Assembly: GCA_963663165.1 (NCBI GenBank)
Contig: OY760175.1
Span: 128,001-192,000, forward strand
Length of the DNA stretch: 64,000 bases
From: an uncultured Desulfospira sp.
GTDB taxonomy: Bacteria > Desulfobacterota > Desulfobacteria > Desulfobacterales > Desulfobacteraceae
Direction: 5' to 3'
A program made the translations under genes and the position numbers. Positions 1-64,000 of this stretch are shown piece after piece. Position 1 is the first letter of the stretch, and each line of letters begins with the position of its first letter. The notes below the pieces were generated by a model. The model saw nothing but the letters and a program-made list of their open reading frames with translations, had not been told where the DNA came from and did not search any database.

Positions 1-1040
1 CGGCGTCAGATGAGTTTGCGGCATTTGATCCGGTAAGTCTTCAGGACCTGGACAACCGGACCGCCGAAGACCTTGCCGGCCGTCTCAAGCAGGGCGGTGT
101 CTGGCAGGGCATGCGGCAGTTGCCCTTCAGGGATACGGCCGACGCCTCACAGACCCCGCCCATGATCATTGTCTGTCTGGATGGGGAGGACCTGTTTTCC
201 CCCCGCCCGGGCCTTTTGCTGGACCTCTTTGAAGAGGAATTTCTTTACGGCCTGTCCCTGCTGGATAAATTTTCAGACCGTGTGCTGGTGACGGTGCGCG
301 AGGGCCATCTGGACCTGCCCGAAAAGGTCACAGAAAAAATCACCCATGTGGTGCCGGACCATTATCCGGCCTGGGACCCGGGGGTGGTGCTTTACCATAC
401 AAAAACCGACCCCTCTGAAAACAGTGCCTGGATGATCCGGGCAGACCACCTGATCATGATGGCCCGGTTTCTCATGACCGGGACATATCCCGTTGAAAAG
501 CTGATTGCCGTCCACCAGGGTGGGGATGCAAGGCCCCATATCCTGACCCGGCAGGGCTTTCCGTTGCACCTGCTTTGCCGGGGCATTACCCCCGGGACCC
601 TGGCCGTAACGGGACGGTTTAAGGGCAGGATATTGTCTCCGGATGAACATCTGGGGTTTTTCGACGACGGGATCACCCTTCTGGACGCCCGGGAGACTTC
701 GGAAATGTTCGGCTTTATCCGGCCAGGGATCAACAAACCCACGGTATCCAGGACTTTTTTGTCCAGGGTGTTCAACCGCCCCATTGACCCGGACGCCACC
801 CGCCACGGGGAGGAACGGGCCTGCATCAGCTGCAGCCATTGCGAGGCCGTCTGTCCCAATGACCTGATGCCCAATTTCATTGCCAAGGCCATTTTGGCGG
901 ACGACGTTGAACAGGCCCTGTCCCTGGGGTTGCTGGACTGCTGCCAATGCGGGCTGTGCGCCTATGCCTGCCCGTCAAAGATTGAACTGACCGGCATCCT
1001 TTCCAGGGGAATGGATGCCCATTACAAGGATAGATCATGA
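1..1040 (+). CDS. nqrA: Na+-translocating NADH:quinone reductase subunit A-like, 5' partial, with C-terminal 2x[4Fe-4S] motifs
   Basis: The frame is open from base 3 through the ATG at 111, so the gene starts before the window. NqrA-like motifs (EMFGFIRPG...SRTFLS, ATRHGEERA) plus CISCSHCEAVCP and CCQCGLCAYACP. ATGA overlap with nqrB. Confidence 0.85.
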   Translation, partial: ASDEFAAFDPVSLQDLDNRTAEDLAGRLKQGGVWQGMRQLPFRDTADASQTPPMIIVCLDGEDLFSPRPGLLLDLFEEEFLYGLSLLDKFSDRVLVTVREGHLDLPEKVTEKITHVVPDHYPAWDPGVVLYHTKTDPSENSAWMIRADHLIMMARFLMTGTYPVEKLIAVHQGGDARPHILTRQGFPLHLLCRGITPGTLAVTGRFKGRILSPDEHLGFFDDGITLLDARETSEMFGFIRPGINKPTVSRTFLSRVFNRPIDPDATRHGEERACISCSHCEAVCPNDLMPNFIAKAILADDVEQALSLGLLDCCQCGLCAYACPSKIELTGILSRGMDAHYKDRS

Positions 1041-2197
1041 AGGCTGTTAAAAAACTGCTGGACCGGCTGGAACCCGAATTCAGGGAGGGCGGCAAATACC
1101 CCAAGCTTTCCCCCCTGTATGATGCTACCCGGACCTTTTTCTTCCTTCCCTCTCCCGTGAACCGGGTCATGCCCTTTATCCGGGACTCTTTGGACCTGAA
1201 ACGGTACATGAGTTTTGTGATTCTGGCCCTGATGCCGGCGCTGTTTTTCGGGATCTGGAATGCCGGGGTCCAGGCGGGCATTGCCCAGGGCAAATCGTTG
1301 GGGTTCTGGTCTGCCCTTTTTACGGGAAGTCTTTATGTGGTGCCCATTATTATCATCTCTTACGGGGTGGGGTTTTTCTGGGAAATTTTGTTTGCCTCTA
1401 TGCGGCGGCACGAGATCAGTGAGGGATTCCTGGTAACAGGCCTGCTGTTTCCCTTAACCCTGCCGCCCACCATCCCGTTGTGGCAGGTGGCTCTTGGCAT
1501 CTCCTTCGGGGTGGTGCTGGGAAAAGAGGTCTTCGGGGGAACCGGAAGGAACATCCTGAACCCGGCCCTGACCGCCCGGGCCTTTCTCTTTTTCTCCTAT
1601 CCCGTGACCATGTCCGGAGAGGTCTGGCGGGCCGGAAAACAGATGGTGGACGGATTGTCCGGGGCAACCCCCCTGGCCGTGAGCGCCGGGGCCGGCCAGA
1701 CCCTCACATCGGCCCTTACCGAACACGGCTTTGATCTGTCAGCCTTATTCTTTGGTGCCATTCCCGGGAGCATCGGTGAAACCTCGGCCTTGTGCTGCCT
1801 GATCGGGGGCCTGTTTTTAATGGTCACGGGCATTGCCAATTTCAGGATTATCCTGGGCGGCATTGCCGGGCTTGTCCTGACCAGTATGTTTATTTACCTG
1901 ATCCCCGGGGGCGCCGGCACCTGGGCCAATGCCGGCCCCTTGTACCATCTGTGCGCCGGGGGATTTTTATTCGGCATTGTCTTTATGGCCACAGATCCCG
2001 TGTCTGCGGCCGGGACCAACCCGGGCCGGTGGATTTACGGCCTTTTGATCGGGTTTCTGACCGTCATCATCCGGGTGGCCAACCCGGCCTTTGCAGAAGG
2101 GGCCATGCTCTCCATTTTATTCATGAACGTGTTTGCCCCGCTCCTGGATTATCTGGTCATCCGGTTTAAAGCGTCAAAGAGGATACCCAATGTCTGA
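1037..2197 (+). CDS. nqrB: Na+-NQR subunit B (RnfD/NqrB family)
   Basis: IRDSLDLKRYM, GKEVFGGTGRNILNPAL, FMN-attachment motif DGLSGATPL, GSIGETS, FMATDPVS; multiple hydrophobic segments. Confidence 0.93.
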   Translation: MKAVKKLLDRLEPEFREGGKYPKLSPLYDATRTFFFLPSPVNRVMPFIRDSLDLKRYMSFVILALMPALFFGIWNAGVQAGIAQGKSLGFWSALFTGSLYVVPIIIISYGVGFFWEILFASMRRHEISEGFLVTGLLFPLTLPPTIPLWQVALGISFGVVLGKEVFGGTGRNILNPALTARAFLFFSYPVTMSGEVWRAGKQMVDGLSGATPLAVSAGAGQTLTSALTEHGFDLSALFFGAIPGSIGETSALCCLIGGLFLMVTGIANFRIILGGIAGLVLTSMFIYLIPGGAGTWANAGPLYHLCAGGFLFGIVFMATDPVSAAGTNPGRWIYGLLIGFLTVIIRVANPAFAEGAMLSILFMNVFAPLLDYLVIRFKASKRIPNV

Positions 2198-2969
2198 CAC
2201 CAAAGAAAACCCCATAGACAAAGCACCGGAATCGGCATCACCCCAGGCGAAATCTGGTGAAAAAAAGGAAAACACCCGGTTCCGGGTTGTCCGGTTTGCC
2301 CTGCTGCTCTCGGTGGTGTGCAGCCTTTTAATCACGGCGGCGGCCAACGGCCTTAAAAGCCGGCAGGAAGAGAACATGGCCCTGGACAAGAAGGTCAATA
2401 TTCTAAAAGCAGCCAACATCCTGACCGGTAAAAAACCACCCAAAGAGGAGATCAACCGCCTTTACAATGAGCGGATCGAGCAGGTCATGGTGGACCCGGC
2501 CGGCCGGATCCTTGAGGCCGGGGAACAGGCCGGGAGCGATGCCTTAAGCCTTTATCTGTACCGGACCAACGGCGCCGTTAACGGCTATATCCTGCCCATC
2601 AATACCCGGGGGCTGTGGGGAAAGATCAGGGGATACCTGGCCTTTGAAAGCGACGGCCAGACCGTTGCGGGGTTTTCCGTGTTCAGCCATTCCGAAACCC
2701 CGGGACTTGGCGGAGAAATTGAAAGCCGGTGGTTCCAGGACAATTTCAAGGGAAAGAAAATATTAAACTCCCAGAATAAATTTGTGTCCGTGGGCATTGC
2801 CAAGGGAAAGACCGAAAACCTTCCGGCGGCCCTTCAGGAAAATTACGTGGACGGGATCAGCGGGGCCACCCTGACCGGCAAATACCTTTCAGAAGGGATC
2901 AAGTCCACCCTGGAACGGTATGAGCCGTTGTCCGTCACCTTCCGGCAGAAAGGATTGAAAGCAAAATGA
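2190..2969 (+). CDS. nqrC: Na+-NQR subunit C (FMN-binding)
   Basis: N-terminal TM helix, GLWGKIRGY, HSETPGLGGEI, VDGISGATLT FMN motif. Start moved to ATG 2190, overlapping the nqrB end. Confidence 0.92.
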   Translation: MSDTKENPIDKAPESASPQAKSGEKKENTRFRVVRFALLLSVVCSLLITAAANGLKSRQEENMALDKKVNILKAANILTGKKPPKEEINRLYNERIEQVMVDPAGRILEAGEQAGSDALSLYLYRTNGAVNGYILPINTRGLWGKIRGYLAFESDGQTVAGFSVFSHSETPGLGGEIESRWFQDNFKGKKILNSQNKFVSVGIAKGKTENLPAALQENYVDGISGATLTGKYLSEGIKSTLERYEPLSVTFRQKGLKAK

Positions 2970-2972
2970 ACA

Positions 2973-3044
2973 GGGATATGGGACCTGGGATATGGGATAT
3001 GGGGAAAACAGCCCCAAGTCCCGAGTCCCATATCCCAAGTCCCC
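2973..3044. repeat. Heptamer tandem-repeat palindrome (GGGATAT/GGGACCT units ... CCCAAGT/CCCATAT units)
   Basis: GGGA(T/C)(A/C)T units followed by complementary units between nqrC and nqrD. Related copies at 4359-4390, 8723-8802, 25570-25600 and 46575-46600. Confidence 0.85.
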
Positions 3045-3061
3045 ACTAAGGAAAATTTGAT

Positions 3062-3670
3062 ATGAGAGATTTGTCCCGCTATAAAGAGATATTGACCAAG
3101 GGGATCTGGGCGGAAAATCCAGTGGCCTATCAGGTCCTGGGGATCTGCTCGGCCCTGGCCGTTACCGTGAAGATGTCCACGGCCATGGTCATGGCCCTGG
3201 CCCTGACCCTGGTAACGGCCTGTTCATCCATGATCATTTCGGCCCTTCGAAAGCAGATTCCCTCCAATATCCGGATCATTGCCGAGCTCGCCATTATCGC
3301 ATCCCTGGTCATTGTCACCGATGAAATCCTCCAGGCCTTTGTCTATGACATCTCCAAGCAGCTCTCCATTTTTGTGGGGCTGATCATTACCAACTGCATT
3401 GTGCTGGGCCGTGCCGAGGCCTTTGCCCTGGCCAACTCGCCCGTGGATTCCTTTGTGGACGGCCTGGCCAACGGGGCCGGGTACGGCCTGGTCCTGGTCA
3501 GTGTGGCCTTTGTCCGGGAGCTTCTGGGCTCGGGGAAATTTTTGGGATTATCGGTTGTCCCCCAGTTTGTCTACGATCTGGGATACCAGAACATGGGACT
3601 CATGGTCCTGGCACCCGGGGCGTTTTTCATTATCGGATTATTGGTATGGCTTAAAAACAGCCTAAACTGA
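3062..3670 (+). CDS. nqrD: Na+-NQR subunit D
   Basis: [43 protein letters not shown]; position in the operon. Confidence 0.93.
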
Positions 3671-3671
3671 G

Positions 3672-3727
3672 AGGCTGAAGGCTGAAGACTGAAGGTTTTA
3701 AGGACGTATCAGCAACCTTCAGCCTAA
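3672..3727. repeat. AGGCTGA heptamer repeat with inverted TTCAGCC arm
   Basis: aggctga-aggctga-agactga...ccttcagccta. Family also seen at 5805-5890, 11397-11428, 25629-25690, 48017-48100 and 61551-61620. Confidence 0.8.
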
Positions 3728-3750
3728 GCACCTAAACACAAAGGATCATC

Positions 3751-4359
3751 ATGGGCGATTTATTCAGTCTGTTTATCAATTCGGTTTTTATCGGCAATAT
3801 CCTGCTGGCCTATTTTCTGGGCATGTGTTCGTTTATTGCCGTGTCCAAGAATGTGGAAACGGCCATTGGCTTAGGGTCTGCCGTGATTTTTGTCCTCACG
3901 GTGACAAGTCCGGTCAACTGGATTGTGTATCATGGGTTTCTGGCTCCCGGGGCTCTGTCCTGGGCCGGATTTCCGGACCTGGACTTGAGTTTCTTAAAAT
4001 ACATCACCTTTATTGCCGTGATTGCGGCCATGGTCCAGGCCGTTGAGATGATCATTGACCGGCACTCCCCGACCCTTTACGCCAGCCTTGGGGTATTTCT
4101 TCCCCTCATTGCCGTTAACTGCGCCATCCTGGGCACCAGCCTGTTCATGGTGGAGCGCAATTATACCCTGGTGGAGTCCATTATTTTCGGGGCCGGGTCC
4201 GGCACGGGCTGGATGCTGGCCATTGTCTCCATGGCGGCCATCCGCTTAAAGCTTCGGTACGCCGATGTGCCCCAGGGACTTCAGGGTTTCGGGATCACCA
4301 TGATTGTAGCCGGCCTCATGGCCATGACCTTTATGATGTTTTCAGGAATAACCTTATAG
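3751..4359 (+). CDS. nqrE: Na+-NQR subunit E
   Basis: [47 protein letters not shown]. Confidence 0.93.
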
Positions 4360-4426
4360 GGACTTGGGACTTGGGATATGGGACTTGGGGAAAAGAACTG
4401 CAAGACAATCCCTGGTTCCTAAAATA

Positions 4427-4570
4427 GTGCCTGAACGACAATCCCGTGTTTGGGCGAAAAGTTGCCCAGATGCAAGGCGCAGAAAAATTTGTAACCGGAG
4501 CAACCCGGGGGTTGTGAGGATTGCAAATTTTTCTGCAACACAGCAGATGGGTGACTTTTCGTTCAAACAC
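4427..4570. mobile_element. 144-bp MITE-like element (family A) with 7-bp target-site duplication
   Basis: Imperfect terminal inverted repeats GTGCCTGAACGA / TCGTTCAAACAC, flanked by TAAAATA at 4420-4426 and 4571-4577; long internal hairpin; related copies at 44130-44244 and 58091-58212. Confidence 0.75.
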
Positions 4571-4588
4571 TAAAATAGAGGGGGTATT

Positions 4589-5800
4589 TTGATTTATTTG
4601 ATCAGCATTCTGGTATTTTCCGGGGTGATCGGCATCCTTGTGGCGGTGCTGCTTTTTGTTGAGTCCAGGGTCGCAGGAGAGGGGTCCCACACCGTCACCA
4701 TCAACGATAATGCCGATGAGCCCCTTGAGGTCCAGGGCACCCCCACCCTGTTGTCCGCCCTGTCCAAAGAGGGGATTTTCCTGCCGTCTGCCTGCGGCGG
4801 GTCCGGGTCCTGCGGCATGTGCAAATGCGTGGTCACTAAAGGGGGCGGATCTGTCCTGCCCACGGAGCTGGCCCACCTGTCCCGGGCTGAGAAAATGGAA
4901 GGCAAACGCCTCTCCTGCCAGGTTAAAATCAAGGACAACATGGCCATCAAAGTCCCGGAATCCATTTTCGGGATTAAAAAAGTTCAGGCCACGGTGGTCT
5001 CCAACCATAATGTGGCCACCTTTATCAAAGAACTGGTTCTCAAGCCCGACACCCCCATTGATTTCAAGGCCGGGGCTTATATGCAGATTGATGTGCCCGA
5101 ATACGATATCCATTTCAAGGAATTTAACATTGAATCCAAGTACGTGAGCGAATGGAAAAAATTCAACCTTCTGGAACTTGCCGCCAAGGGCATTAAGCCC
5201 GGCTTCAGGGCTTATTCCCTGGCCAATCCCTCTTATGAAAATGAGATCCTGGCCTTTAACGTCCGGATTGCCACGCCGCCGCCGGGAACCGAAGGAATTC
5301 CGCCCGGGTTCGGCTCTTCCTACGTGTTCGGCCTCACCCCGGGGGACCGGGTCACCGTGTCCGGCCCTTACGGGGATTTTATGGCCAGGGACACGGACCG
5401 GGAAATGTGTTTTATCGGCGGCGGTGCGGGCATGGCCCCGCTGCGCAGCCATATTTTTCAGCAGCTTCGGGGCCTGAAGACCTCCCGGAAGATTTCCTTC
5501 TGGTACGGGGCCCGTTCCCTAAAAGAGCTCTTTTATGACGAGGATTTTAAAGCCCTGGACCGGGAGTTTGATAATTTTTCCTATCATGTGGCCCTCTCCT
5601 CACCGGAAAAAGAGGATAACTGGACCGGCCTGACCGGTTTTATCAATGTTCACCTGTGCGACGCTTATCTGTGTAAACATGACGACCCCGGCGAGATTGA
5701 GTTTTATCTGTGCGGGCCGCCGCCCATGATTGATTCGGTGATTCACTCCCTTCATGATTATGGGGTGGAGGATGATATGATATTTTATGACAAATTTTAA
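4589..5800 (+). CDS. nqrF: Na+-NQR subunit F (2Fe-2S + FAD/NAD(P)-binding)
   Basis: TTG start after GAGGGGG; N-terminal TM; SACGGSGSCGMC; RLSCQ; RAYSLAN; GGGAGMAPLRSH; WYGARS; YLCGPPPM; ends YDKF. Confidence 0.95.
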   Translation: MIYLISILVFSGVIGILVAVLLFVESRVAGEGSHTVTINDNADEPLEVQGTPTLLSALSKEGIFLPSACGGSGSCGMCKCVVTKGGGSVLPTELAHLSRAEKMEGKRLSCQVKIKDNMAIKVPESIFGIKKVQATVVSNHNVATFIKELVLKPDTPIDFKAGAYMQIDVPEYDIHFKEFNIESKYVSEWKKFNLLELAAKGIKPGFRAYSLANPSYENEILAFNVRIATPPPGTEGIPPGFGSSYVFGLTPGDRVTVSGPYGDFMARDTDREMCFIGGGAGMAPLRSHIFQQLRGLKTSRKISFWYGARSLKELFYDEDFKALDREFDNFSYHVALSSPEKEDNWTGLTGFINVHLCDAYLCKHDDPGEIEFYLCGPPPMIDSVIHSLHDYGVEDDMIFYDKF

Positions 5801-5914
5801 AAATAGGCTGAAGGTGGATAGGCTGAAGGCTGAAGTTTGCGCTGCACGAATGGTATTAAAACCCTTCAGTCTAAAACCCTTCAGTCTAACTACCTAACCA
5901 GAAAGGAAATTTGT

Positions 5915-7639
5915 ATGGAATCAGCAGCCACACCCAACACGGTATGGTACTCCACCGATGCCAGGGACTTCGGACAGGTGGCCAAAAGTGTTCCCTGCCA
6001 GAACGCCTGCCCGGCCCGGACCAATATCCCCGGGTATATCCGGCTGATCTATGAAAAACGGTATTCCCGGGCCTATGAACTCAACCGGGGGGCCAATATC
6101 CTGCCCGGCGTCCTGGGACGAATCTGCTCAAGGCCCTGTGAAACAGCCTGCCGCCACGGGGAGCCCGGCAACGGCCAGAGCGTGGGCATCTGCCATTTAA
6201 AACGGGCCTGTGCCGACTTAAAGTCCCCCATGCATAAGATTGCCGAATCCCTTTACGGCCCCTCCGGCAAAAAGGTGGCCGTGATCGGGGCGGGGCCTGC
6301 GGGACTTGCCTGTGCCCATGACCTGGCGGTCTTTGGCCATGAGGTGGTGATCTTTGAGTCCCGGGAAAAGCCGGGCGGCATGCTCATGTACGGCATTCCC
6401 GAATTCCGGCTGCCCCGGGACCTGCTCATGGCCGAGATCAGCAATATCCTGCGCCTGGGCATTGTCCTTAAAACCCGTCAGAAAGTGGGAACGGATGTCA
6501 CCCTTGAGGACCTGAAAAAGGAGTTTCATGCGGTGGTGGTCTCCACGGGCTGTACCCGACCCAGAAAATTAGGGGTTCCGGGAGAGGATCTGGAAAATGT
6601 CTATGACGGCCTCAAATTCATGGATCTGGTCAATGCCGGGGAAAAACCCTTTGTGGGCAAGACCGTGGCCGTGATCGGCGCCGGGTTTACGGCCGTGGAC
6701 TGTGCCCGGTCCGCCCTTCGCTTAGGCGCTGAGCATGTGACCTTGAACATCCGGAAAACCCAGGAGCAGATGCGCATTGATGAGACGGAAAAGCACGAGG
6801 CCCTGTTTGAAGGGATAAGGATTCAGGCCCTGGTCCAGCCGTCAAAGATCCGGGGGGAGAACGGCAAAGTAACGGCCATTGAGTTTCAGCACACCCGGAT
6901 GGAAACAATTGACCAGCCGCCATATAAAATATCCCGTCCCATTGAAGGATCTGAATTCTCCATTCCCTGTGACAGCGTGATTGCCGCCTTGGGCCAGTCC
7001 CCGGACGGGGAGCCCATGGCCGTGGATATGGGGGAAATAGAACCCGGCATCCATAGGGCAGGGGATGGCAACCTGTTTGCAGCCGGAGACTTCTCTACCG
7101 GGTCCACCGACGTAATCACCGCCATTGCCGGGGGGCGGCAGTGCGCCCTGGCCGTGGATGCCTTTTTCATGGGAATTAAAAGAAGGGAATGGAAAGTAAG
7201 GCTGGCGCCGCAAACCACCACGGACCGGCCCAGGGCCTTTGATTTTATTCCCAGAACCCCTGTCAGCACCCTTGATATGGCCCAGCGCATGGCCTCTTAT
7301 ACCAACGAGGTGGAGACCGGGTTTGACCCGGACCATGCCCATGAGGAATCCAAGCGGTGCTACCTTTGCAACCTTAAGTATGAAATTGATCCCCTGCGGT
7401 GCATCTATTGCTCGGCCTGCATTGATGTGGCCCCCAAGGACTGCATCAAAATGGTGACGGACATTCCCATCGCCCCGGACGGCACTTATGGGGATTATCA
7501 GGAGACCCGGAAGTGGAATCAGGTGGTGTCCATCACCATTGACAATGACCAGTGTATCCGGTGCGGACAATGTTATGCGGTCTGCCCCATGGACTGTATT
7601 TCGGTCACCAGGACCGAGCTGGTCCGGACAGATCTGTAA
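5915..7639 (+). CDS. GltD/NfnB/DsrL-like FAD-dependent NAD(P)H oxidoreductase with N- and C-terminal Fe-S domains
   Basis: PCQNACP...GRICSRPCETACR; GAGPAGL; YGIPEFRLP; GAGFTAVDCAR; AAGD; C-terminal RCYLC, CIYCSAC, CIRCGQCYAVCP. Start at ATG 5915 after AAAGGA. Confidence 0.85.
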   Translation: MESAATPNTVWYSTDARDFGQVAKSVPCQNACPARTNIPGYIRLIYEKRYSRAYELNRGANILPGVLGRICSRPCETACRHGEPGNGQSVGICHLKRACADLKSPMHKIAESLYGPSGKKVAVIGAGPAGLACAHDLAVFGHEVVIFESREKPGGMLMYGIPEFRLPRDLLMAEISNILRLGIVLKTRQKVGTDVTLEDLKKEFHAVVVSTGCTRPRKLGVPGEDLENVYDGLKFMDLVNAGEKPFVGKTVAVIGAGFTAVDCARSALRLGAEHVTLNIRKTQEQMRIDETEKHEALFEGIRIQALVQPSKIRGENGKVTAIEFQHTRMETIDQPPYKISRPIEGSEFSIPCDSVIAALGQSPDGEPMAVDMGEIEPGIHRAGDGNLFAAGDFSTGSTDVITAIAGGRQCALAVDAFFMGIKRREWKVRLAPQTTTDRPRAFDFIPRTPVSTLDMAQRMASYTNEVETGFDPDHAHEESKRCYLCNLKYEIDPLRCIYCSACIDVAPKDCIKMVTDIPIAPDGTYGDYQETRKWNQVVSITIDNDQCIRCGQCYAVCPMDCISVTRTELVRTDL

Positions 7640-7687
7640 CAGCAAAAGGCTAACAGCTAAAAGCTAACAGCTAATAAAGGAGTCAAG

Positions 7688-8716
7688 ATGAGCAGCCATT
7701 ATGTAATTCTGGGAAACGGACCTGCCGGGAACCGGGCCGCCCTGACCCTGAGGGAGCATGATCCTGAAGGGGACATCACCATCATTTCCGATGAAAATAT
7801 CGAGTTTTACTATAAACCCAGGCTGACCGGATACCTGGCCGGGAAGGTGGCCCAGGAACGGCTCAAGGTAAGGGATTTCAAGTTTTATGAAGACAAGGGC
7901 ATCCGGCTTCGGTTAGGCCAGAAAGTCAGTGCCCTGGATCTGGACCAAAATCAGGTCCTGCTGGATCACTGCGAAACCGTGGGCTTCGACAGGCTCATCA
8001 TTGCCGCAGGCTCAACCGAGCGGCTGCTGCCAAGCCTTGCCCCCTTTAAGGAACACCTGAAATTCATCACCTCCTACAAAGCGGTCATGGCCTTTAAGGA
8101 TCAGATTCAACAGGCCAACGAGTTTTTTCTGCTGGGCGGGGACCTGGTGGGGTTCCGGTTTTCAAGCATGCTCAGGTCCATGGGCAAGCGCGTCACCATG
8201 CTGTTGTTTCCCGATGCCTTCTGGCCCTTTAACCTGACCGATGAGATGCTGAAAAATATTGAGGCAAGCCTCTCCAACACCGGAACAAAGGTAATCCCGC
8301 GGGATGCCCTGGCCCATGTGGAGACCCGGGACGGCAAACCCTGGATCACCACCAGAGCCGGTATTGAACAGGCCGCAGACCTGGTATTCTCCTTTAACGG
8401 GCTCATCCCCCGGGTGGATTTTGCCAAAGGCTCGGGCCTGGACATTGACCGGGGCATTCTGGTCAATGAATTTTTGCAGACCAATGTGGAACATGTCTAT
8501 GCCTGCGGCTCCTGCGCCCAGATTTACCATCCCGGGATCAAGGCCTATATCACCTCCATGGGCTGGCCCAACGCCGACATCCAGGGAAAGACCGCGGCCT
8601 TGAACCTGCTTGGGGAAAGCCGGCGGGTCGAGTCGGCCCCGCGCAAGTACTTTGACCTGGAAGGGGTGCAGATCAAGACCGCCTGGTGGGATGATATTGA
8701 CAGCTTTGATATATGA
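7688..8716 (+). CDS. NAD(P)/FAD-dependent oxidoreductase (rubredoxin reductase / NirB N-terminal-like)
   Basis: ILGNGPAG FAD motif, LIIAAGS, GGDLVG (degenerate GxGxxG), GILVNEFLQT...VYACG; AAGGAG RBS. Confidence 0.8.
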   Translation: MSSHYVILGNGPAGNRAALTLREHDPEGDITIISDENIEFYYKPRLTGYLAGKVAQERLKVRDFKFYEDKGIRLRLGQKVSALDLDQNQVLLDHCETVGFDRLIIAAGSTERLLPSLAPFKEHLKFITSYKAVMAFKDQIQQANEFFLLGGDLVGFRFSSMLRSMGKRVTMLLFPDAFWPFNLTDEMLKNIEASLSNTGTKVIPRDALAHVETRDGKPWITTRAGIEQAADLVFSFNGLIPRVDFAKGSGLDIDRGILVNEFLQTNVEHVYACGSCAQIYHPGIKAYITSMGWPNADIQGKTAALNLLGESRRVESAPRKYFDLEGVQIKTAWWDDIDSFDI

Positions 8717-8821
8717 GATTCTGGGATATGGGACTTGGGATATGGGGCTTGCGGGACAGTTTGATAATGCAACCCCAAGTCCCAAATCCCAAGTCCCATA
8801 TCCTGATAAAGAGGAAAAACA

Positions 8822-10585
8822 ATGAAACATATCAACATGGTAATTGAAATATGCGGCAGTGCGGGGGAGGGGACCATATCGGCCGGTGAAATCCTAAGCC
8901 GTTTCATGAGCTCTCAGGGGTTTGAAATCATGTCCTTTGATTCCTACCCGGCAGAGATCCGGGGGTTTGGAAAATGCGTGGCCCACACCCGGATTTCCAC
9001 AAAACCGCTCTATTCGCCGGGCAAGCTTTCCGATGTGCTCATTGCCCTGAATGATGCCCACGCCATTTCCCAGCTGCCGGTGTTAAAGCCCGGGGGGATT
9101 TTGATATACGACAGCCAGCCCGCCAGAACCCATGAAGAGGATTCAAGCGTGCTGGGACAGAAGGCGGCCTCCGTCACGGCCTACGGTATTCCTCTGGCTG
9201 AGCTGGCTCAGAAGGCGGCCGGAAATACCCGGGGCCGGAACATGGTGGCCTTGGGTGCCCTGGCTGCCCTGACCGGCATGGACCGGGACCGGTTTACAAC
9301 GTCCATCAAAGACCGGTATGCCAAGAAAAAGCAGGTGGTCATTGATTCCAATGTGAATTCCTTTCTGGAGGGGTTTGACTGGACCAGAGACAACATTGAT
9401 AAGGAAGATGAGCTGACCCTGGACGGGGTGACCCCGGAAATATCAGGGGACAAACTGATCATTAACGGCAATCAGCTCACGGCCATGGCCGCCCTGGATG
9501 CCAACCTCAAGTTTTATGCGGGATACCCCATCACCCCGGCCACCAAGATCATGGAGATTTTAAGCAAGGAGCTGCCCAAGGTGGGGGGAACCCTGCTCCA
9601 GACCGAAGATGAAATCTCGGCCATCGGGGCCGTGATCGGGGCAGGATTCGGCGGGGTTCGGGCCATGACGGCCACCTCGGGCCCGGGGTTTGCCCTGATG
9701 ACCGAATTCACCGGCCTGTCCGTCATGGCCGAGGTCCCGGCCGTCATTGTCAACTCCCAGCGGGGAGGACCCTCCACCGGCATTCCCACCAAGACCGAGC
9801 AAAGCGATTTTGAGGCCGCCGTCTTAGGGGGAACCGGGGACTGCCCCCGGGTGGTGCTGGCCCCCACGGACACGGCCTCATGCTATTCGGCCACGGTCCT
9901 GGGGCTCTATCTGGCTGAAAAATACCAGACCCTGGTGGTGATCCTTTTAGATTTTTTTCTGTCCAATTCCATTAAAAATATCAGTGTGCCGGGAAAGCCC
10001 TCTGCCCAACTGATCAACGCCCATGTGGTCCCGGGCCCCGAAGAGCTCAAAGATTACAAACGGTATCGGTTTACCGAAAACGGCATTTCACCCCGGGCCA
10101 TCCCCGGCACCCCGGACGGCATGTTTTTTGCCACCGGCCTGGAACACGATGAGAACGGGCGCCCCAATTACACCGACAAGGGGCATCTGGCCATGACCGA
10201 AAAACGGTTTAAGAAGCACGGGGCTGTTCTTGAGGAAGCCCCGGAACCGGATCTGATTGAACCGGAAAACGGCCGGGCCGATATCGGGGTGATTTCCTGG
10301 GGATCCTCGGCCGGAGCCGCCAAGGAAGCCGTGGCCGCGGCCCGGGATGAGGGCATCTCAGCGGCCTGTTTCAGCAGCCTGATGCTCTCGCCCTTTCCGG
10401 AACAGGCCGTCAGGGATTTCTCAAATCAATGCCGGAAGATCCTGGTGCCGGAGCTGAACTATTCAGGACAGTTTGCGGCCTTTGTGTCCGGGATGATCCA
10501 CCGGCCTGTGGAACGGCTCAATTTTATTACGGGCAGGCCCATGGCATCGGAAGACATTCTCGAAAAGATAAGGGAGATGAAATAA
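8822..10585 (+). CDS. 2-oxoacid:ferredoxin oxidoreductase alpha subunit (KorA-like gamma-alpha fusion); substrate uncertain
   Basis: GSAGEG, YPAEIRG, FYAGYPITPAT, QTEDEISA, TATSGPGF, QRGGPSTGIPTKTEQSD, PELNYSGQ. Confidence 0.92.
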   Translation: MKHINMVIEICGSAGEGTISAGEILSRFMSSQGFEIMSFDSYPAEIRGFGKCVAHTRISTKPLYSPGKLSDVLIALNDAHAISQLPVLKPGGILIYDSQPARTHEEDSSVLGQKAASVTAYGIPLAELAQKAAGNTRGRNMVALGALAALTGMDRDRFTTSIKDRYAKKKQVVIDSNVNSFLEGFDWTRDNIDKEDELTLDGVTPEISGDKLIINGNQLTAMAALDANLKFYAGYPITPATKIMEILSKELPKVGGTLLQTEDEISAIGAVIGAGFGGVRAMTATSGPGFALMTEFTGLSVMAEVPAVIVNSQRGGPSTGIPTKTEQSDFEAAVLGGTGDCPRVVLAPTDTASCYSATVLGLYLAEKYQTLVVILLDFFLSNSIKNISVPGKPSAQLINAHVVPGPEELKDYKRYRFTENGISPRAIPGTPDGMFFATGLEHDENGRPNYTDKGHLAMTEKRFKKHGAVLEEAPEPDLIEPENGRADIGVISWGSSAGAAKEAVAAARDEGISAACFSSLMLSPFPEQAVRDFSNQCRKILVPELNYSGQFAAFVSGMIHRPVERLNFITGRPMASEDILEKIREMK

Positions 10586-11418
10586 TGCCGTTTTTAGACG
10601 AAAAACTTGATCAGGTCCGGGCCCGTGATTTTCTTCAGTACAGGTCCGGGGACCTTCCCACCTGGTGTCCGGGGTGCGGGTATTTTGGCATCATGGACGC
10701 CTTTTACAAGGCTGTCAAAGAGCTCGGGCTCAAGCACGAGGAAATTTGCATGGTCTCCGGGATCGGCTGTTCCGGCCGGACCCCGATATTTGCCGATACT
10801 TACGGGTTTCATACCCTTCACGGCCGGTCCATCCCCGTGGCATCCGGGTTAAAGCTGTCCCGGGACGATTTGACGGTGTTTGCCGTGGCCGGTGACGGGG
10901 ATGCCTTGGGGATCGGCGGGGGGCACCTGCCCCACATTGCCCGCAAAAATATTGACATCACCTTTCTGCTCTTTGATAACTCCATTTACGGGCTGACCAA
11001 AGGGCAGTCTTCGGCCACCACCTCCTTTGCCATGAAGACCAGTTCCCACCCCAGCGGCAACCCGGACACCCCCCTGAACCCCATTAAGCTGGCCCTGGCA
11101 TACGGGGCCTCTTTTGTGGCCAGGGCCTATGCCGGGGACCCGGAAACCACCAAAGAGATCATCAAGCAGGGGACCCGTCACACCGGGTTCAGCTTTATCC
11201 AGATCCTGACCCCCTGCGTGACCTTTGACAAGACCAACCGGACCTGGAAAGCCCTGAAGGAGAATGTCTATCACCTGACCTTTCCGGCCAAAGAGAAAAA
11301 TATGGAGGCCGCCATGCGGGCCGCGGAGTATGAGCCTTATGCCGTGGGCGTGTTTTATCAGGATGCGGACCGGCCCGGCTACCGGGAGGTGCTTGAAAGG
11401 ATGAAGGCTGAAGGATGA
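10585..11418 (+). CDS. 2-oxoacid:ferredoxin oxidoreductase beta subunit (TPP-binding, KorB-like)
   Basis: TWCPGCG, SGIGCSGR, HTLHGR, GDGD...DNSIYGLTKGQ, PCVTF; TAATG overlap with the alpha gene. Confidence 0.92.
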   Translation: MPFLDEKLDQVRARDFLQYRSGDLPTWCPGCGYFGIMDAFYKAVKELGLKHEEICMVSGIGCSGRTPIFADTYGFHTLHGRSIPVASGLKLSRDDLTVFAVAGDGDALGIGGGHLPHIARKNIDITFLLFDNSIYGLTKGQSSATTSFAMKTSSHPSGNPDTPLNPIKLALAYGASFVARAYAGDPETTKEIIKQGTRHTGFSFIQILTPCVTFDKTNRTWKALKENVYHLTFPAKEKNMEAAMRAAEYEPYAVGVFYQDADRPGYREVLERMKAEG

Positions 11419-11443
11419 AGGATGAAATTGTGAGGGATACCCT

Positions 11444-11890
11444 ATGAGCGAGAACCAGTTGATTGTCCGGTGCGCGGCCTGCGGCACCAAAAACCGGGTG
11501 CCGGAGAGCCGGATAACCCAGCAGCCCAAGTGCGGAAAATGCGGGGAACTGCTGCGGGTTGAGATTTTTGACAAGCCGGTGAATGTGACCGATGCCGGCT
11601 TTGAGCGGGAGGTGATCCAGTCGGCCATTCCCGTGCTGGTGGACTGCTGGGCCCCCTGGTGCGGCCCCTGCCGGGCCGTGGCCCCCATCCTGGATGAGCT
11701 GGCCGCAGGGTTCAGGGGACGCCTTAAGATCGCCAAGGTCAATGTGGATGAGAATCCCATGACCAGTTCCCGGTACGGCATTCAGAGCATTCCCACCATG
11801 CTCTTTGTCAAAAACGGAAAGGTCATGGATCAGGTGGCCGGGGCCCTGCCCAAAGAGGCATTGGAAAGCCGGATTGCCGCATTCCTCTAA
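11444..11890 (+). CDS. trxC: Thioredoxin 2 (zinc-binding N-terminus)
   Basis: CAAC...KNR...CGKC zinc motif and WAPWCGPC active site. Confidence 0.92.
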   Translation: MSENQLIVRCAACGTKNRVPESRITQQPKCGKCGELLRVEIFDKPVNVTDAGFEREVIQSAIPVLVDCWAPWCGPCRAVAPILDELAAGFRGRLKIAKVNVDENPMTSSRYGIQSIPTMLFVKNGKVMDQVAGALPKEALESRIAAFL

Positions 11891-11897
11891 ACCAGGG

Positions 11898-12860
11898 TTG
11901 CCGGAGCTAAGAAGCCCGGATTTCGGTAATTTTCTTGAAACAACCTGGGGAATCCGCATCAAGGCAGTCCGGCCGGAATTCTGTATTCAGGGCAGCCCCC
12001 AGCGGACCCTTGCCCGGGCCGTGATCGAGGAACAGGACCATGGCCTGTTCCTGCTGGAAAAATTTGATCCGCACAAGGTTGACCATCGCCGGAATGTGGC
12101 CCATGCCCTGGCCTTTCTTGACGGAAAGGGGCTTGGCCGGATCCTGCCCCCCATCAACACGTTAAGCCGGGAGGCGCTGCCGTTCTGGGGGGACGGCGGC
12201 TGGCAGCTTACCCGGTTTGTTGCGGGAACCGGGCTTGACCGGCCCGGATATCTGGCATCAGCCCCCATGGGCGCAAACCTTGCCGATTTTCTGGTCCGGA
12301 TGCAAACGGCCTCAAAGGGCATTGAGACCGTGGTGCCGGTTTCTGTCTTTTCCATTCCATCCTATATCCAGACCCTCATGGACCGGGTGAAAATCCATCG
12401 TCCTGAAATCTACCGGCGATATCATCCCTTTGCCCGTTTTCTTGACCGCAAGTTCATGAAGGCCCATGACCGGATTCCAGCGGCTTTCTGCCACGGGGAT
12501 TTTCATCCCCTTAATGTGATCTGGCACCATGAAACCCCCCTGGCCGTCATTGACTGGGAGTTTACCGGGTTTAAGCCTGAAATTTTTGATGCCGCCAACC
12601 TGGTGGGCTGCGCCGGCATCGAAGACCCGGAGGGCCTTGGCATGCCCATGGTCATGACCTTTATCCGGAAACTTAAGGCATCCGGGATCATCAGCCCTGA
12701 GGGGTGGGACCTGTTCCCGGAATATGTTCTGGCCCTGCGCTTTGCCTGGCTGTCCGAATGGCTGCGCCATAACGACACCGTTATGCTGGACCTTGAAGCC
12801 CGATTCATGGACATCCTGATGACCCGCATGGACGACCTGCGCCGGATCTGGAATTGCTGA
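11898..12860 (+). CDS. APH-family / type II homoserine kinase-like phosphotransferase
   Basis: CHGDFHPLNVIW and VIDWE motifs. Start uncertain (in-frame TTG 11898 chosen to avoid overlapping trxC). Confidence 0.75.
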   Translation: MPELRSPDFGNFLETTWGIRIKAVRPEFCIQGSPQRTLARAVIEEQDHGLFLLEKFDPHKVDHRRNVAHALAFLDGKGLGRILPPINTLSREALPFWGDGGWQLTRFVAGTGLDRPGYLASAPMGANLADFLVRMQTASKGIETVVPVSVFSIPSYIQTLMDRVKIHRPEIYRRYHPFARFLDRKFMKAHDRIPAAFCHGDFHPLNVIWHHETPLAVIDWEFTGFKPEIFDAANLVGCAGIEDPEGLGMPMVMTFIRKLKASGIISPEGWDLFPEYVLALRFAWLSEWLRHNDTVMLDLEARFMDILMTRMDDLRRIWNC

Positions 12861-12987
12861 AAAAACCGGAAACTGCAATTGGGGCTGTCCCAAAATTACA
12901 CGCTTGGCCCAGCCTTAGAGACACCTTGCTCAATGACGGAATTACTGAATCCGCCAGAAATAGTTAAGATCATGAACATTGCCCAGA

Positions 12988-15900
12988 TTAACAATCAGGC
13001 TTGCCGGTAAGTGTGTTGCTGATTAACCAGTTGTAAAGACCCTCAGCTACAGTTCGTGCCTCAGGGTTTAAACCAAACAGGAGTTCTTTTTCCTGGAAAA
13101 AAGCCTGGGCCGCAGCCGCATAAGGTTCCAGTGACATATCAAACCCATGATTTTTTAAAAAATTAAGATAAAATGTATCAAACCCAAGGTTCTTAATAAG
13201 CCTTGTAAGCCGGAGCAGGTCAACCCTGAAGACGATCCACAGTTCTATAGGGTTCTTTTCAAATACCGGCCTTAACCGGTCACAACACAAACCAGGATTG
13301 CCTTCAATTAAATCGTGTGCTGCCAGCAATAAGGCTTTACCCGGAAAGGGCAGGTTGTGAATGCTTTCCAATTGCTCCTTGAATCTGTGAATATTTTTTT
13401 GTTTTAAATTCAGCCAGAGGAGATTGGCTTTGCAAATGCTTCCATCCGGATCAAGTTTGATGGCTTCCAGATAAGCGGCCTTACTGTCTTCATCCTTATT
13501 AAGATGGTCCTGGTACAAGCTGCCCAGGCCATCCCATGGCTGGACAATTGTGGGATCAAGTTTAATGGCTTTTTTATAAACCCGTTCACTGTCTTGATAT
13601 CGGTTAAGATGCTCCCTGTACAAATTACCCAGGCCATTCCACGGGTAAGCATATGTGGGATCAAGTTCTATGGCCTTTTGGTAAGCCTGTTCGCTTTCTT
13701 CATATCGGTTAAGACGCTCCCCGTACAAATTACCCAGGCCATTCCACGGGTAAGCATATGTGGGATCAAGTTCTATGGCCTTTTGGTAAGCCTGTTCGCT
13801 TTCTTCATATCGGTTAAGACGCCCCTCATACAAATTACCCAGGCCATTCCACGGGTAAGCAGATACGGGATCAAGTTCCATGGCTTTTTTGTAAGCCTGT
13901 TCACTGTCCTCATATCGGTTTAGGTAAAACTGGTACAACCCCGCCAGATTAAACCATACGTCAGCGTTCGTTGGATCAATCTCTATGGTTTGCTTGTATG
14001 CCCGTTCGCTGTTTTCATATTGGTTGAGGTGAGTCTGGTATAAGATCCCCAGATTGAACCAGGCAGTAGGGTTCGTTGGATTGAATTTAATGGCTTTTTT
14101 GTAGGCGTGTTCACTGTCCTTATATCGTTTGAGGTGAGCCTGGTACAAGTTCCCCAGATTTAACCAAATGAGATCATTTTTGGGGTTGAATTTAATGGCT
14201 TTTTGGTAAGCCCGTTCGCTGTCTTCATATCGGTTGAGGTGAACTTCGTATAACTTACCCAGATTTACCCATATGGATACATCTGTTGGGCTGAGCCCAA
14301 CGGCCTTTTTATAAGCCATTTCGCTCTTTTCGTATTGATTGAGGTGATATTGGCACAACCCGCCCAGATTAGCCCATATAAGTGCATTTGTTGGGTCAAG
14401 TTCAAGGGCCCTTTTGTAGGCCTGTTCACTTTCATTAAACCGGTTGAGATGTCCTCGGTACAAGTTCCCCAGGCCGTTCCAGGGGAAAGAAATTGTTGAG
14501 TCAAGTTCAATGGCATTTTTGTAAGCCTGTTCACTTTCTTCATACCGACTGAGTCGGATCTGGAACAAATTTCCCAGATTGTTCCAGGCAAGTGCGGTAG
14601 TCGGGGGCATTGCCTGACAAAAGGTTAAGAATTTTTCAATATCGGCATCTTTTGCGGACTCAAAAGTTTTAGAATATAAAAAGATATCGATAAAGTCATT
14701 ATCTTCACTGCCTGACAGAACCGCCAGTGCTTCCACAGGATCGGAAAATGATGTGAGGATACCATCCCTAAAAAGAGCGGACACTTTTTTGTATGGCGTA
14801 TCACCTAATACCTTTTTGATTCGCTGGGTTTCACTATAGAGAAAATCTGATAATTTTTTTTGTTGGGTAACGTCGAAATCTTTGGCAAAGTCCGCGTAAC
14901 GCTGTTTGCTTTTTAAACTCAACCCTATCGATTCGGAGACCTGTTGGGCCAATTCCCCGGCATCTGATGGAGATGCGCCGGCGGTAATGAATCCTTGGGC
15001 CATTTTTTTTCTACGAAGGTCATGGTCCAGTATCTTGGGCTCATAGTCTTCACCGGGCAGCAGATTCTGAATGAAGTCCGGGGTCTTGCCAATCAAAGGT
15101 TTTGTCAGGGCAGTGCGAAGTGCCTGCTGAAGCGGAGCATCGTGGTCCATGGCGTGAAGAAGGGCATCGCTGTAAAGGTTCCTGCAGGTGTTCTCTCTTG
15201 CAATTAACTGCCTGGCCTGGTCCCCAAGTTCCGTTTTTGAATAATAGGTTGACAAAAACCGGCTCAGCCACTGCAACCTGAGGCGGTTGCGCCGTGTGCC
15301 GTGGCGCATGAGATACCAGATATTATAGAACCTCTCTGCCAATTGGACCCCGTTTCGTTTAGGGCCCATGGACACTCGTTCCAGCAGGCCGTCTTTTTTC
15401 AGCCGGTTTATGAGCCCTGACAATGTGGTTGGGACAATTCCGGTAGTTTTTGATATTTCGGCCGAAGAGATTGGGTCCCATGCCAGGGCCACGGCATCAA
15501 TAACCCGGCGCTGCTGCTGCGACAGTTCTTCAGTCCGGGATTTATACAGGGGGGTGGTGGTCTCAAGGACCCCCTCCAGAAGCTGTCCCATATCTCCACC
15601 GTCGTCCGGAACTGCTTTGGCTATGGTTTCAAGAACCTGGTAGATTAAAACCAGGGTCCTGGGATTGCCCCCGCACAGGGTATGCATGACCCTGATTCGC
15701 TGGGGATGGCGCTGCATATCCAAAAGGACGTCCAGTCCGGGCTTTCCTCTTGTCCGGGCCAGCCGGACCAGGCATTCCTTCATCTCATGGGAATCCAGTG
15801 CCCCAAGGTCATCCATGGAAAAAAAATCGTAAAACGGTCCTTCCCGTTGGGAAAGCTGGGGCAGATGGGTTGGCGTGCAGGCAATCATCAGGGGGGCATG

Positions 15901-16452
15901 TTTATCAAGCAAGCTTTTTCTTAAAGCCCATTGATCTGTTACCGCCAGGCTGTCAAGGATAAGATTCAGGTTGTCCACCAACAGGATCAAGCGCCTGCTG
16001 TTCGCATCAGCAACGGCACAGATGTCTCTGTACAGATCCTTGCTTGCACGAACTGCATGATCTAAGGATTCAGCCTGGGCTGGTTTTCCGTTTTTTTCAC
16101 ACCAGTCAGCCAGGGCGTCGGCACAATTTTTCCAGAAATCATTTAATTGCCCGATATTATACTGCTCTTCCCGGAAATTGAGCGGTATCCAGGCTTGGGA
16201 AAGTGTGTGGTCATCTCTTACGGCCAAAGCGATTCTTCGCAGCAGCGACGTTTTTCCCATGCCCCGTTGCCCGAACACCAGACGGTGGTGAAGAATGGTC
16301 TGGTTGCCGCTTTCTGCGATGTGGCGCAGCATTCGATTCAAAAGAGGGAGCCGGGCCACAAATGTATTGAGAAAGTCGGTTTCATTCAGTTGCAGGGGAT
16401 CATAGACAGCCATTCGGAGTGTGGTGCCGGCTTTTTCTTCGGTCACAGACAT
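12988..16452 (-). CDS. STAND-like P-loop NTPase with winged-HTH and C-terminal array of 11 TPRs
   Basis: Walker A FGQRGMGKT, Walker B LILLVDN, GGNPR motif, wHTH (ISSAEISKTTGIVPTTLSGLINRLKKDGLL), eleven 35-aa W..LG.LY...L.RY..SE.AY..AI.L.P repeats. Confidence 0.85.
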   Translation of the reverse strand: MSVTEEKAGTTLRMAVYDPLQLNETDFLNTFVARLPLLNRMLRHIAESGNQTILHHRLVFGQRGMGKTSLLRRIALAVRDDHTLSQAWIPLNFREEQYNIGQLNDFWKNCADALADWCEKNGKPAQAESLDHAVRASKDLYRDICAVADANSRRLILLVDNLNLILDSLAVTDQWALRKSLLDKHAPLMIACTPTHLPQLSQREGPFYDFFSMDDLGALDSHEMKECLVRLARTRGKPGLDVLLDMQRHPQRIRVMHTLCGGNPRTLVLIYQVLETIAKAVPDDGGDMGQLLEGVLETTTPLYKSRTEELSQQQRRVIDAVALAWDPISSAEISKTTGIVPTTLSGLINRLKKDGLLERVSMGPKRNGVQLAERFYNIWYLMRHGTRRNRLRLQWLSRFLSTYYSKTELGDQARQLIARENTCRNLYSDALLHAMDHDAPLQQALRTALTKPLIGKTPDFIQNLLPGEDYEPKILDHDLRRKKMAQGFITAGASPSDAGELAQQVSESIGLSLKSKQRYADFAKDFDVTQQKKLSDFLYSETQRIKKVLGDTPYKKVSALFRDGILTSFSDPVEALAVLSGSEDNDFIDIFLYSKTFESAKDADIEKFLTFCQAMPPTTALAWNNLGNLFQIRLSRYEESEQAYKNAIELDSTISFPWNGLGNLYRGHLNRFNESEQAYKRALELDPTNALIWANLGGLCQYHLNQYEKSEMAYKKAVGLSPTDVSIWVNLGKLYEVHLNRYEDSERAYQKAIKFNPKNDLIWLNLGNLYQAHLKRYKDSEHAYKKAIKFNPTNPTAWFNLGILYQTHLNQYENSERAYKQTIEIDPTNADVWFNLAGLYQFYLNRYEDSEQAYKKAMELDPVSAYPWNGLGNLYEGRLNRYEESEQAYQKAIELDPTYAYPWNGLGNLYGERLNRYEESEQAYQKAIELDPTYAYPWNGLGNLYREHLNRYQDSERVYKKAIKLDPTIVQPWDGLGSLYQDHLNKDEDSKAAYLEAIKLDPDGSICKANLLWLNLKQKNIHRFKEQLESIHNLPFPGKALLLAAHDLIEGNPGLCCDRLRPVFEKNPIELWIVFRVDLLRLTRLIKNLGFDTFYLNFLKNHGFDMSLEPYAAAAQAFFQEKELLFGLNPEARTVAEGLYNWLISNTLTGKPDC
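13445..14595 (-). repeat. Intragenic 105-bp tandem repeat encoding TPR units
   Basis: caaattacccaggccattccacgggtaagc recurs at 13621, 13726 and 13831 (105-bp period); the other units are more diverged. Confidence 0.9.
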
Positions 16453-17563
16453 TGGTATCTCCTCCAGTATTCACGGAGCAGCCCGAAAACAAATCGATAC
16501 TGTCCAGTGTCAGAGGCTTTGCTGATAAACCCGTCGTTTTCCAGAGAAACGATGGTGTTTCGAAGGCCGGTGATATCTATTTTGCTTAGCTTCTCATTGT
16601 TTCGAAGGGATTCCAGGCTCTCCCCGTCCGGATGGCAGCTGAGAATGTTTAACACGGCATGGGCCATTAATTTTTGCTGGTCCGGATAGTTTCGGTTGAT
16701 GTGGTCGGGCCAGTCTGAAAATATCCGGTTGAACGGATGCCTAAGCAAAGTGTCAAACGCCTGATCGATATGTGCCGCAGTAATGCTCATGCCTTCTGGA
16801 ACTTCATCTTCAATCCGGTCCAGAAAGCCTGACAAGTAGTGGGGAGCCAACCAGCCGAGCCGGGTATGCATTAAGTCATGCCCATTCTTATCCGGCTTTG
16901 GTAAATTCCGCCTGCCACAAAGGTCATTCACGAATGCGGTTGCCTGTTTCGGCGTGAGGGGCGCCAAAGGAAAAGGGTCCAGAAGGTTAAGCGTGCCTCC
17001 CAGCCCATATTGGTCAGCCACATGATCAATGCCAATGGAGCCGGTAAGTAACCACCGAATATTCGGATACTGCTGCTGGTGCTCCGAAGCCTTCTCATGA
17101 AAGCGCGGCCTTGGATTTCATCAACCGCCAGAAGGCTTGACAGGCAGACAGAAATCTCATCAATAAGAATCAGGCTTGGACGGTCGGCACTGTTCAGAGC
17201 CTTTAAGGTTGCGTTCAACATAGACTCCCAGTTTGATTTAAGCAACAGCTCCTGGTAGGTGTTTGCCGGTGTGTCCCCTTGGAGAATATCGGTTACCCGT
17301 TTGCCCAGCTGCTGCCACAAAGAAAGGAAAAATTTTTTTTCACTGATTTCTTTGCATATCCTTCGTACAGCACCCAGGGCAGTCGTTTCGGCTTCCAGGT
17401 CTACAAAAACAGCCGTAATGTTGCGGGCCTTGGCATCTTCTTCAAGTTTGCGCATCAGCCAAGTCTTTCCCAGACGTCTGGGGGCAAATAATGCCACATG
17501 CTTTCCGCGTTCAAAAAGTTGCCATAGCTTCTGCCGTTCTTTTTCTCTTTCCCAAATGGTCAT
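16443..17563 (-). pseudogene. P-loop ATPase with C-terminal wHTH-like region, split by a single-base frameshift near 17084
   Basis: Walker A FAPRRLGKT and Walker B LILIDE in ORF 17563-16928. Adding one G to cttcggagcac gives LREHQQQYPNIRWLLTGSIGIDHVADQY, continuing into ORF 17021-16443. May be a sequencing error. Confidence 0.8.
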
Positions 17564-17787
17564 TTTCTATCCTCTTTAAATAAATTCAACAATGAATATA
17601 TTTCATTTTGAATATTTTTTCAAGAACAACGTTCTTTATCCCCATCCAATCTCTCATAAAGGGAATTTCAAGATTCCCTTTATGGCGAATAAGCCGAAGT
17701 CTGAGGGAGTGGAACAGTTTTTTGCTTTACCGCTCAAACCGGGGAATTCGCAAATCCGGTCTCTCGTTTCCCGTCTCCGGCCTCCCT

Positions 17788-17881
17788 ATAACGGCCACGG
17801 GCCGCCTTGGTTATCCAACCAAGAACCGCCCACAACAAATATTGAAAGTCTTCTCAGGACGTTAGTGAGACTTTCATATAA
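17788..17881 (+). repeat. 94-nt structured dispersed repeat (copy 1), followed by a truncated tandem copy at 17878-17917
   Basis: Matches the reverse complement of 40707-40800 with 5 mismatches by eye; hairpins cttggtt-atcc-aaccaag and tgaaagtct...agactttca. Confidence 0.9.
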
Positions 17882-18071
17882 CGGTCACGGACCACAAGCC
17901 CACAACGAATAATGAAACTGAAGATACCAGCAACGGTAGACTATAAATTGGGCACCGCAGGTGCTTCGCCCTCTTGTCTCTTGTGTCTTGTCTCCAGTTT
18001 CTTATAAAAATAACCGTTTCCTTTTGATGGGAGTTCCATTATGGTATATGGACTTTCAAGTGGAGGGAATT

Positions 18072-18860
18072 GTGGAAAAACTGGTTTTCGGACTGCATGT
18101 CAACAGCCATATCAATATTGAAGTCATTAAAAAATCGCTGCTGTTTGAAATGGTCAAAGAAGATCCCACGGAACTGCTTTATAAAACAGAAACCGGCGGC
18201 TATATCTTTGTTGCCAACTATGGCAGCGTTGTCTTCGTGGATGTGGATCAGGGGGAGCAGACCTTGATTTTGCGGTCCATCCGGGATCTGCTGGAAATTG
18301 AGTACACCTCGGACTTTGAGAGCGAAAAATACACCATTGAGATCGACAGCAAAAAACAGCGCCGGGTCCTTTTCAATAAAGTCATTCTGACCTCATATGA
18401 GGCAGATAAAATTTACACGGTGATGTTCTCCATTGCCCAGTCCATTGCCCTGGATTACTACAGCTCACAGTCTGAGCAGCTCCTCGAAGAAACACGGGTT
18501 TACACCACCCAGCTCGAAACAAACGGGAAGGTCGATCTCAAAGGCCGGCAGCTGATCCGGTATATCGGGAAAGCCCTGAACATAAAAAATCAGATTGCCC
18601 GGAACCTCTATATTTTTGATACACCGGAGCTCATGTGGGAAGAGCAAAGTTTAAACCAGCTGCATTCAGCCCTGACCCGTGAACTTGATATCACCCTGCG
18701 CTACCGCTACACATTGGAGAATTTAAACATTGTCCAGGAGAATCTCGAACTTTTTAAAGACCTTTCCCAGCACAGCCACAATGCACAGCTGGAGTGGATC
18801 ATCATTATTTTGATTCTCATTGAGGTCCTTGATCTTTTTGTCACCAAACTGATCCACTGA
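18072..18860 (+). CDS. RMD1/YagE (DUF155) family protein
   Basis: NYGSVVF, IAQSIALDYY, DTPELMWE, LEWIIIILILIE C-terminal TM; GGAGG RBS before GTG 18072. Confidence 0.85.
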   Translation: MEKLVFGLHVNSHINIEVIKKSLLFEMVKEDPTELLYKTETGGYIFVANYGSVVFVDVDQGEQTLILRSIRDLLEIEYTSDFESEKYTIEIDSKKQRRVLFNKVILTSYEADKIYTVMFSIAQSIALDYYSSQSEQLLEETRVYTTQLETNGKVDLKGRQLIRYIGKALNIKNQIARNLYIFDTPELMWEEQSLNQLHSALTRELDITLRYRYTLENLNIVQENLELFKDLSQHSHNAQLEWIIIILILIEVLDLFVTKLIH

Positions 18861-18957
18861 CAGCGCCCGTTTCACCGCAGTCTTTTGCCCCGATTTTGAC
18901 CATTATCCCAAACTGTTGAACCGTTACGGCGGCTCAAACCGCTCTGTGATGAGGCCT

Positions 18958-19494
18958 TTACGCCTCTATGCCGCAAATCAGGGGCTCTTGTCCCGCGTCA
19001 TGGAAATCAGGTACCGGCCAAAGATCGGGTCCTGTCCGGATTTCGGCATAAAGAAGGTCAAGCCATTGCATGGCCTTAAATTCGGGCATGCCCATCCGGC
19101 TAAGGACGGACTGCCAGTCCCGATGTTTTGAAATCGGGCAGTGGGGATCAATTCCCAGGATACAATTTTCCATAAACGTATAAGGATACAGCCGGCAAAT
19201 CAGCGGCCGCCGGTCGGGCGGAAGGATGCACCCGGTGTCCGAAGCCATGCAGCACTTTTTGTCATCGGTCCGTTTCAACACCCGAACCTGGTTGCCGGGT
19301 GACAGGATCAGGGGCAGCCATGACGGGTCGTAATCCGGTTCGATATCGGTCCGTACCGGGGATTCAAAGGTAAAAAAGTCACCATTTTTTGTGACATCGG
19401 CAATGCGGCAAACATCACCGGGGGTCAGAAAAATCTGATATCCGCTGCAGCACGACGTGCCCTGGCCGGCGCAGCTTGCACAAGGGTTATCCAT
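18958..19494 (-). CDS. YkgJ-family cysteine-cluster (Zn/Fe-chelating) protein
   Basis: CASC...SCC, CC...GC, RPLICRLYPY; GGAG RBS. Confidence 0.85.
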   Translation of the reverse strand: MDNPCASCAGQGTSCCSGYQIFLTPGDVCRIADVTKNGDFFTFESPVRTDIEPDYDPSWLPLILSPGNQVRVLKRTDDKKCCMASDTGCILPPDRRPLICRLYPYTFMENCILGIDPHCPISKHRDWQSVLSRMGMPEFKAMQWLDLLYAEIRTGPDLWPVPDFHDAGQEPLICGIEA

Positions 19495-19735
19495 AGAGTT
19501 TCTCCAGGGTCAGTTTGACTGGGGGATTGACATAAGGCCCGAAGTCAGAAGGCATCGGCTTCCGATCCGGGCCGGTTTTACAGCATGGCTACGGTTTGGC
19601 ATGGTTGAATGTTCTTTGGCCGCTATGTCTGTCGGGGTTTGGATTTTTTGGTTTTTGTCTCATTATGTCTTAACCACAAACGGTTCCAGGCTTGGCGTAG
19701 TCTTTGATTCCCAAAATCTGTTTTGCACCCTCCTT

Positions 19736-19751
19736 AGCAATTTAGATGCCA
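19736..19751 (-). promoter_or_regulatory. sigma54 -24/-12 promoter (leftward)
   Basis: Minus strand reads TGGCATCTAAATTGCT, i.e. GG-N10-GC with TGGCA and TTGC consensus. Confidence 0.7.
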
Positions 19752-19825
19752 TGTGGATAATGAACAGCCATTAATCCGGAAAACGGCCCTGGCAGGCCGG
19801 ATTCCCCCAAAATATCCGGTCTGGG

Positions 19826-19873
19826 ATCGGACATTCCATGTCCGATTCGGCAGATCGGGGACATTTCAGGTCC
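19826..19873. promoter_or_regulatory. Tandem palindromic sites, candidate upstream activating sequences for a sigma54 activator
   Basis: ATCGGACAT-TCC-ATGTCCGAT (19826-19846) and GGACATTTCAGGTCC (19859-19873), 30 bp apart, between two sigma54-like promoters. Confidence 0.6.
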
Positions 19874-20024
19874 GGTTTTTCATGGGCACGGGCCAGGCCC
19901 CCCGCGCTTTGATGGCCAAGGCGGCGAGGCCTTAACTTTTAAGGCTCAGCCGTTTTGCCCAATCCCGCCCTTCCGGGCCAATGTGATTTAAAAAAATCAG
20001 GAGGGTTTTATTTTCAAAAGCCTT

Positions 20025-20040
20025 CGGCATGGTTCTGGCT
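20025..20040 (+). promoter_or_regulatory. sigma54 -24/-12 promoter (rightward)
   Basis: CGGCATGGTTCTGGCT has GG-N10-GC spacing; AT-rich tract upstream. Weaker match than the leftward site. Confidence 0.5.
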
Positions 20041-20145
20041 TTATGGTTTTAAGAAGCGGGATACACACGGCCAGCGGCAATATATGAGATGAAGGGCAAA
20101 CCATGGGCCACACCCCCGTTAAAATGAATCCAGCAAGGAGGCATT

Positions 20146-20295
20146 ATGGTAGAAAAAGGGAAAAAAAATAGAAACCGGCGTGAAAGCCTGAAAGTCGGGC
20201 AATTGACCCTGAAAGAAAAGCGCAAAAAGAAAAAAGATAAAAAACTGGCCGGGAATATCTTCCAGAAGATCAAAAATCCAGGGACTGAAAATTAA
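20146..20295 (+). CDS. Small Lys/Arg-rich protein (49 aa), absent from the ORF track
   Basis: AAGGAGG RBS just upstream of the ATG; MVEKGKKNRNRRESLKVGQLTLKEKRKKKKDKKLAGNIFQKIKNPGTEN. Confidence 0.7.
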   Translation: MVEKGKKNRNRRESLKVGQLTLKEKRKKKKDKKLAGNIFQKIKNPGTEN

Positions 20296-20328
20296 GAAGA
20301 TCCGGTTGCTTCGGTATAGGGGATAACC

Positions 20329-20450
20329 CAATGTCATTAACTTAAGCGTTAATACAAGAAACTGGAAACAAGAGACAAGAGGGTGAAGCGCCGTTGGCGC
20401 CCATTTTATAACCCCTGCGCTAGGCCAAATTTCTTAAGTTAATGGCATTG
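20329..20450. mobile_element. 122-bp MITE (family B) with IS4-like terminal inverted repeats
   Basis: 18-bp TIRs CAATGTCATTAACTTAAG / CTTAAGTTAATGGCATTG (1 mismatch); exact 10-bp direct repeat GGGGATAACC at 20319-20328 and 20451-20460. Confidence 0.85.
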
Positions 20451-20659
20451 GGGGATAACCGTTATTTTGATTTGCCGGCAAGGCCGTGTTTCAGCCTGCC
20501 GGCAAATCCGTCTGCTTCCCCATGCCAGGGCAATCTTACGTGAAAATTAAGTTGAATAAAATGTAATGGAGGCCGGAAACCGGAAGAAGGGAGACCAGAT
20601 GCGCCCTTCAAGGGAACCCGGCATCCGGCATCTATCGCTCCATTTTGGGTCAATGCAAG

Positions 20660-20710
20660 GTGGGAGCGGGCCATGCCCGCGATTCGATCGCGGGCATGGC
20701 CCGCTCCCAC
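20660..20710. repeat. REP doublet (GTRG family)
   Basis: GTGGGAGCGGGCCATGCCCGCGA-ttcga-TCGCGGGCATGGCCCGCTCCCAC; second copy at 55850-55892. Confidence 0.85.
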
Positions 20711-20947
20711 CCTACCGCTCAAACCAGGGAACTTGACGGTTTCGGTCTCCCGTCTCCCTTCCTCCGGTCTCCATTCTTTCCATTATCATCCACACTCATA
20801 TATCAAACAATCTGCAGATACGATTATCCTGTCAATCGTTCCAGGCCGTGTTGACAGAAACCCGGGTTACTGCTAAAAAAACACCCACACTCTGTTGGTT
20901 CCACCCGTTATGCAGCAGCGTGGCCAAAATTCTTTTTGGGGTTTCAG

Positions 20948-22336
20948 ATGAAAGATATTCTGGTCTTGACCAGTGCAGAAGATGAATACCGTCTGATTTC
21001 AAATGCCTTGTCCGATGCCAACAACATCCGCCGGGCCTTGGATCTTGATACGGCGTATGCCCTGCATACACAGTCGGCGTTTGATCTGATCATGGCCGAC
21101 ATCGAACTGTTGGCAGCCCAGCCGGGCATGGCGGCGTTCAGTTCGGTCAATCCCTTTGTCCAGTTTATTGTGCTGTGCCCCCGGTCCGACACCGGCAAGG
21201 CCATTGAAGCGGTAAAATCCGGTGCCGTGGGATACCTGTTGTCTCCGTTCAGGGAACGGGATGTCCACCTGCTGCTGCCTGCCCTGAACCGGACCCGTTC
21301 CAAGGACTTTGAACTTGATTACCTGCGGGACAGGTTCTGGCGAACCGAATGGCTGGACATCATCCGGTCTAAAAATGCGGCCATGAAAAAGATTTTTGAG
21401 AACATCCGGTCTGTTGCCCCCACCATTGCCACGGTCCTCCTGCTCGGGGAAACCGGAACGGGCAAGGGCACCATGGCCCGGCTGATCCACTGGCACAGCC
21501 GGCGCTATGAAAAACCGTTTATCTCCATCCATTGCGGTGCCATTCCGGACACCCTCATTGAAAGTGAGCTGTTCGGCCATGAGAAGGGCGCCTTTACCAG
21601 TGCGGAACGGAAAAAACCCGGCCGGTTTGAAATGGCAGAGGGCGGCACCCTTTTCCTGGATGAGATCGGCACCATATCACCATCGGCCCAGATCAAGCTT
21701 CTCCAGGTCCTCCAGGACGGCACCTTCAGCCGGATCGGGGGCGATGCCGTACTCAAAGCCGATGTGCGGATCATCGCCGCCACCAATTCAGACCTGGAAG
21801 AGGCTGTCAGCAAGGGATTGTTTCGAAAAGACCTGTTTTACCGCCTGAATGTGTTTCCCATTAAAATCCCGGCCCTCAAGGACCGGCTTGAAGACCTGGA
21901 AGACCTGGTGGATGTCTGTTTGAAAAAATTGAACGTCAAGTACGGGAAAAACATTCAAAGGGTTTATCCGTCTGTTCTGGAGGGATTTTGTCACTATGAA
22001 TGGCCCGGCAACATCCGGGAACTTGAAAATATCCTTGAGCGGGCCTATATCCTGGAAAACTCCCCGGCGATCACCCCCGACAACCTGCCCATTGAAACCC
22101 AGATGCCCATGGCTCAGGATGTATCGGCACCCGGTACCGGCCTGACCCTGGCCCAGGCCCGCCGTCATGCGGTCGATACCTGCGAAATCTCTTACCTGAC
22201 CAGCCTTTTAGAGCAGACCAGCGGCCGGATAGACGAGACGGCACACAAGGCCGGTATTACCCCCCGGCAGCTCAATCGCCTGCTGGCCCGGCACGGGATG
22301 GACAAAAAACAGTTCAAACAGCAAAAAACGCCTTAA
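20948..22336 (+). CDS. sigma54-dependent Fis-family transcriptional activator with receiver-like domain
   Basis: GETGTGK, ESELFGHEKGAFTSA, LFLDEIG, FRKDLFYRLNV, WPGNIRELEN, C-terminal HTH. Confidence 0.92.
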   Translation: MKDILVLTSAEDEYRLISNALSDANNIRRALDLDTAYALHTQSAFDLIMADIELLAAQPGMAAFSSVNPFVQFIVLCPRSDTGKAIEAVKSGAVGYLLSPFRERDVHLLLPALNRTRSKDFELDYLRDRFWRTEWLDIIRSKNAAMKKIFENIRSVAPTIATVLLLGETGTGKGTMARLIHWHSRRYEKPFISIHCGAIPDTLIESELFGHEKGAFTSAERKKPGRFEMAEGGTLFLDEIGTISPSAQIKLLQVLQDGTFSRIGGDAVLKADVRIIAATNSDLEEAVSKGLFRKDLFYRLNVFPIKIPALKDRLEDLEDLVDVCLKKLNVKYGKNIQRVYPSVLEGFCHYEWPGNIRELENILERAYILENSPAITPDNLPIETQMPMAQDVSAPGTGLTLAQARRHAVDTCEISYLTSLLEQTSGRIDETAHKAGITPRQLNRLLARHGMDKKQFKQQKTP

Positions 22337-22657
22337 ACCCTGGCCATCTGCACATATCGCTTGACAAAAAGCAACCCCTTATTTTATCCCTTTTATTTGA
22401 AAATTAATTCGTAACAGACTAAATCTGTGTCAGATAACATGATTGCGATAAATAGTTAATTTAAAATATGTTTTTGCGCCTTATCGCTTTTGGGCGGCCA
22501 TTTGCATGGGGTTAATGAATCAATCGCTGCTTTGGGTTGCCATCGGAATACCAGCGCTTTGTGGCCAACAAAAGGCTTTTTTTATGGTGGTATGCGAATG
22601 TCATCGCCTGTCAAAATGTGACTCGCCCAAGGTCCGGGGTTTAGCCCGCTAACAGTT

Positions 22658-23590
22658 ATGAAAATAATTCAATACAAGGAGTTTCAATTGTCTTCCCCCA
22701 AACCTGTGATTCTGATTGTGGATGATGTCAAGGCCAATGTCAGTCTGCCGGCCAAAAAGCTTTCCAAAGAATACGAATGCCTCACCGCCATAAACGGCGA
22801 GGAGGCGTTAAACGCTATGGAATCCCATCAGCCGGACCTCATCTTACTCGATGTCCTCATGCCGGGGATGGACGGCTTTGAAGTCTGCCGCCGCATCAAG
22901 GATAACGACCGGCTTCAAAATATCCCCGTGGTATTTATCACCAGCCTGGAAGAAGATGCCGACGAAACCAGGGGGCTGGCCTTAGGCGCTGCAGATTATA
23001 TTCGTAAGCCGTTTCGCATGCCCATCGTCAAAGCCCGCATCAAGAACCATATCGCCTTGAAGCACGCTTTGGACCTTCTTGAGGAGCAGGCGTTTATTGA
23101 CGGCCTGACCTCGATTCCCAACCGCCGAAGGTTCAACGAAATCCTGGACAAAGAATGGTACCGGGCCATGCGGAACAGGTCCCCGCTGTCCTTGATTCTC
23201 ATGGATATCGATTATTTTAAAAAATATAATGACAACTACGGGCATCAGAAAGGAGACGACTGCCTTCGCAAGGTCGGCTGCGCGTTGAAGAACGCCATGA
23301 AACGTTCCGCTGATCTGGTTGCCCGGTATGGCGGTGAGGAGTTTGCCGCCATCCTTCCGGACACGGACAGCCAGGGCGCCTTGAGCGCCGCCGGCAATAT
23401 CAAAGAGGCGTTTGAGGCGCTGGCGATTCCCCATGAATATTCCGCTGCCGCACCCCATGTAACGGTCAGCCAGGGCGCCGCCACGTTCCAGCCGGACAGA
23501 TCCCAGAGTTTTGAGATCATCATCCGGGCAGCGGACACGGCATTGTACAAGGCCAAAGAAGCCGGGCGAAACCAGGTGGCCCTGGGATAG
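22658..23590 (+). CDS. Response-regulator diguanylate cyclase (REC-GGDEF)
   Basis: ILIVDD...LLDVLMPGMDG...KP receiver; DIDYFKKYND, RSAD I-site, RYGGEEF. Confidence 0.92.
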   Translation: MKIIQYKEFQLSSPKPVILIVDDVKANVSLPAKKLSKEYECLTAINGEEALNAMESHQPDLILLDVLMPGMDGFEVCRRIKDNDRLQNIPVVFITSLEEDADETRGLALGAADYIRKPFRMPIVKARIKNHIALKHALDLLEEQAFIDGLTSIPNRRRFNEILDKEWYRAMRNRSPLSLILMDIDYFKKYNDNYGHQKGDDCLRKVGCALKNAMKRSADLVARYGGEEFAAILPDTDSQGALSAAGNIKEAFEALAIPHEYSAAAPHVTVSQGAATFQPDRSQSFEIIIRAADTALYKAKEAGRNQVALG

Positions 23591-23618
23591 CCAGGAATCC
23601 AAGACCCTTAATGGAGAC

Positions 23619-25570
23619 ATGTCAATGGTTGCTTTTTTACATAAAGCCGATGAGATTTATCCGGCCGGAACTTGCAATGAATGTACCATCTCTTTTTTGA
23701 CCACCGTGATGGATTCGTTGAAAGACGGTATTCTGGCGGCGGACGAGTCCGGCCGGGTAAAGATGTGGATTGCCGGGTTTGGTGCCATGTGGCAGCTGTC
23801 CCGCCAGGATTTGTCGGGCCGGAACCTCAAGGCGGTGGCCCAGATGACGGCAAAAAGGGTTGAGACTGACGGATCCGATATGTTTCCCGTCCTGGACTAT
23901 TTTTTTTCAAAGGGGAAACCTGCCCTGGAACTGTCATTAAAAAACGGCGAGATTATTGAAATCCATTCCAGGGGCCTGTGCTGCGATCCGGAAGATGGCC
24001 GCATCTGGGTTTTCCGTGATGTCACCCAAGAGCGCTGGAAAGAAAAAAAATTTGATGATGCCAACCGGCGCTTATCCGATATCATTGAATTTTTGCCCGA
24101 ACCCACCATGGTGGTGGACGAGAACGGAATCATTGTGGTGTGGAACAAGGCCATTGAAGAGGTCTCCGGGGTAAAAAAAGAGGATATCATTGGAAAAGGC
24201 AACTATGTCCAGACCCTGCATTCCTCAGGGGACATGCTGCTGGCCATTATCAACGACATCCTTGATTTTTCCAAAATTGAAGCCGACCAGGTGGAGCTGG
24301 AATCCGTGCCCTTTGACCTCATTGACCTGGTTGAGGGAACCGGCCGGATCCTGGGGAGCAAGGCCCATGAAAAAGGCCTGGAGCTGGCCTACCGGGTGAA
24401 CCCCCAGGTCCATCGGTACGTGCTGGGTGATCCCACCCGGCTTAAGCAGATTCTGATCAATCTGTTGAGCAATGCCATCAAGTTTACCGAAAAAGGGGCG
24501 GTCACCCTGAACATTCACCCGGGACCGGACCCTGAAGACAAAGAAATGATCCGGATCGAAGTCCGTATGCAGGTGGCTGAAAAGCTCAGGCGATTTACCC
24601 TTCAGCACCGCCGGATATTATCCTCAACACCTCCTGTGATATATCAAAACATCGTGGCCAGGGGAATGATCCGGCCCTGGACGGGGTATTGTCCAAACCC
24701 ATCAAACGGTCGGACCTGATGGGCATACTGTCTAAAATTATGGGCCATCCCCCTCAGGCCGGAACCTTGACCGATGAAAAAAAACACGGCTGGGACTTTA
24801 ATGGGCTGCACCTGCTTCTCGTGGAGGATATTCCGGCCAATCGGAATGTTATTCATAAATTTCTGAGCAAAACCGGCATCCGCATTACCGAAGCGGTGAA
24901 TGGGCAAAGCGCGGTTGAAATTTATGCCCGGGAGGGCCAAACCTTTGATATCGTGCTCATGGACAAGGAAATGCCCATCATGGACGGCCTGACCGCCACC
25001 CGGGAAATCCGCCGCATGGAAAAGGACCAGGGGCGTTCACCGGTCCCCATTGTGGCGCTGACGGCGCATGCCTTTGACCAGAACAAGAAACAATGCCTGG
25101 CGGCCGGCTGTGATGATTTTTTATCCAAGCCGGTAAAGAAAAAGGAATTACTCACGGTCATGGGAAAATTCATGGCTTCGGGCGGGGATTCCCCATTGAC
25201 GGAACAGGCGGATGAAGTCCGGAATCCCTCCAATGATTCAGGCCGGGTCCTGTCATCTGCCTTAATGGAACCGGTGACCGTTGAAGTGGATGAAGATCTC
25301 GAGGACCTGATGGCTGAATTCCTTGAAGAACTTGACCAGGCCATGGCGACCATGGCCAGGGCCGTTGAAACTGGGGATTATGAGGATCTTCGCCGCCTGG
25401 CCCACGGCTACAAAGGGGCCGCCGGCAACTACGGCCTGCAGCCGCTCTATGATATTTATCTGGAACTTGAACATGCCGCCAGGGCTCAGGACAGTGAAAT
25501 ATCCCTGGAAAGTCTTGACAGGGCAAAAGAGATGCTGTCACGGATGGAGATTCGGTATATTGAGGTATAG
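23619..25570 (+). pseudogene. Hybrid sensor histidine kinase (PAS-PAS-HisKA-HATPase-REC-REC-Hpt) with two internal deletions and a frameshift
   Basis: PAS runs directly into ...LLAIINDILDFSKIEA with no H-box. N-box NLLSNAIKFT is present but the G1/F/G2 boxes are not. Frameshift near 24608 (QH|PPDIILNTS...LSKP). Intact REC and Hpt (LAHGYKGAA) follow. Confidence 0.8.
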
Positions 25571-25776
25571 ACTTGGGACTTGAGATATGGGGTTTGGGAG
25601 CATTATGGACCGTTAAAGTTAGGGGATCAGGCTGAAGGCCGAAGGGGTTTAGGGTTGCGCATCCCTTCAGCCTAACAACCTTCAGCCTAATCCCCTATAT
25701 TATATTGGAGCTCTTGACACCGCCAGAAATGTGGGCCATAAAAGCTCTATTGAGCCACCAAAAAGGAGACAACATC

Positions 25777-25917
25777 ATGTGTCAAGAAAAATGCGGCTGC
25801 CAATTTCCTGAAAAATTAAAAACCAAGCCCGGCGAATGCACCCCGGAACAGATTAAAAAATGCCACGGGGACACGGCTGATCATCCGTGTGCCTGCAAGG
25901 AAAAAGAAAAGAAATAA
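25777..25917 (+). CDS. Small Cys/His-rich protein (46 aa), possible metal-binding peptide
   Basis: TTGACA-17-CATAAA at 25714-25742, AAGGAG RBS, MCQEKCGCQFPEKLKTKPGECTPEQIKKCHGDTADHPCACKEKEKK, hairpin just after the stop. Confidence 0.75.
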   Translation: MCQEKCGCQFPEKLKTKPGECTPEQIKKCHGDTADHPCACKEKEKK

Positions 25918-25977
25918 AGGGGATTGTTATCCCCTTTACAAGATCCGGCTGTTATCAGGATATTTCCAAGGCCGGCA

Positions 25978-27525
25978 TTAAAATTTTGTGGGCCAGTTGG
26001 CCAGCCTGTGTTCGCTGATGCCCTTGTCCTTTGAGTTTCGGATAAGGTTTAAAACACTGATCAGGTAATTTCTAGTCTGCCGCGGGTCGATAATATCTTG
26101 AAGATAATAGTCACCGGCGGCCGGGTAGGGGGATAAATCGCCGATCATTTCATTGATTCTCTTTTCCCTTTGAGCAGTTGAAAGATTACCAAATACTACA
26201 TCCCCCGCAATCATTGGGTCCATAAATCCCATTTCCGCCGTGGGCCAGGCCACAATAAAGTCAGGACCGGAACCGGTGCCGCACATGTTGCCATGGGCCT
26301 GGCCGTAGCTTTTTCGGATGATGATGGATATTTTGGGTACGGTGACTTGAAAAAGCGCCTGCATGGCATTGACTACTTTTGCACTGACCTTGTTTAACTC
26401 AGCATTTTTTCCCACAAAATGGCCGGGTGTATCGTGTAAAAAAAGAAGGGGAATATTATAGGAATCTGAAAGACAGAGCATGCTTGTCAGTTTATCCAGT
26501 GCGTTGGTATCGGCTGCCCCCACATTTACCATCGGGTTATTGGCAATGATGCCGATAACTTCACCGTTGATCCGTGCAAAGCATGTTACCATCATGGTCC
26601 CGAGTTCCGGTTTTAATTCAAACAGTTTCCCGTTATCCACGAAACACTCGATAATACGGTGGATATCATAGGCTCGCTTACGATTTTCAGGCAGCAGGTC
26701 CAGGATATTGTCCAGCGGTTCATTGGACATTTTGGGAACAGGGCCCTTAGGCGGCAGTTCACCCGAATGGCTGGGCATAAAACTTAAGTATTCCCTGATG
26801 ATTTTAAAGCAGTGGTCTTCATCTTCGGCAACCTGATCCACCAATCCGGTTTTCTTTGAATGAATATCCCATCCCCCCATTTCTTCGGCGCTGTGTTTCT
26901 GGCCGATGGCACGTTCAAGTGCCCGGGGACCGGATATGGAAATACCACTGCCTTTCACCTGAACCACAAAGTCAGCCAGGCAGGCCTCAAAATCGGCAAC
27001 ACCATAACACTCCCCCATGGCGGCAAAAATAAAGGGCTGTTTCCGAAAATGGGTATACTCCGGCATCAGTCCGTTTAAATCACCACCGGTAAGAGACAGG
27101 ACCCCTTTTGATCCCTGGCAGTCAGGCATCCGGGCCCCCCCTGCTTCCCCTAGCCAGATCAGGGGTATCCCAAACCGGTCTTTGACCTGGGTTTTAAATT
27201 GCAGCACTTTTTTTAAATTAATTCTGGCATTTGTTGATGCCAGTACGGTAAAGTCATTGGCAACAATGCCCACATGACGGCCGTCTATCTGGCCAAATCC
27301 GCAAATAAGCCCGTCAGCCGGGGTTTTTTCTTCCATTCCAGGCCAGTCCGAGTGGGCAAACATGCCAAGCTCCAAAAAGGAGTCTTTATCCAGTAAACGG
27401 TCAATGCGTTCTCTGGCCGTATACCGTCCTTTATCATGTTGTTTTTTTATTTTTTCAGGACCCCCCATTTGAAGGGCTTTTTGACGCTTTTCTTCTAATT
27501 CTTCAAGCAGTTTTTCAAATGCCAT
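25978..27525 (-). CDS. Acyl-CoA carboxylase/decarboxylase carboxyltransferase (PccB/MmdA-like)
   Basis: GRYTARERIDRLLD, ANDFTVLA, GGARM, LHDTPG, RKSYG, AWPTAE, DIIDPRQTR; start ATG 27525 after AGGAG. Confidence 0.9.
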   Translation of the reverse strand: MAFEKLLEELEEKRQKALQMGGPEKIKKQHDKGRYTARERIDRLLDKDSFLELGMFAHSDWPGMEEKTPADGLICGFGQIDGRHVGIVANDFTVLASTNARINLKKVLQFKTQVKDRFGIPLIWLGEAGGARMPDCQGSKGVLSLTGGDLNGLMPEYTHFRKQPFIFAAMGECYGVADFEACLADFVVQVKGSGISISGPRALERAIGQKHSAEEMGGWDIHSKKTGLVDQVAEDEDHCFKIIREYLSFMPSHSGELPPKGPVPKMSNEPLDNILDLLPENRKRAYDIHRIIECFVDNGKLFELKPELGTMMVTCFARINGEVIGIIANNPMVNVGAADTNALDKLTSMLCLSDSYNIPLLFLHDTPGHFVGKNAELNKVSAKVVNAMQALFQVTVPKISIIIRKSYGQAHGNMCGTGSGPDFIVAWPTAEMGFMDPMIAGDVVFGNLSTAQREKRINEMIGDLSPYPAAGDYYLQDIIDPRQTRNYLISVLNLIRNSKDKGISEHRLANWPTKF

Positions 27526-27547
27526 TTGGATCTTTCTCCTCTTAGGG

Positions 27548-28915
27548 TCAACTGTACTCTTTGATAAAAACATCGGTTTTTCGCTTGGATCTTTCAAGTG
27601 TTCCGGGTCTGAGCCACTCAATGGACGGACGAATTTTCAACTTGTTATGCAGACGAAGGCTGATGTCATGGTCCAGACCTTTCAGGTCATCATCACGGAT
27701 ATCCGCGCCATGTTCGATTCTCAGCTTCAGCGGCGGGTCAACCCGGGGGGGCGGCTGGGTGAGTACGATGCGCATTTCTCCGGTTACCCGGGGAAAAAAG
27801 GCGGCCACCTCTTTTTTGATGGCAGCCGGATATACATTGGACCCTTTGACAATCAACATATCGTCCGATCGCCCGATAATTTTGACCCGGGGGCCTTTAA
27901 AGCCGCATCCGGGGCATTCTTTGGTAAAAACCTGTACAATATCCCCGTAGGCGTATTTAACCAGGGGACATGCCTTGCGGCGGAGCATTGTAACAACGAT
28001 TTCTCCGATGGCACCATCGGTTATTTCAATGGGTTTCTTGGTTACAGGATCAACCAGATCCTGATAGGTGGTGCATAAATGGGGCGCGTGGCAATGAAGC
28101 CCATAATATTCATTACTGTCACAGGAAACGCCGGCAGCAACGCCGCAAACCGCATAAAAATCATATGCCCGGCATCCATATAAATTTTCTATTTTCTGTT
28201 TAACCTCCGGGATGGACGCCCAAGGCTCACCCGTTAATTTCAACCCTTTGAATCCGAGCTCCCTGATATCCTTTTTCAGGATTTCAGGTGCTTTTTCCGC
28301 CAGGTACAGGGCCAGGGAAGGGGTACACAGCAGCCAGTTCGCTTTGGTGGTTTCGGCAAAGTTCAGTATCAATTCGCTGCCGGCGCGAACATCAATATCA
28401 ATGGGCAGGGCACCAATATGCCGCAGTCCCCATAATCCCATACTTGTGGCATAAATCCCCAAGGCAAAGCAGAACATCACCCGGTCCCCTTTTTCAATGC
28501 CGACAGTGGAGAACTGGAAGCCTAAAGTCGGGGCCAATACTTCCATATCTTTTTGGGTAAACGTATAGGTAAAGGTTGAAATACCAGTGGTTCCGGAAGT
28601 CGTTCCGGTCAGGTATACATCTTCAGGGGGCGCGCAAAGGTGCATTCCAAAAGGATGGCCGAACCTTTTCATTGATTCAAGATGATTTTCGCGTTCATGC
28701 TCCTTGGTCATCATAATGGGGAGGCGCTTTAAGTCATCCAGTGTTTTTATCTCCTCCGGCTCAACACCGATTTCATTAAATTTTTTTTTATAAAAATCCG
28801 AATGGTCATAACAATATTTAAGCTGCTCAGATAAATAGACCTCTTGCTCGCGACGGATTTCTTCCATCGACATGTGGTTATACTCGGGTATGGCGTAGGT
28901 AATCTTTCCATCCAT
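27548..28915 (-). CDS. Phenylacetate-CoA ligase (PaaK)-family adenylating enzyme; substrate uncertain
   Basis: HPFG, TTSGTTG P-loop, GEIVVT, PLVKYAYGD, GRSDDMLIVKGSNVYP. Confidence 0.88.
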   Translation of the reverse strand: MDGKITYAIPEYNHMSMEEIRREQEVYLSEQLKYCYDHSDFYKKKFNEIGVEPEEIKTLDDLKRLPIMMTKEHERENHLESMKRFGHPFGMHLCAPPEDVYLTGTTSGTTGISTFTYTFTQKDMEVLAPTLGFQFSTVGIEKGDRVMFCFALGIYATSMGLWGLRHIGALPIDIDVRAGSELILNFAETTKANWLLCTPSLALYLAEKAPEILKKDIRELGFKGLKLTGEPWASIPEVKQKIENLYGCRAYDFYAVCGVAAGVSCDSNEYYGLHCHAPHLCTTYQDLVDPVTKKPIEITDGAIGEIVVTMLRRKACPLVKYAYGDIVQVFTKECPGCGFKGPRVKIIGRSDDMLIVKGSNVYPAAIKKEVAAFFPRVTGEMRIVLTQPPPRVDPPLKLRIEHGADIRDDDLKGLDHDISLRLHNKLKIRPSIEWLRPGTLERSKRKTDVFIKEYS

Positions 28916-29077
28916 GAAACCGGTCCTCCATTGATATGATAAAACTTAAAATTAATATAACTATTCATCAGTGCCCCATCTTCAATTTAATTGAAATTAT
29001 AGGACAATTTGTTGCTTCAGGGCCGGATTAACAACCTGGCCGGCTTTTTTAAGGTTTTGCCCTTTAGGATATGGCCG

Positions 29078-30397
29078 TTACCGGGTTTGAAAAACCAGGT
29101 CCGGCAGCCACAATGCAATCTGAGGAAATACAATGACGATTATAAGGGCTAACAACTGAATTAAAACAAATGGAATCACACTTTTATACAGGTCTATCAT
29201 GGTGATGCCCGGGGGCACGATTGTTTTCAGATAAAACAGATTGAACCCAAAGGGCGGGGTCAGGTAAGCCATCTCCATATTAATCGTAAACAGGATGCCG
29301 AACCAGACCGGATCAAACCCAAGCTCTTTGATAATGGGAACAAAAATCGGAACCGTTATCATAATGATGCCGCCGGGATCCATGAGCATGCCAAGAAAAA
29401 TATAGGTCAACTGCATGCCTGCCAGAATCAAATAAGCTGAAAACGGCAACTGGGTGACCAGTTCCTTTATAAATGCTATGGCACCAACGCTGGTGTACAA
29501 GGACGCAAAACATGATCCGCCGATAATAAGCCAGACCACCATGCAGGAAAGATTTTGCGTATGGGCACAGGCTTCTTTGAGCATCTTCCAGGACAGCTTG
29601 CCCCGGATGGCCGCACAAAAAATACTGCCCATTGTGCCCATGGCAGCTGATTCAGTCGGTGTGCAAACGCCGGTCAGAATTGTCCCGATGACAAGAACGA
29701 TCAGCAAAAGGGGAATAATTCCGCCGGTCAGGGATTTAAACCGTTCATTCCAGCTAGGCACTTCCTCCTTTGGCATCTCAGGTCCCAAGTGAGGCTGAAA
29801 ATGGCATCTAAGACTGATATAGGCCATAAACATAACCGCCAGCAAAAGCCCTGGAAAAACTCCGGCGGCAAAAAGCCTGCCAATGGATTCCGAAGCAAAA
29901 ACGCCGTACACGATCATGAGTATACTCGGCGGTATGAGGATTCCTAACCCGGCACCCGCTGCGATGGACCCAATGGCAATGGATTTGTCATAGTTGTGCT
30001 TGAGCATTGCCGGAAGGGCAATGATTCCCATGGTGACGCAGGCTGCGGCACTGATGCCGACGCAGGCCGCAAAGACGGTACATACCGCTACCGTTCCTAC
30101 GGCCAGTCCGCCCCGCCATTTGCCGATCCACTTGTACATGATATCGTAAGCCTCTTCGGCCACACCCGAATGCTGCAGAACCATTCCCATAAAAATAAAC
30201 AATGGAATGGCAATAAGGACAAAATTATCCGTTACCCCGTATGCAACACTGAACACCATGCCCAACGCGGCAGGCTTCCATAACAGCAATATAAAAAGGC
30301 AAGCGACGCCTCCCATACAAAAAGCAATGGGTAACCCCAGCATAAGCAACACAATAAGGGACACAAATATAAGCAGGGTGACGGCTGTTACACTCAT
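29078..30397 (-). CDS. dctM: TRAP transporter large permease
   Basis: LIAIPLFIFMG, LGILIPPS, TPTESA, DPVWFG, LTPPFGFNLF. Confidence 0.93.
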   Translation of the reverse strand: MSVTAVTLLIFVSLIVLLMLGLPIAFCMGGVACLFILLLWKPAALGMVFSVAYGVTDNFVLIAIPLFIFMGMVLQHSGVAEEAYDIMYKWIGKWRGGLAVGTVAVCTVFAACVGISAAACVTMGIIALPAMLKHNYDKSIAIGSIAAGAGLGILIPPSILMIVYGVFASESIGRLFAAGVFPGLLLAVMFMAYISLRCHFQPHLGPEMPKEEVPSWNERFKSLTGGIIPLLLIVLVIGTILTGVCTPTESAAMGTMGSIFCAAIRGKLSWKMLKEACAHTQNLSCMVVWLIIGGSCFASLYTSVGAIAFIKELVTQLPFSAYLILAGMQLTYIFLGMLMDPGGIIMITVPIFVPIIKELGFDPVWFGILFTINMEMAYLTPPFGFNLFYLKTIVPPGITMIDLYKSVIPFVLIQLLALIIVIVFPQIALWLPDLVFQTR

Positions 30398-30894
30398 GAC
30401 GCATCCCCCTTAAATAGAATCCCAAGATCGGTTATGAACTTGGAAATACCCTGGAGCAACAGAAGAAAACATCCAATGGAGATCAAGATCTTCATATGGT
30501 ATACCGGCGGATTCCAGACAGTGCCGGAATGCTCGTCAAATTTAAGTGATTTCAGGCCGAACTCCCAACCCTTCCATGCCAGGGCAAAGCAGAAAAGAGC
30601 AAAGAACCAGAATGTCAGAACATCTAAAAAGGCCCGCCATCGTTTAGACAGAGTGCCGTAAAAAACATCCACATTGACATGGCCCTTTGACAGGAAGGTA
30701 ACCGCCCCTCCGAATATAATATAAATACCAAAGATCATGGCCGATAGTTCATGGGCCCAAAGCGTTGGCGATTTAAAGATATACCGTGCCACTACTTCAA
30801 AGCAGATAACCAGGCTCATAACGATAATCAAAAATGACGTAATTCTTCCTGCCAGTTCACTTAGAGAATTGATCAGGCGAAGCACAGAACCCAT
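30394..30894 (-). CDS. dctQ: TRAP transporter small permease
   Basis: Four TM segments, EVVARY, WAHE, HVNVD; ATGA overlap with dctM. Confidence 0.9.
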   Translation of the reverse strand: MGSVLRLINSLSELAGRITSFLIIVMSLVICFEVVARYIFKSPTLWAHELSAMIFGIYIIFGGAVTFLSKGHVNVDVFYGTLSKRWRAFLDVLTFWFFALFCFALAWKGWEFGLKSLKFDEHSGTVWNPPVYHMKILISIGCFLLLLQGISKFITDLGILFKGDAS

Positions 30895-30942
30895 TGTTTT
30901 CTCCCATGGTAACGGTTTAAAGATGTGTTAACGCGATATGGG

Positions 30943-32010
30943 TTACCATGGTAACGGCGTGATGCCCGGACAGATCTCTTTTTCCGTCATGTAGTCTTCA
31001 ACCATTTTCAGTACTTTTGCATTTAACGGGTGCTTTTCGCCCAGGTCCTTCAATGTTTTCTGTGCCAGCACCTTGGCCTGTTCCTGCTCTTCTTGCGGCA
31101 GTTTGACGATATTTACACCAAAATCCTTATGCATGAATTTAAGGGCCCTGTGATAAAATACCCGGGTTTGCGCGTCCGCTACTTTGCCTGTAAGCAAGGA
31201 CGCATTCTCAAATGCGGTTTGTTGTTCCGGTGAAAACGAATTCCAGACATCCAGATTGATGAGCACAACATTCCATGCCCCGATCAAGGGTTCCGGCAGC
31301 ATGTAGTTTTTCAATACTTCGTGAAACTTCATCTCCGACATGGGGCCTGCGTCTCCCCAGCTGGCACCGTCAACAACGCCCGTTGCAAGGCCTGTGTACA
31401 ATTCCGTGGCAGGAATAAAAACAACCGAAGCGCCTGCTTTTGAAAGCCAGGTGGCCAGCGTGCTGTGGCTTCGCATTTTGGTGCCTTTCAGATCGGCAAG
31501 GGTATTGATGGGTTTATTGCTCATCAGCCCGATATTATAAGACTCTACGGGAATGATATATAAATTATGTTTTTTAAATTCCTCCCTAAGGATTTGAATA
31601 TACCCCCGGTGCCACATGAAAACCTGGGCATCATGAAGATTTTCAAATGCATAGGGAAGGCCGCCCATGATTTCTGCTACCGGCACCAGGCCGGCACAAT
31701 ATCCGCCTACAAAATAGGCCATATCGATCATTCCCATACATGCGGCATTAATCATCTCTTTCACCGGGACCAGCGCACCGCCCGGAAAAGGGGTAATCTT
31801 GATCTCACCATGGGTTATTTTTTCCACCAAAGGACAAAAGCAATCCTGTGTGCAGCGCTTGAACTCATCTCCGGTAGAGAAATGCTGAAGCTTTAAGTTA
31901 AATGTCTTCTGGGCAGCCGGGCAAGGACTAAAAAGCATGAGACTGATCACAATGCCGATCATAAGACATTCAATACTTCGGGTACGCCCTGTTTTTCTTT
32001 GGTGTTGCAT
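30943..32010 (-). CDS. dctP: TRAP transporter substrate-binding protein
   Basis: Signal peptide, PGGALV, KPINTLADLKGTKMR, ELYTGLATGVVDG. Confidence 0.9.
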   Translation of the reverse strand: MQHQRKTGRTRSIECLMIGIVISLMLFSPCPAAQKTFNLKLQHFSTGDEFKRCTQDCFCPLVEKITHGEIKITPFPGGALVPVKEMINAACMGMIDMAYFVGGYCAGLVPVAEIMGGLPYAFENLHDAQVFMWHRGYIQILREEFKKHNLYIIPVESYNIGLMSNKPINTLADLKGTKMRSHSTLATWLSKAGASVVFIPATELYTGLATGVVDGASWGDAGPMSEMKFHEVLKNYMLPEPLIGAWNVVLINLDVWNSFSPEQQTAFENASLLTGKVADAQTRVFYHRALKFMHKDFGVNIVKLPQEEQEQAKVLAQKTLKDLGEKHPLNAKVLKMVEDYMTEKEICPGITPLPW

Positions 32011-32160
32011 GAGAAACCCTCCTTTAGGAATTAAAAATCAGCTACAATGGCGTTGCCTGTACAAAACAAAGAAACAACTCAAAACCTGCCGGGATTAAAC
32101 GACAGACTTGTAATCCTATTTTGGAAGGACGATGAAGAAATAACTCAAAGCAGCGTTTTT

Positions 32161-32736
32161 TCAGTCCGGATTCCGCTCTTCAAGCATCCCGTTAAAAAAG
32201 ATTTCAAAAAAAGTATCGCATAATTCTTGTATAGATTCCTTTCGCGAATAGTCAAACCAGTAAAACAACCAACTGCACATGCCGATCATTGAAAATGAGG
32301 TAAACGCGGTATTCAATTTCTTGGCTTCACCCGCTGCCTGCATTTCACTAATGGCATCAGATATAAAATCAAAGACGTCTCTCCATATTTTTTGAATTTC
32401 ACTATAATGTTCAGCAGTGAGTCGCCGGGTTTCATGAACCGACACGAACCCTACCGGCTCATTTGCCAGAAGTTTCAAATACCGCTCAAAAAAGAAAGCG
32501 ATCCGTTCCTTTGGCGACTCAATTTGCTTTGCCTTTTCAATGATAGGAAGGAATTCTTTCTCAATCTGATATCGGATGATCTCATACAGCAACTGTTCTT
32601 TGGTGATGAAATGATGGTAGAGCCCTCCTTTGCTCAGTCCAAGTTCTTTGGCAATTAACGACAACGGTGTGTTGTCATATCCTCTTTCCAGGATAATATT
32701 TAATGCACCGATATATATTTTTTCTTTTTCTTTCAA
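32161..32736 (-). CDS. TetR/AcrR-family regulator
   Basis: GYDNTPLSLIAKELGLSKGGLYHHF HTH; TTG start after GAAGG. Confidence 0.92.
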   Translation of the reverse strand: MKEKEKIYIGALNIILERGYDNTPLSLIAKELGLSKGGLYHHFITKEQLLYEIIRYQIEKEFLPIIEKAKQIESPKERIAFFFERYLKLLANEPVGFVSVHETRRLTAEHYSEIQKIWRDVFDFISDAISEMQAAGEAKKLNTAFTSFSMIGMCSWLFYWFDYSRKESIQELCDTFFEIFFNGMLEERNPD

Positions 32737-32774
32737 AATAGCCTTCTCTTTGCTTCAATTGAGGGTGATTTTAC

Positions 32775-32855
32775 AAACCGGCCGACCGGCTTGTTTTCTT
32801 AATAGTGCATTGGGTTTGCATATGTCAAGAAAAAACCGGCCGCCCGGCTTGTTTT
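32775..32855 (-). promoter_or_regulatory. Two candidate TetR operators flanking a sigma70-like promoter
   Basis: AAACCGGCCGNCCGGCTTGTTTT at 32775-32797 and 32833-32855; minus-strand TTGACA lies between them. Confidence 0.6.
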
Positions 32856-33056
32856 TTTTGACGGACAGGGATTAGTGACTTGAATTGCGGCCGTAAGGGA
32901 TACCAGACCCTGCCGGGCATTAAGCGGCTGGCAAATTTTGACATTCGCAAAATTAAATCGTATTTTGAATTTGAAACCGGGCAGATTCTTAAAATCGGAC
33001 AGGAACAAAATTTTTCAGACCAGTAGGGCGAATATGAATACAACAAGGAGAATAAA

Positions 33057-33710
33057 ATGGAATCCACCCCAATGCCGGCCATTATAACCATCAGCCGCCA
33101 GCTCGGCAGCGGCGGGGCCAGTATCGGCCAGAAACTGGCCCGGCGCCTTTGCCTGACCTTTGTAGACCGGCAGATCATTGTAGAGGCCGCTCCCAAATTA
33201 GCCATGCTTGAAAGTGAGGTTGAATCCAGGGAAGAACGAAAATTATCTTTTTTTGAAAATCTTCTGGCATCCATGGTCAATTATCCGGCGGGCATGGTTT
33301 ATGTGCCGCCGGAAATGCATGTGACCAGCGACAAGGCCATTTCCGAAATCCAGACCGAAATTATCAGGGAGATCTCACGGCAGCAGCCTTCCGTGATTAT
33401 CGGACGGGGCAGCGCCCATATCCTCAAAGACCATCCCCGGCATTTGAGCGTGTTTTTTCATGCGTCCATGCCCTTTCGCATTGACCGGGTCAAAGAGATG
33501 TATGACATGAGTGAGGAACAGGCCCGGGCCACGGTTGAAGAAAGCGATAAAAACCGCGCGGAATACAACAAAACCGTGAGCGGCCGGGAATGGCTGGATA
33601 TCCGCCGGTACCACCTTTGCGTTGATACCGGGGTCCTTGGCTTTGAACAGGCTGAAGAACTGGTGCTTGCCTGCGCCCGGCACCGGCTTGGCATTGAACC
33701 TCAAGGATAG
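33057..33710 (+). CDS. Cytidylate kinase-like family protein
   Basis: IITISRQLGSGG, VIIGRGS, YHLCVDTG; AAGGAG RBS. Confidence 0.88.
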   Translation: MESTPMPAIITISRQLGSGGASIGQKLARRLCLTFVDRQIIVEAAPKLAMLESEVESREERKLSFFENLLASMVNYPAGMVYVPPEMHVTSDKAISEIQTEIIREISRQQPSVIIGRGSAHILKDHPRHLSVFFHASMPFRIDRVKEMYDMSEEQARATVEESDKNRAEYNKTVSGREWLDIRRYHLCVDTGVLGFEQAEELVLACARHRLGIEPQG

Positions 33711-33774
33711 GCGGGTGAGCCCGGGCCGCCGGGAGCAACCCTTGAAATCATCCCCATCCTGATTTAGGCCGGGG

Positions 33775-34323
33775 TTATCCCTCTTGGATGTAGGTCCGGG
33801 CCAGGGGGCCGTCTTTGCGCCAGGCCCAGCAGGTGTCAATGAGATAGTCGTTGATGTTGACACGGGTCAGTTCTTTTCTTTCCTTGTTCCGACCTTTGAC
33901 GATCCAATAGCCTTGAAGCACCACCGGGGCCATGGAGATGAGCAGGGTGGTCAGATGGGTGCATCCCCTGATGCCGCCGGCCAGTTTTTTGACTTTCTGG
34001 GTAAATCCTGGCGCAATGACAAGCCCTTTGAGCTTGTCCAGGCTGTTTTCCATTTCCCGGCATATGTCGCTGTTGGGCACTGTGGGCATTTTGGCTTTGA
34101 TGTCGACGATTTTAAGTTCTGTGATGTTGACCAGCAGCTGAACCTGCATATGGTGATACATGCGCGGTTCAGACCGTTCTCCGGCCTTTCTGTAAACGGT
34201 GATCAGGTTTCTTTCCTTGAACTCCCCGGTGATGAGCAGATGTTCCGGGTCAACCACAAAAGTGGATAAATCAAAATTCCGGTTATGTATTTTTTCAAGG
34301 TTGTCTGTATCAAAAAAATCCAT
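33775..34323 (-). CDS. DUF2889-like protein
   Basis: IHNR, HHM, GCTHL and IDTC motifs; start set to ATG 34323. Confidence 0.75.
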   Translation of the reverse strand: MDFFDTDNLEKIHNRNFDLSTFVVDPEHLLITGEFKERNLITVYRKAGERSEPRMYHHMQVQLLVNITELKIVDIKAKMPTVPNSDICREMENSLDKLKGLVIAPGFTQKVKKLAGGIRGCTHLTTLLISMAPVVLQGYWIVKGRNKERKELTRVNINDYLIDTCWAWRKDGPLARTYIQEG

Positions 34324-34420
34324 GAGCTGTTTTTCTCTCTTTTTGGTGTGCCCTTCATTGGCGCAGATTCTTAAATTTTGAATGGGTTTATTTTTAGGGA
34401 GTGATAGGCCCGGGCTGGGT

Positions 34421-35314
34421 CTATGGCACAGCGGTTTCCCAGTAAAGCAAGTTGTCGTCAAAGAAAAGGGTTAAAGCGCCCTCGTTGTACAGGTAAGACA
34501 GAAAAGAGCGGACAGTGGAGCCCACCAGGGCGTACTGGCCGCAGTCAAGGGTGATGCCGAACCGGTCGCAGACGGCCTTTAACACATGGTCATAATGGGC
34601 CGGCCGGATCAGAATTTCCAGAAGCGCTGTCTCAAGATCCTGTACCACAGACAGGTTCAGGGCGGCCAGTTCGTCAATATCCGGTCTGATCCGGCCGTGG
34701 GAGGGCACATACCATGAGGCTGAAATTTTCTGAATCCGGGAAATGGAGGCCTTGAACGCCGCAACATCATAGATAAAGGGCAGTTTGTACTTTTCAAGAA
34801 CGGTTTTTCCGAACAGGGCATCGGCCGTAAACAGGACCTGATCTTTGGTTGAAAGGCCCATCATGTTGAAAAAATGGCCGTCCAGAACATGAAGGGTCAG
34901 TCCATCGGCCACCTGGCTGTCTTTGGTCAGGACATGGTCCACCGTTGAGGGAACGGCCTTGAAAAACCGGTTGTCCAGGTCCTTGACCGGTTTTCCGCCC
35001 CACAAAAAGGCGGTTTCCAGTTCCGGGTGTTCCGTAAAGGCCGCCTCAATGGCCGGGGCGTAAATGTCACAGGCAAGGTTGCGCTTAAGATAATCATTGC
35101 CCCCGATATGGTCGGCATTGGAATGGGTATTGATAATCCCGGAGAGCTGCCAGCCCATTTTTTTAAGGGCCTGGTTGATCTTTCGCCCGGCCTCTTTGCC
35201 ATTGCCGCTGTCCACAATAAACACACCGTCACTGGTGTCCATAAATCCGATATTGGTCGGCCCCTCCATCACCCAGGTGGCCGGCCCAAGCTGCGTTAGT
35301 TCTTTTACCGCCAT
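34421..35314 (-). CDS. MBL-fold metallo-hydrolase
   Basis: VDSG, THSNADHIGG, GH, ADA, PSHG. Confidence 0.9.
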   Translation of the reverse strand: MAVKELTQLGPATWVMEGPTNIGFMDTSDGVFIVDSGNGKEAGRKINQALKKMGWQLSGIINTHSNADHIGGNDYLKRNLACDIYAPAIEAAFTEHPELETAFLWGGKPVKDLDNRFFKAVPSTVDHVLTKDSQVADGLTLHVLDGHFFNMMGLSTKDQVLFTADALFGKTVLEKYKLPFIYDVAAFKASISRIQKISASWYVPSHGRIRPDIDELAALNLSVVQDLETALLEILIRPAHYDHVLKAVCDRFGITLDCGQYALVGSTVRSFLSYLYNEGALTLFFDDNLLYWETAVP

Positions 35315-35490
35315 TTAAAAATCCCCTTCATCAATGTCCGGCCATTGAACCTGATCAGCCGTTAAAAGTCAATGGTTTGAAAAAATAGGGATAAGGGTAA
35401 GATAATAATTGTTTGGCTTTTTTTTGATTTGTTTTGCTAACTTAAATTTAATTTGATTGGAATGTTGGTATCTGTTCCTATCGTGGGAGG

Positions 35491-38028
35491 TTGAATATGA
35501 AAGGATCAGTATTTCTGCGCGAATTTATTTTTTCTATGTTGATGACGGTGTTCCTGGCAGGTGTTTTTTTAGTTCCAAAAGTCCATGCAACCTTGTCATA
35601 CAGTGGTGGTATCAAGCCGGGTGATCTACCAAATACCTGGGACAGCTCAACAAGGGTTTATATCGGCTATGATGATACCGGAATGGTATCTGTCACCGGC
35701 GGCAGCAAAATTGAGAGCTCACAGGTCCATATCGGGTGCGGTTCTGCTACGGCGGGAACAGTGACCGTTGAAGGAGAAGGCTCTGCCTGGACCAGCAGCG
35801 GCGACCTTTATGTCGGCCGCAAGGGTGCGGGAACTATGCTGATCACCAATAGCGGGTCAATGACCAGTGCCGGGGCCTATCTTGGCTATTATGCGGGTGC
35901 CACGGGCAGTGCCATTGTTGACGGCCAAGGGTCTTCCTGGATCAATAGCGAAGACCTTTACATCGGGTATCGGGGTTCCGGCTCCCTTGATATTTTAAAC
36001 CATGCAACCGTTCAGGTTTTAGGAGAAACCGTTTTAAATGAAAACGGGACCATCAATTTTGGGGAAAACGGCGGGACATTGACCACCGGTGCCTTGTACA
36101 CCGGCGCCTCCCAGCTGTCAGGATCGGGGACCGTCAATACCTGCAGCATTGTTGCGGATGCAGATATTGTTCTGGACAGCACTTACGAAAGTACCCAATC
36201 CTTTCTAATCGATCAGGTCACTGTCAGCCTTGTGGACAGCGATACCCGAACCATCGGGGTTGGATATCGCCAGGAAGGCAATCTGACCATAAGCCAGGGG
36301 GTATCCCTGACATCATATACCGCCTATCTTGGCTACAATTCAGGCGCTCAAGGAACGGCCGTTGTGGACGGCCCTAACGCCGCCTGGACCAACGATGCCA
36401 AACTTTATGTGGGCCGCAGCGGTACCGGGACCTTATCCATTACCAACGGTGGAACCGTCTCCGGGTTAACGGATTTTTCCGGTGCCTATCTGGGGTATTA
36501 TTCGGGTTCCACCGGTGTGGCAACCGTTGAAGGGGACGGGTCCTCATGGACCAATAGCGGCGGAATGGTTGTGGGCCGAAACGGGACGGGAATACTGACC
36601 ATTGCCAAAGGCGGGAAGGTATCGGATTCCTCCGCTTATATCGGGCATGGCAGTTACGCAAAAGGTTCGGTATCCGTTGATGGAGAAGGTTCGGCTTTTA
36701 CCAGCAGCTGGAACCTGATGGTGGGCTACAACGGTGAAGGCAGTCTGTCCATTACAAACGCCGGAGAGGTGTCCAGTGGATACGGCTCTGTTGGGCGGTA
36801 TGAAGGCTCTTTCGGCACGGTGTCCATTGATGGCGAAGGTTCTTCATGGACAATTAACCGGGGCAGTTTTCTGGTGGGTGACGGGGGTACCGGGATACTG
36901 ACCATTACCAATGGCGGGTCGTTCATCAGCCTGGGCTCCCATGTCGGCTATTCTTCCAATGCCGTTGGCCGGGTCTATATTGATGGAAAAGGGTCCTCCT
37001 GGATCAGCCGGAAAAGCCTTTCCGTGGGCGGCAGCGGTACGGGATCCATTGACATCACCAATGCCGGTTCATTGTGGAGTTCCCGGGCTGTTATCGGCAG
37101 CCATTCAGGTGCCACCGGAACGGTCACCGTTAACGGGCAGGGATCTTCCTGGACCAACAGCAGTGATCTGTCCGTGGAAAGTTCCGGCAGCACGCTGGCC
37201 GTCAGTGACGGCGGCCGGGTGACTTCAGAGGGTGCATCCATTGGTAGCGGGGCGGTGGTAAGTCTTGACATTCACAGTTCTTTTCTGGTCGGTACAGCGG
37301 ACAATGAATGGGGCGGGACCATTACAAATGATGGAACCATACGCCTGGCGGCTGGTGCCGGAGCAGACACCGGGACATATACCCCCATATCCTTTGGTGA
37401 AATGAGCGGTGACGGCATCATCCAGGCCATGGGCGGCCTGTGGGATGCAGATACCCGGACGGTAACGGTTTTTGAAGCTGTTAATGCCAGGGGTGAAACC
37501 GTTGCCGCTGTTGATCTTGATCTATCTGAAAATCAGCGGGCCCTGGTTTTGGACACTTCTACCGGCATGTCAGCCGGTGCCGCATTTACAGGGACGGATG
37601 CTGAAACTCAAATACAAGTGTCTGTGGCAGCGGTTACCGGCGGAACCCTGGAACTGCTTGACAGCCTGACCAGAGGAACAACAGAGCAGATTCTGTCTGC
37701 CTGGCAATTTTCAGTCACCGGATATACCGTAAATGAAGATCGCCCGGTATACCTTTCTTTAGATGCCGCATCCGCTTCGGATCTTCTGGACCTGAGCATC
37801 TGGGTTTTTCTGGATGGGTCATGGGAAGAATATGATCCGGCAGACCTTTCATTTGATGGGGCATATGCCAGTTTCACCGCAACCGGCCTTGGCACCTTTG
37901 CCGTGACATCAGCGGCTTGTGTTCCCCTGCCCGGGGCCATGGGGCTGTTTTGTTCCGGGCTTATTTTCATCGCGGGGATCTCCAGACGCGGGGGGATAAT
38001 GAAGCCAAAAAGAAATGAGAAAAGTTAA
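35491..38028 (+). CDS. Secreted beta-strand repeat protein (T5SS/PEP-CTERM-associated repeats) with VPLP-CTERM-like sorting signal
   Basis: Signal peptide ending VHA; repeated G.V.VDG.GSSWT...L.VG..G.G.L.I.NGG units; C-terminal VPLPGAMGLFCSGLIFIAGISRR. Confidence 0.8.
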   Translation: MNMKGSVFLREFIFSMLMTVFLAGVFLVPKVHATLSYSGGIKPGDLPNTWDSSTRVYIGYDDTGMVSVTGGSKIESSQVHIGCGSATAGTVTVEGEGSAWTSSGDLYVGRKGAGTMLITNSGSMTSAGAYLGYYAGATGSAIVDGQGSSWINSEDLYIGYRGSGSLDILNHATVQVLGETVLNENGTINFGENGGTLTTGALYTGASQLSGSGTVNTCSIVADADIVLDSTYESTQSFLIDQVTVSLVDSDTRTIGVGYRQEGNLTISQGVSLTSYTAYLGYNSGAQGTAVVDGPNAAWTNDAKLYVGRSGTGTLSITNGGTVSGLTDFSGAYLGYYSGSTGVATVEGDGSSWTNSGGMVVGRNGTGILTIAKGGKVSDSSAYIGHGSYAKGSVSVDGEGSAFTSSWNLMVGYNGEGSLSITNAGEVSSGYGSVGRYEGSFGTVSIDGEGSSWTINRGSFLVGDGGTGILTITNGGSFISLGSHVGYSSNAVGRVYIDGKGSSWISRKSLSVGGSGTGSIDITNAGSLWSSRAVIGSHSGATGTVTVNGQGSSWTNSSDLSVESSGSTLAVSDGGRVTSEGASIGSGAVVSLDIHSSFLVGTADNEWGGTITNDGTIRLAAGAGADTGTYTPISFGEMSGDGIIQAMGGLWDADTRTVTVFEAVNARGETVAAVDLDLSENQRALVLDTSTGMSAGAAFTGTDAETQIQVSVAAVTGGTLELLDSLTRGTTEQILSAWQFSVTGYTVNEDRPVYLSLDAASASDLLDLSIWVFLDGSWEEYDPADLSFDGAYASFTATGLGTFAVTSAACVPLPGAMGLFCSGLIFIAGISRRGGIMKPKRNEKS

Positions 38029-38032
38029 TGGC

Positions 38033-40675
38033 TTACAATTCCCCGGCTTTTTTTCTAATATAGATTAAATCCTCCAGACCAATCTGCCCATCGCCATTAA
38101 TGTCTATTTTAATGATGGCGTTGTCTGAATATATCCCGGTATATGTACCGCCGGCCAATAGTTTAAGGGCAATGGCCAAATCATACCGGTCAATCTTCCA
38201 ATTTCCGTCCAGGTCTCCTTTGAGCCGTAAATACGGATCATCGTCAACATAATTGGCAATGCCGTCCCCATCGGTATCTGCCGTTGGATGAAAGCCTTTG
38301 ACGTATTTTAACGCATAATACGGAGCGATCCGATATAATAGATGAATCTGGCCCAAGTCATCAACACAAAAGGAATGGGTTGATTTCAAATTGTTATCAT
38401 AATCTATGGCTTCTATTCTCCAGGCGCTGTCCAGTTTCGTGATGTATTTAACCTGCTTGTAATTTGTTATCACAATATGGCAGTTCTGGTTGGCATCAAT
38501 TTTTATTTTGGGGTCATAGCTTCTGCTGTATACGGTATTTATTGATTCTGTGGCCCAGGTCCCACTTGTATTATTGGTATATTTCAAATTCCTGTAATAA
38601 CCGTTGGCGTCATAATAAATAATATGGGCTTTCCCGGACGTATCAATGTCCAGCCCAACCTCTCCCTGGACTTCTTCAAGATAGCCCAGAATTCCCTCAT
38701 CATGAACCCAGGTGCCTGATATGTTGCTGCTGTAAACAAGAACACTGGTGTTTCCTGAGCAGATATGGGCATTGCCTGACGGGTCCGCAACAATACAATT
38801 GTATAGGATTTCGTAGCCTGTGGTGCGCAGGGTCTGCCGGACCCATTCTCCGGAACCGTTGGTGAGGTAATAAAGTGCCTCATCAACCGCATAAGCAATG
38901 TGGGCCGCACCGGCATCATCCGTATCTATGGAAATACAGGCCTCGCACTCGGCGAGGACCTCTGTGGACCAGTCTCCGGAAATATTTGAGGCAAGGGCTA
39001 ATGATTCCCCGTCAATATAGGCAATATATGCTTTCCCCGCTGATGTGGCGGCTATGGCAAGGTAGTCAGAGGGGTCAACCGCCGGGTTAATGATTTCTTC
39101 GACCCACTGCCCTGAATGGTTTGTCTGATATCTGAGTGTGTTGTCGGCGTTGAAATAAGCGACGTGGACATGGCCTGACGCATCACTTGTAATGACTGAC
39201 TTTCCGTCCCATAGGTTGGTTTCTGACAGGGTTTCAAATTGGAAAAAACTGTTATCCGTTGTCCAGGTATAAGTGGTGCATTCATCAACAGACTGCCAGC
39301 ATCCTGCCGCATTCTTGACAATGACACGCAGAGAGTGAACCCCTTTTTTAAGGCTGTCAATTTTGATTTCATTGAGCGATGTCTCTTGGGAAAACGGGCC
39401 GTTATCAATGCTGTAGCGGTATGCCACAATATTGGCGCCGGTAACTTGAAAATACTCATAACAGGCAAATTCAGGTTTTGATGGTTTTGAATAAAAGGGG
39501 TGATGAAGAATAGTGACTTCAGTCGTTAAGTTGACATATTTAACCACAGGTTGGTTGTCGTCCGGATAAACTGAAAAGGGCTCCACGTCGGAATAATCCA
39601 TATATGAGAAGTGAATCGCCCCATTCAAATCTATGGCAGGCTCAATGACCATGCCGGAGCATGAAAGGCCATCTTCGTCTGCAACCCCTGTATACCATTG
39701 CCCTGAACTGTTTGTGGAATAAAAAATCCCGCCATTATCTCTGGAAAGGATGTGAGCGTTATGGTCTGAATCAATCCGGATGGCAGGGGTGGCACCATCG
39801 GTGTCATATGGGTTGACGGTTTCATAAATCCATTCCCCGGTATTGTTTGTTGCATAAATAAGAGAGTAACTCGTTGTACAATCATACGAAGTACAATATG
39901 TGGATACCTTTTGATAGGCAATATACAAACTGCCGGTCCGGTCAATGGCTAACGACGGCGACCGCAGATCTCCTGAGGCAATTTCTTGGGTTGTCCATGA
40001 GCCGTTTGAATACGTACCATAATAAATTCCCTGGGAGTGGGTGGAATTGTAATTGTCATACACAAGGTGAATATTGCCACTCGCGTCTAAGGCAAAATCA
40101 AACCCCATGCCGATATTGGATAAAAGTTCAAGGGCCTGGTTTTGCCAGGAGCCGTTTTTGTTGGTGATCAGGTTCAAGGTGCCGGCAGTCTTATCTGCAT
40201 AGCAAATATAGGCGTTGCCGTCCGGGTCAACCGCCAGTATGGCAAACCTTCCCGCATTTTGACCGTTAAGGATTTCCTTTGTAATCCATTGCGTTCCCGT
40301 TTTTCTTGCATAAATGAGGGTGTCTCCTGACTTGTCATAGGCGCAGACATGAATCGTATCAGACGCGTCAATTTTTATTGAATGATAGGTATACGTGCCC
40401 TCAATGGCACGGATGGTTTCGGCTTCCCATTCCCCGGACACCAGAATTTTGTGCTTTAGCTGATCATCTTCTGAAACCACCATATGCAATCTGTTTGTGC
40501 TGTCAACCGCTAACGGCACATTCTCCCCGGGTGTTACCGTAAAATAAGAGCAGGCGGATGGTCCTGTAATGGTTATTGCAAATAAAGGGGTTGCTGAAAA
40601 AAAGAGCGTTAAAAGAAAAAACATGGCCGTTGCGGCCGGTTTTATCATTTTTTGTTTTATTTGATTTGGCAACAT
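38033..40675 (-). CDS. Secreted protein with two beta-propeller-like repeat blocks, an Ig-like linker and a C-terminal dockerin/EF-hand-like domain
   Basis: Signal peptide; repeated (I/L)A.D..G..HI.Y ... Y.TN.SG.W units; C-terminal GDLDGNWKIDRYD...DINGDGQIGLED. Start uncertain (40675 or 40648). Confidence 0.75.
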   Translation of the reverse strand: MLPNQIKQKMIKPAATAMFFLLTLFFSATPLFAITITGPSACSYFTVTPGENVPLAVDSTNRLHMVVSEDDQLKHKILVSGEWEAETIRAIEGTYTYHSIKIDASDTIHVCAYDKSGDTLIYARKTGTQWITKEILNGQNAGRFAILAVDPDGNAYICYADKTAGTLNLITNKNGSWQNQALELLSNIGMGFDFALDASGNIHLVYDNYNSTHSQGIYYGTYSNGSWTTQEIASGDLRSPSLAIDRTGSLYIAYQKVSTYCTSYDCTTSYSLIYATNNTGEWIYETVNPYDTDGATPAIRIDSDHNAHILSRDNGGIFYSTNSSGQWYTGVADEDGLSCSGMVIEPAIDLNGAIHFSYMDYSDVEPFSVYPDDNQPVVKYVNLTTEVTILHHPFYSKPSKPEFACYEYFQVTGANIVAYRYSIDNGPFSQETSLNEIKIDSLKKGVHSLRVIVKNAAGCWQSVDECTTYTWTTDNSFFQFETLSETNLWDGKSVITSDASGHVHVAYFNADNTLRYQTNHSGQWVEEIINPAVDPSDYLAIAATSAGKAYIAYIDGESLALASNISGDWSTEVLAECEACISIDTDDAGAAHIAYAVDEALYYLTNGSGEWVRQTLRTTGYEILYNCIVADPSGNAHICSGNTSVLVYSSNISGTWVHDEGILGYLEEVQGEVGLDIDTSGKAHIIYYDANGYYRNLKYTNNTSGTWATESINTVYSRSYDPKIKIDANQNCHIVITNYKQVKYITKLDSAWRIEAIDYDNNLKSTHSFCVDDLGQIHLLYRIAPYYALKYVKGFHPTADTDGDGIANYVDDDPYLRLKGDLDGNWKIDRYDLAIALKLLAGGTYTGIYSDNAIIKIDINGDGQIGLEDLIYIRKKAGEL

Positions 40676-40706
40676 ATGAGTTTTTGTGTCCTTGGTTTCA
40701 ATGGTT

Positions 40707-40800
40707 TTATATGAAAGTCTCACTAACATCTTGAGAAGACTTTCATTATTCGTTGTGGGCGGTTCTTGGTTGGATAACCAGGGCGGCCCGTGGCCGTTAT
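40707..40800 (-). repeat. 94-nt structured dispersed repeat (copy 2)
   Basis: Reverse-complement match to 17788-17881. Confidence 0.9.
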
Positions 40801-40815
40801 TCAGTGTGGGGCCGC

Positions 40816-41760
40816 TTACCAGCAGTCAACCCTGCCGAAATCCTCAGTAAACAGGTAAAGATCAATTTCATCTACGTCACCGTCTTCGTCGAGATCACCA
40901 CTGCAAGATGAATTTGCCGTGCCGTCTTCCATGGCATAGTCCATTGAAAATATGGCGGTGTCCCTGCCGTCAACGCCATTGCCGTTATCAAAGTTTGCAA
41001 TGCAGTCCGGAATGTCATACTCGTTTTTCGGGTTGCTACCTGACAGATACTCTCGTAAATTGCAGTACCCGTCTACATCGTCATCATACAGGGCATCCGC
41101 AACCACAGGATCCAGATCATATGTTGTTTCAAAGTCATCCGGCATTCCGTCATTGTCGTCATCGAGATCGGCATTGTCCCCGATACCATCTGAATCAGAG
41201 TCCTGCCATTCTTCCGGGTCCTCGGGAAACAGGTCGTCCTGATCCTGGATGCCGTCACCATCCGAGTCCTTGAAGACACAAACCTCAATGGCTGGGTTTT
41301 GGGACAAAGTACCTATTGCGGTTTCAAAATTATTCGATTCTGAACCATATGCATTGACCATAACAGCGGCATTTTCATAGAGGTCCTGGTCCCCCGGGTC
41401 ATAGACGTTATCAGAATCCATATCCGTTCCCCAGCCGGCCCGGGGTTGAAACAATGAACTCTGGGTAAGTTCAAACCGGTATGTTCCGGAAACGGCATTG
41501 TCTTTACAGGTTAGATGAATTGTAAACAGGATGGATTCCGAAGCTGGATCTCCGGCAGCGCTCACATCAGAGCAGACACCGCTTAACTGGATTTTTCCGG
41601 CGACGGCACGGTTCGCTGTCCAGGAGGATACGGATTCTTCACCACTGTCAAAAGGAGTAAAAAAGGTGCTTGAAACCGGGTTTGTATCAAGGTCAAATGC
41701 CTGTTCGGGGTAATTTAAAGTGAACGCACAGGCCGTCTGATTGGCTGCAAATATTTTCAT
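40816..41760 (-). CDS. Asp-rich Ca-binding surface-protein fragment (cohesin-like start, thrombospondin type-3-like repeats, dockerin-like end), probably 5'-truncated
   Basis: DSDGDGIQDQDDLFPEDPEEWQDSDSDGIGDNADLDDDNDG; NFDNGNGVDGRD...GDLDEDGDVDEID; no signal peptide visible. Confidence 0.65.
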   Translation of the reverse strand: MKIFAANQTACAFTLNYPEQAFDLDTNPVSSTFFTPFDSGEESVSSWTANRAVAGKIQLSGVCSDVSAAGDPASESILFTIHLTCKDNAVSGTYRFELTQSSLFQPRAGWGTDMDSDNVYDPGDQDLYENAAVMVNAYGSESNNFETAIGTLSQNPAIEVCVFKDSDGDGIQDQDDLFPEDPEEWQDSDSDGIGDNADLDDDNDGMPDDFETTYDLDPVVADALYDDDVDGYCNLREYLSGSNPKNEYDIPDCIANFDNGNGVDGRDTAIFSMDYAMEDGTANSSCSGDLDEDGDVDEIDLYLFTEDFGRVDCW

Positions 41761-41848
41761 AATACCCTTTGGGAGTGAATGGCTGTTCCGCCATTGAATG
41801 GAAGGGGATTGGTTAAGCTATAAAACCGGTTGAATGATTTCGGAGCCG

Positions 41849-43024
41849 CTAATGAAAGGGATTTTGACTGAATGTCAATGCCAGATCGGCCCCCTTTGCA
41901 TGGGATTCTATCTGTAATGGTCCGGGCCATTGGATTTCGATCCGTGTCAGGTCCTGGCCGTCTGTCGGAACAAGATTGATAAACCCCTGGTGGGCCTTGA
42001 CGGTGAGCATGGCTGAGTAGGTGCCAAGCCCTGTGCCGTTCTTTTTGCCTGCGGTTACAAATTTTTCAAAAAACCGTTCCCGGATGCTTTCGGGTACAGG
42101 ACCCTGGTTCTCGATAACGATTAAAGGATTTTCAGGCCGGCTCAATCTTATGCCAACCTTTCCCTGACGGGGCGATGCTTCCAGGGCATTGGTGACCAGG
42201 TTGCTCACCATGGAGTAAAAAAGCATGTGGTCGCACAGAATTATAAATTGGTCATCTTTATCCCTTGGATGATCGTTAACCATAATCCGGACATTCAGTT
42301 CCATGCGCTGGGTCAGACAGTGGTTTCCCAGCAAAACCTGGTCCAGCATCGGCAGGATGTCGGTCTCTTCAATCTTAAGGTGATATAAGCCGTTTTCCAG
42401 TTTATACAGGCTCAAAGACTGATTGAGCATGTTAAGCATGGTGTAGCAGGTTTTGATCTGTTTGCCGGCCACGGCCTTGAGCTTCTCAAAGCCCATGGCC
42501 GGATTAACGGATATCAACTGTGCTGTTGCCAGGATAACCTGAAGGGGATTTTTTAAATCGTGCCGGGTGATTTGTTCCACCTGGGCCCTTAACTTAAGGT
42601 TTTCGCAAAGCAGATCATTCTGGCGTTTAAGTTCTTTTCTGGCCTGGGCCAGTTCCAGGTGGGTTTTTACCCGGGCGCTCACCACGGAAGGACTGAATGG
42701 CTTGATGATATAGTCAACCGCGCCAAGCTCAAATCCGCGGGTTTCATCTCCTTCGCGGGACAGGCTGGTTACAAAAAGGACCGGGATATCCTTTAAGCCG
42801 GGATCCTTTTTGATCCTTTTGCAGACTTCGTAGCCGTCCATCCGGGGCATTAGAATATCCAGGATCACAAGGTCCGGCTTTTCTTTGCCAATGGCCTCAA
42901 GTGCCTGGATTCCGTTGGTGGCCGCACTGACCTGATACAGGCCCCCAAGGACATTTACAAGGATATCTAAATTGGCCGGGACATCGTCCACCACCAGTAT
43001 CCGCTTTTCAGACAAGGATGACAT
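41849..43024 (-). CDS. Hybrid response regulator / histidine kinase (REC-HisKA-HATPase)
   Basis: ILVVDD...ILDILMP...KP; RHDLKNPL H-box; NLVTNALEA; GTGLG; AGGAG RBS before ATG 43024. Confidence 0.92.
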   Translation of the reverse strand: MSSLSEKRILVVDDVPANLDILVNVLGGLYQVSAATNGIQALEAIGKEKPDLVILDILMPRMDGYEVCKRIKKDPGLKDIPVLFVTSLSREGDETRGFELGAVDYIIKPFSPSVVSARVKTHLELAQARKELKRQNDLLCENLKLRAQVEQITRHDLKNPLQVILATAQLISVNPAMGFEKLKAVAGKQIKTCYTMLNMLNQSLSLYKLENGLYHLKIEETDILPMLDQVLLGNHCLTQRMELNVRIMVNDHPRDKDDQFIILCDHMLFYSMVSNLVTNALEASPRQGKVGIRLSRPENPLIVIENQGPVPESIRERFFEKFVTAGKKNGTGLGTYSAMLTVKAHQGFINLVPTDGQDLTRIEIQWPGPLQIESHAKGADLALTFSQNPFH

Positions 43025-43169
43025 CTTATCTCCTGTTCGCAAGGCCGGGTGTGATAGAATTTTTTATATGCGAAGTCTCTCTAATACCCTGAAATGACGT
43101 TGATTTTCTATAATAGGCGAAGTGAGGGGGTAAATCAAGCTTTCTTTAGAGGCCGTTATTCTTCCGTAT

Positions 43170-43496
43170 TTAATTTTCTTTTTTGTTTTCAAGCACCGTG
43201 TCCATTCTTGCCAGAAAATCGTTATAGGACTGCTGGGAACAGGTGCCGTCAAAGATTTCGTTAGCAAAGGCAACATGCTGCTTATTATGAAGGCCAATCC
43301 AGCCGTACAGGCGGTGGCCGCCTTTGGAACCGGCTTCTTCAGCTCCGAAGGCCAGGTAAATATGGCCGTTTTCACAATGCCGGGGGCGGGGCACAATCTC
43401 GGCTGCCTGGCCCTTGTAATAACAATCATGTTGCCCGCCGTCGGCGGTGAGCCAGTAATCATCGGGGTTTTCTGTGGTTTTCAGGACAATGCCCAC
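43170..43496 (-). CDS. Hypothetical protein or gene remnant
   Basis: 108-aa ORF of globular composition filling the intergenic gap; no clear RBS; frame is open back to the yajD stop. Confidence 0.4.
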   Translation of the reverse strand: MGIVLKTTENPDDYWLTADGGQHDCYYKGQAAEIVPRPRHCENGHIYLAFGAEEAGSKGGHRLYGWIGLHNKQHVAFANEIFDGTCSQQSYNDFLARMDTVLENKKEN

Positions 43497-43544
43497 GGCG
43501 CGGTAATATGTACCGCTATCCCGCGTTTCCGGCCGGCAGAAAGG

Positions 43545-43904
43545 TTACAATTTGCCTTTTAACATATCTGCAAGCCCTGCAAACGGATTGGTGGAGCCGC
43601 CGGAGTCTGCGGTACTCCCGGCCACTTCATCGGAATAGGCATCAGCAACCTGGTCCCGGGAATGTTCGTTGTCGTGGCAATAGATACAAAGCAGTTCCCA
43701 GTTGCTCCCATCCGGCGGGTTATTGTCGTGGTTATGGTCTTTATGGTGAACAGTAAGTTCCTTGACTCGTTTGCCTTCAAATTCACGTCCGCAGTGGGCA
43801 CAGATCCAGGGGAACATCTTAAGGGCACGCTCCCGGTAGCCAGCCTGGCGGGACTGTTGTTCTTTTAACACTTTCTGAATAAGGTTTTCTTCTTTCTTAG
43901 ACAT
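43545..43904 (-). CDS. yajD: YajD-family HNH nuclease
   Basis: GYRERALKMFPWICAHCGREF...LTVHHKDHNHDNNPPDGSNWELLCIYCHDNEHSR; AGGAG RBS. Confidence 0.88.
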   Translation of the reverse strand: MSKKEENLIQKVLKEQQSRQAGYRERALKMFPWICAHCGREFEGKRVKELTVHHKDHNHDNNPPDGSNWELLCIYCHDNEHSRDQVADAYSDEVAGSTADSGGSTNPFAGLADMLKGKL

Positions 43905-44129
43905 ATGATCTACTCCTGTTTTTTGGGCCTGGACCGGGGTTAAGGTTTCTTTTCCTGACCTGAAATAAATTTTTCGTTCCAGGGCATCTGTTTTTTTCGC
44001 CGGCGGTGTCAAAATCAAAGGGAAACTGGCCGAGGCTCAAATCACTGTTTTTTCATGGGGGGTGAAAAATGAATCCAGGGGACGTTACGACGCTGTGAAG
44101 CCGGATAAAGTCCCCCGGAGTTTATGCTG

Positions 44130-44244
44130 GTGTTTGAACGAAAAGTCACCCATCCGCTGTGTTGCAGAAAAACCTGCATCCGGGCAGCTTTGTGAGATAA
44201 ATCTCCTCTGCGAGCCGCCCCAACACGGGTTTTCCTTCAGGCAG
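44130..44244 (-). mobile_element. Degenerate copy of MITE family A
   Basis: 44130-44173 matches the reverse complement of the right end of 4427-4570, and 44222-44244 matches the left end; inner hairpin lost; flanks TATGCTG / TATGTTA. Confidence 0.65.
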
Positions 44245-44282
44245 TATGTTAAGATAAGGGCTTTCCTTGCGTGTGTAAGGGG

Positions 44283-44864
44283 TTATAATCCCAAAAGCCC
44301 TTTGCGGACCTTTTCATCGGCGTTCTCCCCGACATTATACCGGTAGTACATCTGGGCAAAGGTAGCGCCGGGAATGGTGCCCTTGACCTGGCCCTGGTAG
44401 GTCAGGGTAAGCCCCTTGCCCGGTACGTAAAGGGATTCCGAGGTCAGGCCCGGCTTCATGTCCTTGTCCAGCCAGGAAGCGTATTTCTCAATGTCCGCCT
44501 GGTTGGCCTCCACCAGGTCCTTGGGGTTTCCCTTTTCCATTAATTCCACAAATCCTTCGCTGATTTTTTTGGCCGTGGCTTTGCTGGTCAGGTAGTGGGT
44601 GAGCATGTATTTGACCTGCTCGGATTCGATCAGTTCCTTGGCATCCTTGGTGGGATGTTCAAGATAGAGGCCCACGGCATAGACCTTCACGAAGCCCAGT
44701 TTCTTCAGGTAGGAAACGCCGTTGAGCGTGAGTTTTTTACCGTCAATGGTTTTTTCGCCGGGAAACTTCACCCCTAGAATCTCCATGTCGCCGGCATGTC
44801 CCACTGCTCCGGTAAACAAGAAAACAACAACCAGTACTGCCAACACAACACCATGTCGCTTCAT
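44283..44864 (-). CDS. Secreted chalcone isomerase-like protein
   Basis: Signal peptide; GVKFP...LTLNG...FVKVYAVGLYL; GTIPGATFA; LLG C-terminus. Confidence 0.82.
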   Translation of the reverse strand: MKRHGVVLAVLVVVFLFTGAVGHAGDMEILGVKFPGEKTIDGKKLTLNGVSYLKKLGFVKVYAVGLYLEHPTKDAKELIESEQVKYMLTHYLTSKATAKKISEGFVELMEKGNPKDLVEANQADIEKYASWLDKDMKPGLTSESLYVPGKGLTLTYQGQVKGTIPGATFAQMYYRYNVGENADEKVRKGLLGL

Positions 44865-45054
44865 TTTCCTCTCCTTTTAAGTTTTAAACGTTTCGGTCAG
44901 CTGTCCTCCGATATAGGATAGACCTTCGTTTTTGTCAATCAAACAAAGTATGAAAAAATCAAACCGGGTTATTGTTTATGGGAAACGGACTTATATATTC
45001 AGCCTTGCTGTTAATTGGGCTCCAGCCAATGAATTTGATTAAGCGCCGGATTTC

Positions 45055-46215
45055 CTACAGCGTGTTGAAAGCGGCCAGGATATGGGCAAAGAGCAGGGAA
45101 CGGGAAATCAGGCTGTATTTGATGATATATTCATCTTCACTGTGGTCTTTGGCCCCTATGGGGCCTAATCCGTCAATGACCGGAATACCGGCAAGGGCAA
45201 TATTGTTGGCATCCGACACGCCCTGGCGAAGTTCTTCTACTACGGGAACGCCGATGGTGGCCCCAATTTTCTGGATTCGGTTGAACAGGTCTTTATTGGC
45301 CCGGGTCTGGGGCATGGCCGGCCGGGAAGAAACGGTGTTAAGGGTGCAAACGGTATGGGGGGTGGTCTGCTCTTTGACAATGCGGTTGATCTGGGTTTTT
45401 ATTTGTTCCGCGTCCAGGTCTGTTAAAAACCTGAAATCCAGGGAAGCACTGGCATGTTCAGCAACGGTGTTGGAGCCTAACCCGCCGTTTACAGTGCCCA
45501 CATTGGCTGAAATTCCTTTTTCAGGCTGGTTGAGATGTTCTATGGCAATGGTTTTTCTGGCCAGTTCCAGGATGGCACTGGCCTTGTTTTTCCCGGCAAA
45601 TGCGGCATGGCCGGCTTCCCCTTTTATGGCAAGATCCAGGGCCAGGTTGCCTTTACGGCCGGTTACAATTTCATTGGACAGGCCGCCGGCCTCAAGCACA
45701 AAGGCCGCCCGGCTTTGTTGGGCTTCTTTAAAAATAAGTTCCCGGGAACTTGGGGAGCCGATTTCTTCGTCAGGGTTGAAAACAAAGCAAAGGGGCAGGG
45801 TGTCCAGCCGGCCTGTATGCAACAGGGCCTTGATGGCATGAATGCCCACCACAAGCCCGCCCTTCATGTCTGCCGTACCGGGGCCGTAACAGCAGTTGCT
45901 GTCTTCCCGGTAAAAGTTAAATGAAGTGTTTTCAGGAAATACCGTGTCCATGTGGCCGGTGATCAGGATCTGGCTTTTGTCGGCTTTTCGGGCTGTGCAG
46001 GCCGGGCTCCGGGCAATAAGGGTGTCGCCGAAAACCGGGGATGGGCTGATCTCACAGGCAAATCCCATGGCCGCCATTTCTTTTTTGATTCTTGCCCCCA
46101 CCCGGTCCACCCCGGATTTGTTCCGGGAGCCGCTCTGGATCAGGACCAGTTCTTCCAGGAGTTGGAATGCCTCAACTGCGTGATCATACAGATACGATTT
46201 TATATCAGATGTCAT
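45055..46215 (-). CDS. M20 family metallopeptidase (glutamate carboxypeptidase-like)
   Basis: GHMDTVF, GPGTADMKGG, PDEEIGS, GRKG, GVSDAN, DGLGP...HS.DE. Confidence 0.92.
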   Translation of the reverse strand: MTSDIKSYLYDHAVEAFQLLEELVLIQSGSRNKSGVDRVGARIKKEMAAMGFACEISPSPVFGDTLIARSPACTARKADKSQILITGHMDTVFPENTSFNFYREDSNCCYGPGTADMKGGLVVGIHAIKALLHTGRLDTLPLCFVFNPDEEIGSPSSRELIFKEAQQSRAAFVLEAGGLSNEIVTGRKGNLALDLAIKGEAGHAAFAGKNKASAILELARKTIAIEHLNQPEKGISANVGTVNGGLGSNTVAEHASASLDFRFLTDLDAEQIKTQINRIVKEQTTPHTVCTLNTVSSRPAMPQTRANKDLFNRIQKIGATIGVPVVEELRQGVSDANNIALAGIPVIDGLGPIGAKDHSEDEYIIKYSLISRSLLFAHILAAFNTL

Positions 46216-46514
46216 GAATTCCCCCTGCCTTGAGATTTGTTTCCGGCCATGATCCAGGCTATAGCCCACAAAAGGGCCACCGGAAGGATGCCGATGGCGA
46301 TAAAGGCAATCAGATTATCTTCCCATGGCTTCAGCATCAGTGCGGCCGCAACCGGAACCAGAATACTGGCCACAATACCGGCACGAAGTTTGACTGAAAT
46401 TTTTTTGGGTGACATCCTGGCCTCCCTTTTCGGGGCAGGGGCCATCATTCTCGGAATAATGAACACCAGTCCGATCAACAAAATTAAAATCAGGATTTCA
46501 CTTATGCCGGTCAA
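46212..46514 (-). CDS. Small membrane protein, three predicted TM segments
   Basis: Hydrophobic segments; stop overlaps the M20 start (ATGA). Confidence 0.7.
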   Translation of the reverse strand: MTGISEILILILLIGLVFIIPRMMAPAPKREARMSPKKISVKLRAGIVASILVPVAAALMLKPWEDNLIAFIAIGILPVALLWAIAWIMAGNKSQGRGNS

Positions 46515-46599
46515 ACTTTATATCCTTTGTATTTAGCCTTTAGACTTAAGACGGAAAGTCTTTTAATGATACTCAAGTCTCAAGTCCCAAGTCTAAAGT

Positions 46600-47952
46600 C
46601 TATGCATCAAACAACGCATTAATAAACAGCTTGGCGTCAAATTCCTGGAGATCCTCGATGCCTTCACCAACGCCGATGTATGAAATGGGAATGTTCATTG
46701 AACTTGAAACCGCTGCAACAATGCCGCCTTTGGCAGTGCCGTCCAGTTTGGTTAAAGCGATCTGGGACAGGCCCACGGCTTCGTTAAAGATTTTTGCCTG
46801 GGACACGGCGTTCTGCCCGGTAGTGGCATCTAAGACCATGAGAATTTCATGGGGTGCGCCGTTCATTTTTTTGGCCACGGTCCGCTTGATCTTTTTGAGT
46901 TCTTCCATCAGGTTCTTCTGGGTATGAAGGCGTCCGGCCGTATCAATGAGCAGGACATCTATCCCCCTGGCCATGGACGCCTCAACCGCGTCATAGGCCA
47001 CCGCCGCAGGGTCGGCGCCTTCCCTGTGCTTGACAATGGATGCATTGGACCGCTCAGCCCAGATTTCAACCTGTTCAATGGCGGCCGCCCTGAAGGTATC
47101 GGCTGCCGCAATCAGGACCTTTTTCCCCTGCCGGGTATACTTCATGGCAAGCTTGCCCAGGGTTGTGGTTTTGCCGGTGCCGTTTACCCCGACCATCATG
47201 ATCACCTGGGGTTTGGGCAATGCCACAGGGCAGCTTTTCTCCTGCTCTGTCTGAAATAGGGAAATTAGTTCTTCTTTGAGGACCTGCTTCAATTCCTCGG
47301 CACCGGACAGCCGTTTGGCCTTTTTCCGGATCCGTTCCATGATTTCCATGGTGATATCAATGCCCAGATCCGAGGTGATTAAAAGTTCCTCAAGCTCTTC
47401 AAACAGGTCATCGTCAATGGCTTTGGCTGAGATGAACAGATCGTTGATATCCGTTGTCAGGATATCCCGGGTTTTTTTAAGGCCGGATTTCAGACGGGAA
47501 AACAGGCCGCTGCTTTCGGTTTTATCCTCAGGGGGCTCCTGAGCTTCCCGTGCCAGTCTTTCCTGTTCAGCGCGTTCCCGTTCGAGTCTTTCCTGTTCAG
47601 CGCGTTCCCGTTCGAGTCTTTCCTGTTCAGCGCACTCCCGTTCGAGTCTTTCCTGTTCGGCGCGTTCCCGTTCCAGGCGCTCCTGCTCGGCGCGTTCCTG
47701 TTCCAGGCGTTCCTGCTCGGCGCGTTCCCGTTCCAGGCGTTCCTGCTCGGCGCGTTCCCGTTCCAGGCGTTCCTGCTCGGCGCGTTCCCGTTCCAGGCGT
47801 TCCTGCTCGGCGCGTTCCCGTTCCAGGCGTTCCTGCTCGGCACGTTCCCGTTCCAGGCGTTCCTGCTCGGCACGTTCCTGTTCCAGCCTTTCCTGCTCAA
47901 CACGCTCTTGTTCTTTTTTTTGTTTTCTTTTTTTAAACAGATCGAAAATCAA
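46600..47952 (-). CDS. ftsY: Signal recognition particle receptor FtsY
   Basis: [41 protein letters not shown]. Confidence 0.97.
47554..47913 (-). repeat. 12 x 30-bp intragenic tandem repeat encoding E(R/Q)ERAEQERL
   Basis: Counted directly in the ftsY 5' region. Confidence 0.95.
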
Positions 47953-48280
47953 TCTTTACTCTCCTATAAGAAATGCAGCCAGTGGAACCGCATTTTCATC
48001 CTTTTTTAGGGGTTTGGACTGAAGGATGTTAGACTGAAGGGCTTTAAATACCCTTCGCACTGTGAAAACTTCAGCCTTCAGCCCATCCACCTTCAGCCTT
48101 TCGTAGTGTTTGCACTTTTACAATTTTACCGGGTCAGAATCAAGCACAAGATTTTTGGGTTTACTTTATGGGCGGCAACCGTTAAAAATAGGACATCAAG
48201 TCAGAATGCCGAATCTAAGCTGCGGCTAACAGCTAAGAGCTAAAAATAGCTAAAAGCTTCCAGATAAACGGGAGGTATAC

Positions 48281-49720
48281 ATGGTAGAGCCTTTAGATAA
48301 GAAAATCGCTTTGCTTGAAGACCAGCTTAAAAAGCAAATTGCTCAAAAAGATAAGCTGGTTAAGGAATTAGATGAATTTGAGGAACAGACCCGGGAAAAA
48401 GACCGGCTGTATGCAAAATATATCCCCCTGATCATTGATATGGTTGTCCAGGACGAGGAGTCTTCATTTGGCCAGGCCTGCAAGGAGATCAGTGCCGGCA
48501 TGAAAAAGGGAACCTCCACGGCCAAAATGTCCTATGTCTTTGAGCAGTTGAAAACGGCAATGATCAAAGAAGATATCGGACCGGTGGTATTTAAAAAGAA
48601 AAAAGGGGTGTTTGCTTCCATTAAAAAATCTGCGGCTGATTTTTTTGTGGAGGACTTTAAAAAGGATTACCATGAGCTGCTCAATGAACTTAAGTCCTGC
48701 CTGGACAAGTCCTATGATCTAAGGCTCAATGAAGTTTCCAAAGGGCTTGTTGAACTGTCTGATTCCGCAGATATCACCCAGGTCCGGGAAAAAATTTTCA
48801 GCTTAATCATTGACTATATATCCGATACCAGCAAAGACCGGGAAAAAGTCAATTCCTTTGTTCTTGAGATTGTCGACAAGATACTGAAAATTGAATCCAA
48901 ACTCATTATTTCCCACGAACAGACCCGGGCCATTGCCAAAACCGGGCAGGGGTTTGAAGATGCCCTTACAAGTGAATTGGGGGAATTGAAAAAAAATACC
49001 GATATAGCCCAGAGCCTTGACGCCCTCAAGTCCCAGATTACAGAGCGGCTGACCTCCATTGACATGGCCCTGGTCAAGAAACAGAAAACCGAAAAGGCCA
49101 TTCACGATGTGGCCCGCAAAAATGTGGATGCCTTTAAAAGCAGCTTTGTAAAATTGAAAAAAGAACTGGATGAAGCGGTCCGCCATTCTGAGGAACTTGA
49201 AAAGAAACTCAACCGGGATCAGCTGACCGGTGCCTTTAACCGTCGGGCCTATGACCGGAAAATTTTAGAGGAAATGGACCGCTTTAAACGGTATGGCTCT
49301 GTTTTTTCCCTTTTGATAATTGATGCGGATAAATTTAAAAATATCAATGACCGGTACGGCCATGCCATTGGGGATAAGTGCTTGAAAGAGATTATCAAAC
49401 GGACCATGCCGTTGCTGCGCACCAACGATATGCTCGCCCGCTACGGGGGAGAGGAGTTTGCCGTCATTATGCCTGAGACCGATGGCCCGGGGGCTGTGAT
49501 CGCCGCTGAAAAGATTAGGAAGACCATTGAAAAGATAGAGTTTTTGTACAAAAACGAAAAGGTGATGGTAACGGTCAGTATCGGGGTCACCCAGGCCGTC
49601 CCCCAGGATGAAACCCACATTCAGGTGTTTGAACGGGCTGACGTTGCCGTGTACAAGGCCAAAGACGGCGGCCGCAATCAGGTGGTGCTCGAAGAAGCCA
49701 AAGAAGCAGACAGTAAATAA
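48281..49720 (+). CDS. Diguanylate cyclase with coiled-coil N-terminus
   Basis: DQLTGAFNRR, DADKFKNIND, RTND I-site, RYGGEEF; GGAGG RBS. Confidence 0.92.
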   Translation: MVEPLDKKIALLEDQLKKQIAQKDKLVKELDEFEEQTREKDRLYAKYIPLIIDMVVQDEESSFGQACKEISAGMKKGTSTAKMSYVFEQLKTAMIKEDIGPVVFKKKKGVFASIKKSAADFFVEDFKKDYHELLNELKSCLDKSYDLRLNEVSKGLVELSDSADITQVREKIFSLIIDYISDTSKDREKVNSFVLEIVDKILKIESKLIISHEQTRAIAKTGQGFEDALTSELGELKKNTDIAQSLDALKSQITERLTSIDMALVKKQKTEKAIHDVARKNVDAFKSSFVKLKKELDEAVRHSEELEKKLNRDQLTGAFNRRAYDRKILEEMDRFKRYGSVFSLLIIDADKFKNINDRYGHAIGDKCLKEIIKRTMPLLRTNDMLARYGGEEFAVIMPETDGPGAVIAAEKIRKTIEKIEFLYKNEKVMVTVSIGVTQAVPQDETHIQVFERADVAVYKAKDGGRNQVVLEEAKEADSK

Positions 49721-49850
49721 AATTGTAACTATTCAGCTAATGTTGGAAACTAAGCAAAACCAGGGTCCGTAACTGTTCATCAGCGTTCCCGCCTGCAACA
49801 ACGTTCCCCCATTGGACATTTAATATGCATCAGATTGAACAGGAGGCTGC

Positions 49851-51941
49851 ATGAGTCCCCAGGCACAAAAAAGTTCTGCGTCGGTTATGGATCATCCCAT
49901 GATCAGGGAAGCCTTGGCCGGCATCAACCATGAAAATACGGAACGGCGCTCTTTTTCCCCTGAGAAAATTCAGATTTTCAATTCTAAGGCCACCCGGCTG
50001 GAAGAAAAAAAAGAATATCAATTTTTCCTGCATCAGGAGGCGGAACGGCTGCTGCCGGATATTATTAAAAACCATGTCCAGCAGATTGTAGGAGACGACA
50101 GCCCGTCCGGGGATGCCGCAGAAAATTTTGCCCGGAAAAGGCGGATCGGCGTGGTGTTCTCCGGCGGTCCGGCGCCCGGCGGCCATAATGTGATTGCCGG
50201 CCTCTTTGACGCCATGAAATCCTGTCAGGCCCAATCCAGGTTATACGGATTTCTTATGGGGCCTGACGGTATCCTGGAGTCCAGGTTCATTGAAATTACC
50301 CGGGAACTGGTGGATAATTTCAGAAACATGGGCGGGTTTTCCATGATCGGCACGGGAAGGACCAAGATCGATTCCAAAGCCAAAATGGACCGGGCCCTTA
50401 AAACCTGTAAGGATATGAATCTGGACGGCCTGGTCATTATCGGGGGAGACGATTCAAACACCAATGCCGCCTTTCTGGCCCAGCATTTTAAAGCCTCCCG
50501 TATCAGCGTGATCGGGGTTCCCAAGACCATTGACGGGGATATCCAGGTCAAAACCCGGGACAACCAGAGCCTTTGTGCCGTCTCCTTTGGGTTTCACAGC
50601 GCGGCCCGGGGGTTTTCCGAGAACATCAGCAACCTGTGTGCGGATGCGTCTTCAGATAGAAAATACTGGCATGTGTGCAAGGTCATGGGACGGGTGGCCA
50701 GCCACCTGACCCTGGAATGCGCCCTTCAGACTCACGCCAACCTGGCCTTGATCGGCGAGGAGTTAGCCGATTATGTCAATCAGGACCGGCTGGCCCAGGC
50801 TGAAGAACAGGGGCTGACAGATTATAATGCCTTTGGGATTACCCTGCGCCACCTTTCCCGTCTGATCTGCGACATCATTGTCCGGCGGGCGGCTTTTGGG
50901 AAAAATTACGGGGTGATCATCCTGCCCGAAGGCATCCTTGAGTTTATCAACGAAATCCAGGTGTTTATTATTAAACTCAATAAAATTATCGCCGACTACA
51001 ACCGGATTCATGATCTCAGCTTTCATTTGAACTTTCCAACCCTGAAAGACAAACTGGGGTACCTGCGCCACATCAGCCAGGGAATGGTGGACAAATCAGG
51101 GTTCCCCATATGGAATGTCAGGGATGACGAGCTGTTTAACCAGCTGCCCTCCTTTTTTAGAGAAGGGCTTCTGGTGGAAAGAGACCTTCACGGCAATTTC
51201 CAATTTTCCCAGGTTAAAACCGAGAAAATCGTCATGAACATGGTCAAGGAGTACCTTGGGGTATTAAAAGAGCAGGGCCTGTATAAAATCGGCATCGAAA
51301 AAGCCGTCTATCTGTCCTTGATGGCAGATGGGGGGCTGGAACCTGAAGGTTATGCCCATGCCCTGTTTGAAGACCCGAAGGCCGAGTATCTGCTGGTTAA
51401 ACGGTCCATTATCTCATTTAAAACCTTGAAACAGGCCCTGGTATCGGGCAATGTTCTGGATGAAGAAGACCAGACCCCGGGGCCGGTCATTAAAATATTT
51501 GAAAAATCCAGGCCGTCTTTTAAAACCCAGACCCATTTTTACGGATATGACGGCAGGGGGTCGGATCCCACCAATTTCGACTGCAATTACACTTATAACC
51601 TTGGCATGACGGCGTTTCACCTGATTGCAGGACGTGCCACAGGGCAGATGGCCGCCATTAAAAACTTAGAAAAGCCCTTTGAACAATGGGCGCCCATGGG
51701 TATTCCCATCGCCAGGCTCATGCACCTTGAAGAACGAAAGGGAAAATTAGAGCTGGTCATTGAAAAAGCGCTGGTGGATATGGATTCCACCGCCTTTAAG
51801 GTCTATGCCCAGCTCAGGGAGAAATGGGCCGCTGCAGGTTCCGGGCCGGACCTCTACCGGCGGCCCGGTCCCGATCATTTTTCAGGAGAAAAAGAAGCTG
51901 AGCGGCCCATTACTCTGCTGCTGAATTCAATTACCGCCTAA
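49851..51941 (+). CDS. pfp: Pyrophosphate-dependent phosphofructokinase (long form)
   Basis: SGGPAPGGHNV, GGDDSNTNA (Asp at the PPi-specificity position), PKTIDGD, MGR, GYDGR. Confidence 0.88.
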   Translation: MSPQAQKSSASVMDHPMIREALAGINHENTERRSFSPEKIQIFNSKATRLEEKKEYQFFLHQEAERLLPDIIKNHVQQIVGDDSPSGDAAENFARKRRIGVVFSGGPAPGGHNVIAGLFDAMKSCQAQSRLYGFLMGPDGILESRFIEITRELVDNFRNMGGFSMIGTGRTKIDSKAKMDRALKTCKDMNLDGLVIIGGDDSNTNAAFLAQHFKASRISVIGVPKTIDGDIQVKTRDNQSLCAVSFGFHSAARGFSENISNLCADASSDRKYWHVCKVMGRVASHLTLECALQTHANLALIGEELADYVNQDRLAQAEEQGLTDYNAFGITLRHLSRLICDIIVRRAAFGKNYGVIILPEGILEFINEIQVFIIKLNKIIADYNRIHDLSFHLNFPTLKDKLGYLRHISQGMVDKSGFPIWNVRDDELFNQLPSFFREGLLVERDLHGNFQFSQVKTEKIVMNMVKEYLGVLKEQGLYKIGIEKAVYLSLMADGGLEPEGYAHALFEDPKAEYLLVKRSIISFKTLKQALVSGNVLDEEDQTPGPVIKIFEKSRPSFKTQTHFYGYDGRGSDPTNFDCNYTYNLGMTAFHLIAGRATGQMAAIKNLEKPFEQWAPMGIPIARLMHLEERKGKLELVIEKALVDMDSTAFKVYAQLREKWAAAGSGPDLYRRPGPDHFSGEKEAERPITLLLNSITA

Positions 51942-51968
51942 CATTACAACTTGCCGTGAAAAACCTGA

Positions 51969-52004
51969 TGTAGGCCGCAAAACCCTGTGTTTTCGCGGCC
52001 TACA
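51969..52004 (+). terminator. Hairpin, probable intrinsic terminator after pfp
   Basis: TGTAGGCCGC...GCGGCCTACA followed by a T-tract. Confidence 0.55.
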
Positions 52005-52115
52005 ATTTTTATTGTTGCAACAATAAAAATTGTAATTTTCATAACCATCCGATTTTAATCAGTTTTAGTAAAAAATCCCCACCCACACAACTTTTATTGT
52101 TACAACTTTTATTGT
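52001..52115. promoter_or_regulatory. Four ACAA-N6-TTGT boxes upstream of acs, candidate activator sites
   Basis: Boxes start at 52002, 52020, 52087 and 52102; 52001-52034 is a perfect 34-bp palindrome. Confidence 0.65.
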
Positions 52116-52191
52116 GAAATGAAATTTTCATTCATGGTTGAAATTTTAAAATATCCTTAATTTTCAATTGGTTAATTGTGTCCCCGGTTCT

Positions 52192-52208
52192 TTGGCACAA
52201 AACGTGCT
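52192..52208 (+). promoter_or_regulatory. sigma54 -24/-12 promoter of acs
   Basis: TTGGCACAAAACGTGCT, GG-N10-GC. Confidence 0.75.
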
Positions 52209-52286
52209 AAATTATATGAATAGATTGTATTTAGTAAATGGCATTCATTTAAGCGGCATCTTCACCTTAACCAAAAGGAGATTATT

Positions 52287-54323
<2,037 letters not shown>

Positions 54324-54415
54324 TGTTTACAGGATAATTTTTTTAGGGAACCGGCACCGCCGGTTCCCTAAGCCCAAAACATTCCCCCTGTAACCCCAAA
54401 AAAAGGAGTTTTTTT

Positions 54416-55741
54416 ATGACAACGCAAACCATTACCAAGACTGTTACTCAGGCCGAGCTTGAGGGAAAAGTACCGGCACAGGCATGGGTTACCACGTTTT
54501 CAGGCACAGCGGTTAATTTGTGTCTGGGGATTTTGTATGCCTGGAGTATCTGGAAATCGGCATTGGTCAATGTGGACTTGGCGGGACAGCCAATGAGCGG
54601 CGTTAATGAGGGGTGGCTTTACCTGACCAATGCCCAGGCCGCTACGCCCTATTCCCTGTGTGCCATTATATTCGCACTGTTTATGATCCCGGGCGGAAAA
54701 ATTCAAGATAGAATAAGCCCGGCGTTCGGCGCTACAGTGGGAGGGCTTCTGCTTGCTGCCGGGTGTATCCTGGCAGGATTCATGAAAAGCTACACCGGCC
54801 TGATTCTTGGGTTTGGCGTGCTTGGCGGTGCCGGTATGGGCATTGGTTATGCCGCCCCGACCCCGGCGGCCCTTAAATGGTTTGGCCCGGAAAAGCGCGG
54901 TTTGATCGCAGGCCTGGTGGTTGGCGGTTATGGCGGTGCGGCCCTGTACATCAGCTACCTGGGGCAGTATTTCATTGACTCCTGGGGGATTTCAGGCAGT
55001 TTTTATGCGCTTGGCGCGCTGTTCTGCATTGTGGTGATCATTGCCGGTCAGCTGCTGAAGACCCCGCCGGAAGGGTATACCCCGCCGGTCCCCATGAGCC
55101 GGGCAAATTTCAAACTGAACCAGGCAACGGAAAAAACCCATGACTGGGAAGCCGGTGATGTCCTTAGAACCTGGCAGCTGTATGCCCTGATATTCATGTT
55201 TATCCTGACCACCCAGTCCGGCCTTTTGATTATCAGCAGCGCCAAAGGGCTGATGGCGACAACGGCCAAAGGGATGCCCTTCTTTGTCACCAATGCCTGG
55301 CTTCTGGTCTCCTTCGGCGGCCTGATCAATGCGTCGGGACGGGTTGGCACCGGGTATTATTCTGATAGAATCGGGCGGTTAAATGCCTATTGCATTAACT
55401 GCTCCATTTCGGCGCTTTGCCTGTTTTCCCTGCCCTATGTGATTTCCACCCAGAATATTTTCCTGCTGTTTCTCGTGGTCGGGATTGCTTACTGGCAGTA
55501 CGGTGGCGGTCTGGCCCTGATGCCGTCTTTTACGGCTGATTTCTTCGGTTCAAAGAATCTGGGATTCAACTATGGCCTGGTGTTCTTAGGATGGGGCTTA
55601 GGCGTGTTCATCGCCCGAATCGGCGGCATGATCCAGGATGTCACAGGTTCGTTGAACTATGCGTTCTATCTGTCCGGAGGTCTGCTGATCCTTGGCGTAA
55701 TCCTGGCAAAACTGACCACAAAACCGGTTTATAACGGATAA
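54416..55741 (+). CDS. MFS transporter, oxalate:formate antiporter (OFA) family
   Basis: LGILYAWS, LKWFGPEKRGLIAG, NASGRV, DFFGSKNLGFNYG; about 12 TM segments. Confidence 0.88.
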   Translation: MTTQTITKTVTQAELEGKVPAQAWVTTFSGTAVNLCLGILYAWSIWKSALVNVDLAGQPMSGVNEGWLYLTNAQAATPYSLCAIIFALFMIPGGKIQDRISPAFGATVGGLLLAAGCILAGFMKSYTGLILGFGVLGGAGMGIGYAAPTPAALKWFGPEKRGLIAGLVVGGYGGAALYISYLGQYFIDSWGISGSFYALGALFCIVVIIAGQLLKTPPEGYTPPVPMSRANFKLNQATEKTHDWEAGDVLRTWQLYALIFMFILTTQSGLLIISSAKGLMATTAKGMPFFVTNAWLLVSFGGLINASGRVGTGYYSDRIGRLNAYCINCSISALCLFSLPYVISTQNIFLLFLVVGIAYWQYGGGLALMPSFTADFFGSKNLGFNYGLVFLGWGLGVFIARIGGMIQDVTGSLNYAFYLSGGLLILGVILAKLTTKPVYNG

Positions 55742-55790
55742 ATCTCGTTAGATTTTCTACCGAAATCCTGACACTGATAATGAAAACAAC

Positions 55791-55825
55791 AGCCCGCCTG
55801 CAAATCCATTGCAGGCGGGCTTTTT
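55791..55825 (+). terminator. Intrinsic terminator
   Basis: AGCCCGCCTGCAA-atcca-TTGCAGGCGGGCT-TTTT. Confidence 0.8.
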
Positions 55826-55849
55826 ATATTCAGGGGAATAGCTTGGTTA

Positions 55850-55892
55850 GAGCGGGCCATGCCCGCGAATCGCGGGCATGGCCCGCTCCTAC
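55850..55892. repeat. REP doublet (GTAG family)
   Basis: GAGCGGGCCATGCCCGCGA-a-TCGCGGGCATGGCCCGCTCCTAC. Confidence 0.85.
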
Positions 55893-55953
55893 ACCGTAAC
55901 CTGAGGAAATTGGTAAAATTCGGTCTTCCGTTTTCCGTTTCCGGTCTTCTTTT

Positions 55954-57060
55954 TTATTTTTTCCGCGGCTGGTAGGAACACAACGGCTCCTGGGCCAGGT
56001 AATTTCCCGTGGCCTCATAGGCCCTTGCCCGGCATCCCCCGCACACCCGGTTAAATTCACAGATACCGCATTTGGGCTCTAAGTTGGAAAAGTTGCGAAG
56101 CTCATTGAATACCTTGGAGTTTTCCCAGACATCCTTAAAGCTCTGCCGGGTAATGTCCCCGCAGGTCACATCCAAAAATCCGCAGGTCTGGACCCGTCCC
56201 ACATGGGAGACAAAACAGAACCCGGTTCCGGCAAGGCAGCCCCGGGTGACGGCATCAAGACCGTGGGTTTCAAAGCTGACCTTTTTGCCTTCTTCATGGG
56301 CCCGTTGTCTTAGAATCCGGTAGTAATGGGGTGCACAGGTGGCCTTGAGCTGGAGGCTGGTTTTGTCCCGCTGATCGTAAAACCAGTTCAGGGTCTTTTC
56401 ATACTGTTCGGCGTCAATGGATGAATCCAGGATATACTTTCCCCGGCCCGTGGGCACCAGAAGAAAAATATGGTGGGCCACTGCGCCTAAGTCTTCGGCC
56501 AAAGACAGAATCTTAGGGATTTCATCCAGGTTGGTCTGGGTGATCACCGTGTTGATCTGGAATTCCAGGCCGGCCTCTCGGGCCAGCTTAATGCCGTGAA
56601 GGGCCCGGTCAAAGGCATTGGTAAGCCCCCTGAATTCGTCATGGGACTTGGCCGTGGCCCCGTCAAGGCTGATGCTGATCCGCTTGATGCCAGAGTCTTT
56701 CATCTTTTGAACCGCGGCTTCATCCACCAGGGTGCCGTTGGGCGCCATGACCATGCGAAGCCCCAGTTCTGTGCCATAAGCGGCAATATCAAAGATATCC
56801 TTCCGCAGCAGGGGTTCGCCGCCGGTGAGAATCACGATGGGGGTGCCCACCTCCCGGATCTGTTCTAAAAGCCTGAACGAGGCCTTGGTGTCCAGTTCAT
56901 TGTCATAGGGGTGGTCTTCGGCCACAGCCCGGCAGTGTTTGCACGAAAGGTTGCACCGCCTTGTGGTCTCCCAGGCCACCAGCCTGAGGGTGTGGGATGC
57001 GTCTTTGCCGGGGTGTCCCTGGCCCTGGCCATGGCCGCCGGATGCGTGGTGATGGCCCAT
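55954..57060 (-). CDS. ahbD: Haem b synthase (radical SAM, alternative haem pathway)
   Basis: LVAWETTRRCNLSCKHCRA, LKATCAPHYYRI, RGCLAG, SPASM cysteines; adjacent to hemB. Confidence 0.92.
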   Translation of the reverse strand: MGHHHASGGHGQGQGHPGKDASHTLRLVAWETTRRCNLSCKHCRAVAEDHPYDNELDTKASFRLLEQIREVGTPIVILTGGEPLLRKDIFDIAAYGTELGLRMVMAPNGTLVDEAAVQKMKDSGIKRISISLDGATAKSHDEFRGLTNAFDRALHGIKLAREAGLEFQINTVITQTNLDEIPKILSLAEDLGAVAHHIFLLVPTGRGKYILDSSIDAEQYEKTLNWFYDQRDKTSLQLKATCAPHYYRILRQRAHEEGKKVSFETHGLDAVTRGCLAGTGFCFVSHVGRVQTCGFLDVTCGDITRQSFKDVWENSKVFNELRNFSNLEPKCGICEFNRVCGGCRARAYEATGNYLAQEPLCSYQPRKK

Positions 57061-58037
57061 TATGCGGTGAGCTCCTTTGCGGCGTCAATGGCCGAATAGG
57101 TCAGGATCATATCGGCCCCGGCCCGTTTAATGGAGAGCAACGCTTCCATGACAACGGCTTTGCCATCCACCCAGCCCATCATTTCGGCGGCCTTCATGAT
57201 GGAATATTCCCCGCTGACATTGTAGGCGGCAACGGGCAGGTCGATTTCCTGCCGGATCCTGAAAATAATGTCCAGGTAGGGCAGGGCGGGTTTGACCATA
57301 ATAATATCCGCCCCCTCTTCAATGTCCATGGTGGCTTCCCTGATGGCTTCATCGGAATTGGCCGGATCCATCTGATAGGTCTTCCGGTCCCCGAACTTGG
57401 GCGCTGATTCGGCTGCTTCCCTGAAGGGGCCGTAAAAGGCAGAACAGTATTTGACGGCATAGGACATGATGGGGATATGGGAAAACCCTTCTTCATCCAG
57501 GGTTTCCCGGATTTCCGCTACACGGCCGTCCATCATGTCCGAAGGGGCTACCATGTCGGCACCGGCCTGAACATGGGACAGGGCGGTTTTTGCCAGAAGG
57601 TCCAGGGTGGCATCGTTGTCAATGATGCCGTTGTCCACCACCATCCCGCAGTGGCCATGGTCGGTATATTCGCACAGGCAGACATCGGTCAGGACACTGA
57701 TGTCCGGCACCTTTTCCTTGACCGCGGCAATGGCCCTCTGGACAATACCGTCTTTGGCATAGGCCTGGGTGGCCAGGCTGTCTTTTTTGTCCGGGATCCC
57801 AAACAGGATAATGCCTGGGATCCCCACATCCTTGGCCTCCTGGGCTTTTTTCACAATATGGTCGATGGACAACTGAAATTGGCCGGGCATGGAGTCAATG
57901 GGTTTTTTGACCCCCTTTCCTTCAACGGCAAACAACGGCTGAATCAGGTCATCACAGGAAAGCTTGGTTTCACGGACCATCCGCCTGAAATTCTCACAAC
58001 TTCTAAGTCTTCTGCCCCTGTAGTCGGGAAAAAGCAT
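57060..58037 (-). CDS. hemB: Porphobilinogen synthase
   Basis: [50 protein letters not shown]. Confidence 0.97.
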
Positions 58038-58090
58038 TATGGATCTCCTTGATACCTTGATAAGGCAATTATTTTAAATCTCGGTTAACC

Positions 58091-58212
58091 GTTTGGTCGG
58101 GAATTTGCCCAGATGCAAGGCGCAGAAAAATTTGCAACCGGAGCAACCTTGAGGGTTGTGAGGATTACAAATTTTTCTGCAACACAGCAGATGGGTGAAT
58201 TCCCGGCCAAAC
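58091..58212 (+). mobile_element. Core of MITE family A (long hairpin)
   Basis: Near-identical to 4448-4568, with compensatory changes in the outer stem. Confidence 0.75.
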
Positions 58213-58216
58213 AGAA

Positions 58217-59395
58217 TTATTTAATTTCTTCGTCGGTCAGATAACACGCCGGGTCCGAATCCCAGGGATCATTGGCCACAGATTCCGCCCGGGCCCTGAA
58301 ATTGCCGGCACAGATATCCAGCCAGCGGCACCCGGCACACCGTCCCTTAACGTGTTTTTTCTTTTCCTTCATCTTCATGAGAAATTCGTTTTCAGGATCG
58401 GTCCAGAGTTCGGAAAAGGGGCGGTCTTTGATATTGCCAAAACTGATTTCCCGCCAGAACTGGTCCGGGTGGACCTCGCCGTCCCATGAAATACAGCCGA
58501 TGCCTCTGCCCGAGTTGTTTCCCTCGTTCATCTCAAGCAGTTCAAGCACCTCTGCGGCCCGGTCCGGGTCTTCCTTGAGCAGCCGCTGGTAAACGTAAGG
58601 GCCGTCGGCATGATTGTCCACGGTAAGGATTTCCTTGGGCTTATTTCGCTCATGAAGATCCCGGGTCCGGTCCATGATCAGGTCCAGGACCTTTCGGGTT
58701 TCCTCGTGGCTTAAATCCTCTTTGGCGATTTCACTGCCCCGGCCGGAGTAAACCAGGTGGTAAAAACAGGCCCTGGGGATGTTCTTTTGTTCAAGCAGGT
58801 CAAAGACCCCCGGGATATCCTGAACATTTCTCTTGTTGATGGTAAAGCGCAACCCCACCTTGATGCCGGCGTCCTGGCAGTATTCAATGGCCTTCATGAC
58901 CTTTTGGAAACTGCCTTTAACCCCCCTGAATTTGTCATGGGTTTCTTCCATTCCGTCCAGGCTGATGCCCACATAGGACAGGCCGATCTCCTTGAGGGTT
59001 TTGGCCTTTTCCCGGGTGATCAGGGTTCCGTTGGTGGAGATCACCGCCCGCATGCCTTTGGATACCGCATATTTGGCGTAATCCACAAGCCTGGGGTGAA
59101 CCAGGGGCTCTCCACCGGAAAACAGCAGGACCGGCACCCCGAATTGGGCCAGGTCATCAATCATGGTGATACACTGTTCATGGGTCAGCTCGTTGTCATA
59201 GGAAATGTCCTCGGATCTGGCATAACAGTGAACACACTTCAGGTTGCACCTCCGGGTCATGTTCCAGACCACCACCGGTTTTTTATCAACGGAAAACTGA
59301 AGCAGGTGGGAGGGCAGGTTGCCCGAATGTCTGGCATACCGCAGGGCATCAGAAGGTTCAACCGTGGCACAGTACAGCTTGGAAATTCCAATCAT
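58217..59395 (-). CDS. ahbC: 12,18-didecarboxysirohaem deacetylase (radical SAM)
   Basis: MIGISKLYC, KPVVVWNMTRRCNLKCVHCY, LTVDNHADG, GNNSGRGIGC, DPACYLTDEEI. Confidence 0.93.
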   Translation of the reverse strand: MIGISKLYCATVEPSDALRYARHSGNLPSHLLQFSVDKKPVVVWNMTRRCNLKCVHCYARSEDISYDNELTHEQCITMIDDLAQFGVPVLLFSGGEPLVHPRLVDYAKYAVSKGMRAVISTNGTLITREKAKTLKEIGLSYVGISLDGMEETHDKFRGVKGSFQKVMKAIEYCQDAGIKVGLRFTINKRNVQDIPGVFDLLEQKNIPRACFYHLVYSGRGSEIAKEDLSHEETRKVLDLIMDRTRDLHERNKPKEILTVDNHADGPYVYQRLLKEDPDRAAEVLELLEMNEGNNSGRGIGCISWDGEVHPDQFWREISFGNIKDRPFSELWTDPENEFLMKMKEKKKHVKGRCAGCRWLDICAGNFRARAESVANDPWDSDPACYLTDEEIK

Positions 59396-61137
59396 TGTAT
59401 TTCTTTCCTGATAAGATGGTTAAGGTATTCATTATGGTCCAGCAAGGCCTTTTTGGAGAGGAAAAACCGGTTTTTCCCTGTTTTTTCCCGGACAAGGTTG
59501 AATCCGTCATAATATTTGTCATAGATATTTCTTAAAATTTCCTCGCTGGTAGCGCGGTGTTCCACAAACTGCTCAATAAGAAAATCAATGGCATCTTCTT
59601 CAAAAACCACGTTCATATCATAGCTTTTGGATATTTCAACCTCAATTTCCTTGACCGAGTCATAGAACTTTTTGATCTGCTTGACGGCATCGTCGACTTC
59701 AATCACGTTGGAGACAAAATATTGGGCCACCAGGTCACACCTTATTCGGGACAGGGTCAGTCCGTGGCGGATGGACAGCCGTTTCCAGTTGTCTTTGAGG
59801 TAGGTGGTAATGTATGAGGTAAAATCCTGCTTTACCCGTTTGAATTCGGCTTCAAAGGCCTCAAGATTTTCACCGGCTTCCAGCTGTTTCAACACCGTTT
59901 TGGGGGAGGTTAAAAGGGTCTGGTTGACGGTCAGGTGGCCCACACTGGTGGATGGCAGCCGTTCTTCAAAAGGTAAAAGGGCATCTTCCACCACACTGAC
60001 CAGACCCCGGGCCCCGGTGTTCTCTTTAAACGCCCGTTCCGCTAAGATTTTAAGGGCATTGTCGCTGAACACAATATCCAGGCCATAGGCGCAAAAATCA
60101 AGGCGCTTGTTTAAGATCACCGGGTTGTTGGGCATTTTTAAAACGGCATACAGGTCATCCTTGTCCAGGGTGTCCAGCACACACCTTACCGGAACCCTGC
60201 CGATAAATTCAGACTCAAACCCGAACTTGACCAGATCCTCGGCCCGGGTCTGCTTGAGCAGGTCCACCTCGTCACGGCTCTGGTTGAGCCTGGACCCAAA
60301 CCCGATGCTCTGCTTGGTCAGCCGTCTTCGGACCACATCGGACAGCCCTGAAAAGGCCCCGCTCAAAATGAACAAGATATTAGCAGTGTTCACCCGCCGC
60401 TTGGTTCTTTTGCCGGTTTTCTGGAAAAATTCAAGCTCCTGCATCATGGACACGGGATCATGGGGGACTTTCAGGTCCACTTCGGTCTCTTCCATGGGCT
60501 TTAAAAGGGCACGCTGAACCCCGGTCCTGGAGATCTGGGCACCGATGACATTGGGGCTTGCCGCAATCTTGTCGACTTCATCAATGTAGATAATGCCGCA
60601 TTCGGCAAGTTCTATATCGTCATCGGCCTCCTTGACCAGATCCCGGATCAGGTCTTCCACATCGCCGCCCACATATCCGGTTTCGGAAAATTTGGTGGCG
60701 TCGGCCTTGACAAAAGGCACCCCGATCCGTTTGGCAATGAGTTTGATCAGGTAGGTTTTCCCGATGCCGGTAGGGCCGAGCAGGAGAATATTGGATTTTA
60801 TATTGCCCGAAAGCCTGGGCATATCCCGGCCCCGGATTTCTTGCTGCCGGATCCGGTTAAAATGGGTACAGATTTTTGTGGAAAGAACAGACTTGGCCCT
60901 GTCCTGCCGGACAACATATTGATCCAGGTATGAGATCAGTTCGGCGGGCTTGATATCGAAATGAATGAGCTCCTTTCTGCCTTTTGAAGGAGACTTTCCA
61001 GTGATAGGGGTCTGGCGGGGCTGTATGGAGGGAGAAATAATTTTAACACTCCCCCCGAATTTTTTATTTAAAAATTCCCCGAGTTCCTTTTCCACTTGTT
61101 TGGGGTCTTGAGCGTGAATCTCATTAAACGTTTTCAT
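59392..61137 (-). CDS. ClpX-like AAA+ ATPase lacking the N-terminal zinc finger, with a C-terminal extension
   Basis: KSNILLLGPTGIGKT, ADATKFSETGYVGGDVE, IYIDEVDK, GVQRALLK, EFIGRVP, TGARGL. Confidence 0.85.
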   Translation of the reverse strand: MKTFNEIHAQDPKQVEKELGEFLNKKFGGSVKIISPSIQPRQTPITGKSPSKGRKELIHFDIKPAELISYLDQYVVRQDRAKSVLSTKICTHFNRIRQQEIRGRDMPRLSGNIKSNILLLGPTGIGKTYLIKLIAKRIGVPFVKADATKFSETGYVGGDVEDLIRDLVKEADDDIELAECGIIYIDEVDKIAASPNVIGAQISRTGVQRALLKPMEETEVDLKVPHDPVSMMQELEFFQKTGKRTKRRVNTANILFILSGAFSGLSDVVRRRLTKQSIGFGSRLNQSRDEVDLLKQTRAEDLVKFGFESEFIGRVPVRCVLDTLDKDDLYAVLKMPNNPVILNKRLDFCAYGLDIVFSDNALKILAERAFKENTGARGLVSVVEDALLPFEERLPSTSVGHLTVNQTLLTSPKTVLKQLEAGENLEAFEAEFKRVKQDFTSYITTYLKDNWKRLSIRHGLTLSRIRCDLVAQYFVSNVIEVDDAVKQIKKFYDSVKEIEVEISKSYDMNVVFEEDAIDFLIEQFVEHRATSEEILRNIYDKYYDGFNLVREKTGKNRFFLSKKALLDHNEYLNHLIRKEIQ

Positions 61138-61185
61138 AATGAAGATAATATAAACAAGGTTGGTAAATTATCAAGCAGGCCAGGC

Positions 61186-61371
61186 TTAAGAATCTTTTTT
61201 TACTTTCTCCTGAAAGTAAGAACAGGGTTCACCGGAGCTTTGGTATACGACCGTACTGGGCATCTGCCGGGATTTAAAACCCAGAGCCCTGCAACCGTTG
61301 GGATGGGCTATCTCCCAGGTAACGTAGAAGAACTGACATTTAAAGCAGTTTCGTTTATAATCCTTGACCAT
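61186..61371 (-). CDS. Small four-cysteine protein (61 aa)
   Basis: NCFKCQFFYVTW...GCRALGFKS...P..VVYQSSG.PC; co-oriented with the ClpX-like gene. Confidence 0.65.
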   Translation of the reverse strand: MVKDYKRNCFKCQFFYVTWEIAHPNGCRALGFKSRQMPSTVVYQSSGEPCSYFQEKVKKDS

Positions 61372-61673
61372 GAACTGTTAAGCTGCCTGATGCTTGGGCC
61401 TTTTCTCTAAGGGTGATGGTTCGCGTTTTGTAAAAGACTTATACCATATTTTGTATGAAAAACGCTAAGGAAAAGGCTTGGGGAAATTGCCGGTTGTTTG
61501 CCCGTTGTTTGATGTCGGTTTGGAGTGGATAATAATGTAGAAAAGGTAATTAGACTGAAGGTGGTTAGGCTGAAGGGATGCACTGCCCTAAATCCCTTCA
61601 GCCTTCAGTCTTCAGCCTAAATCCCTAAATAATTGGAATTAACCTGATTTTTACATGAATTGCACTGGGCAAT

Positions 61674-61708
61674 AAAAAAAGGGCTGATAAAAACTCAGCC
61701 CTTTTTTT
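61674..61708 (-). terminator. Bidirectional intrinsic terminator after tRNA-Leu
   Basis: A-tract, GGGCTGA...TCAGCCC, T-tract. Confidence 0.8.
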
Positions 61709-61716
61709 AAATTGTA

Positions 61717-61801
61717 TGGTGCCGAAGGGGAGATTTGAACTCCCACGGGTCTCCCCACACGCCCCTCAAGCGTGCGTGTCTACCTATTCCACCACTTCGG
61801 C
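61717..61801 (-). tRNA. tRNA-Leu (anticodon GAG)
   Basis: Minus strand GCCGAAG...CTTCGGC-ACCA acceptor stem, anticodon arm CACGC-TTGAGGG-GCGTG, long variable arm, GTTCAAATC T-loop; downstream of secG. Confidence 0.96.
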
Positions 61802-61815
61802 ATTTCTTTGTTCGT

Positions 61816-62148
61816 CTATTCGGTTGCGCTGCCGGTATTGCCGGTCTGGTCTTGTGCCGGTTGTAAGGGTTGGCTTTGTTCAACCGTGTCGGCATTCTTC
61901 ATGACGCTGCTCTCTGACTGGTGGCCGGAAAGATAGGCCAGTGACAGGGAGGTGATCATAAAGATAATGGCAACGCCGGTGGTCACCTTGGCAAGAAGGC
62001 TTGCCGGACCGGAGGCACCGAACAGTGTCTGGCTTGCTCCGCCGCCGAGAGAAACCCCCATCTCAGCGCCTTTTCCGCTCTGAAGCAGTACGATCAGGAT
62101 CAAGAGAACACAGACGATAATATGTATGGTAACAATAAAACTTGTCAT
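61816..62148 (-). CDS. secG: Preprotein translocase subunit SecG
   Basis: VLLQSGKGA...[10 protein letters not shown], two TM segments; tpiA-secG-tRNA-Leu synteny. Confidence 0.96.
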
Positions 62149-62149
62149 T

Positions 62150-62917
62150 TTATCCGCTTTGTTTGTTAAAGTTTATTATATGAATAAACTTATCCGCATC
62201 AAGGCTTGCGCCGCCAACCAGTGCCCCGTCAACATCTTCGATGGCCATGAGGTCTTTTGCATTCTCAGGCTTGACCGATCCGCCGTAAAGGATCCGGGTG
62301 GCATCGGCCAGTTCTTTGGAATATAAAGATTCCAAATGTTTTCTTAAGTGCCTGTGGACCTCTTCGACCATATCGGTGGTGGCTGTCTTGCCGGTACCGA
62401 TGGCCCATACGGGCTCGTAAGCCAGCACAAGATCCTGGATGTCTTCAGGACCTGAAGCTTTTAACCCATCTGATACCTGTTTGTCAAGGACAAAAAAAGT
62501 TTTTCCCTGGTCCCGTTCGGCTTCGGTTTCCCCGATGCAAAGGACCGGCTTTAACCCTTCTTTAACAGCGGCGGTTACCTTTTTGGAAACAGACTCATCG
62601 GTTTCCCCGAAGTACTGGCGCCGTTCCGAGTGGCCGATAATGACATATTCCGCACCCGCATCCTTGATCATGGGGGCGGATACTTCGCCGGTATAGGCGC
62701 CCTCGGCTTCAAAGTACAGGTTCTGGGCCCCTGCTTTGACCGGGCTGCCTTCAAAGGCCCTGGCCACCAGGGGAAGGGACAGGTAGGTGGGGGCAATCAT
62801 CACTTCCACGTCTGTCACATCTTTGCACAGTTCTGCCAGACGGGATGCCGTTGCCACCGCTTGGGTCCCGGTTTTGTACATTTTCCAGTTGCCTGCGATC
62901 AGTGGTATTCTGCTCAT
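62150..62917 (-). CDS. tpiA: Triosephosphate isomerase
   Basis: AGNWKM, GHSERR, AYEPVWAIGTG, LYGGSV, LVGGASL. Confidence 0.98.
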   Translation of the reverse strand: MSRIPLIAGNWKMYKTGTQAVATASRLAELCKDVTDVEVMIAPTYLSLPLVARAFEGSPVKAGAQNLYFEAEGAYTGEVSAPMIKDAGAEYVIIGHSERRQYFGETDESVSKKVTAAVKEGLKPVLCIGETEAERDQGKTFFVLDKQVSDGLKASGPEDIQDLVLAYEPVWAIGTGKTATTDMVEEVHRHLRKHLESLYSKELADATRILYGGSVKPENAKDLMAIEDVDGALVGGASLDADKFIHIINFNKQSG

Positions 62918-62932
62918 ATTGTCCTCCCAACC

Positions 62933-63940
62933 CTAGAGGGATTTGCCCACCATAAGGGCCAGTTCAGCCAGTCTGGCAGAGTACCCGGCTTCGTTGTCAT
63001 ACCAGGAGTAAATTTTGACCATGTTGCCGTTGATGACATCCGTGCAGGAGGCATCCACGATGGATGACAGGGGATTGGACATGTAATCAATGGACACAAG
63101 GGGGGCTTCGGTGTAGCCCATGATGCCGGCAAGGCTTCCCTTTGATTCTTTTTCAAGGGCGGCATTCACCACTTCCTTGGTCAGGTCTGTTTTTTCGGTG
63201 AGGGCCACCAGATCCACCAGGGAGACATTGGGGGTGGGAACCCTGACGGACAGGCCGTTGAGTTTGCCCTTAAGTTCGGGAAGGACAAGGGACACCGCCT
63301 TGGCGGCGCCGGTGGTGGTCGGAATCATGGAAAGGGCGGCTGAGCGGGCTCTTCTCAGGTCTTTATGGGGGAAGTCCAGAAGCCGCTGATCACCTGTATA
63401 AGAGTGAACCGTGGTCATCATGCCGGACACAATCCCGAAGTTTTCCAAAAGAACCTTGGCGACCGGCGCCAGGCAGTTGGTGGTGCAGGATGCATTGGAA
63501 ATAATGGTATGGGCGGACGGGTCGTACATGGCATCGTTGACGCCCAGGACGATGGTCACGTCCGGATCAGGTGCCGGCGCGGAGATCAATACTTTTTTGG
63601 CCCCGCCCTTAAGGTGTTTGGAAGCCCCTTCCTTGTCCCGGAAAATACCGGTGCATTCAAGGACGATATCCACTCCGGCATCTCCCCAGGGGATCTCAGC
63701 CGGATCTCTGTGGGCCGTAACCGTAATCTTTTTATCGTCAATGAAAATAGCACCTTCTTCTGCACGGATGTCCTTGTTGAGGATGCCGTGAACAGAGTCG
63801 TAAGTCAAAAGGTGTGCTGTCGTCTTTGTGTCTGTAAGGTCGTTAATATGGACCACCTCAAGTTCAGGGTGGTTCAGGGCGGATCTAAGAACCACCCGGC
63901 CGATTCTGCCGAAACCGTTTATACCCAGTTTGATACTCAT
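62933..63940 (-). CDS. gap: Glyceraldehyde-3-phosphate dehydrogenase, type I
   Basis: GINGFGRIGR, SNASCTTNCL, TTTGAAKA, WYDNE. Confidence 0.98.
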   Translation of the reverse strand: MSIKLGINGFGRIGRVVLRSALNHPELEVVHINDLTDTKTTAHLLTYDSVHGILNKDIRAEEGAIFIDDKKITVTAHRDPAEIPWGDAGVDIVLECTGIFRDKEGASKHLKGGAKKVLISAPAPDPDVTIVLGVNDAMYDPSAHTIISNASCTTNCLAPVAKVLLENFGIVSGMMTTVHSYTGDQRLLDFPHKDLRRARSAALSMIPTTTGAAKAVSLVLPELKGKLNGLSVRVPTPNVSLVDLVALTEKTDLTKEVVNAALEKESKGSLAGIMGYTEAPLVSIDYMSNPLSSIVDASCTDVINGNMVKIYSWYDNEAGYSARLAELALMVGKSL

Positions 63941-64000
63941 ACTTAGCTCCTTTTCGTTCCTTTTAATATCCCGCTGGCCAGAGAAATGCTCCGTTTCCCA

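Follow-up and report, generated by a model that had tools for sequence, protein, structure and literature searches.

Organisation of the locus

Within the window, the stretch of 64,000 nucleotides of an uncultured Desulfospira sp. that was analysed, two genes designated A (16443..17563) and B (12988..16452) lie on the minus strand between neighbours on the plus strand and overlap by 10 nt, an arrangement that a preliminary description had already given with the same coordinates. Both products have the layout of the STAND superfamily, with a P-loop NTPase, a helical domain with a GxP-like motif and a winged helix (wHTH).

Gene A encodes a STAND ATPase of the SSO1545/PabY2304 type, made up of an NTPase with canonical Walker A and Walker B motifs, a helical domain and a wHTH. 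It had been described as a P-loop ATPase of ~370 aa with a wHTH-like tail, and the motifs cited were all found, APRRLGKT (residues 27-34) and LIDE in one reading frame and TGSIG, together with the C-terminal half, in a different one. The view that the gene needed frame repair was correct in that there is a one-base break near 17083, but the gene itself is intact and the frameshift is an assembly error. The base absent from the assembly was present at full depth in the contigs of 4/4 sequencing runs (at most three samples from two studies, one possibly the assembly's own source) and restores 373 codons, which ruled out a broken gene. Both halves match a single intact relative of 372 aa at 65-66% identity, and a code read in four-letter steps was ruled out as an explanation of the break by the lack of read-through.

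Residues K33, D135, E136, G175 and S176 are invariant among 62 A sequences. In the structure model of A the wHTH is the last domain; the model matched 2qen and 2fna from end to end (Z 23.9-24.8, ~325 residues), followed by NLR resistosomes and Orc1/Cdc6 (Z 17-19, 2qby being among the fold matches), with Z of 14-18 for matches to Orc1/Cdc6, TnsC and MuB. Sequence profiles led to the same archaeal proteins, SSO1545 (2fna) and PabY2304 (2qen), with E values of 8e-7 and 3e-4. AAA_14 matched 56 of the 62 A members at E<=0.01 and DUF4143 none of them, while the Pfam ATPase_2 score of A was under the cut-off. Fused forms of A gave one match in 7,993 longer candidates, which is weak evidence of their absence.

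Gene B encodes a STAND-like protein of 1154 aa, for which every element listed previously was located: GQRGMGKT (61-68), VDN (159-161) as a DN-type Walker B, GGNPR (261-265) as the GxP motif, a MarR-like wHTH (~310-370) and eleven TPRs of 35 aa each (starts 623-973). A helical segment forming an arm (420-620) and a conserved C-terminal cap (1005-1145) had gone unreported. The conserved NTPase-helical-wHTH core (~residues 1-410; 15220..16452, minus strand) is homologous to the whole of A, the two aligning over ~350 residues (hhalign 96%, 13% identity). It is followed by the TPR array (~residues 620-1007; 13430..14595, minus strand) and by the cap (13018..13430, minus strand), which is all-helical, contains an NPE.R motif and is kept in 217/239 homologues; Pfam gave no match to it and neither Pfam nor Atlas a lead. 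A fold search with full-length B returned TPR proteins only.

K67 of the Walker A motif and N161 are invariant in the family and D163 is found in 94% of members, but is N in this copy. The DN Walker B is no proof of inactivity, and a reading of B as a dead ATPase for which A would supply the catalysis lacks support because its Walker A is invariant and the second Asp after DN is 94% conserved. For both A and B nucleotide binding and switch-like hydrolysis are predicted from the motifs.

The claim that no effector is fused to B held up in 239 homologues, none of which had an N- or C-terminal extension (N-terminal threshold >40 aa) in searches that favoured proteins of 634-2020 aa; Walker A stood at residue 50-70 in 117/120. 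When 15 B tails that were atypical or long, and the non-repeat parts of this copy, were searched for an effector domain, the only matches were to TPRs or spurious. A basic AT-hook-like tail, which would favour DNA binding, occurs in only 37/217 homologues and is absent from this copy, which weighs against the reading favoured below.

Variation across the family is found in the length and type of the repeats. The middle region of B diverged faster than the core in 7/7 groups of close relatives (e.g. 98% identity in the core and 72% in the middle), repeats switch between 35-aa (31/63) and 43-aa (18/63) types and the repeat region spans 150-1300 residues. Four open B genes (L014, L018, L025 and L054) had no detectable TPR, and collapse of repeats during assembly may explain some of these.

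Pairing, insertion and distribution

The A-B pair is near-obligate, which bears out the earlier suggestion that the two genes are coupled. Gene A was directly upstream of B in 79/80 genome loci and in 15/16 more distant loci, and B followed A in 68/68 metagenome loci with enough sequence, the other 12 of 80 being too short to score. Orphan B genes are known from three loci (L078, L207 and L098). When trees were compared for 61 pairs, 21 of 23 strongly supported A splits were recovered in the B tree with no conflicts, a congruence that linkage alone would account for. It is as a two-gene unit that the pair spreads between phyla, and among 815 neighbouring ORFs no third gene recurred beyond within-genus synteny.

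The vertical conservation that the preliminary description had named as a refutation of its reading was not seen, the cassette being a patchily distributed insertion that extends approximately from 12870 to 17745. The site is empty in a genome of the same genus (G001), where the flanking genes are ~110 bp apart. The cassette was present in 0/2 genomes of the genus, in 10/300 genomes of the phylum and on 9/72,556 plasmids, and no copies were found in the phage genomes and viral contigs searched. Mobile-element genes were near 7/67 loci, with no transposase, helicase or integrase travelling with the pair. The family is large: clustering at 50% identity gives 1,326 clusters at E<1e-30 and 3,186 at E<1e-10, and cultured carriers include Rhodopseudomonas, Azospirillum, Rhizobium and Thiococcus.

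Predicted promoter and operator-like site

Upstream of A there is a predicted promoter and an operator-like site, neither of which had been reported previously. The sigma-70-like promoter TTGAAA-17-TATATT (17595..17623, minus strand) is a consensus match only. The 32-bp operator-like site (17583..17614) consists of two tandem dyads TATTC-N6-GAATA with 18/20 consensus bases, and spans the promoter spacer, the predicted -10 box and the likely start site. Double dyads scoring at least 18/20 were found in 79/156 loci as against 6/3120 shuffles, and only at a spacer of 6. The site is unique in the 6.7-Mb genome, where it scores 34.3 bits and the next best 20.9; a second copy, which would speak for a host regulon, was sought across the same genome and none was found. 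That the genome has just one such site, and has it across the cassette's promoter, points to self-repression, and the predicted operator would make wHTH-DNA interaction central.

The half-site sequence, which may be TATTC, TATAC or ACAAC, tracks the clade of the cassette across host classes. Within the clade of this copy, three of the four columns that switch with the half-site are in the wHTH of B (334, 343 and 344). The recognition helix of B fails as the element setting the half-site, since locus L004 has the same helix motif but a perfect TATAC site, and no specificity code is therefore claimed. In addition, clade is a confounder of the global ranking by covariation.

Defence context

The association with defence genes appears weak. 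Strict defence neighbours were found at 5/67 and 3/15 loci, 8/82 in all, compared with 0/11 random controls in a Pfam-based reading (Fisher p 0.17-0.35, and 0.35 for the total; not significant). The share of 8/82 lies above the background of 1.53% given in the available text of Lee et al. 2026 (PMC13581612), with a binomial p of 4e-5, but that background derives from DefenseFinder and thus from a different method. Most copies lie between housekeeping genes. One copy (L034) is inside a type I RM operon, others adjoin GmrSD, IIG RM, MmeI, SIR2, HEPN or Cas6, and one shares a Moraxella plasmid island with Qat. As had been anticipated, the pair could not be assigned to a named system, there being no strong match in PADLOC 2.0 or NCBIfam 20.0. 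No description of this pair was found in the literature covered, which was mostly that outside subscription journals.

Proposed function and alternatives

The reading favoured here, at a probability of roughly 40%, is that of a mobile cassette encoding a self-repressing, ATP-switched A-B complex that senses a foreign protein and kills or slows the cell without a separate weapon. A and B would be likely to assemble into one ATP-switched complex which at rest is predicted to repress its own promoter. Binding of a foreign, probably phage, protein by the repeats of B would rearrange the complex, and the rearranged complex would then slow or kill the cell by itself. Near-obligate pairing, a common fold, insertion, the geometry of the operator-like site and variable repeats are observed, and four propositions build on them. 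Best supported is that the operon is repressed by A and/or B, whose winged helices would occupy the four half-sites, which is very probable. Next in support is a hetero-oligomer of A and B like ORC or paired NLRs, which is probable, and third is a TPR array that acts as ligand sensor and keeps the complex off, for which the balance is somewhat favourable. Least supported, and tentative, is the proposition that an invader protein serves as ligand and that the activated complex is itself the output, through wider DNA binding and/or an ATP drain by A, with derepression amplifying the response; the output is a guess because no effector domain was found. Counting against this reading are the scarcity of strict defence neighbours, the setting of most copies among housekeeping genes, the blank searches of phage genomes and viral contigs, the rarity on plasmids, the B genes without a TPR, the orphan B genes and the failure of the recognition helix of B to predict the half-site. 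An effector-less anti-invader switch is a best guess that falls short of even odds.

The same layout can be read without phage sensing. Type II TA modules have overlapping genes, a palindromic operator on the promoter of the pair and scattered insertions among housekeeping genes, a layout also seen here with the operator-like site. A selfish TA-like addiction module, in which one ATPase, toxic when alone, is neutralised by the other and their complex shuts down its own promoter, would be kept by addiction or stress-induced dormancy and would also fit the weak defence-island link. It is however unlikely, as orphan B genes exist, a fast-changing repeat region of 150-1300 residues exceeds the needs of a TA pair and only 9 plasmids bear the cassette. 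Likewise unlikely is that the pair only senses, as part of a defence pathway with its effector gene at another locus, so that the active oligomer would recruit a host or unlinked enzyme. The lack of a recurring third gene and the passage of the two genes alone across phyla argue against this, while a STAND core with a TPR sensor but no effector, occasional effector-like neighbours and the conserved helical cap, which could be a docking surface, argue for it.

STAND-wHTH-TPR regulators are described in the available text of PMC6468293, and a non-defence regulator like MalT/PH0952, with TPRs that sense either a host protein or a metabolite and a complex that controls host genes, would account for a clear candidate DNA site and a mostly metabolic or housekeeping context. 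The site, however, occurs once in this genome, at the cassette's own promoter, conserved target genes are lacking and the distribution is patchy, which makes this quite unlikely. An initiator or mobility helper like Orc1/Cdc6 or TnsC, for which the adjacent repeats would be the binding site, serving as origin or as transposition end, would agree with the fold matches to Orc1/Cdc6, TnsC and MuB, the repeated site adjoining its own gene pair and the few mobile-element neighbours. It is very improbable, given that no transposase, helicase or integrase accompanies the pair, that plasmids seldom carry it and the phages searched do not, and that the site overlaps the promoter.

The anti-invader switch can also be put in a more specific and rather doubtful form, as an unnamed but widespread bacterial paired NLR in which an ORC-like hetero-oligomer of two different STAND subunits serves as its own repressor, senses phage protein and, without a fused enzyme, acts as effector on DNA or on the ATP pool. 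If true, this would connect DNA binding of the ORC type with pattern recognition of the NLR type. The bacterial NLR-like receptors described in the available text of PMC13581612 typically bear an effector; a self-repressing receptor of two subunits and no effector would be an example of another kind of output, and would give paired NLRs and ORC a counterpart in bacteria. The cassette lends itself to direct tests: it is self-contained within 5 kb, its 32-bp site is defined and its half-sites differ between clades.

Comparison with known systems

COG1373 and PADLOC PDC-S01 (AAA_14 + DUF4143 ATPase-nuclease) have a P-loop related to that of A, with weak PDC-S01 matches. They are single genes with a C-terminal nuclease-like domain, whereas A stops at its wHTH and is partnered with a TPR-bearing paralogue. 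The NOD-arm-TPR layout of PH0952/MalT regulators (PMC6468293, available text) resembles B, and Orc1/Cdc6 heteromers resemble the pair in AAA+/wHTH DNA binding by unlike subunits; compared with both, the A-B pair has no separate DNA-binding effector domain, regulon or replication-gene link. LypABC (PMC13236601) and the BREX STANDs (PMC12839542) were ruled out as identities, both being different systems as far as the available texts describe them.

The closest known systems are the SSO1545-type ATPases, Avs and the nSTAND2 operon. SSO1545 (2fna) and PabY2304 (2qen), archaeal STAND-like ATPases of the PF01637 type and presumably of the MNS clade, have the NTPase-helical-wHTH layout of A at 14-16% identity. 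They are single proteins of unknown function, and their entries contain no dedicated second STAND bearing TPRs. The nSTAND2 operon (Kaur et al. 2021, PMC8195603) is, according to its available text, mobile with two STAND genes and a predicted hetero-multimer, a two-STAND mobile layout that is also found here. One of its NTPases has eroded motifs, it has a GT4 or HEPN effector and its family is close to CR-ATPases/DAP3, whereas in the A-B pair both Walker A motifs are invariant and the variable part is the TPRs only. PF20702 (nSTAND2) had no match in the genome itself or in any control genome, nor was it among the 16 families matched by the 62 A members.

No Avs model matched in PADLOC 2.0 or NCBIfam 20.0, from both of which the newest (Avs7-21) may be absent. 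As described in the available text of PMC13581612, Avs/AVAST and bNACHT proteins have in common with the A-B pair an NTPase, a wHTH, a C-terminal TPR-like array, which in B has a putative sensor role, a patchy spread and variable repeats. In contrast to Avs so described, the pair lacks the fused N-terminal effector and has two different STAND subunits, its own operator-like site and an apparently low defence-island rate. The A-B proteins may be among the 589 clades of that study as an unnamed clade.

Structure of the gene pair

Genes A and B lie on the minus strand between plus-strand genes for a phosphotransferase of the APH family and a DUF155 protein, and form the only copy of the pair in the Desulfospira genome. 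Gene A starts at 17563 and gene B, encoding 1154 aa, runs from 16452 to 12988, overlapping A by 10 nt. As assembled, A is apparently split, with APRRLGKT and LIDE in the N-terminal half and TGSIG and a winged helix (wHTH) in the C-terminal half, both halves matching the same 372-aa relative (65-66%). The preliminary description had A in need of frame repair, and an extra base behind 17083 was indeed found at full depth in the contigs of 4/4 public runs covering the region (at most three samples, two studies); the actual gene is therefore intact, with 373 codons after repair.

The domains first described for B were all seen, namely an NTPase (GQRGMGKT at residues 61-68, VDN, GGNPR), a MarR-like wHTH and eleven 35-aa TPRs, and its predicted structure is confident (mean pLDDT 91.6) and all-helical past the wHTH. 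The VDN noted in place of the DE of Walker B proved to be a trait of the whole B family, with N161 invariant. Since Walker A is also invariant and a second Asp follows DN in 94%, this motif does not show that B is inactive; DN is found in working STANDs too. A and B share distantly paralogous cores, and the closest folds to A were the archaeal ATPases PabY2304 (Z 24.8) and SSO1545 (Z 23.9), followed by NLR resistosomes and Orc1/Cdc6.

Pairing and family

The B core (NTPase-helical-wHTH) has 1,326 relatives with E<1e-30, counted as 50%-identity clusters. An A homologue lay immediately upstream of B on the same strand in 79/80 genome loci (the best 80 of 134 confirmed), including two, L018 and L071, where it is broken. 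Metagenome searches from A, with 80 of 361 loci retained, found B downstream in 68/80, while 12/80 ended too soon and none lacked B, so that the proposed coupling holds in 68/68 scorable loci. The pair was present in 15/16 loci of a more distant clade from the window's order and phylum. Trees of 61 pairs shared 21/23 strong splits with no conflicts, as expected of a unit transferred whole.

Orphan B genes occur at L078, L207 and L098. The last of these (L098:1-14883) is on an Agrobacterium plasmid, where its neighbours are Fic, a ThiF gene, a Tn3 transposase and a pair of genes with cyclase domains; this may be a signalling defence locus of an uncharacterised kind. At L051:5631-11389 the pair is tandemly duplicated with a short B in both copies. 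One 1.9-Mb genome (G009) carries two pairs, one orphan B and, at L223:2163-7214, a protein of 1683 aa that combines WD40 propellers with an N-terminal NTPase distantly resembling A. Only one fused A was found, P0246, in which a ParA/CbiA-like NTPase and TPRs precede a full A domain within one chain of 991 aa.

That B has no fused effector was upheld across the family: none of 239 homologues had an N-terminal extension of >40 aa, a conserved helical cap formed the C-terminal end in 217/239, and 0/217 of these had a tail of >70 aa beyond it. An AT-hook-like RGRP tail was present in 37/217 cap-bearing homologues and missing from the window's B, and scans of fifteen atypical or long tails gave TPR or spurious matches only. 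When 815 neighbouring ORFs were clustered, no third gene recurred except through synteny within a genus. Across the family the B repeats alternate between 35- and 43-residue types, and the middle region that holds them changes faster than the core in 7/7 groups of close relatives; TPRs were not detected in four B genes. PADLOC and NCBIfam profiles, run on the window proteins and 62 members each of A and B, yielded no more than weak matches to P-loop, HTH or TPR models, in agreement with the initial failure to match a named system.

Mobility and insertion site

Strong matches were found in 4/60 relatives, 0/2 same-genus genomes and 10/300 genomes of the phylum. The flanking genes are only ~110 bp apart in the same-genus genome G001, so the ~4.9-kb cassette is an insertion. 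It has no transposase or integrase of its own; 9/72,556 plasmids carry it, and searches of phage genomes and viral contigs turned up no copy. At its ends (~12862-12880 and ~17740-17785) it adjoins a pair of arms similar to the REP-like hairpin found at the vacant G001 site, which would fit a landing in the hairpin loop; no target-site duplication was visible by eye. Upstream of the cassette lie two high-copy intergenic repeats at 17787-17895 and 17901-18010, with 277 and 80 blastn matches in their own genome, that are missing at the G001 empty site.

Promoter and predicted operator

Upstream of A, a TTGAAA-17-TATATT promoter has its -10 box covered by a 32-bp predicted operator (17614-17583). 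The operator is a tandem pair of dyads, in each of which six free bases separate a 5-bp half-site from its inverse. Scores of >=18/20 were reached in 79/156 loci vs 6/3,120 local shuffles, and the dyad signal appeared only at a spacer of 6. The window's operator is unique in its genome (34.3 bits, next best 20.9), which favours candidate self-repression and disfavours a regulon. The 132 classed sites fell into 59 TATTC, 52 ACAAC, 18 TATAC and 3 AAAAC; as ACAAC spans eight host groups, one alphaproteobacterium among them, operator type tracks the cassette rather than the host.

A half-site switch within the window's clade pointed to a B helix as reader, a prediction that failed on L004. In the distant clade (L197, L198, L201, L202, L211) N6 dyads with half-site CCAAC and a 15-bp period were seen by eye upstream of A, sometimes as two blocks flanking the -35 box.

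Genomic neighbourhood

Up to three ORFs per side within 5 kb were scanned (304 ORFs, 67 of the 80 genome loci, many on short contigs), leaving out 11 synteny duplicates and 2 loci without flanks. Clear defence genes adjoined 5 loci, looser ones 5 more and mobile-element genes 7. In the order and phylum sample defence neighbours were found at 3/15 vs 0/11 random loci of the same genomes (Fisher p 0.17). The pooled 8/82 exceeds the background defence rate of 1.53% given by Lee et al. (PMC13581612), though methods differ, but is not separated from the 0/11 controls (p 0.35), and housekeeping genes flank most copies. For the candidate defence role first proposed, the neighbourhood gives support that is weak at best.

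A Moraxella plasmid copy is surrounded by Qat, methylase and IS genes; at L034:5400-16542 the pair lies within a type I RM operon, hsdR on one side and hsdM on the other, with AbiEii adjoining; at L036:6307-19488 it is inserted into a tsaE-phosphotransferase / nucleotidyltransferase / addBA-like gene run. AAA_14-DUF4143 (COG1373-type) genes occur near the pair in two unrelated loci (L046:1363-2565, L203:187-1638).

Proposed mechanism and alternatives

The best reading is a predicted self-repressing hetero-STAND switch. At rest an A-B complex would occupy all four half-sites, keeping its own abundance low; an invader protein binding the B repeats would open the NTPase core, a step likened to that in PH0952/MalT, where release of arm and sensor opens the core (PMC6468293). 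Once activated, the A-B oligomer would come off the operator and itself provide the output, binding DNA more widely or draining ATP. Self-repression is very probable and the heteromer likely, while the whole chain, with invader sensing and direct action, is given a probability of roughly 0.4.

The cassette is unlikely to be an addiction module, and a sensor with an unlinked effector is about equally improbable; a non-defence regulator is a little less probable again, the single operator in the genome speaking against a regulon. That it serves as an initiator or mobility helper is very improbable.

Comparison with known systems

No description of the pair was found in the literature searched, and the clade tables of PMC13581612 may include these proteins; the pair is a real, widespread, unnamed cassette. 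In layout it resembles NLR/Avs sensors, but an Avs member is expected to carry a fused effector, and the pair, having none, does not belong there. The predicted nSTAND2 operon (PMC8195603) differs in its eroded NTPase and GT4/HEPN effector, neither of which the A-B pair has, but shares with it an arrangement of two STAND genes.
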